Source of the DNA: Clostridia bacterium
Lineage (GTDB): Bacteria; Bacillota; Clostridia; Oscillospirales; CAG-272
Assembly: GCA_017505745.1 (NCBI GenBank)
Contig: JAFVOP010000018.1
Span: 1-53,266 of the forward strand
Direction: 5' to 3'
Length of the DNA stretch: 53,266 bases
The translations under genes were made by a program, and so were the position numbers. The notes under the pieces are model-generated. The model saw only the letters and a list, made by a program, of their open reading frames with translations. It was not told the DNA's origin and did not search any database. Positions 1 through 53,266 of this stretch are shown here, one piece after another. Within the stretch, counting starts at the first letter, position 1. Each line of letters starts with the position of its first letter.

Positions 1-1017
1 CGGAAAGTCTTCCTCTGAAGAGGTCGAAGTCGAAACCGGCGTTGAAGTTCGTGTTGGTCTCCCAGGTGATGTCAGGATTTCCGATCGAGCCCCTCTTGAT
101 ACCGATCTCACCGTCACTGTTTGTGATCGAGCGCGCTTTTGCGAATGCGGAAGCACCAGACCGATCACCAAGAACGGGATCGGGGCCAGGAATCCGAGGA
201 ACACCAGGCACACCCAGAATCCCGCAACCGACGAGTCTGATCCGTATACCGGATATTCGGGCTCTCCACTGCTTTGCTCGTGCGTGTATACCGTAGAACG
301 AACGGCATAATCGCGCACCGTATCCTCAATGGCTTCGGTCAAACCGTCATCCAACGGGGTAAGCTCCACGCTTCCCTTGCGGTAGGAGAAATTTCCGTCG
401 GCATCGAAATACTGATTGCCGAGCGTCCGATAATCGAGATAATAGAGCGTGTCGTCCAGCACATAGATCGCACCGCTCACATAGGCGATCGCGTCGGTGG
501 CCTCGTACGCCACCAGATCGTGCCGCTCCACGCGCTTCAATTCGGATACGTCCACTTGGCGCTTGGCGGAAGTCACCGCCGCTTGACTCATCCCCTCATA
601 CACGGAACGCTCCAGCACCGCACATTCCCGGCTATACGGATCCTTCAAGCGATAGGTGGCCACCTCTCCCTCCACAAAGGCATCCAGGGCTTGCGTGCCG
701 GCCTCGGTGGCGTAGATCATCGAATTGACTCCCCACACGATCTCGGTATCCACGTCTGCCGCGCTGATATTCCAATAATCTCCTTCCACACGGAAATACA
801 GTGTTTGATAAAATTCATATACCTTGGCAGAATCGGGATAGAGACGGAAAGGCGCCGTGTCGTACAGCCGATACACGCGATCCCCGCGGGTAAGCACGGT
901 ATCGTCCTCGGAAAGACTCCACTCTACAACCGCCGCCGATGCCGACACCGCAAGGAGCTGCGCCAACACCAACAGGCAAAGCAGAATTGGAGAAAATCTC
1001 TTTAAGATTCGTTTCAT
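1..1017 (-). CDS. Secreted/membrane-anchored hypothetical protein, last gene of the YtrA-ABC operon (3' end missing or chimeric)
   Basis: Not in the ORF track because it has no stop in the window. ATG at 1017 follows AGGAGG. N-terminal signal peptide MKRILKRFSPILLCLLVLAQLLAVSASA; TM segment FWVCLVFLGFLAPIPFLVIGLVL near the end. The last ~40 codons look foreign (see findings). Confidence 0.75.
   Translation of the reverse strand, partial: MKRILKRFSPILLCLLVLAQLLAVSASAAVVEWSLSEDDTVLTRGDRVYRLYDTAPFRLYPDSAKVYEFYQTLYFRVEGDYWNISAADVDTEIVWGVNSMIYATEAGTQALDAFVEGEVATYRLKDPYSRECAVLERSVYEGMSQAAVTSAKRQVDVSELKRVERHDLVAYEATDAIAYVSGAIYVLDDTLYYLDYRTLGNQYFDADGNFSYRKGSVELTPLDDGLTEAIEDTVRDYAVRSTVYTHEQSSGEPEYPVYGSDSSVAGFWVCLVFLGFLAPIPFLVIGLVLPHSQKRARSQTVTVRSVSRGARSEILTSPGRPTRTSTPVSTSTSSEEDFP
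2..130 (-). other. SusC/RagA-like TonB-dependent receptor fragment (probable chimeric sequence)
   Basis: A different minus frame translates to SITNSDGEIGIKRGSIGNPDITWETNTNFNAGFDFDLFRGRLS, matching the GNPDLxWE...NxGxDxxLFxxRLS pattern of SusC-family barrels. Confidence 0.7.
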
Positions 1018-1029
1018 ACAGGCACCTCC

Positions 1030-1899
1030 TTACGCGAGATTGAGCTTGCGTTCCAGCCGGCTCAGGGTCATACAGTAAAACGTACATGCCAGCGTTGCCA
1101 CAACGGCGCAGCAGGCCAACAGGACCACCCCAACGGCGCTTCGGGAAAGCCACAGAGAAGCATCCGCAAGCAACACCATCATGCCGTCCACGATCGAAAT
1201 ACCGCCAAACAGGAAGACAAATTCCAACACGAACGAAAGGATCATGTTCACCAGGTAATAGATTCCGATCGCGGCCAGTATTTTCATTTTTTTCGCGATT
1301 ATCGATCCTACGGTGATGCAAAAATGGATCAGACTGATCGAAAAGAGGCCAAGGGCAACCAGCAGGAGCAGCACCTCCAACGCATATACGATCACCCAAC
1401 CGCCGGCCGCGCTCCAAAGATGCAGGAAAAAGGAACCGATCTCCTGCAAGGCCACGAAATTGAAAAATCCTCCGTTGTATGCGGGCGGTGCAAACAGGCA
1501 GATCAGGAAGATACTCACTGCATACAGCGCCACGTGCAGTGCCATCCAGATCAGGGCGTTTACGGTCTTGGAAAGGAGCAACAGCTTCCGACTGGTGGGA
1601 AGCGTGAAGGTGAGATATCCTTCGTCGGTATAAAAATTCTTATAAAATCGGAAATACACCAAAACCAGGGTCACGAAGATCGAGGAATAGATCCCCAAGA
1701 ACAACAAAACCAACATCAGCATGGCAATTGAGGTGGCAAACGTCATGGTTACTCCAACATATCCAACGGATTCGAGATTGGAGATGACAAAGCGGAGCAA
1801 AAACGCCGCCACGGTGGAAGCCCCCAGAACGCTGACGGCAAGAATCCACCACACGTTCCAGATCGCCTTCATATCATATTTCAATAGCTTTTTGAACAT
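1030..1899 (-). CDS. ABC transporter permease (YtrC/D-like ABC-2 exporter)
   Basis: About 6 TM segments, MFKKLLKYD N-terminus, GYLTFTLP motif; overlaps the upstream ATPase gene. Confidence 0.85.
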   Translation of the reverse strand: MFKKLLKYDMKAIWNVWWILAVSVLGASTVAAFLLRFVISNLESVGYVGVTMTFATSIAMLMLVLLFLGIYSSIFVTLVLVYFRFYKNFYTDEGYLTFTLPTSRKLLLLSKTVNALIWMALHVALYAVSIFLICLFAPPAYNGGFFNFVALQEIGSFFLHLWSAAGGWVIVYALEVLLLLVALGLFSISLIHFCITVGSIIAKKMKILAAIGIYYLVNMILSFVLEFVFLFGGISIVDGMMVLLADASLWLSRSAVGVVLLACCAVVATLACTFYCMTLSRLERKLNLA

Positions 1900-2600
1900 C
1901 TGAACACCTCCCGGAACAGTTCGTCAAGTGATTGTCCCTTCTCGGCGCGCACCTCGTCGGCAACGCCCGAAAGCAGGATCTGTCCGCCGTATCCCATAAA
2001 CGCGAATTCGTCCAGGATCGGCTCAATGTCATGAATGAGGTGCGTAGTGATCACCACGGTAGCCTCGGGGTTATAGTTGCCGATGATGGTCTGCAAAATG
2101 TAATCGCGCGCGGCGGGATCCACGCCTGCAATCGGCTCGTCGAGCAAATAGAGCCTTGCGCGGCGTGCCATCACCATAATCAGCTGGACTTTTTCCTTAT
2201 TTCCCTTGGAAAGCGTTTTCAGCTTTGCCTTGGTATCAATGCCAAGATCCCCCAGCATCTTTTCTGCCGCCGCCACGTCGAAATCGGCATAGAACTCCGA
2301 AAAATAGGCAATCAGCTCCTCCACGCGCATCCAGGTATTGAAATAGGTACGCTCGGGCAAATACGAGATCCACGCGTTGGTCCTCTCGCTCCGCGGCTCG
2401 CCGCAAACGTAGATCTCCCCGCTATCGGGCACCAAAATGCCGCTGACCAGCTTCATAAGCGTGGATTTTCCGCACCCGTTGGGGCCTAAAAGCCCGACGA
2501 TCTTTCCGCTCGGGAGCGAGCAATTTAAATAATTCAATACCGGATATCCGTTTTTGTAGCTCTTGCACAGATTGGTGCAAGTGAGAACGGGAACACTCAT
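1881..2600 (-). CDS. ABC transporter ATP-binding protein (YtrB-like)
   Basis: Walker A GPNGCGKS, signature LSKGN, Walker B YLLDEP, H-loop TTH. Confidence 0.95.
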   Translation of the reverse strand: MSVPVLTCTNLCKSYKNGYPVLNYLNCSLPSGKIVGLLGPNGCGKSTLMKLVSGILVPDSGEIYVCGEPRSERTNAWISYLPERTYFNTWMRVEELIAYFSEFYADFDVAAAEKMLGDLGIDTKAKLKTLSKGNKEKVQLIMVMARRARLYLLDEPIAGVDPAARDYILQTIIGNYNPEATVVITTHLIHDIEPILDEFAFMGYGGQILLSGVADEVRAEKGQSLDELFREVFRCSKSY

Positions 2601-2959
2601 ACCGTCTCCTCCTTTTCCATGTAGTGTATCAATTCTTTCTTTGAGATCCCCAGCTCCTTGGCCTCGGAAAGAAAGCCTTTCACCAGCTCCCGCCGCATCT
2701 GCTCTCCCGCCTCGCGCAGGACCGCAACGTCGGAGGTGACAAAGCGCCCCACCGTGCCGCGGGCGTTCAAAAGCCCCTCCTGCTCCAACAAAGTCAGCGC
2801 CTTTTGCATCGTGTTCGGGTTTACCGCCGCTTCAAAGGCAAGCTGGCGTACCGACGGGATCTGCTCCTCCGGCCGATACTTTCCTTGCAGGATCTCCTTT
2901 CTCAAATGGCGCGCGATCTGTAAAAAGACCGGCTCCTTTTGATTGAATTTCCATCCCAC
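2597..2959 (-). CDS. GntR family (YtrA subfamily) transcriptional regulator
   Basis: 120 aa; IPSVRQLA...VNPNTMQKAL...LEQEG wHTH; heads an ABC operon; GTG start after AGGAGG. Confidence 0.92.
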   Translation of the reverse strand: MGWKFNQKEPVFLQIARHLRKEILQGKYRPEEQIPSVRQLAFEAAVNPNTMQKALTLLEQEGLLNARGTVGRFVTSDVAVLREAGEQMRRELVKGFLSEAKELGISKKELIHYMEKEETV

Positions 2960-2979
2960 TCTGTCGATCTCCTCCTTTC

Positions 2980-3028
2980 TGTACCATTGTACTAATACAA
3001 TAATACATCAAAAGAACGCGGTTGTCAA
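2980..3028 (-). promoter_or_regulatory. sigmaA promoter with overlapping YtrA-type palindromic operator
   Basis: Minus strand TTGACA(3028-3023)-17 bp-TATTAT(3005-3000). The imperfect palindrome TGTACCATTGTACTAATACAATAATACA (2980-3007, 22/28 self-complementary) overlaps the -10. Confidence 0.75.
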
Positions 3029-3086
3029 GTCCTTTTTGGGGAAAACTTTCCAAAAAAGTTTTTTGAAAGTTTTTTTATAAAAAATA

Positions 3087-3115
3087 TTGACAAAATCGCT
3101 TTTTTACGCTATAAT
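3087..3115 (+). promoter_or_regulatory. Consensus sigmaA promoter of tRNA-Thr
   Basis: TTGACA-17 bp-TATAAT, preceded by an AT-rich tract. Confidence 0.85.
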
Positions 3116-3143
3116 AGACGCGTTATGTTCCAAATGTGAATAT

Positions 3144-3219
3144 GCTGGTGTAGCACAGTCGGTAGTGCAGCTGATTCGTAATCAGCAGGTCGTGTGTTCG
3201 AGTCACATCACCAGCTCCA
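3144..3219 (+). tRNA. tRNA-Thr (anticodon CGT)
   Basis: 76-nt cloverleaf: acceptor GCTGGTG/CACCAGC, anticodon arm CTGAT-TCGTA-ATCAG, GTTCGA T-loop, encoded CCA. Confidence 0.97.
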
Positions 3220-3220
3220 A

Positions 3221-3251
3221 AAAAAGCCTGTTTTCATGACAGGCTTTTTTT
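3221..3251 (+). terminator. Intrinsic terminator after tRNA-Thr
   Basis: AAAAAGCCTGT...ACAGGCTTTTTTT hairpin plus T tract. Confidence 0.85.
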
Positions 3252-3258
3252 GACAAAA

Positions 3259-3606
3259 CTTCCCCTTTGGGGAAGGATTCGTAATTTGCCCTACGGGCAA
3301 TGTTGCATCAGGTCACGTGTCGAGTCACATCACCGGCTCCAAGAAGCCTATCTTTCAAAGATAGGCTTTTTGCTTCCCCTTCGGGGAAGGATTCGTAATT
3401 TGCCCTGCGGGCAATGTTGCAGCAGGTCGTGTGTTCGAGTCACATCACCAGCTCCAAGAAGCCAAGGCAAAGTCCTTGGCTTTTTGCTTCCCCTTCGGGG
3501 AAGGATTCGTAATTTGCCCTGCGGGCAATGTTGCATCAGGTCACGTGTTCGAGTCACATCACCAGCTCCAAAAGCCTATCTTCCAAAGATAGGCTTTTTT
3601 GCTTCC
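3259..3606 (+). repeat. Three tandem ~114-bp tRNA-Thr-derived repeat units
   Basis: Units start at 3259, 3373 and 3487. Each is CTTCCCCTT(C/T)GGGGAAG + GATTCGTAAT + TTGCCCT(A/G)CGGGCAATGTTG + tRNA 3' half ending GCTCCA + an AAGCC...GGCTTTTT hairpin. Confidence 0.95.
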
Positions 3607-3719
3607 AATTCAAAATATTCTTGCAAACCGTTGAACTTCGTGCTATAATAGGCTTGATAAGACCGATCGGCGCGGTGCGTGCCGTTGGACAAAGAATGAA
3701 CATGCAAGGAGATACGAGG

Positions 3720-5096
3720 ATGAAAAACGGAAGATGGTCCGTGGTCGATTTCGGCGCGGTCAAGAATGTGGAAGCTGCACAAACCGAGGCGTTTCAAAAA
3801 GCGCTGGACGCCTGTTTTTTGGCAGGAGGCGGTGAGGTGGTTGTTCCCGAGGGCAACTACGTCATCGGCGATATCCGCATCCGCAGTAATACCACGCTGC
3901 ATCTTTTGGAGCATGCGGTACTGTTGGGCAGCACCGACCCGAAGGATTACGTACACATCAATGAGGATCCTTTGGAGCCGCTCCCCGAGGAGCAGAACAC
4001 GCTCGCGCATTGGTATTCGCCCCGCCAATGGAAGGAGATGGGCGGCGGCTTTAAAAAGCATCTGTATACCGCGGGAAGCTACTGGAACTACGGGCTGATC
4101 CGCGCGGTTTACGCCGAAAATATTGCCGTGATCGGTGAAGAGGGCTCCCGCATTGACGGACGGAACGTCTATGATCCCGAGGGCGAGGAAAAATACCGCG
4201 GACCGCATGGAATCAACATGCATTTCTGCAAAAACGTCACTCTTCGCGGCTATACGGTGGTCAATGCAAGCAACTGGGCGCACGCGATTTTCCAATCCGA
4301 GAACATCACCTTTGATCACCTCACGGTGTTGGCGGGTCATGACGCCCTGCACACCCGCGCTTGCAGCAATGTAACGATGACCAACTGCAAGCTGATCACG
4401 GGCGACGATGGCGTGGCGGGATTTGATAATCTGAACGTGGTGGTGCGCAATTGCGAGATCAGCTCGGCATGCAGCGCCTTCCGCTACGGCGGAAACAACA
4501 TTCTGGTAGAGGATTGCCAAATTTACGGCCCCTGCCCTTATCAGTTCCGCGGCTCGTTCACGCGCGAAGAAAAGATCGCGGGCGCAACCGTCTCCGAGCG
4601 CGGGCGCAACAACATGCTCAGCTTTTGGACCAACTTTGTTACCGACGATCTCCCGGTACGCAAGCCCGCGGGCAAGGTCATGCTTCGCAACTGCACCGTC
4701 AAGAATGCCGACCGCCTGCTCCACCTCAATCTGTCGGGCAACGAATCCTGGCAGCGCGGCACACCGCCTACCGACATTACCTTTGAAAACATCACCGCCG
4801 AGGGCATCAAAATGGGGCTCACGGCCTACGGAATCGAAGGCTCTCCCATGAAGCTGACGCTGAGAAACGTCAACTACACCTATCATGAGGAGGCGGCAGA
4901 GTCTCCCCTGTTCCGCGTGGCGCATTGCGACGAAATTGAACTGGAAAACGTCACGGTAAACGGGTATACCGGAGCTTCCCTGATCCGTGCTTGGTCGGAC
5001 GGCACGAAGGTTACCGCCAAAGGCTTTTCCTGCAATCTCAACGGCGGAGAAATGCTCGTTCGAGCCGACGAGGAATTCGTTTGCCGTCCGATCTGA
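3720..5096 (+). CDS. Pectin lyase-like beta-helix glycoside hydrolase (GH28-like)
   Basis: SVVDFGA...FQKALDAC...GGGEVVVPEG N-terminus, TGDDGVA motif, Asn/Cys beta-helix ladders. Promoter TTGCAA-17-TATAAT at 3621-3649. Confidence 0.8.
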   Translation: MKNGRWSVVDFGAVKNVEAAQTEAFQKALDACFLAGGGEVVVPEGNYVIGDIRIRSNTTLHLLEHAVLLGSTDPKDYVHINEDPLEPLPEEQNTLAHWYSPRQWKEMGGGFKKHLYTAGSYWNYGLIRAVYAENIAVIGEEGSRIDGRNVYDPEGEEKYRGPHGINMHFCKNVTLRGYTVVNASNWAHAIFQSENITFDHLTVLAGHDALHTRACSNVTMTNCKLITGDDGVAGFDNLNVVVRNCEISSACSAFRYGGNNILVEDCQIYGPCPYQFRGSFTREEKIAGATVSERGRNNMLSFWTNFVTDDLPVRKPAGKVMLRNCTVKNADRLLHLNLSGNESWQRGTPPTDITFENITAEGIKMGLTAYGIEGSPMKLTLRNVNYTYHEEAAESPLFRVAHCDEIELENVTVNGYTGASLIRAWSDGTKVTAKGFSCNLNGGEMLVRADEEFVCRPI

Positions 5097-5229
5097 ACCG
5101 CATTCAACGTTTGGTTGAGTGAAAAAACGCCGTTTGGTTGTACAAAAAACGGCAAAAACAACGTCTGTTCGCTTCCATTGCGGTGCCAAATATGCTATAC
5201 TGATGGCATCAACGGAAAGGAGTGATGAT

Positions 5230-5739
5230 ATGGACATCACGTTAGGAAAACGAATTGCGGCCTTGCGCCGTCAAAAAGGCATGCGACAGGAGGATCTCGC
5301 GCAACAGCTCGGGCTCACCTCACAGGCCGTGAGCAAATGGGAGAACGATCTCACCTCCCCCGACATCAGTATTCTGCCGCAGCTGGCTTCGCTCCTCGGA
5401 GTCAGCGTGGACGAGCTTCTCACGGGCACGGGCAAGCAGACCGAGCGCGAGCCCGAGGTCAAGCTGCTTCCCGCGGAAGAACGGAAGGATCTTAAGGACA
5501 TGATGCTTCGCATTGTGGTCGATTCCAAGGACGGTAACAACGTGCGCGTCAATCTTCCCATGCCCTTGGTGCAAGCGGCGATCGACATGGGAATGGAAAT
5601 GTCGCAGGTCTCGGGGAATCAATCGCTCAAAGGAATTGACCTCAAACAGATTTTGGATCTGGTACATCAGGGTGTGATTGGAAATCTGGTCGAGGTGGAA
5701 TCCTCGGACGGCGATACGGTCCGCATCTTTGTGGAGTAA
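5230..5739 (+). CDS. XRE-family HTH regulator with a C-terminal DUF2089/YvlB-like domain
   Basis: RQEDLAQQLGLTSQAVSKWEND HTH; C-terminal VRVNLP...NLVEVES...TVRIFVE; AAGGAG RBS. Confidence 0.85.
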   Translation: MDITLGKRIAALRRQKGMRQEDLAQQLGLTSQAVSKWENDLTSPDISILPQLASLLGVSVDELLTGTGKQTEREPEVKLLPAEERKDLKDMMLRIVVDSKDGNNVRVNLPMPLVQAAIDMGMEMSQVSGNQSLKGIDLKQILDLVHQGVIGNLVEVESSDGDTVRIFVE

Positions 5740-5742
5740 GTC

Positions 5743-5988
5743 ATGAAGATCGTCATTCGGGAAGAAGAGCGGAAAACACGCACCTTTCAATTGCCCTCGG
5801 CACTACTCCTGAACCGCTTTTCGGCAATGCTGATTCGCCGCGCGCTCAAAAAGAAGGGAGTAACCGTCACGCGAAAGCAAACCGCGCGATTTTTGAAGGC
5901 TCTCAAGCACTACAAATGCGAGCACAGGGATTGGAAATTGCTTGAGATCTGCGACAAAAAGAATCAACACGTAGAAATCACGCTTTGA
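5743..5988 (+). CDS. Small hypothetical protein co-transcribed with the XRE gene
   Basis: Starts 3 bp after the XRE stop, GGAG RBS; basic 81-aa protein. Confidence 0.7.
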   Translation: MKIVIREEERKTRTFQLPSALLLNRFSAMLIRRALKKKGVTVTRKQTARFLKALKHYKCEHRDWKLLEICDKKNQHVEITL

Positions 5989-6101
5989 TATGCAAAAACG
6001 GCAGAAGAAATTCTGCCGTTTTTCTTGCATTTTCCATGCAAATATGGTAAAATGTTGGAAGAGAATGAAACATCCGAGACAGATCGGAGGAAAGAGCGAT
6101 C

Positions 6102-6968
6102 ATGAATTTATGTGACATCAAAACCGTAAAGCAGATCATGGCGATGTTCCACTTCACCTTTCGCAAGGAATTCGGCCAGAACTTTTTAACCGACCGCATG
6201 GTGGTGGAGGACATTGCCGACGCGTGCTGTATGGACGAGAACAGTACCGTTTTGGAGATTGGTCCCGGAATTGGCACGTTGACCTACGAGCTGGCACTCC
6301 GTCGCCGCCGGGTGGTCTCCTTGGAGATCGACCGCGGGCTGATCCCGGTTCTCGACTTCACGCTTGGTGAATTTGACAACGTGCGCGTGATCAACGAGGA
6401 CGTAATGCAAACCGATCTGGAAGCGCTCCTGGCTCCCTATTTTGCCGAGGGTCCGGTTTCGGTGTGCGCCAATCTTCCCTACTACATCACCACGCCGATT
6501 CTCATGAAGCTGCTCGAAAGTCGGCTCCCCTTCGACTATATCACGGTCATGATCCAAGCCGAAGTAGCCGACCGCCTCGCCGCCAAGGCCGGAAGCAAGG
6601 ATTACGGCGCGATCACTGCGGTGCTTGCCTACTACGGCGAGACCGAAAAGCTCTTTACCGTCCCTGCCGACCGCTTTGTGCCCGCGCCCAAGGTCAATTC
6701 CTCGGTCATCCGCATCAAGCTTTACAAGGAACGCCCCTATCATCCGCGGGACGAGGCCCTGCTCTTCCGCACCATCAAGGCGGCGTTCGGGCAGCGTCGG
6801 AAAACGCTGGTCAACGCCCTGGGCGCCGGCTTCCCGGAGCTTTCGCGCGAGCAGATCACGGATACCGTTACTGCCTGCGGCCACGATCTCAACGTCCGCG
6901 GCGAGCGCCTTGACATTGCGCAGTTTGTCGAACTGTCGGATCGGATTTATGAGATTTTAAAGAAATAA
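6102..6968 (+). CDS. rsmA: 16S rRNA (A1518/A1519) dimethyltransferase
   Basis: GQNFL, EIGPGIG, ANLPYYITTP, FGQRRKTL motifs. Confidence 0.97.
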   Translation: MNLCDIKTVKQIMAMFHFTFRKEFGQNFLTDRMVVEDIADACCMDENSTVLEIGPGIGTLTYELALRRRRVVSLEIDRGLIPVLDFTLGEFDNVRVINEDVMQTDLEALLAPYFAEGPVSVCANLPYYITTPILMKLLESRLPFDYITVMIQAEVADRLAAKAGSKDYGAITAVLAYYGETEKLFTVPADRFVPAPKVNSSVIRIKLYKERPYHPRDEALLFRTIKAAFGQRRKTLVNALGAGFPELSREQITDTVTACGHDLNVRGERLDIAQFVELSDRIYEILKK

Positions 6969-6988
6969 TTTTTGGAGAGAATATTTTT

Positions 6989-7018
6989 GTGGGAGACCTT
7001 CTTGAAGAAGGTCCCCCC
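6989..7018. repeat. REP-like palindrome (GTGGGA...TCCC family)
   Basis: GTGGGAGACCTTCTTGAAGAAGGTCCCCCC, related to the copies at 27587 and 52926. Confidence 0.6.
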
Positions 7019-7076
7019 TCCAATACCTCTTATAAAAAGAGGGATGCTTCTGCGGGAAGCGTCCCTCTTCGTTTCG

Positions 7077-8336
7077 TTAAACCGATTTTTTTGCAAATTT
7101 TCGGATCAACACCACAAGGTAGTGCACCGCAAGTCCAACCGCGATGGCAACCACAAGGTCAAAAACAACGGTCAGAACAAAGGTAAGCACAAGCACCAGC
7201 GTGTCGGTGATCGGTGCCTTCTTGCAGATCGCCACAAAATGCCGCCACTCACTCATATTGTAAGCCACCATAAAGAGCACCGCGGCAATCACCGGCATGG
7301 GGATCCACGCGGCATACGGCATCAGCAAGACAAGCACAAACAGCAGCACCACGGCGTGTATCATCGCCGAAACGGGCGAGCGTCCGCCGTTTTTGACGTT
7401 TGCCGCCGTGCGCGCAATTGCCCCCGTTGCGGGGATTCCCCCAAAGAGTGCCGAGCAAATGTTACCTGTGCCCTGCGCAATCAGCTCGGTGTTGGAATCG
7501 TGCGTGTCATCGATCATGCGATCAGACACCACGCAGGAGAGCAACGACTCGATGGCCGCAAGGATCGCAATGGTAAACGCGTTGGGAATCAGTGTGATGA
7601 TTTTTTCTGCCTGAAAGGTTGGAAGCGAAAACGTAGGAAGCGACCGATCGATCGTATAAAGATCGCCAATGGTATTGACTCGAAGTTTGGCGAGAAGAAC
7701 CGCCGCCGTAAGAACGAACACCGCGATCAGCGAGCCGGGAATTTTTTTGCTGACGCGAGGCCAAACAATCAGAATGGCAAGCGCGACAAGACCGACAGCA
7801 AGTGCCAAGGGGTTGAGGGTGGTAATCGACGCGGCAATTGCTTCCAGCTTTTCCATGGACTCCACGGCGTGTGTACCGGGGGCAAAGGTCAGCCCGAGAA
7901 AATCCTTGATCTGACCGATGACAATGGTAACGGCGATCCCCGAGGTAAAGCCAACCGTTATGGTCTCGGGAATATATTTGATCAGCGAGCCAAGACGAAG
8001 TAATCCCATGATCGCCAAGATCGCGCCCGCCATCAGTGTTGCTATGGCAAGCCCGTCCACTCCGTGTTGGGCGACGATTCCGGCAACGATGGTGGCAAAG
8101 GCGGCGGTAGGCCCCGAAATATTCACGCGACTTCCGCCGAGAACCGCGATGACAAAGCCCGCAACGATCGCCGTGTACAGTCCTTTTTCGGGTGAGACTC
8201 CCGATGCGATTGCAAGCGCAATCGACAAAGGAAGCGCGATAATGGCTACAATCAGTCCCGCCACAAGATCGTTGACAAATTGTTTTTTCGAGTAGCTCTT
8301 ACATACCTCGAGCAACTTCGGTCTGAAAAATTTCAT
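7077..8336 (-). CDS. SulP/SLC26 family anion permease lacking the STAS domain
   Basis: DLVAGLIVAIIALPLSIALAIASG, GLYTAIVAG, ISGPT, ELIAQG, PATGAIART motifs; ends just after the last TM helix. Confidence 0.92.
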   Translation of the reverse strand: MKFFRPKLLEVCKSYSKKQFVNDLVAGLIVAIIALPLSIALAIASGVSPEKGLYTAIVAGFVIAVLGGSRVNISGPTAAFATIVAGIVAQHGVDGLAIATLMAGAILAIMGLLRLGSLIKYIPETITVGFTSGIAVTIVIGQIKDFLGLTFAPGTHAVESMEKLEAIAASITTLNPLALAVGLVALAILIVWPRVSKKIPGSLIAVFVLTAAVLLAKLRVNTIGDLYTIDRSLPTFSLPTFQAEKIITLIPNAFTIAILAAIESLLSCVVSDRMIDDTHDSNTELIAQGTGNICSALFGGIPATGAIARTAANVKNGGRSPVSAMIHAVVLLFVLVLLMPYAAWIPMPVIAAVLFMVAYNMSEWRHFVAICKKAPITDTLVLVLTFVLTVVFDLVVAIAVGLAVHYLVVLIRKFAKKSV

Positions 8337-8554
8337 AATACGTCCTTCTGTAAGTTGTCAAATTGGATGCCGACGTATATTATACACGCTTTTTCAAAAA
8401 AACTCAAGGACTTTTTTCGCTTTTTTCTATAATTTTTCGTACAAGCACACGGGTTGTCGACACGGCGTGCTTGCGAGCCTTTTCAGCGATGACTCGCGGT
8501 TCTTTTCAAAAATGACATCTATGTTCTTTTCCAAAAAAACCGAACACAATACTT

Positions 8555-8761
8555 CTCTTCCGCACGGTCAAGGCGGCGTTCGGGCAGCGTCGGAAAACGC
8601 TGGTCAACGCCCTGGGCGCCGGCTTCCCGGATCTTTCGCGCGAGCAGATCACATATACCGTTACCGCCTGCGGCCACGATCTCAACGTCCGCGGCGAGCG
8701 CCTCGACATTGCGCAGTTTGTGGAGCTTTCCAACCGAATTTGCAACACGTTGCAAGTATAA
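8555..8761 (+). pseudogene. rsmA: Duplicated 3' fragment of rsmA (alternative C-terminus)
   Basis: Collinear copy of 6762-6968 (offset 1793), open to a TAA at the equivalent position: LFRTVKAAFGQRRKTLVNALGAGFPDLSREQITYTVTACGHDLNVRGERLDIAQFVELSNRICNTLQV*. No start codon. Confidence 0.92.
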
Positions 8762-8808
8762 AAAATTCACGGATATACGCTCCATCGGGAGTCGCATATC
8801 CGTGATTT

Positions 8809-9318
8809 TTATTTTTGCAAGGCCTTTTCCGCTTCGATCTCTGCCATGAGCTCCTCATAGAGCCGATCAAGAGTCCCCCGTAGCGTTTGACCGTTGGATT
8901 CGTAGCAATAATCAAATGCGAGCACGCAGTCTCCCTCCACCTCCGAGGAAGGAAAAAACTCCATATCCGAGCTCAGGAAAAACGCGTTTATCAAATTGGC
9001 AAATTGTTTGGAACGAAATAAAAAGGAAGGCGCCGAAACCTCAAAGGAAAGTATTTGCAAAGGCTCGGACAACAATACGGTCAACCTTGCCCCGTAAGCC
9101 ATGGACATTGCAGCCAATACCCCTGCAAGCTGTAAAACGTCCCTTTTGTGTTTGGAAGAGAGCGTTTTCCAAAAAGCATGCTCCGAAAACGCCTTTAAAA
9201 GATTCGAATCCAAATACATTCTCTCATCGCGTAGCTTTCTATTCTCGGTTTCGGTGTATTCCGCATAATAGAGCGTGCAAATAGTCACATCCTGAAGTTC
9301 CCTGTCCGTTTTTTTCAT
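8809..9318 (-). CDS. Hypothetical protein
   Basis: 169-aa ORF with a GGAGG RBS, directly downstream of structured leader copy A; no motif recognised. Confidence 0.7.
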   Translation of the reverse strand: MKKTDRELQDVTICTLYYAEYTETENRKLRDERMYLDSNLLKAFSEHAFWKTLSSKHKRDVLQLAGVLAAMSMAYGARLTVLLSEPLQILSFEVSAPSFLFRSKQFANLINAFFLSSDMEFFPSSEVEGDCVLAFDYCYESNGQTLRGTLDRLYEELMAEIEAEKALQK

Positions 9319-9330
9319 TTACCCTCCAAA

Positions 9331-9553
9331 TACAAAAAAGTGCGCGCAACCGAAGTCACACGCACCGAAAAATGCATAGCCCCGATTGCTGCGACACAAT
9401 TTAACTTTTTTACACCATATCAACGACAAGCGTACAAAAAGGGAGCATACATTTTTACCGAAGTAAAAAATGTACACCAGTCGAGAATATGGACTCATAT
9501 TAAATTGTGTCGCATCCTTATTTTATCACAAAAAAAGAGATTTGTAAACACTT
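9331..9553 (-). ncRNA. Putative structured leader/attenuator RNA with its own promoter (copy A)
   Basis: Minus strand TTTACA-17-TAAAAT with extended TG; perfect 15-bp inverted repeat 9390-9404/9500-9514; internal TTTTAC-TTCG-GTAAAA hairpin; GTGCG...CGCAC-TTTTTT terminator. Confidence 0.6.
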
Positions 9554-9572
9554 GATTGCAAAAAATTCGGCA

Positions 9573-9626
9573 TTATTTTCTGAATCGAATATTCGTGCCT
9601 GAAACGAGAACATACATTCTATGCAT
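9573..9626 (-). CDS. Possible 17-aa peptide or gene remnant (MHRMYVLVSGTNIRFRK)
   Basis: AAGGGG RBS-like sequence at the same position after the copy-B terminator as the RBS of the 169-aa gene after copy A. Confidence 0.3.
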   Translation of the reverse strand: MHRMYVLVSGTNIRFRK

Positions 9627-9638
9627 CGCCCCTTTAAA

Positions 9639-9835
9639 TGCAAAAAAGTGCGCAGCCGAAGCCACGCACCGAAAAATGCATAGCCTCGATTGCTGCGACA
9701 CAACTTCGTCTTCCAAAAGGATAAGCGAATAAGAGGTTGCATTTTTACCGAAAGTAAAATTGCCACCTTTTGAAAGACATATTCGGTTGTGTCGCACCCT
9801 TATTCTATCACAAAAAAAGGAATTTGTAAACACTT
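9639..9835 (-). ncRNA. Putative structured leader/attenuator RNA with its own promoter (copy B)
   Basis: TTTACA-17-TAGAAT; 11-bp inverted repeat 9694-9704/9786-9796 with a compensatory change relative to copy A; inner stem GTCTTCCAAAAGG/CCTTTTGAAAGAC; same terminator type. Confidence 0.6.
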
Positions 9836-10029
9836 AACCGAAGAAATTTTTTGTAAATCCCTTAAAAAGATGTTTTTTCGCGAGAAAATTGCCAAATTCT
9901 ATTGCATTTTCGCGCGATTTGTTTTATAATATAGGATGACTTAAACTGCCGCGGAAAAATCCGTTGGCAAATATCTTATATTTCGTCCCCGCCGAAAAGC
10001 GACGGGAGACCTCAGGAGGAAACAGCATT

Positions 10030-11244
10030 ATGAAAATTCTGGTTGTAAACGCCGGCAGCTCGTCGCTGAAATATCAGCTCTTTGACATGAGCAACGGCAG
10101 CGTAATGGCAAAGGGTATTTGCGAAAAGATCGGCATCAACGCCACCAGCGGAAGCATTACCCACAAGCGCCCCAACGCCGAGCCCTTTAGCGCAGACATC
10201 CCGATTCCCGATCACAACACTGCCATCAAGCTGGTGCTTGAAAAGCTCACCGATAAGGAGCTGGGCGTGATTTCCGACGTTTCCGAGATCGCGGCCGTTG
10301 GTCACCGCTTTGTGCACGGCGGCAAGCTGAAGGAATCCAACATCCTCAACGAGGAGATTCTGGCTTACATCGAATCGATCGTTCCGATCAACCCCCTGCA
10401 CGGCCCCGCATCTCTGAAGGGCGTATACGCTTGCATCAAGGCAATGCCCAACGTTCCGCAGGTCGGTGTATATGACAGTGCCTTCTTTGCGCAAATGCCA
10501 GAGGCAGCTTATACCTATGCAATTCCCTACGAGTGGACCGAAAAATACGGCATCCGCCGCTACGGCTTCCACGGAACCTCGCACCGCTACGTTTCCCAGG
10601 AGGCTGCCAAGTACATCGGCAAGCCGATTGAGGATCTGAAGATCATCACCTGCCACCTCGGCTCGGGCTCTTCGGTTTCGGCCATCAAAAACGGCATCGC
10701 CGTAGACACCTCCATGGGCTTTACTCCCCAGGACGGCCTGGCAATGGGCACCCGTTGCGGTCCTCTCGATCCCTCGATCGTCACCTTCCTGATCAACAAG
10801 GGCTTTACGGCAGACGAGCTTGACACGGCGCTTACCAAGAAGTCGGGTCTGATCGGTGTATCGGGCGTATCGAGCGACGCGCGCGACGTTTGGGCGGCTG
10901 TAGAGCAGGGCAACGAGCGTGCAAAGCTGGCTATGGATCTGGTTGTACATCACACCAAGAAGCTGGTGGGAAGCTACATCGCAGAGATGAACGGCGTTGA
11001 CGTGATCGTCATCACCGCAGGACTGGGTGAGAACGATTGCCGCGTACGCAACATGATCTTTACCAACATGGAATACCTTGGCATCAAGATCAACGAGGAG
11101 CTGAACATGAACGCACCTCGCGGAACCACTGTTGAGCTGACCGCAGAGGGCTCCAAGGTTCGCGTGCTCATCCTCCCCACCGACGAGGAGCTGATGATCG
11201 CAAAGGATACCCAGCGCCTGGCCAACGAGTTCTACGCAAAATAA
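10030..11244 (+). CDS. ackA: Acetate kinase
   Basis: ILVVNAGSSSLK, GHRFVHGG, RRYGFHGTSH, TCHLGSGSS, TSMGFTP, PTDEE motifs. Confidence 0.97.
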   Translation: MKILVVNAGSSSLKYQLFDMSNGSVMAKGICEKIGINATSGSITHKRPNAEPFSADIPIPDHNTAIKLVLEKLTDKELGVISDVSEIAAVGHRFVHGGKLKESNILNEEILAYIESIVPINPLHGPASLKGVYACIKAMPNVPQVGVYDSAFFAQMPEAAYTYAIPYEWTEKYGIRRYGFHGTSHRYVSQEAAKYIGKPIEDLKIITCHLGSGSSVSAIKNGIAVDTSMGFTPQDGLAMGTRCGPLDPSIVTFLINKGFTADELDTALTKKSGLIGVSGVSSDARDVWAAVEQGNERAKLAMDLVVHHTKKLVGSYIAEMNGVDVIVITAGLGENDCRVRNMIFTNMEYLGIKINEELNMNAPRGTTVELTAEGSKVRVLILPTDEELMIAKDTQRLANEFYAK

Positions 11245-11251
11245 GAGCGAT

Positions 11252-11285
11252 AAAAAACCGCACCTCAACCGGAGGTGCGGTTTTT
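11252..11285. terminator. Bidirectional intrinsic terminator
   Basis: AAAAAACCGCACCTC-AACCG-GAGGTGCGGTTTTT between the convergent ackA and AraC genes. Confidence 0.85.
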
Positions 11286-11316
11286 GTATGCAAGGTCTCA
11301 CGCGGCGGTAGCGCAA

Positions 11317-12186
11317 TCAAATAACGCTACCGTAAGTGCTACTTGTCCCCCGCTTTTGTCCCTTTTTGTATTGCAGCGGAGTGATGCCAAATTGCTTTTT
11401 AAACAAAGATATAAAATATGAGCTATCCGAAATTCCCACGCTCATACAAGCCTCGGTAACCGTAGCCCCATCCAACAGCAGCTTTGCGGCCTGCGAAAGC
11501 TTTTGAAAAATCAAATATTGGTGAAAGGAAAGATGCAAATAGCGGCGAAACCAGCGATTCATCGTAGCGGTACTAACAAAATGCCGCTTTGAAAGATCTG
11601 CCTGACTGTTGATGGATGCAAAATTTTGGTTGATATCCTCCAGAATCTGCTGCAACGCAACGGGAATATCGGCTCTTGCAGAAGCATTGGAATCCACTTC
11701 CTCAAGCAACGCTAAAACCTGCAATACCTGAGAGGTTTGCCGAAGCGACGTTTTTCGTTCTTCGGTATCATATCTTAACCGAGTAAGCAACGAAACCAAA
11801 CGGGCTTGTTGATCGGAGTCCAGAGAAAGAACCGGATAAAAGTGCTCCTTATGCAAAAAAGCAAATAGCTCGCAATCCATGCGATCGTCCACCCAAAAAC
11901 AAAACCACTCTTGCACACGGGATTCGCGAAAAATACAAACGTGCGGAGTGCCGGCCTTGGAGATGACCGCTTCCCCGGGACGAACGTCGTAGACCTTGCC
12001 GTCAATAAGAAACGAGAGGTTACCGGAAACGTTGTAAAGAAGCTCCATATGCGGATGAATATGAAGCGGCTCCAGAGAAGGATCGTTTACATCAACAAAT
12101 TCGCATTGATGTCGAACTGCATACGGAATAATGGGAACAAAGGCAAGCCGTTGCTCCATTTTAGGGGGATAAATTGGCTCGTACAT
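11317..12186 (-). CDS. AraC family transcriptional regulator
   Basis: Cupin-like N-terminus (LHIHPHMELLY) and C-terminal HTH (VTEACMSVGISDSSYFISLFKKQFGITPLQY); divergent from the GH36 gene. Confidence 0.93.
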   Translation of the reverse strand: MYEPIYPPKMEQRLAFVPIIPYAVRHQCEFVDVNDPSLEPLHIHPHMELLYNVSGNLSFLIDGKVYDVRPGEAVISKAGTPHVCIFRESRVQEWFCFWVDDRMDCELFAFLHKEHFYPVLSLDSDQQARLVSLLTRLRYDTEERKTSLRQTSQVLQVLALLEEVDSNASARADIPVALQQILEDINQNFASINSQADLSKRHFVSTATMNRWFRRYLHLSFHQYLIFQKLSQAAKLLLDGATVTEACMSVGISDSSYFISLFKKQFGITPLQYKKGQKRGTSSTYGSVI

Positions 12187-12197
12187 ATTCCCTCCCA

Positions 12198-12261
12198 TTT
12201 GATCGAAATCTTTTATTTTTTGATTGAATAATTATAGAAATAGGAAAACTGATATGATATT
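12198..12261 (+). promoter_or_regulatory. Putative AraC-type tandem sites and -10 upstream of the GH36 gene
   Basis: TTTGATCGAAA (12198) and TTTGATTGAAT (12219), 21 bp apart, then ATATGATATT; the same layout recurs at 18721-18816. Confidence 0.5.
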
Positions 12262-12343
12262 ATATCATAGAAAGCAAGAAAAGTCAAGCAATTGCCCATG
12301 CTTTATCAAATAAGACTGTCAGTAGAAAAAAGGAGTGTTTCCA

Positions 12344-14188
12344 ATGATCACTTTGTCAACAACGGCTCGCATCAACGGCATGCAATGGAATCTTTCCGAA
12401 AACCGTCTTCCCACACTTCTTGCCACGGCTCAGGACGAACACGGTACGGAAGGATACGTCTACCGAAAGCTCTCTTTGAAAAATCCGGGAAAGGAAAACA
12501 GCCCGCAGATCAGTGAGATTGTGACCCTTGGTGTAGAGCTTCCCTGTAAGGATACCGCTGTTTTTCATTCCTTGAACGGCGACAACCGCACGCAAAACAG
12601 CTTTTTGCCCTATAACAGGAGCCTGCAGGTGGGAGATTGCTTTACCTTTGAGCCTTTTGAAGGTCGCTCCTCCGACACCTCCGCATTTCCGATCTTTGAT
12701 TTGACGCTGGATGGGCATCCCTTCCTGTTTGCCGTTGGCTACACGGGACAGTGGAAGGCAGAGATCGCCCGTACCGAAACGGCGGTTACGGTGCAGATCG
12801 GTCACGGATATGCAGACTTCTACCTGTTGCCCGGAGAAGACGTGCAGCTGCCGTCGGCACTGGTGATGGAAGGACAGCCAAACGAAGATACCGCATCGCT
12901 TCGGCGTCGCTTCCGTCGGGTTCTGGCAACCGATTTCAATCCTTTGCCCGCACACATGGACTATCCGCCTCTCTCCATCCAGCAGTATGACCGTTATAAA
13001 CGGACTCCGCAATGGGATATGTGGGTTTCCTATGAGGGTCAGCTCCGCTCGGTAGAAAAGGCGGCCGCATGCAAATACATTGACACCTATTGGCTGGATG
13101 CCGCTTGGTTCCCCGGCCGCTTCCCCCACGGTGTGGGAAATTACTCCTATACCGAGGCACTTTCCAAGGGATTGAAGCCGATTGCGGATGCTGCGCACGA
13201 AAGAGACATGCATTTTATGGTATGGTTTGAGCCTGAGCGTGCACGCGCCGGCACCGAGACCTTTGAGCAGCACCCCGAATTCCTGCTCTCGGCAAAAAGC
13301 ATTGGCGAGGAGGACAGCTTCCTGTACAAGCTGGACGACCGTCTGGTGAATCTGGGGCGTGAGGATGCCTACCAATACGTCTATGAAAACGTGTCGCGCT
13401 TGCTCCGTGAGAATCACATTGACTATTACCGCCAGGACTTCAATATGCGTCCCATGCGCTATTGGGTAGAAAATGACGAGCCCGGTCGGCTGGGAATCAA
13501 TGAATTGAAGCACATCCGCAACCTGTACCGCTTGTGGGATTCCCTGAAAGAGGAATTCCCCGGACTCTTCATCGACAACTGCTCCAGCGGTGGCAGACGC
13601 CTGGACCTGGAGGCCCTGCGCCGCGCGGTTCCCATGTGGCGTAGTGACGTGACCTGTCGCCCGGTGTCCGAAACCGAGCACAGTGACGTATGGAACCAGA
13701 ATATCACACTTTCCCTGAGCGAATACCTCCCCTATCATTGCACGGGAGCATGGGTACCGATTGCAAACCAAATGCGTGCCGCTGCTACCATTGCGGTAGG
13801 TGTGGATTACGACGTGCTCAATGAAGAATTTGACTTTGCTCGCGCACAAACCGCACTCGCGGAGGTCGTTCGGCTCCGCAAGTATCACAAGGGAGATTTC
13901 TATCCCCTTTCCTCTCCAACGCTGAACGAGGACGTGTTCATTTCCTATCAGTTCGCATTGGATGGTGACGGTGTTGTTTACGTCTTCCGTCGCGTGGACT
14001 GCAAGGAAACGGTGCATACCGTCAAGCTGCAGAGCATTGACCGCGAGGCCACCTACCTTCTGCGCATCTCCGATGAAGACTATGCCGTGCGGGAGGAACA
14101 GGTACGCGGTGCGGATCTGCTTTGCGGATACTCGATAGAGCTTCCGCTTCCGCAATCCAGCGCCGTGATCGAATACCGCAAGCTTTGA
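12344..14188 (+). CDS. Alpha-galactosidase-like glycoside hydrolase (GH36)
   Basis: WLDAAWF, VWFEPE, DYYRQDFN, IDNCSSGGRRLD, WRSD motifs. Confidence 0.88.
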   Translation: MITLSTTARINGMQWNLSENRLPTLLATAQDEHGTEGYVYRKLSLKNPGKENSPQISEIVTLGVELPCKDTAVFHSLNGDNRTQNSFLPYNRSLQVGDCFTFEPFEGRSSDTSAFPIFDLTLDGHPFLFAVGYTGQWKAEIARTETAVTVQIGHGYADFYLLPGEDVQLPSALVMEGQPNEDTASLRRRFRRVLATDFNPLPAHMDYPPLSIQQYDRYKRTPQWDMWVSYEGQLRSVEKAAACKYIDTYWLDAAWFPGRFPHGVGNYSYTEALSKGLKPIADAAHERDMHFMVWFEPERARAGTETFEQHPEFLLSAKSIGEEDSFLYKLDDRLVNLGREDAYQYVYENVSRLLRENHIDYYRQDFNMRPMRYWVENDEPGRLGINELKHIRNLYRLWDSLKEEFPGLFIDNCSSGGRRLDLEALRRAVPMWRSDVTCRPVSETEHSDVWNQNITLSLSEYLPYHCTGAWVPIANQMRAAATIAVGVDYDVLNEEFDFARAQTALAEVVRLRKYHKGDFYPLSSPTLNEDVFISYQFALDGDGVVYVFRRVDCKETVHTVKLQSIDREATYLLRISDEDYAVREEQVRGADLLCGYSIELPLPQSSAVIEYRKL

Positions 14189-14262
14189 TCCTTGCATGCA
14201 CAAAAAACAGGCATCCGCTAAAACACGGTTGCCTGTTTTTGAATGGTAACACTTTGCAAAGC

Positions 14263-15369
14263 TCAAAAATCCGGATTGTCTTTCATAATTACTTCCAAAT
14301 GGGCGGAAATAGATTCCGCCATTCCCCGATAGCCCAAGTCATTGGGATGCGTACCATCCAACATCGCCTCATCGTCTCCGTAAGGAAGCAAATATTCGCG
14401 TCCGTCGATAAAATAGACGTTTTCATCTCCGTTTTGCAGAGCCTCGGAATAGGTTTGATACACCACATCGCGCATCTGCTTGTTGAATTCATGCTCGGGG
14501 CGCATATTGGGACGTGTGAGCATGATTACAGGCAGATTGGGGTGGCTTTCTCGGATGCGCGCAAAGAACGGGCGGTGCGTCTGTTGCAAATGCTCCACGG
14601 TAAGCGCGTTGTGATCGTAATCCATCACAAACGCCGCCATTTCCAAGCCTGCAATATAATCCGCCATGGCGGGCTCCCCCTTGGCGTTGCCCGAAAAGCC
14701 CAAATTCAAGGTGTTCAGATTGAAGCGGTTGGAAAGAATATTGGAACAAACCAGTCCGGGACGCGATGCTCCCGTCCCATGTGTAATCGACGATCCGTAA
14801 AAAACGACGGGTTTTGGATTGCGATACGCTTTCCCCTTCCCCAATTTCGCATCCGGTCGGACACCAATCCACAAATTTTTCACACGAGCATGGGTGGGAA
14901 AGAAGATGGTAATATTCCGTGTTTCACGCGTCCGAAACGGGACGCGCATCAACTGCTCGTATCCGTCGGTCGTTCCGTACGGTGGGAGAAACGGCGCTTG
15001 GAAGTGACTTTCGTCGTTCCCGTCTACATACGCATCAAAGCCTGCCGAGGCAAGTAAGGTCAGATGCGGACTATAGGCAATCGCCGCCATTTCCGCACGG
15101 ACGGCAATCACGTCCGAATCCGTGGAAAAGCGAACACGGCACCCGGTAGGCTCCTTGGCAAGGCGCTCCACCCCTTCACTGACCGAAGCGGCAACCTCAT
15201 TCGGCATCCGAACAAACCACGGCTCCCTCAGAGAATCATACGCACCGTATACCTCAAACGGTTCTTGACGAACAGAAAACATTTGAACATTCACGTTGCG
15301 GATAGAGGACTCCACAATCATGTTGGGATCGACTTCAACGTAAGAAAAATCCTTTTCTTGATTGCTCAT
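14263..15369 (-). CDS. SGNH/GDSL hydrolase (esterase) with N-terminal GxDxY domain
   Basis: GFDAY, VFYGSSITHG, NLGFSGNAKGE, DYDHNA, DGTHPND motifs. Confidence 0.9.
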   Translation of the reverse strand: MSNQEKDFSYVEVDPNMIVESSIRNVNVQMFSVRQEPFEVYGAYDSLREPWFVRMPNEVAASVSEGVERLAKEPTGCRVRFSTDSDVIAVRAEMAAIAYSPHLTLLASAGFDAYVDGNDESHFQAPFLPPYGTTDGYEQLMRVPFRTRETRNITIFFPTHARVKNLWIGVRPDAKLGKGKAYRNPKPVVFYGSSITHGTGASRPGLVCSNILSNRFNLNTLNLGFSGNAKGEPAMADYIAGLEMAAFVMDYDHNALTVEHLQQTHRPFFARIRESHPNLPVIMLTRPNMRPEHEFNKQMRDVVYQTYSEALQNGDENVYFIDGREYLLPYGDDEAMLDGTHPNDLGYRGMAESISAHLEVIMKDNPDF

Positions 15370-15532
15370 TTCTGTACTCCTTTGTTCCCCAAAATAGGCA
15401 TTTAAAGTATAGCATAGTGACTTGAATTTGTCCACAAAAAGAAAAAAGGCAGAAAAATTTTCTTTCTGCCTTTTCCGTTTGGGACCCCCGATTGGATCCG
15501 GGGACCTCCGGTTGTGTTTGCGATGCGGTCCT

Positions 15533-16144
15533 TCAATCCTTGCGGATCACCTTTTTCTGCCAGGATCTCTTTTGGCAGTTCGGGCATTTCATATAGCGCG
15601 TTCTGCCCATGTGCATCGCCATAAATACGCTTTGATAGGAAGGAACGTAGCGATGTCCGCAGTGCGCGCACTGATAGTAGCCGGCCGTCTGCTCGATCCT
15701 GAGCATAAAAGGCGTAGCAAACAGGATAGGAAAGAATCCGATCAGGATCAGCACCACGCGCAGCCACTCCTGCATTTGCACCAAGCCGGCGATCAACAAC
15801 AATGCCAGCAGCACAAGCAGGCAGACTCCCCCAATGAAGACCTCCATCATCAGCAGCCGTTTATCGGCCTCTTCCTTTTGTTTGACCATTTCCAGTAAAA
15901 TTTTTTCCGATTCTTTGTTGTAATTATCCATAGTAACTACCTCCCCACATAATAAATCGTTCACGCTGATGTTCAGAATCGCACACAGATCCAGCATGAT
16001 TGAGGAATCCGGCATGGCCTTGCCGGTCTCCCATTTCGAAACTGCCCGATCGGTGAGATTCAGTTTTTCTGCCAACTGCATTTGCGTGAGCTTTTGTTTT
16101 TTTCTGCAATCGGCAATGAACCGTCCGATCTTTACCTGATCCAT
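15533..16144 (-). CDS. XRE-family HTH regulator with 2 TM helices and a C-terminal Cys-rich (zinc-ribbon) domain
   Basis: TQMQLAEKLNLTDRAVSKWETG; two hydrophobic helices; CAHC...CPNC. Confidence 0.9.
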   Translation of the reverse strand: MDQVKIGRFIADCRKKQKLTQMQLAEKLNLTDRAVSKWETGKAMPDSSIMLDLCAILNISVNDLLCGEVVTMDNYNKESEKILLEMVKQKEEADKRLLMMEVFIGGVCLLVLLALLLIAGLVQMQEWLRVVLILIGFFPILFATPFMLRIEQTAGYYQCAHCGHRYVPSYQSVFMAMHMGRTRYMKCPNCQKRSWQKKVIRKD

Positions 16145-16323
16145 AAGGTACCTCCTTTCGCCTCCAGTATAGCCGAAGGCAGAGCAAAAATCTACACACC
16201 GACGGTTGAGTGGGAAGGTATTAACCAACGGTAGAGTGTATGCTTTTATATTTTTTATTCTCGTACAAAAAACAAACGCCTGTCAATGAAAAAACGTTGA
16301 TTTTCGTATGAATGCGGATAAGG

Positions 16324-16353
16324 AAAAAGAGGATGCCCTTGCATCCTCTTTTT
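16324..16353. terminator. Intrinsic terminator after secG
   Basis: AAAAAGAGGATGC-CCTT-GCATCCTCTTTTT. Confidence 0.8.
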
Positions 16354-16356
16354 GTT

Positions 16357-16596
16357 TCAGGCTACCAAAATGGTCAATACAACCGAAAGAGCCACGAACA
16401 GAATCGACAGAACAACCGTCAGTCTGAATAAAAGCTTATCCTTGGTAGAACCGCCTGACTTGCCGAAATAGGTATCCGAGCCGCCTGCGATAGTGCCGGA
16501 CAGTCCCTTTTCCTTGCCGGTCTGCTTCAGGATAATAGCGACCAAAACCACTGCAATCGCCAGAAGCAAGCCACCGATAATATACTGTGCTACCAT
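16357..16596 (-). CDS. secG: Preprotein translocase subunit SecG
   Basis: Two TM helices flanking Q...GLSGTIAGG; 79 aa; GGAGG RBS. Confidence 0.92.
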   Translation of the reverse strand: MVAQYIIGGLLLAIAVVLVAIILKQTGKEKGLSGTIAGGSDTYFGKSGGSTKDKLLFRLTVVLSILFVALSVVLTILVA

Positions 16597-16813
16597 ACGA
16601 AACCTCCCATTTTTTTGCATTTCATTCCGGAAAACCCGGACATACTTCACACGATACCTGTACATTATATCATATCCGTTTGCAAAATGCAATAGGATTT
16701 TCAAATTTTTCAAGGATATTTTTTCTCATGCTTTGAAAAGCGGCCGACAGTTGACAATTCGACCGTTTTTTGTTATAATGAGATGTAACGTTAGCTAAGA
16801 AAGGATCGCCGTG

Positions 16814-17455
16814 ATGACCAAGCAGCAAAAGCGGGCGCGAATGTCCGAAATCGTGAATAAATTAAAAGAGGTGTATCCGGAGGCAGTTTGCGCATTGGAA
16901 TGGAACGGCGAGCCCTGGAAGCTTTTGATCATGGGACGGCTCTCTGCGCAGTGTACCGACGCGCGTGTGAATACGGTATGCCGTGAGCTGTTCGCCGCTT
17001 ACCCTACCCCACAGGCGCTTGCCAACGCCGAGATCTCGGATATCGAGCGCTACATCCGCTCCTGCGGCCTTTATCACGTCAAAGCGCAAAATACCAAGGA
17101 CGCCTGTGCCATGCTGGTCAACGACTATCACGGGGTTCTCCCCAACACAATGGAGGAGCTGCTCAAATTTCCCGGCGTGGGGCGCAAGGTGGCCAATCTT
17201 TTGCTGGGCGACCTCTACCGTACCGGTGGGATCGTGGCAGATACGCACTGCATCCGCATCTGCGGACGCTTTGGCATGTATCCCGAATCGCTCAAGGATC
17301 CGGTCAAGGTGGAAAAAATTATGAACGAATTGGTAGCCCCCGAGGAGATCTCGGATTTCTGCCACCGCATCGTCCAGTTCGGCCGCGACACCTGCTCCGC
17401 ACGTGCACCCAAATGCAACGAGTGCCCTCTGCGCGAATTATGCGAGCATACATAA
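16814..17455 (+). CDS. nth: Endonuclease III
   Basis: LSAQCTD, HhH PGVGRKVAN, DTH, C-terminal [4Fe-4S] motif CSARAPKCNECPLRELC. Confidence 0.96.
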   Translation: MTKQQKRARMSEIVNKLKEVYPEAVCALEWNGEPWKLLIMGRLSAQCTDARVNTVCRELFAAYPTPQALANAEISDIERYIRSCGLYHVKAQNTKDACAMLVNDYHGVLPNTMEELLKFPGVGRKVANLLLGDLYRTGGIVADTHCIRICGRFGMYPESLKDPVKVEKIMNELVAPEEISDFCHRIVQFGRDTCSARAPKCNECPLRELCEHT

Positions 17456-17508
17456 CGAACTCCGCTCCCCGGCGATACGGCAAGGGAGCGGAGTATTTTT
17501 GATACGTA

Positions 17509-18606
17509 TTACGGATGTTCCTTCATGTAGTCGCGCACGGCGCTTGCAAAGCATTGCCCAAAGACGTACATCGTATCGCGATTGACCACTCTACCATCGG
17601 GTAACCCGAAGTAAGGAGTCTCCAGCACCACCGCGAGCTTATTTTCGGGCTTTACCGCCATATACCGCGCAAAATTGGCATTGGTACTTTGGTTCCAGCC
17701 GTTATCCGCCGGCCAGTTATCCGCAGGATCGTACGGGATTGCATCAGGCGTGATCTTCGAGGCAAATATTTCTGAGAAACGATCGTAGCGCGGAGCCTCC
17801 TCCACGTAATTGTAAGGAATGTGCACCCGATCGTTGATATCGCCGCAATGCTTGGGAGAATGGAAATCAAAGGCAAGCACAATTTGGTTGGTGTCGGCAA
17901 TATGCCGGATCGCCGCACAGGTGTGATAAATACTGGGGGTCTTGTCAAGCTTATAATCGCGACAATGATCCCATGGCAAGCGGTGCTTTCCCTGGTCACC
18001 GTCCACTACGCCATCGTAATCGGCAAACGGAATGGCGATGATCTCATATCCCTCGAGGGGGTTATTGATGAAGGACTGGAACACCGATTCCAAAACGTAG
18101 CTTCCCGTGCTCTCGCAGGCGTGATGACGCGAGGTGATCAGCATTTTTTTGTCTCCCGCCCCAAAGCGGGCGTAAGGAACGCTTCGCCCCTTATTGGAAA
18201 GACAAAGCTCCTCGATCTTTAAGCCGTTGCGGCGACAGAATGCCTCAAAACGGGCAGGTGTATACAGCATATTGTAGCAAAAATAGACCTCGTTCTCGTC
18301 CGCGCCAAACGTATAGACGAAGGCTTCATAATCGGTGCCGTCGGCCTCTTGCCAGATCTTACGGTTTCCCGTCCATTGCCACGAATCCAAATCGGTGGAA
18401 ACGGCAGCCCCCCAATATCCAACGCGGTTGACGTGAGGAAACTGAAAGGTGACGGTTTTTCCGGCAGCCCCGGTTACACGAAACGCCCAATAAAACCAAT
18501 CGCGATCGGCTCGGGTATCGCGTAGCTCATTTGCCAAAGTAACGGTGTCCTCCCGAATATCCAGAACTTCAATATTTCCACTCACAAAATCACGGTCAAT
18601 CTTCAT
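17509..18606 (-). CDS. M14-family zinc carboxypeptidase-like protein
   Basis: WFYWAF N-terminal segment, RHHACE (HxxE), DGVVDG, DFHS. Confidence 0.8.
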   Translation of the reverse strand: MKIDRDFVSGNIEVLDIREDTVTLANELRDTRADRDWFYWAFRVTGAAGKTVTFQFPHVNRVGYWGAAVSTDLDSWQWTGNRKIWQEADGTDYEAFVYTFGADENEVYFCYNMLYTPARFEAFCRRNGLKIEELCLSNKGRSVPYARFGAGDKKMLITSRHHACESTGSYVLESVFQSFINNPLEGYEIIAIPFADYDGVVDGDQGKHRLPWDHCRDYKLDKTPSIYHTCAAIRHIADTNQIVLAFDFHSPKHCGDINDRVHIPYNYVEEAPRYDRFSEIFASKITPDAIPYDPADNWPADNGWNQSTNANFARYMAVKPENKLAVVLETPYFGLPDGRVVNRDTMYVFGQCFASAVRDYMKEHP

Positions 18607-18720
18607 GAAAGCACCCTTCCTTCATCATTCATAATGTATTTTTCAGGTCTCGGACAGGATCATTCGAGAATACTACAATTGTACCACCTACACATCACAG
18701 ATACAATATACTTTTTTACG

Positions 18721-18816
18721 AATATCATATATTATTTTAAAAATCGGATTTACATTCAATCAAAAATCGATCATTTTCGAAATCATTCAATCAAAAACCG
18801 CGATCGCGCAATCAAA
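18721..18816 (-). promoter_or_regulatory. Putative AraC-type direct-repeat operator and -10 upstream of the M14 peptidase gene
   Basis: CATTCAATCAAAAA at 18753 and 18784, CAATCAAA at 18809; ATATGATATT on the minus strand at 18730-18721. Confidence 0.5.
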
Positions 18817-18976
18817 TCGTCTGCTGCATACAAAAGCAAGCCCCTTCGATGCAAAAGGATGTGGAACCGGTTTCAAAAAAGTCCGAGGTCCCCTCGCTCA
18901 GGAAGGGGTCCCCGGAAAATTCTGTATCAGGAAAGGCCCCCTATCAACAAAGTGGCCTTCCCCCTGGTATAACTCC

Positions 18977-20005
18977 TTATTCAATCTCCATGATCCATCC
19001 TTCGGGAGCCGGAACGGTTCCCATCTGGATGCCGCGAAGCGTATCGTAAAGCTTTTTGGTCACGGGGCCCATATCCTCCATGCCCGAGGGGAGACAGATC
19101 TCCTTGCCGTGGTCCACAATCTTGCCAACGGGCGAGATCACGGCGGCGGTGCCGCACAGGCCGCACTCGGCAAAGGATTCAAGCTCGGAAAGAGACACAG
19201 GGCGTTCCTCCACGGTCAGTCCCAGATAGTCGGCAGCCACCTGTACCAGAGAGCGGCGCGTGATAGAGGGCAGGATCGACGAAGATTTCGGTGTGACGAC
19301 CTTGCCGTCCTTGGTAACAAACAGAATGTTGGCGCCACCGGTTTCTTCGATATAGGTACGCGTTCCGGGGTCCAGATAAACGTTCTCATCAAAACCCTTT
19401 TCATGTGCGTCCACGATCGCATGAAGGCTCATCGCGTAGTTGAGCCCCGCCTTGATGTGTCCGGTGCCGCGCGGTGCGGCACGGTCAAAATCGCTGATGC
19501 GAACCGTAAGAGGACGGACACCGCCCTTGAAATAAGGTCCCACAGGCGTTGCAAACACGCGGAATTGATACTCCGAAGCGGGCTTAACGCCGATGACAGG
19601 ATTACTTCCAAACATATAGGGACGCAGATACAGTGAGGCGCCCGAGCCATAAGGCGGAACCCATTCGCGGTTTGCCGCAACCGTCTTTTTTACGGCCTCC
19701 AGAAACCGCTCCTTCGGAAAGGCAGGCATTTCCATCCGCTCGCAGGAGTCGATCATTCGCTCGGCGTTGAGATCGGGGCGGAAGCACACGATCCGTCCGT
19801 CGGAGGTGGTATAGGCCTTGAGGCCCTCAAAGCAGGTCTGCGCGTATTGCAGTACCCCTGCGCACTCGTTCATCACAATGGTCTCGTTTCCCGTGAGGGT
19901 ACCGTCATCCCATTGCCCATCCTTGTAATTGGAAACGTAACGCCAATCGGTCTTTACGTATCCAAAGCCCAAATTGCTCCAATCGATATTCTTAGCGCAC
20001 ATCAT
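18977..20005 (-). CDS. ilvE: Branched-chain amino acid aminotransferase
   Basis: LQYAQTCFEGLKAY, SLYLRP, IKAGLNYA (PLP lysine), EETGGAN, ILPSITR, GTAAVISP. Confidence 0.96.
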   Translation of the reverse strand: MMCAKNIDWSNLGFGYVKTDWRYVSNYKDGQWDDGTLTGNETIVMNECAGVLQYAQTCFEGLKAYTTSDGRIVCFRPDLNAERMIDSCERMEMPAFPKERFLEAVKKTVAANREWVPPYGSGASLYLRPYMFGSNPVIGVKPASEYQFRVFATPVGPYFKGGVRPLTVRISDFDRAAPRGTGHIKAGLNYAMSLHAIVDAHEKGFDENVYLDPGTRTYIEETGGANILFVTKDGKVVTPKSSSILPSITRRSLVQVAADYLGLTVEERPVSLSELESFAECGLCGTAAVISPVGKIVDHGKEICLPSGMEDMGPVTKKLYDTLRGIQMGTVPAPEGWIMEIE

Positions 20006-20021
20006 TTTGCATCCTTTCATT

Positions 20022-20393
20022 TTATACTTCGGCAATGACTTCCACTTCCACCAAAGCGCCCTTGGGAAGCGCGGCAACCGCCACGCAGCTGCGCGCGGGC
20101 TTTTCGGTGAAGTACTTGCCGTACACCTCATTGAACACCGCAAAATCCGCAATGTCCCGGAGGAAACAGGTGGTCTTTACAGCCTTGGCATAGGAGCTGC
20201 CAGCCGCTTCAAGAACGGCGCCCAGATTTTTCATGACCTGTTCGGTCTGGGCGCGCACGTCGCCTTGGATGAGGTCTCCTACGGCAGGGTCGATGGCGAT
20301 CTGCCCCGAGGTGTATACCAGATTTCCCACGATCATGGCCTGCGAATAAGGGCCGATCGCCGCGGGGGCTTTTTCGGTTGCTACTTTTTTCAT
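20022..20393 (-). CDS. ridA: RidA (YjgF/YER057c) enamine/imine deaminase
   Basis: [32 protein letters not shown]. Confidence 0.93.
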
Positions 20394-20410
20394 GATTATC
20401 TCCTTTTTTA

Positions 20411-21604
20411 TCAGATCAGACGGAATCCGGCACCGGTGAGGGCCTCGCGGATCTGCTTGATGTGTTCAAAATTACGGGTTTCGAGAATGATGCGCAGATA
20501 ACAGCCGTTGACGTCCGAGCCCTCGTTGGCGCGCTCATGATGTACCGAGGTCACGTTTCCGCCCAGATCGGCAATGATCGCGGAAACGTCCTTGAGCTGA
20601 CCGGGCTTGTCAACCAGCTCGATCATCAGCTGACAGGTACGTCCCGACATGAGCAATCCGCGACGGATCACGCGGGAAAGAATGGTAACGTCGATGTTTC
20701 CGCCCGAAAGCAGACACACCACCTTTTTGCCCATGACTTCAACCTTCCCAAACATAGCCGCCGCTACTGCAGCAGCGCCCGCGCCCTCGGTAACCAACTT
20801 TTGCTGTTCCATCAGCGCAAGGATCGCTGCCGAGATCTCGTCATCACTCACGGTAACGATCCCGTCCACGTATTCCTTGCAAATTTCATACGTCAGGCTT
20901 CCCGGCTTTTTCACCGCAATACCGTCGGCAATCGTAGAAACGCTTGCCAGCTCTTCGATCTCGCCGTCGCGCACCGAATTTGCCATCGAGGGAGCCCCCT
21001 GCGCCTGTGCGCCATAGACCTTGATGTCTGGCTTGATCATTTTGAGCGTGTACGCAATGCCGGAAATCAGTCCGCCGCCGCCAATGGGTACGATCACCGC
21101 ATCCATATCGGCGATCTGCTCCATCAGCTCCAGCGCAATGGTTCCCTGCCCCGCGATCACATCCTCATCGTCAAAGGGGTGAATAAAGGTATAGCCCTTT
21201 TCGTCACGGAGCTCCAATGCCTTTTTATAGGCGTCGTCGTAAACACCCTTGACCAGGCACACCTCGGCGCCGTAGCTCTTGGTTGCCTCCACCTTGGAGA
21301 TCGGCGCGCCGTCGGGCAAGCAGATCACCGCCTTGATGCCGTTTCGCTGCGCGGAAAGAGCCACGCCCTGCGCGTGATTTCCCGCCGAGCAGGCAATGAC
21401 ACCGCGTGACTTTTCGGCATCGGACAGGCGCGACATTTTATAGTAGGAGCCGCGCACCTTGAAGGAGCCCGTGATCTGCAGATTTTCGGTTTTTAAGTAG
21501 ATCTGCGCCCCGGGACAAAGCTTGGGCGCATAGATGACATCGGTTTTGCGAACCACGTCACGAAGCGCGTAGCTTGCGCGATATACGTTATCTAAGGTCA
21601 GCAT
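20411..21604 (-). CDS. ilvA: Threonine ammonia-lyase with C-terminal ACT domain
   Basis: [39 protein letters not shown]. Confidence 0.95.
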
Positions 21605-21624
21605 TTTTTTACCTCTCTTATCCA

Positions 21625-22800
21625 TTACAGTAAACTGTCGATAAATTGCTCCGCGCAACGGGCGGAACGGTGACCGCGCCGCAGAGCAAACGCCTCGGCA
21701 TCGATCTCAAGCTTTTCGGTATCCACCGTAATATTCTTTTGTTTCGCCAACTCACGCACGATCTCCAGATAAAGCTTCTTATCAGGCTTTCCAAATTGAA
21801 TGGAAAGTCCGAAACGCGCGGAAAGCGACAGCAGCTCCTGCATCGTATCGTTGCGATGCACGTCCGAGCCCTCACGGTCGTCAAAGCACTCGCGCACGAT
21901 GTGCCGGCGGTTGCTGGTGGCGTAAATGACGGCATTTTTTGCCTTTGCCAACGCCGACCCCTCCAGGGCTGCCTTGAGCATGCTGAAGGTATCGTCGTTG
22001 CGGTTGAACGACAGGTCGTCGATAAAAATGATGAATTTCAGCGGATTGCCGCTGATCTGCTCCATCACGAACGGAAGCTGCTTCATCTGATCCTTGCGGA
22101 TCTCGATGAGGCGGATTCCTTCCTCAAACAGGTGATTGGCCACGGCCTTGACGGTGGAGGATTTGCCGGTTCCGGCATCTCCGTAAAGCAACACGTTGGC
22201 CGCGGGCCTTCCTTCCACAAAGGCGCGAGTGTTGGAAAGCACCCGTTCGCGCTCCTCGTGATATCCGATGAAGGAATCAAGCGTAACGGGATCGTAGGAA
22301 ACGATCGGCTCGATCTTGCGCTCCTCCACGTCGGACAGGCGGAACATCCCGCTTGTGGCAAAGATGCCGTATCCGTGCTTGTGGATCTCTGCCACGCGCG
22401 CGGCGTATGCGGTTCTGAGATCCACCGATTCAGAGGAGAACCCGGCCACCGGAGTCTCTCCAAGCAACGCGGCGAAATCGGACGGTTTGAGCGCCGCAAA
22501 TTCCGACAGCGTTTCCAGCTCGCGATCCACCGATGCCATAACGTTAGGATCGATGGAGGCATCCTTTGCAAGCGCCGTGACGTACACGTTTTCATTTTCA
22601 AAAACCAGCTTGCGCACGCATGCCGTTAAATTGCCGCCGCCTTGATAAATTGCATAGACGAAGCGACTGTACGCATCGATGCGCTCGGTGGTTTTCGCAA
22701 ACTCGAGGAATGCCCGAAGCATGGGAGTATCGAGCAACTCACGAAACACGCAAAGTGCCTGCAAGCGCCGGCAAAGCGTGGTTACGGTGTGATTTGACAT
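21625..22800 (-). CDS. DUF815-family AAA+ ATPase
   Basis: ANVLLYGDAGTGKSS, FIIFIDDLSF, LEGS, IYATSNRRH, SLSARFG, SARCAEQF. Confidence 0.88.
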   Translation of the reverse strand: MSNHTVTTLCRRLQALCVFRELLDTPMLRAFLEFAKTTERIDAYSRFVYAIYQGGGNLTACVRKLVFENENVYVTALAKDASIDPNVMASVDRELETLSEFAALKPSDFAALLGETPVAGFSSESVDLRTAYAARVAEIHKHGYGIFATSGMFRLSDVEERKIEPIVSYDPVTLDSFIGYHEERERVLSNTRAFVEGRPAANVLLYGDAGTGKSSTVKAVANHLFEEGIRLIEIRKDQMKQLPFVMEQISGNPLKFIIFIDDLSFNRNDDTFSMLKAALEGSALAKAKNAVIYATSNRRHIVRECFDDREGSDVHRNDTMQELLSLSARFGLSIQFGKPDKKLYLEIVRELAKQKNITVDTEKLEIDAEAFALRRGHRSARCAEQFIDSLL

Positions 22801-22809
22801 ATTTGCCTC

Positions 22810-23877
22810 TTAAATTTGTTCCAAAATTTTTGCGGTGATCTCCTCGGTGGAGAGATACGCTGCCCCGTGGGAAAGATCGGCCGTGCGATAGCCTGCGTTG
22901 AGGACGGCGTCTACCGCGCTTACGATCGCATCGGATTCTTTGGCAAGGCCAAAGGAATGCAGCAGCATCATAGCCGCCGAAAGGATGGTTGCGATCGGGT
23001 TTGCCTTGTGCTGGCCCGCAATGTCGGGAGCAGAACCGTGGATCGGCTCGTAAAGTCCTCTCGTTGTTTCTCCAAGAGATGCCGAGGGAAGCATTCCGAT
23101 CGAGCCCGTGATCTGCGAGGCCTCGTCAGAAAGGATGTCGCCAAACATATTTGAAGTGACTACCACGTCAAACTGCGCGGGGTTGCGTACCAATTGCATC
23201 GCGGCGTTGTCCACCAGCATGTCGCTGTATTCCACATCGGGATAGCGCTCGGCAGTTTCGTGCATGATCTTTCTCCAAAGTCTGGAGGACTCCAGTACGT
23301 TTGCTTTGTCGATGCTGGTAACCTTCTTCCCTCTCTTGCGCGCCGTTTCAAAGGCCACCTTGGCAATGCGTTCGATCTCCATGCGGCTATAGCACTCGGT
23401 ATCATAGGCCTCCTCGCCCCACTTCCCTTCGCGCATGCCGCGCTCACCGAAGTAGATGCCTCCCGTCAGCTCGCGGACGATCATAATATCAAATCCGTTC
23501 TCTACGATGTCGGCCCGCAGAGGACATTCGCCCTTGAGTGCCGGGTAGAGCTTTGCGGGGCGGAGATTGGTGAAGAGCCCCATTGCCGCGCGGATCCCGA
23601 GAAGTGCTTTTTCGGGGCGGATATTTCCGGGGAGCGTATCCCATTTGGGTCCGCCCACAGCACCCAAAAGCACACTGTCGGAAGCGAGGCAGCCCTCCAC
23701 GGTTTCCTTGGGCAGCGGTTCTCCGCAGGTATCGATCGCAATTCCGCCGATGAGATAAGGTGTGAACACGAACTCATGTCCAAACTTGTTTCCGATCGCC
23801 TCCAGCACCTTTACCGCGCTGTCCACGATCTCGGGACCGATGCCGTCCCCTTTGAGTAATGCAATGTTGTATCTCAT
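22810..23877 (-). CDS. leuB: 3-isopropylmalate dehydrogenase
   Basis: [51 protein letters not shown]. Confidence 0.97.
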
Positions 23878-24368
23878 TTGATGGCTCCTTTGCGGATCGA
23901 TTCCACGAGTCCGCCGTTCTGAATGATCGTTTGAATAAATGCCGGGAAGGGCTGGGTTTGGAATTGCTCGCCCGTGGTGCGGTTGTAGATCACACCCGCA
24001 TCCAGATCGGCCTCTATGCGGTCTCCTTCTCGGATCGCGTCCACCGCCTCGGGGCACTCAAGGATCGCAAGCCCGATGTTGATCGAGTTGCGGTAGAAGA
24101 TACGCGCAAAGCTCTTGGCGATGACCAGCGAAATACCGCTCTCCTTGATGGCGATCGGCGCGTGCTCACGCGAGGAGCCGCACCCGAAGTTGTAGCCCGC
24201 CACCATGATGTCGCCCGCCTCTACCTTGTCGGTAAAGGTTTTGTCGATGTCCTCCATGCAGTGGGAGGCCAGTTCTTTTTTATCGATGGTGTTGAGATAT
24301 CTTGCAGGGATGATGACGTCGGTATCGACGTTATCTCCGTATTTGATTGCTTTTCCGTTAAATTTCAT
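23874..24368 (-). CDS. leuD: 3-isopropylmalate dehydratase small subunit
   Basis: [34 protein letters not shown]. Confidence 0.97.
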
Positions 24369-24388
24369 AGCCGATTGCTCCTTTCCGA

Positions 24389-25663
24389 TCACTCTGCTGC
24401 AATCACGCGGGGATCCGCGATCTTGCCCGCGATTGCGCTGGCCGCCGCCACGGCGGGGCTTGCAAGGTAGACCTCGGACTTGACGTCACCCATACGTCCC
24501 ACAAAGTTGCGGTTGGTGGTGGCCACGGCACGCTCGCCCGCGGCGAGAATACCCATGTGGCCTCCCAGGCAGGGACCGCAGGTGGGGGTGGAGACCACAC
24601 AGCCCGCCTCAATAAAGATCTTGAGCAATCCGTTTTCCATTGCCTTGAGGTAAATATCCTGCGTAGCGGGAATGATAATGGCGCGCACGTGGTCGGCAAT
24701 CCGTTTTCCCTTCAGAATCTCTGCCGCCTCGGCAAGGTCCTTGTAGTGACCGTTGGTGCAGGAGCCGATGACGATCTGATCGATGCGCACATCGCCCACG
24801 TTGTCGACGGTACGGGTGTTCTCGGGCAGATGCGGGAAGGCAACGGTGGGTTGGATTTCCGATAGATTGATCTCGTATGTTTCGTCATAAACGGCGTCGG
24901 GATCGGCGGTGTATACCGTGTAAGGCGTCTTGGCGCGTTCCTTGACGTATGCCAAGGTCTGCTCGTCAACCTCAAAAATGCCGTTCTTGGCGCCCGCCTC
25001 GATGGCCATGTTGGAAATGGTGAGTCGGTCATAGACCGTCAGAGACGAAACGCCTTCCCCCACAAATTCCATCGACTTATAAAGCGCGCCGTCCACACCG
25101 ATCTTGCCGATGATGTGCAAAATCACGTCCTTACCCGAGACGTAGCGGTTCAATGTTCCCTTCAGCACGAATCTGATCGCGGAGGGCACCTTGAACCACG
25201 CCTTTCCGGTAGCCATCCCGCACGCCATATCGGTAGAGCCTACGCCCGTGGAAAAGGCACCGAGGGCGCCGTAGGTACAGGTGTGCGAATCGGCTCCGAT
25301 GACTACGTCACCCGGCACCACCAAGCCTTTTTCGGGGAGCAGAGCATGCTCGATGCCCATGCGGCCCACGTCGTAAAAGTTCGTTACCTCGTATTGGTTG
25401 CAGAATTCACGGCACATCTTGCACTGTACTGCTGCCTTGATATCCTTGTTGGGGGCGAAGTGGTCCATGACCATCGTCACCTTTTCTTTATCGTAGACCT
25501 CCTTGGCGCCGATGCGCTCAAATTCGCGAATCGCCACGGGGGAGGTAATATCGTTGCCGAGGACGCGGTCGACGTTGACCAGGATCAACTGCCCCGCTTC
25601 CACAGATGCGAGTCCCGCGTGTGCCGCAAGGATCTTTTGCGTCATTGTCATTTTCGTAGACAT
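24389..25663 (-). CDS. leuC: 3-isopropylmalate dehydratase large subunit
   Basis: [32 protein letters not shown]. Confidence 0.97.
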
Positions 25664-25687
25664 CTCTGTAAGCCCTCTCTGTATCGG

Positions 25688-27349
25688 TTATTTGTTGATG
25701 ATCGCGCCCTGATCGGCCGAGCTGACCATCATGGCGTAGCGTTTGAGATAACCCGTGATGTTGTCTTTTTTCTTGATCGGCATTTCGGCACGGCGCTTTG
25801 CCAGCTCCTCGTCGGATACCTTAAGCTCGATGCGGTATTCGGGGATGTTGATTGAAATGAGATCGCCGTCCTTGACGTAAGCGATCGTACCGCCGCTGAC
25901 TGCCTCGGGAGATACGTGCCCGATCGACGCGCCGCGCGTTGCACCCGAGAAGCGTCCGTCGGTGATCAGCGCCACGTCCTTATCCAGTCCCATGCCCGCA
26001 ATCGCAGAGGTGGGAGAAAGCATCTCACGCATTCCGGGGCCGCCCGCGGGACCCTCGTAGCGGATCACCACCACGTCGCCCTTCACGATCTTGCCACCGT
26101 AAATGGCCGCAATGCATTCCTCTTCGCTTTCAAATACCTTTGCAGGGCCCTCGTGCACCAGCATTTCGGGCGCGACCGCGCTTCTCTTGACCACGCATCC
26201 GTCGGGAGCGAGATTGCCGCGCAGAACTGCAATACCGCCGGTCTTGCTATAAGGATTTTCCACGGTACGGATCACGGTGTCGTCGAGGTTCTGTGCCGCC
26301 TCAATATTTTCTCCCAGCGTTTTGCCGGTGCAGGTCATCACCGAGGTATCGAGCAGTCCGAGCTTGGTCAGCTCCTTGAGCACCGCGTACACACCGCCCG
26401 CCTCGTTGAGGTCCTCCATGTAGGTGGGACCCGCAGGAGCCAGATGGCAGAGATTCGGCGTTTTTTCACTGATGCGGTTTACCTCGTCCAGACTGAACAG
26501 AACGCCGCACTCGTTGGCAATTGCCGGAAGATGGAGCATACTGTTGGTGGAGCATCCCAGCGCCATATCGGCAGTCACGGCGTTGCGGATCGCCGCTTCG
26601 GTCATGATGTCGCGCGGACGGATATTCTTTTTCACCAGCTCCATCACCTGCATGCCCGCGTGCTTGGCAAGCTCGATGCGCGCCGAGTAGACGGCAGGGA
26701 TCGTTCCGTTTCCGCGCAACCCCATACCCAGCACCTCCGTGAGGCAGTTCATAGAGTTTGCGGTGTACATGCCAGAGCAGGAGCCGCAGGTAGGACAGAC
26801 CTTGCGCTCGTATTCGCAAAGCTGCTCCTCGTTGATCTTCCCTGCCGTATAAGCGCCAACCGCCTCAAACATGCTCGAAAGGCTGCGCTTCTTGCCGCCC
26901 ACGCGTCCGGCCAGCATGGGGCCGCCACTGACGAATACCGTGGGGATGTTCAGTCTTGCCGCCGCCATGAGAAGGCCGGGGACGTTCTTGTCACAGTTGG
27001 GGATCATAACCAGCCCATCAAAGCCGTGCGCCATGACCATCGCCTCGGTGCTGTCGGCGATCAGGTCACGCGTAACGAGCGAATATTTCATTCCCACGTG
27101 TCCCATGGCAATGCCGTCGCACACCGTGATTGCGGGGAACATGATGGGGGTTCCTCCCGCCATGGCTACGCCGCGCTTGACGGCGTCGGTGATCTTATCA
27201 AGGTTCATATGCCCCGGCACGATCTCGTTATACGAGCTGACAATGCCGATCAGAGGGCGCGAAAGCTCCTCGTCGGTCAGTCCCAGCGCGTGGTAAAGCG
27301 AGCGATGGGGGGCGTTTTGAAATCCGTCAACAATCGTATCTTTTATCAT
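25688..27349 (-). CDS. ilvD: Dihydroxy-acid dehydratase
   Basis: [48 protein letters not shown]. Confidence 0.97.
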
Positions 27350-27454
27350 ATTCGTTTGCTCCTTATGTTCGGTTTGCACTGTAAGAAATAAAGTTTTCAG
27401 AAGAAAACCGCATTTCTTACAAGACAAACGGGATATTTTTGAAGAGGACAACAG

Positions 27455-27620
27455 CCATGGCAAACTAATCTTATGGAGCGTTTTGGGTGGCGGTACCAAA
27501 ACGCCGGAGGTAGCTATTGTTTATCTGAAGCGATCTACCTTGCCCAATTTAGCACATAACTTTTTAGGATCAAGTTTTTGGAGGGCGTGGGAACCTTTTT
27601 TCAAAAAGGTTCCCACAAAA
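27455..27620 (-). repeat. Dispersed bipartite palindromic element (copy 1, ilvC-ilvD spacer)
   Basis: Palindrome at 27587-27616 plus a 29-mer at 27476-27504 that is the exact reverse complement of 53033-53061, plus CCATGG. Confidence 0.85.
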
Positions 27621-27640
27621 ACCGCGTCCTCTCGTGCCAA

Positions 27641-28672
<1,032 letters not shown>

Positions 28673-28711
28673 TTATTTCACGAAAAATAGATTTTATTTT
28701 TGATTTCCTGA

Positions 28712-29218
28712 TTATTTGTTTAGCAACGTATTGCTTCCGCGTTCCAGCGCCACAATACCCGTACGGCACATCTCAATGATGATCCCGTAAAAGTTCATCA
28801 GCTTGATAAAGGCATCAATCTTGGAGGGGTCGCCCGTGATCTCGATGCACATCCCGTCCACCGTATAGTCGATGACCTTCGCGCGGTAAACATCCACCGC
28901 GGAAAGCACCTCGGCGCGATACTCGGCGGTATTTTTGACCTTGATCAGCATCAGCTCCCGCTGGATGCAATCCTCCTCCAGAACCTCCACCTTTTTGACG
29001 TTGTAAAGCTTGCGAAGCTGGTTGATCAGCTGTTCCCTTGCATAGCCGTCCCCGCTGAGCGAGATGGTAATACGGGAATAGGCGGGAGACTCGGTCTCAC
29101 CAACGGTCAAGGCGTCGATGTTAAAGCCGCGACGGGTAAACATACTGGTCACGCGTGTCAGAACACCGAATTGGTTGTCAACGTACACGGCAATTACGAA
29201 TTGATTTTTCTTATCCAT
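28712..29218 (-). CDS. ilvN: Acetolactate synthase small subunit
   Basis: VDNQFGVLTRV..FTRRGFNIDALTVG ACT domain; RELMLIKV. Confidence 0.95.
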   Translation of the reverse strand: MDKKNQFVIAVYVDNQFGVLTRVTSMFTRRGFNIDALTVGETESPAYSRITISLSGDGYAREQLINQLRKLYNVKKVEVLEEDCIQRELMLIKVKNTAEYRAEVLSAVDVYRAKVIDYTVDGMCIEITGDPSKIDAFIKLMNFYGIIIEMCRTGIVALERGSNTLLNK

Positions 29219-29227
29219 GCTCTCGCC

Positions 29228-30904
29228 TCACTTTCTTACGATGATATCGTCGATCGAGCCTCCGGGAGGCAGCATGGGAAGCACAAATGCGTCCTTGTCG
29301 ATCAGCGTGTCGATCAATACGGGGCCGTTTGCCTCCTTTGCCTTTCGGAATGCCTCGCGGAACTCCTCGGGAGTGGACACACGGTAACCCGTGGCACCAA
29401 ATGCCTCGGCAAGCTTAACAAAATCGGTCTGTCTGCCGAGCACGGTGTTGGAATACCGCTTTCCAAAGAAGAGAGTTTGCCATTGCCGCACCATTCCAAG
29501 CACGCCGTTATTCATCAGCACGATGATTACGGGAAGATTGTAGCTGACAGTGGTGGCAAGCTCGTTGAGATTCATACCAAAGCTTCCGTCGCCCGTGATC
29601 AGCACGGTGCAATCTCCGGTTGCTACCTGCGCACCGATCGCCGCACCCAGACCAAAGCCCATCGTGCCAAGTCCACCGCTCGAAACAAATCGGCGCGGGC
29701 CGTCAAATTTCACATACTGCGCCGTCCACATCTGATGCTGCCCCACGTCGGTGGCGATCACGGTTCGAGGCGGCTTTTCCTCATTGAGAACGTCAAATAC
29801 CTGCTTGGGAGTGAGGGGGGCTTGGCTTGCCTGCTCCGCCTCGGCGGTAAATCTTTGCTCGTCGGCGCGAAGAGCCTCCACCGTTTCTCTCCACGGGGCG
29901 CGGTCTCGCGCCTCCGCTCCCTCTGCAATGCGAGCAAAGGAATCGGCCACGTCACCGATGATGCCTACGTCGACGTTGATATTTTTGTTGATCTCCGAAA
30001 AATCGGGGTCAAGCTGAATGATCTTACTGTTCACGGCAAACTTTTTGGTGTCTCCTGTCGCGCGATCGCTGAAGCGCACGCCAACAGCCAAAATGAGGTC
30101 GGCCTCTTTTTGCGCCATAGACGACGCGTAATGTCCGTGCATACCCTGCATACCGAGGAAACGGTCGCAGTCCTCGTTGACCGCCGAAAGTCCCATAAAC
30201 GTACACCCGATATACGCGCCAATTCGCGCGGCAAGCGCCTCGATCTGCTTGCCCATACCAAGTCCTGCGGCACCGCCGCCGATGTAAATATAGGGACGCT
30301 CGGAAGCATTGATCAACCCAATCGCCTCGTCGATCTTATTCTGAGAGGCAACGGGAAGCGGGAATTTCTCGGCAATCGGTTTGGGTTCAAACTCACAGGC
30401 AGCCACCTGCACGTCCTTGGGAATATCGATCAGAACCGGTCCCGGTCGGCCAGATTTGGCAATCCGGAAGGCCTCGCGGATGCTATCGGCCAGATCCTCC
30501 ACACGGTGCACGAAATAATTGTGCTTTGTGATCGGAAGCGTAATACCCGTGATGTCGATCTCCTGGAAGCTATCCTTACCGATCAGCGAGGACGGCACGT
30601 TGCCTGTAATGGCAACCATTGGAATCGAGTCGAGCATGGCGGTGGCGATTCCCGTAACCAGATTGGTAGCGCCGGGGCCCGAGGTGGCGATGCAAACGCC
30701 CACCTTGCCCGTAACGCGGGAATATCCGTCGGCGGCGTGGGAAGCTCCCTGCTCGTGCGCCGTCAGAATATGATTGATCTTGTCGCTTTCTTTATAAAGC
30801 GCGTCATAGATGTTCAACACCTGACCGCCGGGGTACCCGAACACATCGGTCACGCCCTGCTCGATCAGCGTTTGAATGACAATTTCTGCTCCGGTTAATT
30901 TCAT
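29228..30904 (-). CDS. ilvB: Acetolactate synthase large subunit
   Basis: FGYPGG, HEQGA, TSGPGATN, DVGQHQMW, GDGSFGMN TPP motif. Confidence 0.97.
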   Translation of the reverse strand: MKLTGAEIVIQTLIEQGVTDVFGYPGGQVLNIYDALYKESDKINHILTAHEQGASHAADGYSRVTGKVGVCIATSGPGATNLVTGIATAMLDSIPMVAITGNVPSSLIGKDSFQEIDITGITLPITKHNYFVHRVEDLADSIREAFRIAKSGRPGPVLIDIPKDVQVAACEFEPKPIAEKFPLPVASQNKIDEAIGLINASERPYIYIGGGAAGLGMGKQIEALAARIGAYIGCTFMGLSAVNEDCDRFLGMQGMHGHYASSMAQKEADLILAVGVRFSDRATGDTKKFAVNSKIIQLDPDFSEINKNINVDVGIIGDVADSFARIAEGAEARDRAPWRETVEALRADEQRFTAEAEQASQAPLTPKQVFDVLNEEKPPRTVIATDVGQHQMWTAQYVKFDGPRRFVSSGGLGTMGFGLGAAIGAQVATGDCTVLITGDGSFGMNLNELATTVSYNLPVIIVLMNNGVLGMVRQWQTLFFGKRYSNTVLGRQTDFVKLAEAFGATGYRVSTPEEFREAFRKAKEANGPVLIDTLIDKDAFVLPMLPPGGSIDDIIVRK

Positions 30905-30939
30905 AAGTTCTGTATCCTTTTTGCTTGTTCAGGGTTTGT

Positions 30940-32601
30940 TTATTCTTCCGCCAGCATTTCGTTGACCGCGCTGACCAAGGCTCTTACCGACGCCATCACG
31001 ATGTCGCTGTCAATTCCCACGCCCCAATAGGTGCGCGCTCCCATCTCAATGCTGACGTAGGAGGCCGCCTTTGAGCTGGATTTGCCCTCAAGCGCGTGCT
31101 GGGTGTAGCTTTGAAGGGTGTAATCCTTTCCCGTTACCTCTTTGAGCGCATTGCTCACGGCGTCCAGACTTCCGTTTCCGATGGCCGACAGCGTCTGCTC
31201 ACCGTTGCCAAAGCGAATGGTCACCTTTGCCTTGACATTCTCGTTCTCTTCGGTATAGGAGACCTTTCCCACCTCGATTCGATCCGTCAGGTTGACGAAA
31301 TCACGCGTAAAGATCTCGTAGACCTCCTGCGGCTTGAGCTCGCGATGCTCATGGTCGGAAATGCTTTTGACGTGGTAGCCAAACATCTCGCGCATTTTGG
31401 GAGGCAGAACGTGGTTGTACTGTGTTTCCAGGATGTACCCGATTCCGCCCTTGCCCGACTGCGAGTTGATGCGGATGACATCGGCCTCGTACACCCGCCC
31501 CACGTCGGAAGGGTCGATGGGAAGATACGGCACGTTCCACACGCCGCCCTTTTCCTCTCTCCATTTCATGCCCTTGGCGATCGCATCCTGGTGAGAGCCG
31601 CTGAACGCCGCGAAAACAAGCTTGCCACTGTATGGCTGACGTTCGTAGACGTGCATACCCGTCACGCGCTCATACACCTCGGTAATGGCCGGCAGATCGG
31701 AAAAGTCCAGTCCGGGATCCACCCCCTGCGAATACATGTTGAGCGCCAAGGTAATAATATCCACGTTACCCGTACGTTCCCCGTTGCCAAAGAGCGTGCC
31801 CTCAATGCGGTCTCCGCCTGCTAGAAGACCCATTTCACTGTCGGCCACGGCGCAGCCTCTGTCGTTGTGCGGATGAAGCGAGATAATGAGATTCTCCCGG
31901 TTTTTCAGATTCTTGCACATATACTCGACCTGTGACGCGTACACGTGCGGCATGGAATGGGAGACCGTAACGGGCAGGTTGATGATCACCTTGTCCTCGG
32001 GCGTAGGATTCCAGATCGAGATCACCTCGTTGCAGATCTCGGCGGCGAACTCGGGCTCGGTTCCCGTAAAGCTTTCGGGGGAATACTCAAAGCGGATGTC
32101 GCCCTCCTCCTTTTCGCGGTAGGCCTTGCAAAGCTCGGCTCCAAAGGTTGCGATCTTTACGATCTCTTCCTTATTCTTTTTGAAGACCTGCTCTCTCTGC
32201 GCCACCGAGGTGGAATTATACAGATGCACGATCGCGTGCTTGGCACCGCGGATCGCTTCAAAGGTTTTTTGAATAATATGCTCACGCGATTGGGTGAGAA
32301 CCTGGATCGTAACGTCATCGGGGATCAGATCCCGCTCGATGATCTCCCGACAAAACCGATATTCGGTCTCGGACGCGGCGGGAAAGCCCACCTCAATCTC
32401 CTTAAAGCCCAGCTTGCACAGGTGCACAAAGAAATCCAGCTTTTCCTCCAGGCTCATAGGGATCACCAGCGCCTGGTTGCCGTCGCGCAGATCCACGCTA
32501 CACCAGATCGGGGCTTGTTCGATGCGATCCTTGGCAATCCAATCGGTGTAATTTCCTTGCGGCAAAAAATACTGCCTTGCATACTTGTTACAGTTGTTCA
32601 T
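30940..32601 (-). CDS. leuA: 2-isopropylmalate synthase (yeast/actinobacterial-type LeuA)
   Basis: PIWCSVDLRDGNQAL, YSPESFTGTE, SLHPHNDRG, GNGERTGN, FSGSHQDAI, RINSQSGKGG. Confidence 0.96.
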   Translation of the reverse strand: MNNCNKYARQYFLPQGNYTDWIAKDRIEQAPIWCSVDLRDGNQALVIPMSLEEKLDFFVHLCKLGFKEIEVGFPAASETEYRFCREIIERDLIPDDVTIQVLTQSREHIIQKTFEAIRGAKHAIVHLYNSTSVAQREQVFKKNKEEIVKIATFGAELCKAYREKEEGDIRFEYSPESFTGTEPEFAAEICNEVISIWNPTPEDKVIINLPVTVSHSMPHVYASQVEYMCKNLKNRENLIISLHPHNDRGCAVADSEMGLLAGGDRIEGTLFGNGERTGNVDIITLALNMYSQGVDPGLDFSDLPAITEVYERVTGMHVYERQPYSGKLVFAAFSGSHQDAIAKGMKWREEKGGVWNVPYLPIDPSDVGRVYEADVIRINSQSGKGGIGYILETQYNHVLPPKMREMFGYHVKSISDHEHRELKPQEVYEIFTRDFVNLTDRIEVGKVSYTEENENVKAKVTIRFGNGEQTLSAIGNGSLDAVSNALKEVTGKDYTLQSYTQHALEGKSSSKAASYVSIEMGARTYWGVGIDSDIVMASVRALVSAVNEMLAEE

Positions 32602-32630
32602 GTAGCATCTTTCCTTTCGGGTTACGTAAA

Positions 32631-32914
32631 AAAACAAAAAGCCTCTTTTACGCAACAGTATCATACTTTGCATAAAAGAGACGAAGACTTCATTCTCCGC
32701 GGTACCACTCTGCTTGGTGTTTCCACCCACTTACCGTTGCATCCATCAATGCAACCTCTCGATAACGGGAGTTCCGTCCAATTCTACTCAAAGGATCCCT
32801 CCCTTTTTGGATTGGAAGCTCAAGGATGAGTTATATTCCGTCACGCAAATTGTCTCACACCAACCGACAACTCTCTGAAATGCAGAGCAGAACTTGTTTC
32901 CTGTCACAGCTTTT
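32631..32914 (-). promoter_or_regulatory. T-box riboswitch (Leu, CUC specifier) upstream of leuA
   Basis: On the minus strand: AGAGAG box, GGTGTGAGAC distal loop, CTC specifier (32830-32828), T-box AGAGTGGTACCGCG (32711-32698), antiterminator partner TTCGTCTCT, then a terminator hairpin with T tract. Confidence 0.92.
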
Positions 32915-33326
32915 CAATAAATTATAATACAGATATTATAATACAAAACTTCCGTTTCGTCAAGAACTTTTTTTGAAAAAAACAATTTTTATAAAAAACA
33001 CAAAATATCACATCAAAACGGCATCTAAAAATGTCTGTTTGCACCAAAAAAAAGTGATTTTCTCTGTGCCAACAGTATTTGGCCCCCTGATTCGCATCAG
33101 AAAGACAAAAGCGGTAAGCACAAGGGCAACGAAATCAACGGATTTCTCAAAGATTACATTCGCTACGAAAAAGAAAACGAATTGCAAAAAAACCGTAAAC
33201 AGGATTGACAAACCGTGTCGGATTCTGTATAATTTTAGCAGTAGCAACTCCAAAAGCACGCTCGGAGGCCGAGCCGCTTTTGCGCCGCTTGCATAGCATA
33301 AAAATGGAGGAAAGGAGGAGATATGC

Positions 33327-34877
33327 ATGAAGAAACATTCTGCTCGCAGGTTTCGAACTCTGCTAAACCGCCGTTTTTTTATCGCGCTTCTGATTATTTT
33401 ACAGTTGATCTTCATCACGGGAATGCTCTTTCACTATTCGCGCTTGAAATGGACGCAGACCGTTCTGACCCTGTTCAGCGTGGCAACCGCTCTGCATCTG
33501 CTCATTCGCAGAGACAAGACCGCCTATAAGCTCTCCCTCGTATTCCTCATTCTGCTCTTTCCCGTATTTGGCGGCGTGTTTTATTGGATCTTCCATTTTC
33601 AAACCACGTCGGTTGGCTTCCGTCGCCGCCTGGATCGGGTGGCACAAAGCTCCGCGCAGTTCTACCGCATGCCGGGAAAGATCTCCGACGAAACGCTCCG
33701 CGAGGCGGAGAAAACGCTATCCGAAAGTCGCAAGCTCCTGCGCTATATGGATCACAGCACCCCCTTCCCCATCTATAACAGTACCGAATCAAAATACTAT
33801 CCGAATGGGCAGGAAATGCTCACCGACCTGTTGCGCGATCTTGAGAGCGCCGAGCACTATATCTTCCTGGAATACTTCATTATTGAAGAGGGCGAGATGT
33901 GGGGTTCGATCCTGGAGGTCCTGCGCGAGCGTGTGAAGGCAGGCGTAGACGTGCGTATTATTTACGATGACCTCGGATGCTTTCTGACACTTCCCGCAAA
34001 CTATGCCCGCGTCCTCCGCTCCTGGGGGATTCAATGCCTCCGATTCAATTCCTTTCATCCCTTTCTCACCAGTAGCCAAAATAATCGCGACCACCGGAAG
34101 ATCGCCGTGGTAGACGGGAAAGTTGCCTACACCGGCGGCATCAATCTTGCCGACGAATACATTGGCAAGAAAATCAAGCACGGGACCTGGAAGGACAGTG
34201 CGGTGCGCCTGTACGGAGACGGTGCGTGGAGTTTTACCGTCATGTTCCTGCAATTTTGGGAATTTCTTTCGAAAAAAAACGAGCATTACGAGCAATACCG
34301 CCCCCGTTTTGTCACCCCTTTGCCGGTTGGAAACGGATGGGTCCAGCCGTATACTGACAGTCCGATGGATAAAGAAAACGTGGGTGAGCACGTCTATCAC
34401 CAGATCACCGAGCAGGCAACGAGCTATCTGTATATCACCACTCCGTATCTGACCGTAAATGACGGCATGCTTACGGCGCTGGAGCGCAGCGCCAAAAGCG
34501 GCGTAGACGTGCGCATCATCATGCCCGAAATTCCCGACAAGCGGCTGGTGCATTTCACCTCGCGCTCCTACTATCAGTCCCTGATCCAAGCCGGCGTGCG
34601 GATCTACGAATATACCGGCGGCTTTATGCACGCCAAGCTGTTCGTTTCGGACGATACCGTGGCCACCGTGGGAACCACCAATCTCGATTTTCGCAGTCTG
34701 TATCTCCATTTTGAGTGCTGCACCTGCCTGTATCGCACCGATTCGATCGCCGCCATCAAACAGGATTATCTCAACACCCTCAAGGACTGCCGCGAGATCA
34801 CCGAGGCCGATTGCAAGGCGGGGATCGTTAAGCAGTTCTTCCAAAGCATCTGCCGCATTTTTGCGCCGTTGATGTAA
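33327..34877 (+). CDS. cls: Cardiolipin synthase
   Basis: N-terminal TM helices; two HKD motifs (HRKIAVVDG, HAKLFVSDD); NLDFRS. Confidence 0.94.
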   Translation: MKKHSARRFRTLLNRRFFIALLIILQLIFITGMLFHYSRLKWTQTVLTLFSVATALHLLIRRDKTAYKLSLVFLILLFPVFGGVFYWIFHFQTTSVGFRRRLDRVAQSSAQFYRMPGKISDETLREAEKTLSESRKLLRYMDHSTPFPIYNSTESKYYPNGQEMLTDLLRDLESAEHYIFLEYFIIEEGEMWGSILEVLRERVKAGVDVRIIYDDLGCFLTLPANYARVLRSWGIQCLRFNSFHPFLTSSQNNRDHRKIAVVDGKVAYTGGINLADEYIGKKIKHGTWKDSAVRLYGDGAWSFTVMFLQFWEFLSKKNEHYEQYRPRFVTPLPVGNGWVQPYTDSPMDKENVGEHVYHQITEQATSYLYITTPYLTVNDGMLTALERSAKSGVDVRIIMPEIPDKRLVHFTSRSYYQSLIQAGVRIYEYTGGFMHAKLFVSDDTVATVGTTNLDFRSLYLHFECCTCLYRTDSIAAIKQDYLNTLKDCREITEADCKAGIVKQFFQSICRIFAPLM

Positions 34878-35058
34878 GCGCGCGATCATACTCTTCCTAT
34901 CCCGGGAGGAGCTTGTGTGTACCCCGAGAGGTGCACACAAGCTCCTCCCGTTTTTTGTCGAAAGATGCGCAAAATCGCTTGACAAAAATTTCTTCGCCCT
35001 GTATAATAAGCGTAGAAGCATTCCACCCGTGAACCGCGTGCCAACAGAAAGGAGTCTC

Positions 35059-35880
35059 ATGCGTCATTTTCAAAATTATCCGATCCTGATCCGTATTTGT
35101 GCCCTGCTCCTGCTCCTTTCGGGACTGGTTGGATGCGCCACACACGTCTCCCGCCCTGACCATCTGCGAGACACTCAGGGGATCGACGTATTCGACTCGA
35201 TGGAGGAAACCGATTCCCAAACCGAATCCGCGCCCAAAAAGCGAATTGCCCTGACCTTTGACGACGGTCCGCAGCATTACAGCGAGCGTACCAAGCAGAT
35301 CGTGGACGAACTTGCCAAATACGGCTATCACGCCACCTTTTTTGTGGTTGGCAACCGCATTCCGGGCGGTAATGCACTCTCCTACGCCGTGGAAAAAGGG
35401 AATGAGATCGGGATCCACGGATATACACACGATCAGGGAGTCTATTACGATACCTGCTCCGACGAACGCTATCACAAGGAGATCAATCAAACGGCACAGG
35501 CGATCCGCGCACAGATCCCCGGATACGAGATCCGTTTGATGCGCCCCATCGGCGGCTCGATCTCCCCCGACCGTATCCGCACCTCTCCCTACGCGATCAT
35601 CCATTGGAGCGTGGATTCCGATGACTGGAACAACAAATATTATGCCGGCATTTCCGACGAGGAGGCCAACGCACGGATTCAAACCATCGTGGAAAACGTG
35701 ATGGGCTCGGTGACGGACGGCGACATCGTCCTGCTGCACGACATCTACGAAAGCACGTACGACGCCACCAAAATCCTATTACAGCGCCTCTACGAGGAGG
35801 GCTACGAGGTGGTCACCGTATCCGAGCTGTTGGGCGACCAACTCGAGGCCGGACGCCTCTACCATTCTACATACGAATAA
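35059..35880 (+). CDS. Polysaccharide deacetylase (CE4), lipoprotein
   Basis: Lipobox LVGC; TFDDGP, HGYTH, DSDDW, IVLLHD. Confidence 0.92.
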   Translation: MRHFQNYPILIRICALLLLLSGLVGCATHVSRPDHLRDTQGIDVFDSMEETDSQTESAPKKRIALTFDDGPQHYSERTKQIVDELAKYGYHATFFVVGNRIPGGNALSYAVEKGNEIGIHGYTHDQGVYYDTCSDERYHKEINQTAQAIRAQIPGYEIRLMRPIGGSISPDRIRTSPYAIIHWSVDSDDWNNKYYAGISDEEANARIQTIVENVMGSVTDGDIVLLHDIYESTYDATKILLQRLYEEGYEVVTVSELLGDQLEAGRLYHSTYE

Positions 35881-36002
35881 TTTCTTGCTCCCCTTGTAAG
35901 TCTCCCCGCAAGCCCTTGTGGCATTTGTGGGGAGGCTTTGTTCATATTCGGCTTCGGTTCCTCATATAAATGGAGAGACAAACCTTTGCTACGGAGGTAA
36001 AA

Positions 36003-38681
36003 ATGAACGGAATCAGGCAAACACATCACATCCAAAGGGGACTGACCCAACAAGAGGTTGAACTCGCCCGACAAACGCACGGAAGCAATACTCTCTCGCG
36101 CGCAAAGGGCATTGGATTTTGGAAGCGCTTTTTCTCCAATCTGAATGACCCTGTGATCCGTATCCTTCTCTGTGCGCTGGCCGTAAACCTGCTCCTGATC
36201 CTTCGGGGGAGCGATTGGGTGGAAACGGTGGGAATTGCCGTGGCGGTCTTTCTCGCCGCGCTGATCTCTACCCTTTCCGAGCATGGCTCGGCACGTGCCT
36301 TCGCAAGACTCTCTGAGGAGGCCATGCGCGGAGCCTGTCGGGTGCGACGGGACGGCACGGTCCATGAGATTCCCCTATGCGACGTGGTGGTGGGTGACGT
36401 GGTCCTGCTGGCTTCGGGCGACGGGATCCCTGCAGACGGACTGTTGATCACGGGCGAGCTTTCCGTTGATCAATCCGCCATGACGGGAGAGAGCCGCGAG
36501 ATCCGCAAGCTTCCCTCCAAAGATCCTACCCTCTCGCCCGCCGCTCCGTCTGCGCTCTTTCGCGGCTCCACGGTAACCGCGGGCGGTGGGGAGATGCTGG
36601 TGCGCGCCGTAGGTGACGCCTCTTTTTTGGGACAGATCTCGCACGAGATCCAGCTAGAGCAACGCGAAAGCCCGCTCAAATTACGCCTCGCCAAGTTAGC
36701 CAAGCAGATCAGCCGACTGGGGTATCTGGCGGCGGTACTGGTGGCTCTCGCTTATCTCTGCAACTCGTTTTTTCTGGATAGCGGCATGCAACGCGAGGTC
36801 ATTTGGCTCAAGCTCTCCAATCCAAGCTATCTTTTTGGCGAGCTTTTTCACGCCTTTACGTTGGGACTCACCGTGGTGGTGGTCGCCGTTCCCGAGGGGC
36901 TTCCCATGATGATCGCCGTGGTGCTTTCCTCCAATATCCGCAAAATGATCCGCGATCAGGTGCTGGTCCGCAAGCCGGTGGGGATCGAGGCGGCGGGAAG
37001 CATGAATCTGCTCTTTACCGATAAGACCGGCACGCTCACCGAGGGTAAAATGAAGGTCTCACACAGCCTTCTTCCGAACGGAACGCGTGTGAAGCTGCGC
37101 GAGATCATCCGCCGTGGCGGAGACTTAGCAGAGCTTTTGCTCCTCTCCCTCCGTTTTTGCAACGGTGCAACGGTTGGACGTGCGCAGGACGGATCGCTTC
37201 ATGCGCTGGGCGGGAACGCCACCGAGCGTGCGCTTTTGGAGGCGGTGCTCTCTTATCCTGCGCCCGTCGGCTATCAAATCGCCTCCCGTCTCCCCTTTGA
37301 CAGTGCGCGAAAATATGCGGCGGTAACCGTAAGCGGCAAACGGCGCCTGACCTTTGTGATCGGCGCTCCCGAGCGAATCCTTCCGCACGTCAACGACACG
37401 CTCTCTCCAAGCGGACGAACCGAGCCCTTTTCGCGCAAGGAAACCGAAGCACAGATCCAAAAATACACGGCCACGGGCGAACGGGTGCTGGCGGTCGCTC
37501 TTGCGCCGGATGCAGTTGCGGCCGATTCGTTTGCGGGCGGACTCGTTGGCCCCTTGACGCTTCTTTCCATGCTCTGCCTCTCCGATCCGCTTCGACGCGA
37601 GGCCGCGCGGTCGGTGGCAGAGCTTCGGGATGCGGGGATCCAGGTGGTGATGATCACGGGAGACAACCGCGAAACCGCCGGATATTTGGCGTCGCAGTGC
37701 GGCATTTTGAATACCGAAACCGATCTACTCCTCACGGGGGAGGAGCTTGCCGCGCTCTCGGACGTTCAGGTAAGCAACTTGCTTCCCCGCTTGGCCGTGG
37801 TAGCGCGTGCCCTTCCCACCGACAAAAGCCGCTTGGTACGGTTGGCTCAGGAGCAAGGACTGGTAACGGGCATGACAGGAGACGGCATCAACGATGCGCC
37901 GGCTCTGCGCCGCGCAGATATCGGATTTGCCATGGGAAGCGGCACACAGGTTGCCAAGGATGCGGGCGACATTCTGATCCTCGACAACAATCTTGCTTCG
38001 ATCGTACGTGCAGTCCTCTACGGCAGAAACGTCTTTAAAAGCATCCGAAAATTCATCACGCTCCAGCTCACCATGAACTTCTGCGCCGTTGGAGTGACGG
38101 TGATCTGTCCCTTTCTTGGGATCGATTCGCCCGTCACGGTGGTACAAATGCTTTGGATCAATCTGATCATGGATACCTTGGGGGGTCTTGCTTTTGCGGG
38201 AGAGGCCGCACTTCCCCACTGCATGAGAGAGCGTCCCAAGCGACGAAACGAGCCGATCCTTAATCGCTATATGGTCAATGAGATCCTCTTTCACGGCGGC
38301 TTTACCGTGGCGCTTTACCTCTTCTTTCTCAAGTCTCCCACCGTCACATCGCTGTTCCGTCCCTCTGCCGACCACCTCTATCTGCTCACCGCCTTTTTCG
38401 CACTTTTCATTTTTACATCGGTGTTCAATTGCTTTAATGCGCGCACCGACCGCATGAACCTTGTTTCAGGACTGCGAAAAAATCCGATCTTTCTGCTGAT
38501 CATGTCCGCGATCCTGCTCATCCAGATCGCATTCGTTTATCTTGGCGGAAGCGTACTGCGCACCGCACCTCTCACCGCGCGTGAGCTGCTCCTTACGATG
38601 CTCCTCTCGCTTGCCGTCTTCCCCGCCGAGCTGATCCGCAAGGCAGTCTGGAGACTGCGAGGAAAACGGATGGGGTATTGA
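36003..38681 (+). CDS. Calcium-translocating P-type ATPase (PMCA-like)
   Basis: TGES, VAVPEGLP, DKTGTLT, GDGINDAPAL, QMLWINLIMDT. Confidence 0.93.
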   Translation: MNGIRQTHHIQRGLTQQEVELARQTHGSNTLSRAKGIGFWKRFFSNLNDPVIRILLCALAVNLLLILRGSDWVETVGIAVAVFLAALISTLSEHGSARAFARLSEEAMRGACRVRRDGTVHEIPLCDVVVGDVVLLASGDGIPADGLLITGELSVDQSAMTGESREIRKLPSKDPTLSPAAPSALFRGSTVTAGGGEMLVRAVGDASFLGQISHEIQLEQRESPLKLRLAKLAKQISRLGYLAAVLVALAYLCNSFFLDSGMQREVIWLKLSNPSYLFGELFHAFTLGLTVVVVAVPEGLPMMIAVVLSSNIRKMIRDQVLVRKPVGIEAAGSMNLLFTDKTGTLTEGKMKVSHSLLPNGTRVKLREIIRRGGDLAELLLLSLRFCNGATVGRAQDGSLHALGGNATERALLEAVLSYPAPVGYQIASRLPFDSARKYAAVTVSGKRRLTFVIGAPERILPHVNDTLSPSGRTEPFSRKETEAQIQKYTATGERVLAVALAPDAVAADSFAGGLVGPLTLLSMLCLSDPLRREAARSVAELRDAGIQVVMITGDNRETAGYLASQCGILNTETDLLLTGEELAALSDVQVSNLLPRLAVVARALPTDKSRLVRLAQEQGLVTGMTGDGINDAPALRRADIGFAMGSGTQVAKDAGDILILDNNLASIVRAVLYGRNVFKSIRKFITLQLTMNFCAVGVTVICPFLGIDSPVTVVQMLWINLIMDTLGGLAFAGEAALPHCMRERPKRRNEPILNRYMVNEILFHGGFTVALYLFFLKSPTVTSLFRPSADHLYLLTAFFALFIFTSVFNCFNARTDRMNLVSGLRKNPIFLLIMSAILLIQIAFVYLGGSVLRTAPLTARELLLTMLLSLAVFPAELIRKAVWRLRGKRMGY

Positions 38682-38695
38682 AAGATATTCCAAAA

Positions 38696-38740
38696 AAAGA
38701 AGGCGCCTACACGGATTTTACATGTAGGCGCCTTCTTCTT
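38696..38740. terminator. Bidirectional intrinsic terminator
   Basis: AAGAAGGCGCCTACA...TGTAGGCGCCTTCTT between convergent genes. Confidence 0.8.
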
Positions 38741-38748
38741 TCAAAATA

Positions 38749-40116
38749 TTACCACGTTCTGATGTTGTTCGCAATGTCCTTCAGTTGATAGAGCTTTTCT
38801 CTTTCCGCCGCAATCAGCCTTTCCATATTTTTGTCAGCTTGATATCTTGCCTCCACAAGTTCGTGTTGCAACTCCGAAAGTTGTTTGTTCATTGCCTCGG
38901 TTGCCTTTTCCGATTCCGCTACCATCGTGTTTTGCAGTTCCTTCATTTGTCTTTCATACGCTGCTCTTTGCACTTCCATTTCCTCAATATGTTTCCTCTG
39001 CATTTCCGAAAGTTGCGACTTCAGCTGTGCCATTTCCTGATCATGGCGTTGCTCATTCAAAGCTTCTTTGATGGTATCCGCACGATTGTACTCGAAATAA
39101 TAGAGAATCGAATTTAACGTTTTTACATTTTTATACGAGGAGTGAAGGAACGTAGACTGATTGATGATAGAGTTACAATTGTTTACAATGGCTTGGAATT
39201 TTTTCAAACCATCCTGCAAAATCTGCTTTTCTCTATGAAATTTCTGCAGTTCCAGATTATATTCTGCTTCATAGCGGGCGCGCTCGATTACTGTTTCAGA
39301 ACGGTCTTTTTCCAAAGCAATTTTATATTCCTTGGAGCTATAAAGAGACGTATAATCAAGGTTCAGAGGCGCAAGTGATACATCAACGTTTGCGCAAAAA
39401 TAAATAGAAAACCCAACGCCGGTTCCGGTTGCTGCTAAGGCAAGAAGCGGTACCAACGGATAGATCATCCGAATAAACGTCAACGGAATTGTCAAAAAAG
39501 AAGAAAACCAGGTAATCACCTTCCAAAATCCCCCGGAAACGGAAGAAGCATAACCGGAAAAGCCGACACAATATGTAATCACGCATAGAATTCCCGCTAC
39601 AATGGTAACGATCATACAGGTTTTTCCCAATATATCGTCCCAATCATTTGCCATACCAATAAATCCGCTTACCACTGTAAGAATCAAAAGGAGAAACGAT
39701 ACCGAAAACCAATAGATACCGGTTGCCTCTCGATAAGTAAAAGTATCTCCCAAGTAAGAATTAGACATGGTTGCGGAGATAGAAGCACCCATTTGCCATT
39801 TGAAAGAAATCACCGTCAACCAAATACCAACAACAGCTACCGCAATAGCAAGCAAAATCCACATCGCCCGTTTGATTTTTTCTACCCGATCGGCTTCCCG
39901 ACGGGCCTTGTCCCGAAACGGCGCTTCAAATTGGAATTTCAAATCCTGCGCGTTTCTCTCTACTTTTATTTCGCTCGGCGGATCCATTTCAAAAGACATC
40001 TTATTGATCTTTTCCTTTGTTTCGTCCACCTTCTTCTGCGCTTCCGCTTTTCCGATGATGGCTTGTCGCAATCGCAAAAGATTTTGATACTCTGCATTGT
40101 TCGCTAAATTTGCCAT
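38749..40116 (-). CDS. Hypothetical multi-pass membrane protein with coiled-coil termini
   Basis: About 5 TM helices centrally; E/Q/K-rich helical ends; YFEYNRADTIKEALN segment; AT-rich; AGGAG RBS. Confidence 0.85.
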   Translation of the reverse strand: MANLANNAEYQNLLRLRQAIIGKAEAQKKVDETKEKINKMSFEMDPPSEIKVERNAQDLKFQFEAPFRDKARREADRVEKIKRAMWILLAIAVAVVGIWLTVISFKWQMGASISATMSNSYLGDTFTYREATGIYWFSVSFLLLILTVVSGFIGMANDWDDILGKTCMIVTIVAGILCVITYCVGFSGYASSVSGGFWKVITWFSSFLTIPLTFIRMIYPLVPLLALAATGTGVGFSIYFCANVDVSLAPLNLDYTSLYSSKEYKIALEKDRSETVIERARYEAEYNLELQKFHREKQILQDGLKKFQAIVNNCNSIINQSTFLHSSYKNVKTLNSILYYFEYNRADTIKEALNEQRHDQEMAQLKSQLSEMQRKHIEEMEVQRAAYERQMKELQNTMVAESEKATEAMNKQLSELQHELVEARYQADKNMERLIAAEREKLYQLKDIANNIRTW

Positions 40117-40177
40117 AGTCTGTCTCTCCTTGTTTCCTTACAATGTTTTCTCGAATCCTGTCGAAGGATTCTCTTCT

Positions 40178-40254
40178 ATTATAGTACAAATATTTACTAA
40201 AGTCAATAGGTCGAGTAAAGATTTTTACTAAAACGAAGAGTAAATAAATTTACT
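40178..40254. promoter_or_regulatory. Divergent promoter region with three AGTAAA-N4-TTTACT operators
   Basis: Palindromes at 40183-40198 (one mismatch), 40214-40229 and 40239-40254. Minus-strand TTGACT(40206-40201)-17-TATAAT(40183-40178). Confidence 0.7.
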
Positions 40255-40291
40255 TGATATAATAACACCATAGTACTTTATGGAGGTTCTT

Positions 40292-40531
40292 ATGGCAAGC
40301 TTTTCCTATATAAAAAAGCTGAGAGATCTGCGGGAGGACCATGATAAAACACAACAGGAGATTGCAGATATTCTTGGAACGTCACAAACCATGTATGCGA
40401 GATACGAGCGAGGCGCAAACGAACTGCCGATCCACCATTTGATCACATTATGTCAATACTACGAAGTCAGCGCGGACTATATTTTAGATCTGCAAAAAAA
40501 CAGAAAAGAAAAGCCGTCGCGTAGAGTATAA
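40292..40531 (+). CDS. Small XRE-family HTH regulator
   Basis: LRDLREDHDKTQQEIADILGTSQTMYARYERG; GGAGG RBS. Confidence 0.92.
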   Translation: MASFSYIKKLRDLREDHDKTQQEIADILGTSQTMYARYERGANELPIHHLITLCQYYEVSADYILDLQKNRKEKPSRRV

Positions 40532-40597
40532 ATATTGACTTTTCTCTATTTTTATGTTAAAATAGGATCACTTTGAAAATGAAAAGGAGAGTTTCTT

Positions 40598-41968
40598 ATG
40601 AAGCACTGCATCCGTTGGCTGTCTTTTTTACTGACCTTTGTGTTGTTGCTGGGTGCCGTTTCTTGTACGCCTGCCGAAAATGACCCGAAGGAAACCGAAT
40701 CCAAATCCGAGACAGAAACCGAAACTGAGACTGAAACCGAAACGGAGACCGAAACCGATACGGAAACCGAAACCGAAGAGGAACCGCTGAAAGAGATTGA
40801 GGCTACCGAAAGCTCGATCACGGTGGAATTGAAGTGGCATCGGGGATATATCGGATCCCGCGAGCACGCAACCTCCCCCCTTGCCATTGCCGATGGCGAG
40901 GAGATGTATTCCTACTCCGATGTGTTCTGCATCAAAAAAGCAGGAACCACCGTTCAGTTTTTGGATGATAACCGATTTGCCGGTGAAAACAAAGGAAATG
41001 CCGAGGATGATATCTTGGTGCTTTCTCCCTGGGTGGAACAGGACGGCGAATGGGTGTACGACCGCTTCGGACCCTCCTATGCAGGCTCCTCCGCAAAGAA
41101 TTCCGACATTGTAACCTATCAGAACGGCAACATCCTGTATTCCTACACCACAACCTACGATAACGAATGCTTCCGCATTTGCTATCATTCGGGAGAGACC
41201 GAGAGCTTTCAACCCGCCGAGCACATCAAGGTAACCGCTACGCTGACCGGAAGCGCGGGCACGGCACGGTCCTTCTTTTCCGAGATCCAATGGGCAAAGG
41301 AAAGCGCCGCAACCTCCTACTATCCGATTTTGGAGGACCTTACCGTAAACGCCATCGGAGACAGCTACATTGCCCCCAGCACTACCGAAATCAAATGGCC
41401 CGAGCTCATGCGCCAGAAGTATTTCCTCGATCTGACCAATAAAGGCATTGGCGGTTGTACCGTTTCCAACTATATCACCAACAAAAATCCGATGTGCGAC
41501 CGCTACTCCGCAATGCCCAATAATACCCCCGACATCGTGATTATTGAGGGTGGCAGAAACGATTTTAACTATAAGGTACCGATCGGCTCAGTGGACAGCC
41601 GCGATACCAAGACCTATATCGGCGCGCTCAACGTGATTACGGACGGGCTGAAAGCAAAATACCCCAACGCTATGTTTGTGTTTGTGAGCGTATGGAACTT
41701 CCCCGACAAGGATGGCTTTCCCCTCACCCACAAGGACTACGTCAACGCGATGAAGGCCGTTGCCGAGGCGCACGGAGCCTATTTCTTTGATTCCTCCGAC
41801 GTTTCCCTGACCAGTGTGGACATGAGCAACCCCGTATTCCGAAAGCTTTATTGCCGCAATCCCGACGACCCCAGCCATCTCAACGACGCCGGCTCCAAGC
41901 TCTTCTTCCCCAACATCGAAAAGGCGCTGGCCGAGTTCTATACCGATTTTCTCAGCAAGCAATCCTGA
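40598..41968 (+). CDS. Lipoprotein with C-terminal SGNH/GDSL hydrolase domain
   Basis: Lipobox AVSC, (ET)n linker, AIGDSY, EGGRND, DPSH. Confidence 0.85.
   Translation: MKHCIRWLSFLLTFVLLLGAVSCTPAENDPKETESKSETETETETETETETETDTETETEEEPLKEIEATESSITVELKWHRGYIGSREHATSPLAIADGEEMYSYSDVFCIKKAGTTVQFLDDNRFAGENKGNAEDDILVLSPWVEQDGEWVYDRFGPSYAGSSAKNSDIVTYQNGNILYSYTTTYDNECFRICYHSGETESFQPAEHIKVTATLTGSAGTARSFFSEIQWAKESAATSYYPILEDLTVNAIGDSYIAPSTTEIKWPELMRQKYFLDLTNKGIGGCTVSNYITNKNPMCDRYSAMPNNTPDIVIIEGGRNDFNYKVPIGSVDSRDTKTYIGALNVITDGLKAKYPNAMFVFVSVWNFPDKDGFPLTHKDYVNAMKAVAEAHGAYFFDSSDVSLTSVDMSNPVFRKLYCRNPDDPSHLNDAGSKLFFPNIEKALAEFYTDFLSKQS
40691..40780 (+). repeat. Degenerate 6-bp tandem repeat encoding a Glu-Thr linker
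   Basis: GA(A/G)ACN repeats encoding ETETETETETETETDTETET. Confidence 0.85.
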
Positions 41969-41977
41969 AATAATAGT

Positions 41978-42029
41978 GAAAAAAGCAACAAGGCCGAAGA
42001 ACGGATTTCGTTCTTCGGCCTTGTTTTTG
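41978..42029. terminator. Bidirectional intrinsic terminator
   Basis: AACAAGGCCGAAGAACG-GATTT-CGTTCTTCGGCCTTGTT. Confidence 0.8.
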
Positions 42030-42035
42030 ATGGAA

Positions 42036-42884
42036 TTACGCCTTGCCGTTGGAGCCAAACAGAATCATTTTCTCCATAACGGCCTTCTTCATGCTCTCCA
42101 CCTTTTGATTACGGGTTTCGAGATAGCCGTACATGCCGCGAGAACCGTCTCCCGCGCTTGCCTGCATCGCCAACTCCCCTGCCACGCAGAGATCGGTAAA
42201 GATGTTGACCTTGGTAATGCCGTGGCGGATGGTATTTTTGAAATCGTCATCCGAGAGACCCGAGCCGCCGTGCAATACGAGCGGCGTGTCGATTGTGTCG
42301 CGGATCTGCTGCAACCGGCCAATGTCAAGTTTTGGCTTGCTCTTATATGCGCCGTGCGCCGTGCCGATCGCAACGGCCAGTGCATCCATGCCGGTGGCCT
42401 CTACAAAGGCCTTCGCTTCCTCGGGAGTGGTATACATATCCTCCACCTCGTTGTCCGCGGTGTCCGCCTGTCCCACATGCCCGATCTCGCCCTCTACCGT
42501 AGCGCCCCAGGCATGCGCGATCATTACCATCTCGGCGGTTGCCCGGATGTTTTCCTCCACGCCGCCCGCAGAGCCGTCAAACATCAGGCTGGAAAATCCA
42601 AGCTGCAGAGCTTCCATACAGCGTTCATAGGTCAGGCCGTGATCGTAATGCACCACCACCGGCACCGACGCTTTTTTTGCCGCATGTACGATTGAAGGAG
42701 CAATTAAGGACAGTTCCCCGTAAGGAAGCAACACCTCCGCCGTACCCAGAATCACGGGGGAGCGAAGCTCTTCGGCGGCCGAAATCACCGCTTCCAGCAT
42801 ATCGGTATCGGTAGTGTTGAACAGACCAACGCCATAATGATTCTTTTGCGCATCGCGCAACACTTCATTCAGGTTTACAAGCAT
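42036..42884 (-). CDS. fba: Class II fructose/tagatose-bisphosphate aldolase
   Basis: VVVHYDHG, MFDGS, EGEIGHVG, IGTAHG, LVLHGGSG, KVNI. Confidence 0.88.
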   Translation of the reverse strand: MLVNLNEVLRDAQKNHYGVGLFNTTDTDMLEAVISAAEELRSPVILGTAEVLLPYGELSLIAPSIVHAAKKASVPVVVHYDHGLTYERCMEALQLGFSSLMFDGSAGGVEENIRATAEMVMIAHAWGATVEGEIGHVGQADTADNEVEDMYTTPEEAKAFVEATGMDALAVAIGTAHGAYKSKPKLDIGRLQQIRDTIDTPLVLHGGSGLSDDDFKNTIRHGITKVNIFTDLCVAGELAMQASAGDGSRGMYGYLETRNQKVESMKKAVMEKMILFGSNGKA

Positions 42885-42960
42885 GATTTGATTCCTCTTT
42901 TCATTGATTTATCATTTTTATTGAACATTAAACAAACTGAAACAGCGCCAGCCGCTCTGC

Positions 42961-43647
42961 TCATAGCCTCTCGAGCAGGGGAGCGAACTCCTCCAGCGCG
43001 CGGATCTCAAAGTCGGGAACAATATCCTCTCTTCCTGCCAATCCCCTTGGGTTGAACCAACAGGTGCGGATCCCTGCCTGAATACCGCCAAGAATATCCG
43101 ACGTAAGGCTATCCCCAAAAATAATGGCCTTTTCGGGATCAAATCCTGGGATCTCGGCAAAGCAGGCGTCAAAAAACTCCCTTTGCGGCTTGACGTACCC
43201 GATCGCCTCGGAGAAAAAGATCTTTTGAAAGAGCGGCGTGATCCCCGCGCTTTTTACACGCCCGTTCTGCACTGCGGTGGTGCCGTTGGAGACCAGATAA
43301 AGCTCGTATTGTGCGGCGAGATCGGCCAGCATCTGCTCGGCACCGGGTAGAAAATAATGTCCGATCGCCAAGCGGGTTTCATAGTAAACTCTTGCCTCCT
43401 CGGCCGAGCAATCCACACCAAGCTCTTCCAAAAAGAGTTGGAAGCGGCGAAGCTTGACCTGCTCACGCGTCAGCTCCCCCTTCTCCAAAAGCTTCCACTG
43501 CGCGTCGTTGATCACACTGTAACGGGCCACCCGCCCGTCACTCGGCGCAATTCCAAAATGGCGCAGCGTATCCTTGAGCGCCTCAGCCTCGGCCTTGTGA
43601 AAATCCAGGATCGTATCATCCAGATCCAGTAATACATACCGTATCAT
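42961..43647 (-). CDS. YjjG-family HAD nucleotidase
   Basis: DLDDTILDF, SNG, KP, GDSLTSDI. Confidence 0.9.
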   Translation of the reverse strand: MIRYVLLDLDDTILDFHKAEAEALKDTLRHFGIAPSDGRVARYSVINDAQWKLLEKGELTREQVKLRRFQLFLEELGVDCSAEEARVYYETRLAIGHYFLPGAEQMLADLAAQYELYLVSNGTTAVQNGRVKSAGITPLFQKIFFSEAIGYVKPQREFFDACFAEIPGFDPEKAIIFGDSLTSDILGGIQAGIRTCWFNPRGLAGREDIVPDFEIRALEEFAPLLERL

Positions 43648-43662
43648 ATCATTTGAGTTCCT

Positions 43663-46600
43663 TTACTTCAAAATCACGTTTTCTTCGCCCAAAAGCGCGC
43701 GAAGGTCCCGAAGAACGTAGTCGCTGACCGCAACTCCGTGTGGCGTTACCTCATAGCGCTTTTCATCCGCGAAGAAGAAATAGGTGGGAAATGTTCCGTC
43801 AAAAAGCTCAACCAGATTCAATGCCTTATGATACACCTCGCCCCGCATGTCGGGAACGCGCAGGAAAAGACGGCGCGGCGCGGCTTGCGGCGCGGCAGGC
43901 ACCTCTTCCCGCTTGGGAGAGACCGACTCCTCGCCCCGTGCGATCCTTGGAGCATGCTGCTCCTTGCGGAAGCGACTGTTTTCCACCAAGGGCTCGAGGC
44001 GGTTGATCAGAATCTTCGGTGGCTCGTCCTCGCGCAGAGAGACCGTTCCTTCGATCAGAAGCGCACTGTCGAGACGGATCAGATGCGCGTTTTCGGCGTA
44101 TTGCCGCGCAAACGCGATGCATTCGATCTCCGCCATGCGGTCCTCCACGGTGAAAAACGCCATACGGTCGCCGTTTTTGGTGTTTTTTGTGGTCACGGCA
44201 GTTACAATTCCGGCTACGCAGATTCGCGAACGCTCCACCGGATCGGCCTCATCACTGACGTATTCGGAAATCGGCGTGGGATCCAGCAGCTCCAGGTGCT
44301 TGGAATACTCGTCGAGCATCTGCCCCGAGAAATACATCCCCGTTGCTTCCTTTTCCATCAGAAGCTTTTCGCGTACCCCCAGCTCGGGAATATCGGGATA
44401 CTTGCATGCAGGCGCCTGCTCGGCGGCTCCAAAGGAAGAAAACATATCAAGCTGACCGTCCAGGTTGTTCCGCTTTTTTTCCACCGCGCGCTCGATGCGA
44501 TCCTCATAGACCGCGAGCAAGCGACTGCGATACACACCAAGCCGATCAAAGGTTCCGGCCTTGAGCAATGCCTCGACCATGCGCTTGTTGAGCTCTCCCG
44601 CCGGCATGCGGTTGATGAAATCCTCAAAGGAGGAAAAGGGGCCGTGCTGACGCTCGTCGAGGATCTGCTGCAAAAACTTCTTTCCCACGTTTTTGAGCGC
44701 CAAGAGTCCAAACCGGATGTCTTTGCCACTGATTGAAAAATGCATGCGGCTCTCATTGATATCGGGGGGCAGCACGCGGATACCGCGAGCAGCGCATTCG
44801 GCAATATATTCGGCCACCTTGGTCTGATTTCCAAGCACACTGGTCAGGAGTGCCGAAAGAAAGGCGTGCGGATAGTGGCATTTGAGATAGGCCGTGCGAT
44901 AGGAGATCATGGCGTAGGCCGCCGCGTGGGATTTGTTGAAGGCGTAGTTCGCAAAGCTCTCCATATCGGAAAAGAGCGCGGCCGCCGCTCCCTCGTCGAT
45001 TCCACGCTCCCGCGCGCCGGTAACAAAGGCCTCCCGCTCGGAAAGCAACACGTCGGCCTTCTTTTTGGACATTGCGCGACGCACCACGTCGGCGTGCCCA
45101 AAGCTATATCCCGCAATCTCGCGGAAAATGCTCATGACCTGCTCCTGGTAGACCACACATCCGTAGGTTGATTTCAGGATCGGTTCCAGCTGTGGAATGG
45201 CATAGGTCACTTTTTCGGGGTGATGGCGACACTCGATAAAACGCGGGATCGAATCCATCGGACCGGGACGGTAGAGCGCGATCGCGGCAATGACATCGTC
45301 GATCCGCTCGGGTGCAAGATTGATCAGCGTCTGCTTCATTCCTCCCGATTCGAGCTGAAAGATACCTCCCGTGCGCCCCGAGGAAATGAGGCGGTAGGTG
45401 GCAGCGTCGTCGATTGGGATCTTTTCAATATCAAAGTTGGGATCGCTCTCGCGGATCTGCTTTTGCGCATCGTGCAAAATAGTCAGATAACGAAGAGCCA
45501 AAAAATCAAATTTCAGAAGTCCGAGCTTGGCCACGGTGTCCATATCAAACTGGGTCACCACCGTCCCGTTGCTCACCGAAAGCGGAACGTAATCCGAGAT
45601 CGGCAGGTCGGTGATCACCACACCCGCGGCATGCACCGAAATATTTCGCGGCATACCCTCCAGCGCCATGGCAGTATCCACCAGGCGGCGCACCTCGGCA
45701 TCGTTTTCGTATTGGTTTTTGAGATCGGGAAGCTTGAGCGCCATCGAAATGGTGATATTGAGCTCCTGCGGAACGGCACGCGCCACCGCGTCCACCGCCT
45801 GATAGGACATTCCCAACGCCCGCCCTACGTCGCGGATCGCCGCGCGTGCGGCAAGCGTACCGAAGGTGATGATCTGCGAGACATGGTCACTTCCGTACTT
45901 CTCGCCCACGTAATCGATCACCTCATCGCGGCGGTTGTAGCAAAAATCGATATCGATATCGGGCATGCTCACACGCTCGGGATTCAGAAAGCGCTCAAAC
46001 AGAAGCTCGTACGCGATCGAATCGACGTCGGTGATCCCCAATGCAAAGGCCACAAGGCTTCCCGCGCCCGAGCCACGCCCGGGGCCTACGGGAATATCCT
46101 TGGATTTGGCGTACGTCACGTAATCCTGCACGATCAGAAAATAATCGTCGTATCCCATCTGATGGATGACCGAAAGCTCGTATTCCATGCGGGAGACGTA
46201 CTCCTCGCGCGTGTGCGCGCCAAACGTCACATGCCCCTTGGCAATGCGGTTTTCCAATCCCGCAAAAGCAAGCCGACGAAGCGTATCGCAGGCTGTTTCG
46301 CCCGCAGGAGTGGGATATTTGGGCAGATAGGTGGTGGAAAAATCGAACTCCACGTTGCACCGCTCGGCAATGCGACGGGTGTTCGCGATCGATTCGGGAT
46401 AAGCGTGAAAGATCATCTCCATCTCATTCGTATCCTTGAGATAGAGCTCGTCGGTAGCAAAGGCCGCAGGACGTCCTGCGCTCACGGGCGTGTCGGTCTG
46501 AATACACATCAGAACCGCTTGCGTTTCGGCATCCCGGCGCCGCAGATAGTGGCAATCGTTGGTAGCCACGAGCGGGAGCCCGCATTCCTCGGCCAGACGC

Positions 46601-47172
46601 ACCAAGGAAGGCAGCACCGCCTTTTGCTCGGCCATGCCGTGATTTTGCAGTTCAATATAGAAGTGATCCTTGCCAAACAGCGCCGCATAGCGGTTGGCCA
46701 CCTCCCGCGCCCCCTCAAAGTCCCCCTTGGAGAGCAGCTTGGGGATCCGTCCACCAAGGCAGGCGGACAGCGCGATAAGACCTTCGCTATGCTTACGCAA
46801 AAGCTCCTCGTCCACGCGCGGCTTGTTGTAAAATCCCTCGGTAAATCCCAGGGATACCATGCGGATCAGATTGCGGTATCCCGTCATATTCTCACATAAC
46901 AGCACCAGGTGATCGGCGTATCCGTCGGAGCCCATCGCGCGGTCAAAACGAGAGCCCGGCGCCACGTAGACCTCGCAGCCGATGATAGGCTTGATTCCCT
47001 CTCGGCGGCAGGCCTCCCAAAACGCCACCACGCCGTACATTGCGCCGTGGTCGGTAATGGCAACGGCCTCCTGGCCGCATTCCTTCACGCGCGCAGGGAT
47101 CTCGGAGATACGGCAGGCTCCGTCCAAAAGACTGTATTCACTGTGCAAATGCAGGTGTACGAATCCGTTCAT
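43663..47172 (-). CDS. dnaE: DNA polymerase III alpha subunit
   Basis: PHP domain HLHLHSEYSLLDG, GRGSGAGS, MPDIDIDF, YAFNKSH, OB fold. Confidence 0.98.
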   Translation of the reverse strand: MNGFVHLHLHSEYSLLDGACRISEIPARVKECGQEAVAITDHGAMYGVVAFWEACRREGIKPIIGCEVYVAPGSRFDRAMGSDGYADHLVLLCENMTGYRNLIRMVSLGFTEGFYNKPRVDEELLRKHSEGLIALSACLGGRIPKLLSKGDFEGAREVANRYAALFGKDHFYIELQNHGMAEQKAVLPSLVRLAEECGLPLVATNDCHYLRRRDAETQAVLMCIQTDTPVSAGRPAAFATDELYLKDTNEMEMIFHAYPESIANTRRIAERCNVEFDFSTTYLPKYPTPAGETACDTLRRLAFAGLENRIAKGHVTFGAHTREEYVSRMEYELSVIHQMGYDDYFLIVQDYVTYAKSKDIPVGPGRGSGAGSLVAFALGITDVDSIAYELLFERFLNPERVSMPDIDIDFCYNRRDEVIDYVGEKYGSDHVSQIITFGTLAARAAIRDVGRALGMSYQAVDAVARAVPQELNITISMALKLPDLKNQYENDAEVRRLVDTAMALEGMPRNISVHAAGVVITDLPISDYVPLSVSNGTVVTQFDMDTVAKLGLLKFDFLALRYLTILHDAQKQIRESDPNFDIEKIPIDDAATYRLISSGRTGGIFQLESGGMKQTLINLAPERIDDVIAAIALYRPGPMDSIPRFIECRHHPEKVTYAIPQLEPILKSTYGCVVYQEQVMSIFREIAGYSFGHADVVRRAMSKKKADVLLSEREAFVTGARERGIDEGAAAALFSDMESFANYAFNKSHAAAYAMISYRTAYLKCHYPHAFLSALLTSVLGNQTKVAEYIAECAARGIRVLPPDINESRMHFSISGKDIRFGLLALKNVGKKFLQQILDERQHGPFSSFEDFINRMPAGELNKRMVEALLKAGTFDRLGVYRSRLLAVYEDRIERAVEKKRNNLDGQLDMFSSFGAAEQAPACKYPDIPELGVREKLLMEKEATGMYFSGQMLDEYSKHLELLDPTPISEYVSDEADPVERSRICVAGIVTAVTTKNTKNGDRMAFFTVEDRMAEIECIAFARQYAENAHLIRLDSALLIEGTVSLREDEPPKILINRLEPLVENSRFRKEQHAPRIARGEESVSPKREEVPAAPQAAPRRLFLRVPDMRGEVYHKALNLVELFDGTFPTYFFFADEKRYEVTPHGVAVSDYVLRDLRALLGEENVILK

Positions 47173-48077
47173 TCCAAAGCCCCCTTTCCGAGAATTCCCT
47201 CGGCCTCCTCCGCCAACTTGCGCAAGCGATGCGTCAGCCCCGATTTAGAGATCGGTGGCTCGTGAAGTGCCACCAGCTCGTCCAACGTCGCGTCGGGATT
47301 GCGATAGCGCACCAAGGCCGTCACGCGCAGTCCCTCGGGAAGCCCCTCAAATTTCCCTGCCTCCATAAGGCAGTTGATGATCTCGATCTGCCGCGTGGCG
47401 GCGGCAATCGATTTTTCAATATTTTTTGCCACACAGTTGGTGGCGCGGTTTTCGTTGTTTCGGATCTCGCGTTCAATGCGACTGTTGATGATCTCAAAGA
47501 TCACGTGCTGGGCGCCCATCAGAGTCACCAGCTCCTCCACGTAGGCGCTCCCCTTGTAATAGATACCCACACTGTCTCCGCGCACGATACGGCGCGGCTC
47601 GTAGCCGCAGGTGCTCAAAAAGCGCGCTAACATCTCCACAGCGCCCTTTTGGGGAAGCGAAAACTCCAAATGAAAGGACTTATGCGGATCACTGACGGTT
47701 CCGCACGCCAAAAACGCACCGCGTAAAAACGCCGAGCGGCACCCCTCGCAGGAAAACGAGAGGATCTTTTCAATGTCCGCCGTCGGCTCGAGAAAGCGGA
47801 ACAGGAGCTTACGGCAGGCAGGTGAGGTAAAGAAGAGATCATAGTAGCGATGCCCGCAACGCCCCGACATCCGGGAATCGGGCACTTTCCCATACTGCTG
47901 ACGGATCATGGACGAGGCAAAGGTGGCAACCACCTCCTGGCGGTAGCGCACGGCAATTTGCTTCTCCTCATTTTCAAAGGCGCACAAAAGGAGCCCCGCC
48001 ATCAGCGCGTGGCGGCAGCACGGATGCTTGATGGGAAGCTCACACAGCTCCTCTCTTACCCGATCGGCAAACGACAC
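47169..48077 (-). CDS. whiA: DNA-binding protein WhiA
   Basis: MSFADRVREEL, FLRGAFLACG, NRATNC..NIEK, SKSGLTHRLRKL. Confidence 0.93.
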   Translation of the reverse strand: MSFADRVREELCELPIKHPCCRHALMAGLLLCAFENEEKQIAVRYRQEVVATFASSMIRQQYGKVPDSRMSGRCGHRYYDLFFTSPACRKLLFRFLEPTADIEKILSFSCEGCRSAFLRGAFLACGTVSDPHKSFHLEFSLPQKGAVEMLARFLSTCGYEPRRIVRGDSVGIYYKGSAYVEELVTLMGAQHVIFEIINSRIEREIRNNENRATNCVAKNIEKSIAAATRQIEIINCLMEAGKFEGLPEGLRVTALVRYRNPDATLDELVALHEPPISKSGLTHRLRKLAEEAEGILGKGALE

Positions 48078-48116
48078 CGCTCTCCCTCCTTTCCTGTCCT
48101 CTTGTTCATTACGTAC

Positions 48117-49022
48117 TCAAAAATCCCCGATGAATCGGATTTCACATTCCAAGCAAACGCCGGTCTCCTGTAGCACGCGCGCACGGACCCGCTCCACCAG
48201 CTCCTGTACGTCCTTTGCCGTTGCTCCGCCGCGGTTGACAATAAATCCCGCATGCTTTTGCGAGACCTCTGCGCCGCCCACACGCGTCCCCTTCAGCCCG
48301 CAGTCCTCGATCAGCTTTCCCGCAAAATAACCCTCGGGACGCTTGAACACACTCCCCGCGCTTGGATATTCGAGCGGTTGCGAGGCCTTGCGCCGCTCCA
48401 TCAGGGCATCCATGACTTGGGCGATCGTACCGCGCTCTCCGGGAGTCAGACAAAGCTCAGCCCCCAGCACGGTATAGCGCGGATCTTTTTCGTAGATACT
48501 GCTTCTGTACGCAAATTCCTGCGCCGCACCTTCCAGCCAGCCGCTCTCTCCGCTTACGCAGTCATAATACTCCGACCGCAAGCAAATATCGGCCATTGAG
48601 CCGCCGTATGCACCGGCGTTCATAAAGATCGCTCCCCCCAGCGTTCCCGGGATTCCGTACAGAAATTCCGCCCCCGTGAGCGCCGCCTCGCGCGCCGCTA
48701 CGGAAACGCGATAGAGCGACGTCCCCGCGCTTGCCAGAATGCGGTTGCCGCTGATCGAAAGCTCCTTCCAGTCGCCCGTGAAGATCACAAGGCCGTCAAA
48801 GCCCCGATCGGAATACACCACGTTACTTCCGTTTCCGGCGAGGAAGAACGGAACGCCAAGCTGCGTGACCTTGTTAAGTACCGCAAGCATCTGCTCTCTC
48901 GTTTTGGGAAAGCACGCGAGCGTTGCATGGCCACCGATATGAAAGCTGCTGTGCGAGGAAAGCAGGCAGTTGGTCTCATATCTCACGCCCGCCGACCCCA
49001 AAAACCGATGCAACTCCTTCAT
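48117..49022 (-). CDS. murB: UDP-N-acetylmuramate dehydrogenase
   Basis: GNGSN, GIPGTLGGAIFMNAGAYG, PSAGSVFKRP, KHAGFIVN. Confidence 0.96.
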   Translation of the reverse strand: MKELHRFLGSAGVRYETNCLLSSHSSFHIGGHATLACFPKTREQMLAVLNKVTQLGVPFFLAGNGSNVVYSDRGFDGLVIFTGDWKELSISGNRILASAGTSLYRVSVAAREAALTGAEFLYGIPGTLGGAIFMNAGAYGGSMADICLRSEYYDCVSGESGWLEGAAQEFAYRSSIYEKDPRYTVLGAELCLTPGERGTIAQVMDALMERRKASQPLEYPSAGSVFKRPEGYFAGKLIEDCGLKGTRVGGAEVSQKHAGFIVNRGGATAKDVQELVERVRARVLQETGVCLECEIRFIGDF

Positions 49023-49195
49023 GCCGTTCCTCCTTGCTTGGTAGTTATTACTATTATACTCTTTTTTTCTGCAAAATGCAATATGAAAATCTCGAAAAAC
49101 CAACAATACCACTTGCAAAAAATATTTTTTTAGTGTATAATAAGATGAATAAGAATGAAAGCCCCTACAATTGCGGCGGAAAGGTTTTGAGCACG

Positions 49196-50350
49196 ATGGA
49201 AACTACGCAAAAAAAACAATTGCATATCGGACTTTTAGGCTTTGGCTCCATGGGAAGAACCCACACCTGGGCGGTCCGTAATCTCCCTTTTTTCTACGGA
49301 GAGCTTCCCTTCTCGGCAACCACCGTTGGCGTTTGCACCACCTCCGAGGAAAAATCGGCACGTGTGGCGAGTGAATTTGGTATCGCTCACGCTACGGCAA
49401 ACGAGGATGACCTGATCTACGATCCCAACATCGACGTCATTGATATCTGCACCCCGAATATCTACCACTACGAAACGCTGAAAAAAGCCATTGCGGCGGG
49501 AAAGCATATCCTTTGCGAAAAACCGCTTTGCATCAGCCAACAGCAGGCCTGTGAGATCCTGGCACTCCAAGCAAAACCCGATCAGGTGCTCGGCATGGTC
49601 TTTAACAACCGTTACCTCTCGCCCGTGATGCGCGCCAAGCAACTCATCGAAGAAGGCAAGCTCGGCAGAATTTTAAGCTTCCGCGCATCCTATCTCCACA
49701 ACAGTGCCACCGACCAAGACCGGCCCGCGGGCTGGAAGCAGGACCGCGACGTTTGCGGCGGAGGCGTTCTGTTTGACCTTGGCTCGCACGTCATTGACCT
49801 GATGTGTCATCTGTGCGGCCCAATCGTGGCGGTGAGCGGGCTCTCGCAGATCGCGTACCCCATCCGGCTTGGACGGGACGGAGCCGAATGGCGCACCAAT
49901 GCCGACGAATCCTTTTCCCTGCTGGCCGTCACCGAGGGCGGTGCGCACGGAACGGTCACGGTAGGAAAGCTGCAGGTGGGCACCAACGACGATCTCGCCT
50001 TTGAGATCTACGGAGAGCGTGGCGCATTGCGCTTTTCGCTCATGGAGCCCAACTGGTTGTATTTTTACGACGGAACGGCACCGAACGAGCCGATTGGCGG
50101 AGAGCGCGGCTTTACCAAAATTGAGTGTGTCGGGCGTTACCCCGATCTGATCTTCCCCTCCCCCAAGGCTCCTGCAGGATGGCTGTACGGACACCTGGCA
50201 AGCATGCACGCCTATCTCTCGGCAGTGGCTTCCCACACCCCGTTCGCGCCCTCGTTTGCCGACGGCGCTTACGTACAGGCCGTGATGGATGCGGCATACC
50301 GCTCCGCGGAGAACCACAGCGTGCTCACGGAGGTATTGCCATGCTTGTAA
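49196..50350 (+). CDS. Gfo/Idh/MocA family oxidoreductase
   Basis: GLLGFGSMG, DICTPN, KHILCEKP, GGGVLFDLGSH. Confidence 0.92.
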   Translation: METTQKKQLHIGLLGFGSMGRTHTWAVRNLPFFYGELPFSATTVGVCTTSEEKSARVASEFGIAHATANEDDLIYDPNIDVIDICTPNIYHYETLKKAIAAGKHILCEKPLCISQQQACEILALQAKPDQVLGMVFNNRYLSPVMRAKQLIEEGKLGRILSFRASYLHNSATDQDRPAGWKQDRDVCGGGVLFDLGSHVIDLMCHLCGPIVAVSGLSQIAYPIRLGRDGAEWRTNADESFSLLAVTEGGAHGTVTVGKLQVGTNDDLAFEIYGERGALRFSLMEPNWLYFYDGTAPNEPIGGERGFTKIECVGRYPDLIFPSPKAPAGWLYGHLASMHAYLSAVASHTPFAPSFADGAYVQAVMDAAYRSAENHSVLTEVLPCL

Positions 50351-50943
50351 TTGGACTCACCGGCCCCAGCGGCGCGGGAAAAAGCACCGTGGCAGAGCGG
50401 CTGGCCGCCTACGGACTCCCGATCATCAATGCAGACGAAGTCTACCATCAGCTTTTGATCCCCCCCTCCAAGTGTCTCAACGAATTGGTTGATTCCTTCG
50501 GAACCTCCATTCTGTCTCCAAACGGCACCCTCAACCGCCGCGCGCTCGGAGAGATCGTCTTTTCGCATCCCGCCGCGCTTGACCGCCTCAATGCCATTGC
50601 CCACAAGCACGTGATGGAAGAGATCCGCAATCAGCTGGAGCTGCTGCGGCGCAAAAACACCCGCGCAGCCGTTTTGGACGCGCCCCAACTGTTTGAGGCA
50701 GGAGCCAACCGCGATTGCAGCGTGATCATTTCGGTATTGGCAGATACCAAGCTTCGTCTGGAGCGCATCGTAGAGCGCGACGGCCTGGATGCCGACACCG
50801 CCTACCGTCGCATTGCGGCGCAGAAAAAGGATGAGTTTTTCCGCTCGCACTCGGATTATATCATTGAAAACAACGGAAGCGCCGAGGCACTGTATCCGCA
50901 GATCCATCGGATCCTTTTGGAAACGGGGGTACTCACCCCATGA
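50341..50943 (+). CDS. coaE: Dephospho-CoA kinase
   Basis: IGLTGPSGAGKST, NAD, LNRRALG..VF, DAPQLFE. Confidence 0.93.
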   Translation: MLVIGLTGPSGAGKSTVAERLAAYGLPIINADEVYHQLLIPPSKCLNELVDSFGTSILSPNGTLNRRALGEIVFSHPAALDRLNAIAHKHVMEEIRNQLELLRRKNTRAAVLDAPQLFEAGANRDCSVIISVLADTKLRLERIVERDGLDADTAYRRIAAQKKDEFFRSHSDYIIENNGSAEALYPQIHRILLETGVLTP

Positions 50944-51521
50944 GATGGAACGTCCAACGCGTGGTCGCGCTTCTGCTTCTTCTCGCGTGTTCGGTCGGGT
51001 TCGGCTTTGCATTCGACGCCGTTGCCACCTTCGTGGAGCAACGGCAGCATCCGCGCCCCACGGAATGGAGCGTCCTGATTGAAGAAAACGCCGCACGCTA
51101 CGGCATTCCCGAGATGGTGCTTTGGGCAATCGTCAACGAGGGAAGCGGGTTTTCCAGCAATGCAACCTCCAAAAGCGGCAAGATCGGGCTGATGCAGCTC
51201 TCGCCCGCCGAGTTTGAGCAGATCGCGCTGGAGCTGTTTGCGATCGATTCCCCCGACCCCAGACTTCTTTACGATCCCGCAACCAACCTGCAATACGGAA
51301 CGGCGTGGCTTTCGCACCTCTATGAGACCTACGGGATCTGGGAGCTTGCCTATGCGGCCTATTTCGCAGGCGCGGATACGGTGGACGGATGGCTTTTCGA
51401 TCCCTCCCTGCTCGATGAGCAAGGGATCCTGAAGCAGATTCCCGACCCGGAAACCGAGGCCTACGTCAATCGAATCCAAAACGCGGTAGAGCTTTACCGC
51501 AAACTATATTACACCCCCTAA
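50940..51521 (+). CDS. Lytic transglycosylase (SLT-domain) protein, catalytic motif degenerate
   Basis: GLMQL, DPATN..YG, ETEAYV; downstream of coaE as is common in Clostridia. Confidence 0.85.
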   Translation: MRWNVQRVVALLLLLACSVGFGFAFDAVATFVEQRQHPRPTEWSVLIEENAARYGIPEMVLWAIVNEGSGFSSNATSKSGKIGLMQLSPAEFEQIALELFAIDSPDPRLLYDPATNLQYGTAWLSHLYETYGIWELAYAAYFAGADTVDGWLFDPSLLDEQGILKQIPDPETEAYVNRIQNAVELYRKLYYTP

Positions 51522-51535
51522 AGGAGAACACAATC

Positions 51536-52918
51536 ATGGCAGAAACCAAATCCAACGGGCTGGTCTATGAGAAAAAGACCGTCTACGAAAAAGCAGGCGC
51601 CGAGGTCGTTTCCGCGGCTTACGAATATGCGAAGGGCTACGCCGCCTTTCTGGATGCCTCCAAGACCGAGCGCGAGGCAGTTGTCGAAGGCGTGAAAATG
51701 GCGGAAGCGGCAGGCTACCGCCCCTATACCTTTGGCGCGCCGATGAAGGCAGGCGACAAATTCTACTACAACAACCGCGGCAAGAACATCTATCTCTTCC
51801 GCATTGGTTCCGAGGATATCAACAACGGAATCCGCATCACCGCCGCACACATCGACTCTCCCCGTCTGGACCTCAAGCAGGTTCCCGTATACGAGGACCA
51901 CGGCATGTGTTTCCTCAAAACCCACTACTACGGCGGCATCCGCAAGTACCAGTGGCTGGCCACTCCCCTCGCCCTGCACGGCGTGGTGGTCAAGCAGAGC
52001 GGCGAGGTGGTAGACGTGGTGATCGGCGAAAAGGATGACGATCCCGTGATGTATATCACCGATCTGCTCCCCCACCTGGCAGCAGCAGAGAACGAAAAGC
52101 CCCTCTACAAGGCCTTCTCGGGCGAAAAGCTCAACATTCTGGTTGGCTCCAAGCCTCTCGACGGCGAGGAGAAGGACAAGGTAAAGATGGGCGTGCTCCA
52201 ATACCTCCACGACACCTACGGCATCGTGGAAGAGGACTTCCTCTCGGCCGAGCTTTCGCTGGTTCCCGCCGCAAAGGCGCGTGACATTGGTTTTGACCGC
52301 TCACTCGTGGGCGGCTACGGACATGACGACCGCGTGTGCGCCTACCCCTCGATCACCGCAATGATCGATGCCGACGAGAGCATCCACACCACCATGTGCA
52401 TTCTGGTGGACAAGGAAGAGACCGGAAGCGACGGCGTAACGGGTATGCAGAGCAGCCTGATCACCGATATCATCACCGAGATCGCGAAAGCAATGGGCGG
52501 CAATGAGGCGGCCGTGCGCGCCAACTCCAAGTGCCTGTCCAGCGACGTGACCGCAACCTTTGACCCCAACTTTGCCGATGTTTACGAATACCGCAACTCC
52601 TCGCTCCTTGGCTGTGGCGTTGCGATGTGCAAATTCACGGGATCCCGCGGAAAGGGCGGCACCTCCGATGCCAGCGCCGAGCTGGTTGCATGGGTGCGCA
52701 AGTGCCTTAACGAGGCGGGCGTGGTATGGCAGACCTGCGAGCTTGGCAGAGTGGACGCGGGCGGCGGCGGAACGGTTGCCAAATACATGGCCAACCACAA
52801 CATCGATACCGTGGACCTCGGCGTTGGCGTCCTCTCGATGCACGCGCCTTACGAGGCCATCGCGAAGGTCGACCTCTACGAGGCTTACCGCGCGTTCAAG
52901 GCGTTTTATCAGTTCTGA
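51536..52918 (+). CDS. M18-family aminopeptidase
   Basis: AHIDSPRLDLK, YYGGIRKYQW, GHDDR, DKEETGS, GGGGT, SMHAP. Confidence 0.93.
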   Translation: MAETKSNGLVYEKKTVYEKAGAEVVSAAYEYAKGYAAFLDASKTEREAVVEGVKMAEAAGYRPYTFGAPMKAGDKFYYNNRGKNIYLFRIGSEDINNGIRITAAHIDSPRLDLKQVPVYEDHGMCFLKTHYYGGIRKYQWLATPLALHGVVVKQSGEVVDVVIGEKDDDPVMYITDLLPHLAAAENEKPLYKAFSGEKLNILVGSKPLDGEEKDKVKMGVLQYLHDTYGIVEEDFLSAELSLVPAAKARDIGFDRSLVGGYGHDDRVCAYPSITAMIDADESIHTTMCILVDKEETGSDGVTGMQSSLITDIITEIAKAMGGNEAAVRANSKCLSSDVTATFDPNFADVYEYRNSSLLGCGVAMCKFTGSRGKGGTSDASAELVAWVRKCLNEAGVVWQTCELGRVDAGGGGTVAKYMANHNIDTVDLGVGVLSMHAPYEAIAKVDLYEAYRAFKAFYQF

Positions 52919-52920
52919 TT

Positions 52921-53081
52921 TTTTCGTGGGAAACTTTTGAAAAAGTTTCCCACACCCTTCAAAACTTTTTCAAAAAAGTGATTGACCGAAGCAGGAAACT
53001 CTGTGCGCGATCTCGCTCGCAGGCTCCCGCATGCGTTTTGGTACCGCCACCCAAAACGCTCACGAAGTAGCTTCACCATGG
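52921..53081 (+). repeat. Dispersed bipartite palindromic element (copy 2)
   Basis: GTGGGAAACTTTTGAAAAAGTTTCCCAC (52926-52953), 29-mer hairpin at 53033-53061, CCATGG at 53076. Confidence 0.85.
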
Positions 53082-53151
53082 GCAAGTCTACCCGTTGAAC
53101 AACTTCGTTACCTTAGGCAATACTCCAATCGCGTCGAAAGGAACTTTCCTC

Positions 53152-53266
53152 ATGCTCACCAAATTGCGGGAAACCGAAGAAACATTCCATCATTTGGAGG
53201 CCATGCTCTCCGATCCCGCCGTAACGTCGGATCCGAACCGTTACGTACAGGTGATGAAGGAGTATC
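53152..53266 (+). CDS. prfA: Peptide chain release factor 1 (5' part only)
   Basis: MLTKLRETEETFHHLEAMLSDPAVTSDPNRYVQVMKEY resembles the RF1 N-terminus; AAAGGA RBS; runs off the window. Confidence 0.8.
   Translation, partial: MLTKLRETEETFHHLEAMLSDPAVTSDPNRYVQVMKEY

Follow-up and report, generated by a model that had tools for sequence, protein, structure and literature searches.

A tandem array of hairpin-bearing, tRNA-derived units behind tRNA-Thr(CGT) in uncultured Clostridia: a possible counterpart of the tRNA-linked repeats of Escherichia coli

Introduction

The locus described here raises the question of what a gene-less tandem array, built in part of tRNA sequence, represents when it stands directly behind an intact tRNA-Thr(CGT) gene, and whether such an array is best understood as a DNA insert, as the source of a structured RNA, as the by-product of duplication or as a mimic of tRNA. 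It was noticed in a stretch of 53,266 nucleotides from a Clostridia genome (hereafter, the window). Site-specific integration classically occurs at the 3' ends of tRNA and tmRNA genes. The attL/attR duplications produced by tRNA-integrating elements are treated in PMC9897764, and the passages of PMC5704250 that concern CIMEs describe them as decayed, gene-less remnants that keep their att sites and stack in tandem.

Repeats linked to tRNA genes are also found in E. coli, where the tRNA-linked repeats (TLRs) have been known since 1978. [quoted passage not shown] The tyrT-distal repeats (RtT) and RrA/RrB/RrF belong to this group (Egan and Landy 1978 and Rudd 1999, as cited in PMC8144298), and according to the same passages RrA/B/F are produced by read-through, are processed and bind Hfq and CsrA.

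Results

The array follows an intact tRNA-Thr(CGT) gene at 3144-3219 on the + strand (ARAGORN; 69.2 bits with the Rfam tRNA model; cloverleaf fold), which is the only tRNA that ARAGORN calls in the whole window. A sigma-70-type promoter of this gene at 3087-3115 (+), with 12/12 consensus matches and a 17-nt spacer, is by consensus match the sole + strand promoter upstream of the array, and the gene is closed by its own intrinsic terminator at 3226-3251 (+), which consists of a 6-bp stem, a 7-nt loop and seven T, as judged from sequence and fold. Three units follow on the + strand, at 3259-3372, 3373-3486 and 3487-3601, as delimited by sequence, fold and Tandem Repeats Finder (period 114, 3.0 copies, 86% matches, score 525 at 3259-3606); behind them, the first five bases of a fourth copy of the leading hairpin (3602-3606, +) mark the point at which the array gives way to unique DNA.

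The order of the parts is identical in units 1, 2 and 3. Each unit opens with a 17-nt hairpin, hp1 (3259-3275, 3373-3389 and 3487-3503), and continues with a 10-nt copy of the anticodon loop that corresponds to tRNA positions 30-39 (3276-3285, 3390-3399 and 3504-3513), a 15-nt hairpin with a 6-bp stem and a 3-nt loop, hp2 (3286-3300, 3400-3414 and 3514-3528), and a 5-nt linker (3301-3305, 3415-3419 and 3529-3533). It then resumes the tRNA at positions 40-76 (3306-3341, 3420-3456 and 3534-3570) and closes in a terminator of its own (3346-3371, the hairpin and T-run at 3461-3485, and 3574-3600). The array is in this sense a direct partial tRNA copy that runs from the anticodon loop to the 3' end, with hp2 standing between its two parts. 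The resumed part of unit 2 is identical to 3183-3219 over 37/37 nt, that of unit 3 has three changes, and that of unit 1 is decayed and 36 nt long, one T-loop base being deleted; units 1 and 3 carry 3-5 changes in their tRNA-derived parts, with the final stretch of at least 11 nt matching the tRNA. To judge from this comparison, overwriting of the tRNA part of unit 2 by the live gene (gene conversion) is visible. All four terminators have the stem base and the T-run in common and are unlike in the stem interior, that of unit 2 included. These results bear out everything that a sequence-only reading of the locus had stated of its anatomy (ARAGORN, Tandem Repeats Finder and sequence), namely a tRNA, a terminator and three ~114-bp units, an hp1 loop that differs in unit 1, and a unit 2 that copies the final 37 nt of the tRNA exactly.

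The units, which lack the acceptor 5' strand and the D arm, are not called as tRNA by ARAGORN, nor by Rfam at E ≤ 10. Rfam holds an RtT family; in the Infernal scan against Rfam at E ≤ 10, a check that the sequence-only reading had proposed, the tRNA alone is above threshold and RtT is not listed. The units are more stable than shuffled sequences (z of -5.8, -6.1 and -4.6), none of 200 shuffles being equally stable. No promoter-like site was found inside them by consensus match; the promoter of the GH28-family gene (3621-3649, +; 10/12 matches and a TG extension) lies beyond the end of the array and outside the feature. A 132-aa frame runs through the array (3250-3648), and because it matches no Pfam family and the unit lengths of relatives are not multiples of three, we rejected it as a gene.

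In two RNA runs (X15 and X18), the contigs, some of which come from other organisms, span the tRNA only (3142-3219) and have no bearing either way on the units. Two DNA runs from different studies contain a contig of 267-268 nt that links the tRNA end, unit 1 and unit 2 (3193-3457; 3 letters differ). Further DNA contigs span 3545-3750, and none of these short-read contigs spans 3468-3519, a gap that is expected because the repeat collapses. The DNA contigs of X1 and X4 break within the array, their sole difference being G>T at 3422. At this position, the contigs of two gut-metagenome DNA runs have T where the window has G; T would make unit 2 like units 1 and 3 there, and the change reflects either a strain difference or collapsed repeat copies.

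Within its own genome (a 2.34-Mb assembly of 121 contigs, 87% complete), the module carried by these units occurs at this single locus. A GTDB scan with one genome per species identified 25 loci in 22 genomes, and a metagenome scan added 5 further loci; all carriers are uncultured Clostridia or Eubacteriales assemblies. The module stands directly behind tRNA-Thr(CGT) and its terminator, the tRNA being called by ARAGORN at 21 of the 25 GTDB loci, and the other 4 begin at a contig end or have an unrelated repeat inserted. In the genus, 20/78 genomes carry it, with 1-5 copies, as do 3 of the 24 high-quality genomes, and a sample of 400 genomes from the order's other genera yielded no copy. Ten GTDB loci match no genus hit by contig and coordinate and are therefore placed in other genera (~10 genomes). 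The absence of the module is real and not just an assembly gap, because among 22 loci with an identical tRNA and readable downstream DNA 14 are without it and 8 with it. A copy-number comparison, which the sequence-only reading had called for, gives 0-5 units per locus across relatives. That reading had also raised the possibility that the units exist only here, which is at odds with the carriers in the genus and the ~10 genomes outside it. As to whether the hairpins occur next to other tRNAs, the Thr module is confined to tRNA-Thr(CGT), and it is a second module family, described below, that stands behind others. Behind the tRNA-Thr(CGT) array, three loci of other genera (L041, L051 and L062) have a deaminase-like gene, a GNAT gene and tsaD, whose product synthesises the t6A37 modification that is expected on tRNA-Thr(CGT); this neighbourhood is probably mere synteny.

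Conservation is distributed unevenly over the unit. An alignment of 33 units shows no variation in the anticodon-loop copy, in the hp2 stem, over most of the linker or in the final six bases, CCA included. The hp2 stem together with a 5-bp extension is 98% paired and shows zero variation, its loop being free to vary between 3 and 7 nt. At least 15 stem versions of hp1 occur, with the hairpin kept, and the terminators differ between species too; identical hp1 versions are found within and outside the genus. The MAFFT alignment misaligns hp1 (49.5% paired), so that a covariation count for hp1 on this alignment is void, and per-sequence folds were used for hp1. In most relatives, an outer stem encloses hp1, in which a 6-7-nt complement pairs with the anticodon-loop copy; in these per-sequence folds, 34/40 distinct sequences have four or more of the seven leading bases of this copy paired (median z of the hp1 region -3.3 versus shuffles). 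The outer stem is absent from the units in the window, where the anticodon-loop copy is unpaired, and a displayed anticodon loop is therefore not a conserved feature. The hp2 extension contains two G-U pairs, and its + strand RNA folds better in 42/43 cases, which represent one invariant sequence and not 43 independent tests; the hairpin 5' of this core has no + strand bias, the - strand being stabler in 32/43.

The tRNA-derived part decays, with changes of the T loop and T stem in many units, and follows the local tRNA at the loci where this tRNA differs (L053, L056 and L063), which answers affirmatively the question, posed in the sequence-only reading, of whether it tracks its neighbour. At seven loci, a further hairpin of ~20 nt is inserted where the variable loop meets the T stem; the idea that it is a multicopy mini-element was rejected, as it is absent outside units in 5 genomes. 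hp2 is unchanged in ~30 genomes of several genera, in which the spacers, hp1 and the terminators vary, as does the tRNA itself in three, and we conclude that hp2 is constrained and that a purely passive duplication is accordingly unlikely. No template for hp2 and the linker was found elsewhere in the genome of the window, the sole other hp2-like palindrome, in contig C47, being unrelated.

All complete units keep a + strand intrinsic terminator, and at seven loci (L039, L041, L045, L046, L056, L058 and L063) the unit terminator is that of the tRNA itself. In two of three comparisons between empty and filled sites (L031 versus L068 and L023 versus L014), the distal terminator of the filled site is the one that the empty site carries; the third comparison is opposite, L020 sharing the proximal terminator with L013. 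Arrays often end in a truncated module, with a sharp breakpoint into unrelated sequence at varied points. Two insertions near units were considered and set aside. The sequence in front of a unit at L047, tried as an integrase element, is a high-copy repeat present in 22/78 genus genomes and often located at contig ends, and a 1.15-kb insert between two units at L049 is a separate element with terminal inverted repeats, situated in a terminator loop. The L049 copy carries an XRE-type ORF, and the same kind of element is seen in unit-terminator loops at L040 and L054, L060 and L047/L077; a 45-nt end sequence related to this terminal-inverted-repeat element is a high-copy repeat in 22/78 genus genomes.

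A second tandem array is present in the genome of the window behind tRNA-Val(CAC) (G000:C19:28689-29100, locus L085). It has two ~161-bp units, each made up of a terminator, a hairpin-rich module and the final ~20 nt of the tRNA. This sister-family module occurs in 10/78 genus genomes (the genome of the window and 9 others) and sits behind tRNA-Val, tRNA-Met, an Arg-like tRNA and the 3' end of tmRNA. Its junction, in the T loop, is directly abutted by a GC-rich hairpin that has a similar A/T-rich foot, and the following ~20 nt agree with the local gene. In another genus, locus L072 (1128-1560) contains tRNA-Met, a terminator, ~190 nt and a partial tRNA-Met copy whose T loop is interrupted by a 73-nt insert; this insert ends in a hairpin that resembles hp2 and abuts the resumed tRNA end, and Rfam yielded no family for the related repeat of L072, L073 and L075. 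From the sister family and the L072-type module, it follows that the array in the window is one of a wider set of gene-less modules linked to tRNA and tmRNA genes.

Other arrangements of this general kind were observed. At L087, in the genus genome G493, a sister module has no tRNA within 330 nt upstream and adjoins an ORF of the 23S-rRNA-IVP family and a CI-like repressor ORF; this module may be the far end of a longer insert. In the genome of the window, a tRNA-Ser(TGA) gene lies at a contig end (G000:C104:11864-11951), and a second copy, from the anticodon loop to the 3' end, lies on C113 (~20,700-20,800, + strand) behind unrelated DNA, an arrangement typical of elements that have integrated at this loop. 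On C38 of the same genome, a decayed tRNA-Leu 3' end is located ~150 nt downstream of tRNA-Leu(CAG) (12503-12589, -), after a terminator and a structured spacer.

The neighbourhood of the Thr array was then compared with Pfam families. A GntR regulator and an ABC ATPase lie upstream in divergent orientation, and a GH28-type gene (3720-5096), an XRE regulator and then rsmA lie downstream. The GH28-family gene, the XRE regulator and a small ORF fill 3720-6000 and separate rsmA (6102-6968) from the array. Several relatives have rsmA immediately beside the tRNA or the array and lack the ~2.4 kb found behind the array here, for which reason this DNA looks, in the sequence comparison, as if it had been added; it has no flanking tRNA copy.

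The sequence-only reading had recognised no integrase nearby, and the family searches agree with it, as none of 42 selected ORFs across the 53-kb window matches an integrase, resolvase or transposase family. No recombinase was found among 87 ORFs within ~2 kb of 32 module loci, where the ends of contigs at ~10 loci could conceal elements, or among the 26 longest of the 41 ORFs beside sister-family loci. We also considered the array as an autonomous element and rejected this possibility, since a search for a free or autonomous copy of the module gave 0 matches in IMG/VR, and the phage and plasmid collections match the 37-nt tRNA part alone. Scans of IMG/VR, phage, plasmid, GTDB and JGI metagenome sequences yielded no element with a matching att site. 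The genome of the window contains two IS200-type elements with Y1 transposase genes (frames of 172 and 178 aa; G000:C57:13064-13420 and C68:22709-23065). Their end hairpins are GC-rich and unrelated to hp2, and the possibility that hp2 is an IS200/RAYT hairpin was rejected on this comparison.

Discussion

In this report, we describe the anatomy of a tRNA-derived array, its pattern of conservation, its distribution and a sister family, and we find no recombinase nearby. The E. coli TLRs are the closest known kind of sequence, so that the comparison with the tyrT repeats drawn in the sequence-only reading was apt. We place the array with the TLRs because position, copy number and shared 3' end match, though the sequence does not. 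Both are gene-less and follow a tRNA or rRNA gene immediately, oriented as that gene is, with one to five repeats per locus (three units here); in both, the 3' end of the repeat is that of the upstream gene, as unit 2 illustrates over 37/37 nt, and a single conserved module can stand behind different genes, as the sister family does. By our own count, the 18-19 bp of the TLRs correspond to the T loop through CCA (positions 58-76), and the junction of the sister family is at the same place. Function is largely obscure in both. The differences are equally clear. The TLRs have no sequence likeness to the array, and RtT was not among the Rfam results; the identity here comprises 37 nt and, beyond a 20-nt hairpin insert, another 10 nt; the Thr family is joined in the anticodon arm, a terminator of its own closes each unit, and the host of this family is an uncultured gut Clostridia lineage. 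Repeats of a tRNA-Pro pseudogene are present in Photobacterium. A limited literature search for tRNA-pseudogene repeats yielded no account of them, and it is too narrow to show that the module is unpublished.

Our preferred interpretation, which we hold tentatively and with rather less than even confidence, is that the array is the Clostridial counterpart of the E. coli TLRs and most likely a non-autonomous, site-specific DNA insert that has been amplified by recombination. A gene-less module of ~77 nt, comprising hp1, the 10-nt anticodon-loop copy, the invariant hp2 and the 5-nt linker, would enter the tRNA-Thr(CGT) gene via recombination in the final 37-47 nt of the gene. After such an entry, an intact 3' end and a terminator would stand before the module, and the displaced 3' end with the old terminator would lie behind it. 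Repeated entry, unequal crossing-over between the direct copies of the 3' end and gene conversion by the live tRNA could then generate 0-5 units, and the same events could produce a mosaic of a tRNA-perfect unit 2 between decayed units 1 and 3. hp2, which abuts the resumed tRNA sequence, would be recognised by an enzyme encoded elsewhere. Recombinational entry, mobility between lineages and the trans-acting enzyme are what we infer; an insert of DNA is suggested by the fixed address, the partial tRNA copy, the patchy spread, the hp1 versions shared across genera and the distal terminator in two of three comparisons.

Further sequence comparisons may be counted on the same side. The sister family at the T loops of other tRNAs and of tmRNA favours such an insert, as does the hp2-like hairpin that abuts the junction in the tRNA-Met module of another genus, and the truncated terminal modules that decay beyond sharp breakpoints speak for it too. 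The pattern of conservation, with an invariant core beside a varied hp1, belongs here as well, as do a tRNA-derived part that tracks a differing local tRNA and the standing of tRNA and tmRNA 3' ends as integration targets. The first role offered by the sequence-only reading, that of a tRNA-targeting element or stacked att sites, is thus the one favoured here; the patchy distribution, the shared hp1 versions, the distal terminator in two of three comparisons and the sister family support it, and the failure to find a recombinase tells against it. Indeed, the lack of a recombinase near the modules and of a free copy are the weak points of the interpretation. The comparison of L020 with L013 also goes against it, and the seven loci at which the unit terminator is the tRNA's own look like local duplication and not import. 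The + strand terminator in every complete unit counts against a DNA insert as well, as do the end hairpins of the IS200-type elements of this genome, which are unlike hp2, and the G-U pairs of the hp2 extension are no less compatible with an RNA than with a DNA site.

Several of these points lead to the main rival interpretation, possible though rather doubtful in our estimate and compatible with a recombinational origin, in which the array gives rise to read-through small RNAs of the TLR or RrA/B/F type. The strong transcription of the tRNA would partly pass the first terminator and the units would be released as structured RNAs of ~100 nt, with a 3' end set by the tRNA-like 3' part and guarded by the unit's own terminator, and with hp2 and its flanks as the core that binds a protein or an RNA. 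Here the retention of a + strand terminator in every complete unit, despite differing stem interiors, becomes an argument in favour, but the units are without an internal promoter and a good terminator stands before each. Likewise, the G-U pairs of the hp2 extension work in + strand RNA alone, and the invariance of hp2 across genera requires selection, but the hairpin at the 5' side has no + strand bias, the - strand being stabler in 32/43. The preservation of the hp1 hairpin in many sequence versions (median z -3.3 versus shuffles) agrees with an RNA, whereas the outer stem of most relatives is missing in the window. The hairpins occupy places at which tRNA tolerates insertions, the anticodon arm and, at 7 loci, also the border of the variable loop and T stem, but decay of the T loop and T stem in many units implies that no tRNA-type constraint operates there. 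A patchy distribution and a copy number of 0-5 are likewise unfavourable to a small RNA. A precedent exists in E. coli, where, in the passages of PMC8144298 concerned, the TLRs RrA/B/F lie between two terminators and are made by read-through.

It is improbable, in our view, that the array has neither function nor mobility and is merely a tandem duplication of the tRNA 3' end and terminator sustained by unequal crossing-over and gene conversion. Template-switch mutation in quasi-palindromes can preserve hairpin complementarity without selection. A passive origin would suit an array whose length is not a whole number of units and whose breakpoints differ between species, the seven loci with a unit terminator equal to that of the tRNA, and the gene conversion seen in unit 2, which equals the tRNA over 37 nt; the E. 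coli TLRs, too, are mostly without known function in the account given by PMC8144298. It leaves hp2 and the linker without a template elsewhere in the genome, however, and a neutral sequence would drift, whereas these two are unchanged in ~30 genomes of several genera. Still far less probable is a mimic or decoy, in which an enzyme, a tRNA-cutting toxin or a T-box leader would be confronted with the anticodon loop and CCA end of the units, or the units would serve as decoy attB sites. The invariance of the anticodon-loop copy and of the final six bases in 33 aligned units, with the loop unpaired in the window, could be so explained, but in 34/40 distinct relatives an upstream complement pairs with four or more of the seven leading bases of this copy, no acceptor 5' strand is present, and neither ARAGORN nor Rfam sees a tRNA in the units. 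Of the third role proposed in the sequence-only reading, that of processed small RNAs displaying an anticodon loop and a CCA end, the small RNA lives on in the read-through interpretation, but the display finds no support, given this pairing and the decay of the T loop; the second role of that reading, a decoy attB, gains none from the scans of IMG/VR, phage, plasmid, GTDB and JGI metagenome sequences for an element with a matching site.

The preferred interpretation, that of a non-autonomous DNA insert, also has to be set against known mobile sequences. With att duplications and CIMEs the array has in common a direct partial tRNA copy from the anticodon loop to the 3' end, tandem stacking, an original 3' end and terminator pushed to a distal position in two of three comparisons but not in the third, tRNA and tmRNA genes as targets, and DNA behind the site that varies between genomes. 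It differs from them in that just ~77 nt lie between the copies, the tRNA copy is interrupted by a hairpin, no integrase was found at the 32 loci examined or in the window, and the tRNA-derived part, often with the terminator, is of the local type. A likeness to REP/BIME sequences and to IS200/IS605 elements (Y1 HUH) is seen in the short hairpin with a conserved stem and a free loop, a few bases from the junction, and two Y1 transposase genes are present in this genome; unlike those sequences, however, the module is not dispersed but occupies one locus per genome, and hp2 does not resemble the IS200 ends of its own genome.

Taken together, an object of the TLR type is now known from distant, uncultured gut Clostridia, in the form of two families with clear junctions inside tRNA loops. 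One hairpin that is unchanged across genera provides a comparative handle on the origin of such repeats, on their recogniser and on the distinction between a DNA site and an RNA role. In practice, assemblies break at these arrays, and annotation could mistake them for tRNA fragments or integration scars. We speculate, and regard it as no better than a doubtful possibility, that tRNA-linked repeats in general are widespread gene-less elements that home to a particular tRNA loop, the anticodon loop in the Thr family and T loops in the sister family, equipped with a short copy of the target and an invariant GC-rich hairpin and dependent for their movement on an enzyme whose gene lies elsewhere, or else that they constitute a new class of structured small RNAs that borrow the promoter and the 3'-end processing signal of a tRNA. 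Either a homing element or a small-RNA class, if true, would explain the TLRs of E. coli.

Follow-up and report, generated by a model that had tools for sequence, protein, structure and literature searches.

Two homologous cassettes lie in tandem on the minus strand of positions 9331-9835 of the DNA studied here, and the analysis confirms that they belong to an extensive family of structured RNAs for which Rfam has no entry. The window, i.e., the whole stretch analysed, is the forward strand of contig JAFVOP010000018.1 from 1 to 53,266 (53,266 nt; assembly GCA_017505745.1, Clostridia bacterium, CAG-272). Each cassette leads from a promoter through a 5′-terminal stem and a conserved linker to an intrinsic terminator, and comparison of sequences across the family makes it probable that each one encodes a leader RNA of ~160-230 nt, close to its promoter, that attenuates transcription in cis.

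The upstream cassette, copy A, is preceded by a promoter at 9802-9830 (-) composed of a -35 box TTTACA, a 17-nt spacer and a TG-extended -10 box TAGAAT. Its RNA, measured from the first base of the stem to the end of the U-tract, spans 9642-9796 (-) within a covariance-model match of 141.8 bits at 9634-9801, and its transcription would start at ~9795. The 5′ strand of the 11-bp closing stem P1 occupies 9786-9796 (-) and has its partner at 9694-9704. Within the stem lies segment 2 (GGUAAAAAUGCA...CUC; 9733-9749, -), which pairs with segment 1 (9754-9760) or with the linker (9671-9693, -), whose sequence also complements the terminator's 5′ half. The intrinsic terminator of copy A (9642-9670, -) consists of a 10-pair stem (9670-9647) and a U-tract (9647-9642). 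The downstream cassette, copy B, repeats this plan, with a promoter of the form TTTACA-17-TG-TAAAAT at 9520-9548 (-), an RNA at 9334-9514 (-) that corresponds to a covariance-model match of 181.7 bits at 9328-9519, and a start of transcription that would fall at ~9513. Its P1 of 15 bp is 100% complementary (5′ strand at 9500-9514, -; partner at 9390-9404), segment 2 and its partner, the linker, are found at 9441-9459 (-) and 9367-9389 (-), and the terminator with its U-tract covers 9334-9366 (-), with a 12-pair stem (9366-9339) followed by a T-run. The two linkers are 95% identical across 44 nt, the stem interiors are divergent, and the cassettes form units of ~300 bp, each with a promoter of its own. 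Compared with dinucleotide shuffles, none of which (0/200) folds as well as the cassette RNAs, copy A reaches a minimum free energy (MFE) of -67 kcal/mol (z = -7.5) and copy B one of -67.4 kcal/mol (z = -6.3). All elements described in the initial annotation are thus present, from the extended-TG promoters (9830-9802 and 9548-9520) and the near-invariant linker to the two terminators of differing stem length, each with a T-run behind it. The T-A to C-G compensatory change that it reported in the stem is seen in the pairwise alignment of the copies, and its stem lengths of 15 and 11 bp hold; to be precise, the stem of 15 bp is that of copy B, which lies downstream and at lower coordinates. The interior hairpin that it singled out does exist, but only as one among several competing helices, and its 3′ arm is also a partner of the linker.

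Behind the terminator of copy B, as had also been noted, stand a ribosome-binding site (9327-9322) and an open reading frame (ORF) of 169 aa that runs from an ATG at 9318 to 8809 (8809-9327 in all, -). From its position in the sequence, this ORF is accessible only to RNA polymerase that reads past the terminator of copy B. Past the terminator of copy A lie a third, weaker promoter-like site (TTTGCA-17-TAGAAT; 9616-9644, -) and an SD-like AAAGGGG followed by a 17-codon ORF (9584-9634, -), which may together be what is left of a gene start after the duplication that produced the tandem pair. The surroundings also bear another repeat: the 3′ end (6759-6948) of an rsmA/ksgA-type 16S rRNA dimethylase gene (6102-6968, +) recurs with 92% identity at 8552-8741, and the two 3′ ends, 1.8 kb apart, flank a gene for a SulP-family permease (7077-8336, -). 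This arrangement suggests that an insertion or rearrangement has left its mark beside the RNA cassettes.

A covariance model (R1) built from six copies, after a DNA search, finds homologues at hundreds of places. The 2.34-Mb assembly from which the window derives holds seven sense copies on six contigs, and matches were obtained in 68 of 101 relatives, including 55 of the 60 genomes of the same genus. In samples that are draws and contain many incomplete metagenome-assembled genomes (MAGs), the model matched 54/151 genomes and 41/94 genera at the level of the order, and 41/151 genomes and 29/106 genera at the level of the class; at the level of the phylum (151 genomes), matches were confined to the own genome and one genome of the same class. 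The carriers are labelled as MAGs of uncultured gut and rumen Clostridia, with names that include Oscillospiraceae, Acutalibacteraceae, Ruminococcus, Monoglobus, Christensenellaceae and Faecousia. Among the matches listed for a family-specific 20-mer (80 loci), all are labelled as such MAGs and none as a cultured isolate. Copy number per genome reaches 16 in the class sample, and tandem pairs and triple arrays occur; two such triple arrays (G288:C6:111012-111688 and G350:C35:5316-5957) repeat at ~230-240 bp from start to start. In the own genome, another copy of the leader lies ~100 bp from the RNase P RNA gene (L008:1174-1526, contig C24), which is located upstream of it and diverges from it.

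The proposal that the family is undescribed has held up in all the searches made. When the whole window was scanned with Rfam 15 at the gathering threshold, only a tRNA and a T-box leader (RF00230; 32674-32916, -; 109.6 bits) were found and nothing at the cassettes, and the detection of this genuine T-box indicates that the scan works. At E ≤ 10, region 9200-10000 yielded noise only, the best score being 20.6 bits against thresholds of 50-100, and 20 other members of the family likewise had no match at the elements. Full-text searching of the literature found no description of such a family. A motif search of supplementary files of PMC8040213 gave 0 matches in the 7 files covered, and the family may still be listed among the thousands of candidates in that source.

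Alignment of the members reveals a uniform outer frame around a variable core. In 93 members, the promoter stands at a fixed distance from the stem: the first two positions of the -35 box are T at 95% and 91%, the extended TG is found at 92% and 90%, and the -10 box (T92 A91 T60 A88 A66 T90) ends 6 nt before the first base of the stem, so that the stem's conserved G would be the first transcribed base and the transcript would be fully paired from its very start. P1 is 95.7% paired among 92 distinct sequences and 96.3% paired among 100 distinct sequences, and changes on both sides are seen at 14/14 of its pairs in both alignments. The homologues and the covariation that the initial annotation proposed to look for are therefore both at hand, the controls on covariation being shufflings and permutations that leave the relatedness of the sequences uncorrected. 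The rod closed by P1 is variable and contains A-rich internal loops, and even copies of one genome are highly divergent in this interior. The members fall into two size classes of ~160-200 nt and ~205-235 nt (66 and 28 of 94, 70 and 30 of 100), the longer of which adds an extra hairpin. At the other end of the RNA, the terminator is 99.3% paired.

Between these two ends lies a set of helices that compete with each other. Segment 2 is a conserved A-rich/CUCC stretch at the tip of the rod that is complementary to the linker and covaries with it. In the first set of sequences, this helix is 95.3% paired, with compensatory changes at 9/15 pairs (U-A 32, C-G 30 and U-G 28 at an example pair); the corresponding values from an independent class-wide set are 95.1% and 93.7%, with compensatory changes at 10/15 pairs (G-C 40 and A-U 31 at an example pair), whereas slid controls reach 34-55%. 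The mean energy of the duplex is -16.5 kcal/mol for cognate partners, -13.4 kcal/mol for non-cognate partners and -6.2 kcal/mol with a shuffled linker. Segment 2 also has a local competitor, which differs between the size classes: members of the short class fold an AU-rich hairpin over the 5′ part of segment 2, those of the long class another hairpin over the 3′ part, and the short-class pairing scores only 72% over an alignment in which both classes are mixed. In either case segment 2 is left partly unpaired, as a CUCC tail in the short class, which is unpaired in most predicted folds, or as an A-rich loop in the long class, and this unpaired part could serve as a toehold for the linker. Because segment 2 is located at the end of a rod of ~30 bp, its pairing in cis with the linker needs the rod to be bent, and the conserved A-rich internal loops or a three-way junction could provide such a bend.

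The linker, for its part, has a second possible partner in the loop and 5′ half of the terminator, and the helix so formed is predicted both by MFE folding and by RNAalifold. The core of this putative antiterminator is 94.3% paired, and its energy is -14.1 kcal/mol for cognate against -12.0 kcal/mol for non-cognate partners, and -12.9 against -9.9 kcal/mol in the second set; in both sets, 0/2000 permutations were as low as the cognate value, with relatedness uncorrected. The helix is rich in G-U pairs and clean compensatory changes occur at 5/14 pairs and in few cells, for which reason it is rated as probable, though less secure than the other helices; one of its variable pairs also shows no avoidance of C-A mismatches. 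The three competing helices are of similar energy, about -14 to -16.5 kcal/mol.

The family is also coupled to start codons. Among the 69 elements with enough flanking sequence to be tested, 48 are followed, 8-58 nt past the match (mode 9-15 nt), by an SD and the start codon of an ORF that is ≥50 aa long, as compared with 165 of 1740 random positions in the same loci (9.5%). This SD-based test is the one used here, as a naive definition of the ORF inflates the null to 46% and an over-strict one gives 23/69 vs. 3.4%. In the class-wide set of 100 elements, 57 have a start codon within 60 nt, 23 have one at 61-400 nt and 20 have none, some of the latter sitting at contig ends; about 20-30% of elements have no start codon directly behind them. 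The gap between U-tract and SD is too short to accommodate another promoter, hence these genes must be reached by read-through.

The products of these genes are heterogeneous. In a first set of 30 downstream proteins, Pfam assigned seven to LRR_5 (BspA type), two to collagen repeats, two to HTH_3 and one each to MazE/AbrB, Arc/HicB, AMP-binding and YpsA, while 16 had no family. In a second set of 107, the assignments were Cu_amine_oxidN1 (10), LRR_5 (9), SLH (4), MazE/AbrB (4), SHOCT (4), RelB (2), SPFH (2), YpsA (2), several zinc ribbons, and single LiaF, TerB, RCC1, ricin-lectin, KAP NTPase and other proteins, with 57 lacking a family. The shared theme of this cargo is one of cell-surface, envelope and accessory genes and not of a metabolic pathway. 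A few small cargo families recur behind the leader in distant genomes (L153, L133, L155 and L134, L143); one of them is a protein of ~77-96 aa without a Pfam family, and another is an SPFH (Band_7_1) protein that is once fused to zinc ribbons. The 169-aa protein of the window has no Pfam family either. It has a paralogue of 32% identity on contig C16, likewise located behind a copy of the RNA, three close relatives, and eight matches among 1.84 billion representatives. Its AlphaFold model is of moderate confidence (pLDDT 73, pTM 0.72) and has no Foldseek match in the PDB at E ≤ 0.001, the weak, non-significant fold rows pointing to SpoIIAB/UsfX-type anti-sigma kinases (TM 0.4-0.56) and to secretion-chaperone or YbjN-like folds. 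This protein is an orphan and one of many cargo genes. The suggestion that the RNA could be its antitoxin or dedicated partner is not supported, since the family precedes well over 100 unrelated genes.

Taken together, the covarying pairing of linker and interior, the competing pairing of linker and terminator, and the coupling to start codons support the cis-attenuator layout that had been proposed for the cassettes. Two traits generic to attenuators are found: a promoter, a leader and a Rho-independent terminator stand upstream of the ribosome-binding site, and a conserved alternative helix, albeit one with few clean compensatory changes, competes with the terminator. Furthermore, local competitor, segment 2, linker, terminator 5′ half and terminator 3′ half form a chain of mutually exclusive pairings, which argues for an attenuator architecture. 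In the model that we favour, transcription would start at the first bases of the long 5′-terminal P1, which would close the variable rod, and the tip of the rod would display segment 2, either held locally by segment 1 or paired over a long range with the linker; by turning to the terminator's 5′ half and loop instead, the linker could form an antiterminator. On the one hand, pairing of segment 2 with the linker would leave the terminator free to form and the transcript would end as a short RNA. On the other hand, formation of the local hairpin would allow the linker to engage the 5′ half of the terminator, and RNA polymerase would read through into the gene, whose ribosome-binding site would follow only a few bases past the U-tract. 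The actual exchange of the helices, and which of the two states is the default, we infer. The balance could be shifted by a small ligand, by a protein or a further RNA, or through the kinetics of transcription; across the family, neither a conserved, pocket-like set of unpaired nucleotides nor a coherent metabolic gene context was found.

Attenuation in cis is compatible with another reading, which seems rather unlikely to be the whole account, namely that the terminated RNA of ~170-230 nt is itself the product, a stand-alone small RNA (sRNA) acting in trans. The tip of segment 2 (CU-rich/A-rich) or the linker would then pair with other RNAs, and read-through would be incidental. Consensus promoters and efficient-looking terminators in every copy would suit such a product, as would a presumably base-paired 5′ end and a 3′ terminator that would protect both extremities, the CUCC-containing tail left unpaired, and the copies, about 20-30%, with no start codon directly behind. 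The arrays of two or three independently promoted copies point the same way: arrangements of this kind are known from multi-copy sRNA families, and tandem copies with promoters of their own are a trait of independent sRNA genes more often than of riboswitches arranged in tandem. However, the orientation and spacing of the elements relative to ORFs are far from random (48/69 vs. 9.5%), and the complementarity of linker and terminator has no role in a pure sRNA. Moreover, no Hfq gene was found in the own genome (87% complete), and outside the elements the genome yielded no further site with complementarity to the conserved segments; those sites that a genome scan returned there for their resemblance to segment 2 or the linker show no element, and the three that were examined lie in GC-rich, coding-looking sequence.

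Less probable still, and conceivable if the antiterminator does not function, is a constitutive 5′ leader without any sensing, in which the rod would stabilise the mRNA against 5′ decay, a leaky terminator would set a low, fixed level of expression for accessory genes, and the long-range pairing would merely compact the RNA. 5′-terminal stems of this kind stabilise mRNAs in Firmicutes, and P1 is such a stem; the missing ligand-like conserved pocket, the heterogeneous gene content and the weak covariation of the antiterminator also fit. Against such a leader, the alignments show linker, segment 2 and terminator 5′ half changing in concert, with conservation of both alternative helices; the local competitor of segment 2 is retained in both size classes by means of different sequences, and the competing helices are balanced in energy. 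Very little credence, finally, is left for the idea that the cassettes are mobile or repeated DNA rather than functional RNA, such as MITE-like elements with terminal inverted repeats or repeated extragenic palindromes, a class that was considered and rejected. Their multiple copies, inverted repeat at the ends and intergenic positions would agree with it, but the repeat changes in a compensatory manner at 14/14 pairs and thereby preserves pairing rather than sequence, conservation reaches asymmetrically into the linker and terminator, the promoter is kept at a fixed distance and the elements in a fixed orientation towards the downstream gene, and the interiors are highly divergent between copies within one genome.

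Several established classes were also considered and set aside in favour of the attenuator model. The cassettes are not T-box leaders, as no match to RF00230 occurs at 9331-9835 although the same scan scored the genuine T-box. Type III toxin-antitoxin RNAs (ToxI-like) were rejected on the grounds that the units are ~300 bp long with a promoter of their own, that the 169-aa protein belongs to no Pfam family, and that the ToxN family is absent from the downstream proteins scanned (30 + 107). No reverse transcriptase family was found among these proteins, which speaks against a retron ncRNA. A leader peptide or type I toxin was dismissed as well: an ATG in the rod, which most members lack, opens 59 codons in copy B and 11 in copy A. 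As to ligands, c-di-GMP is unlikely. No GGDEF domain was found in the own genome (87% complete), a search whose control was positive in 8/14 genomes, and this argues against that ligand; the riboswitches RF01051 and RF01786 have no match in the genome, a weak observation given that the RF01051 control was positive nowhere. No ANTAR domain was found either, with a control that was positive nowhere.

The case for c-di-AMP was examined through the ydaO riboswitch (RF00379), which has no match in the window or in the own genome, where a DAC cyclase is present. Families of K+/osmolyte transporters number 0 among the 137 downstream proteins scanned. The RNA family and ydaO never coincide in the class sample (41 and 40 of 151 genomes, both in 0) or in the order sample (54 and 6 genomes, both in 0). 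The M-box control gives the same zero overlap in the class sample (family in 41 genomes, M-box in 29, both in 0 of 150 genomes scored), so that the pattern reflects a partition of lineages and is not evidence of functional replacement. With a non-overlap that is non-specific and no such transporter downstream, c-di-AMP finds no support. In these samples, Clostridia lineages with the family lack ydaO and M-box riboswitches, and vice versa, and a sharp divide in riboswitch repertoire seems to run through the class.

Structured orphan RNAs that are so widespread, multi-copy and strongly covarying are rare, and this one is carried by about a quarter to a third of the sampled Clostridia genomes without having an Rfam entry. 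It fronts surface genes (BspA-type LRR, Cu_amine_oxidN1, SLH and collagen-like) of abundant uncultured gut and rumen bacteria, together with many small regulators of the toxin-antitoxin type. One may speculate, and we do so tentatively, that it is a new class of regulatory RNA in which a terminator gated by a long-range pseudoknot between rod tip and expression platform responds to a signal and co-ordinates, in uncultured Clostridia of gut and rumen, an extensive and rapidly evolving regulon made up of surface and accessory genes. Such a pseudoknot-gated terminator would be a new design of RNA-based control and, were the RNA a sensor, its signal would reveal how surface display is controlled in the carriers. 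In a bolder variant, the terminated RNAs would pair in trans, via segment 2, with the nascent linkers of their own or paralogous copies, which would make the family a self-regulating RNA-RNA network. Even without any sensing, the covariance model is ready to annotate hundreds of intergenic regions in MAGs.

Set beside known systems, the family combines features that are otherwise encountered apart. Like ydaO (RF00379), it is a large pseudoknotted leader with a terminator in Firmicutes, yet it differs from ydaO in matching no such model in window or genome and in the lack of K+/osmolyte transporters among the 137 downstream genes scanned. Listeria LhrC1-5 and the streptococcal csRNAs are multi-copy, tandemly encoded Firmicute sRNAs. 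The family shares with them several copies per genome, tandem copies each with a promoter and a terminator, a CU-rich motif that could pair with ribosome-binding sites, and links to surface-protein genes. Those sRNAs are shorter and act in trans on distant mRNAs, whereas the present RNAs mostly stand directly before an ORF and possess an antiterminator-type alternative helix.

Cobalamin riboswitches rely on a regulatory kissing loop between aptamer and expression platform, and there too regulation is decided by a distal loop that contacts the expression platform over a long range. In the present family, which has no Rfam match, the contact is a helix of ~15 bp, the interior is variable where the riboswitch has a conserved aptamer, and the gene context is not cobalamin-related. 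The Bacillus pyr operon attenuators, bound by PyrR, and the expression platforms of riboswitches are the classical leaders with terminator, antiterminator and anti-antiterminator. Leaders of the pyr type resemble the cassettes in being promoter-proximal, in having an intrinsic terminator just before the ribosome-binding site and mutually exclusive helices, and in allowing termination when the 5′ strand of the antiterminator is sequestered. Unlike them, the family would use as anti-antiterminator a long-range pairing of the 5′-terminal rod tip with the linker, has no known protein-binding loop or aptamer, and occurs in multiple copies before unrelated genes, with tandem copies that each have a promoter. 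The rep mRNAs of pT181 and pIP501 are subject to attenuation mediated by antisense RNA, and in these, as would be the case here, termination hinges on the availability of a "pre-emptor" strand for pairing with the terminator's 5′ half. The competitor for that strand is a separate counter-transcript in pT181 and pIP501, whereas in the present family it would be segment 2, a covarying part of the same RNA.
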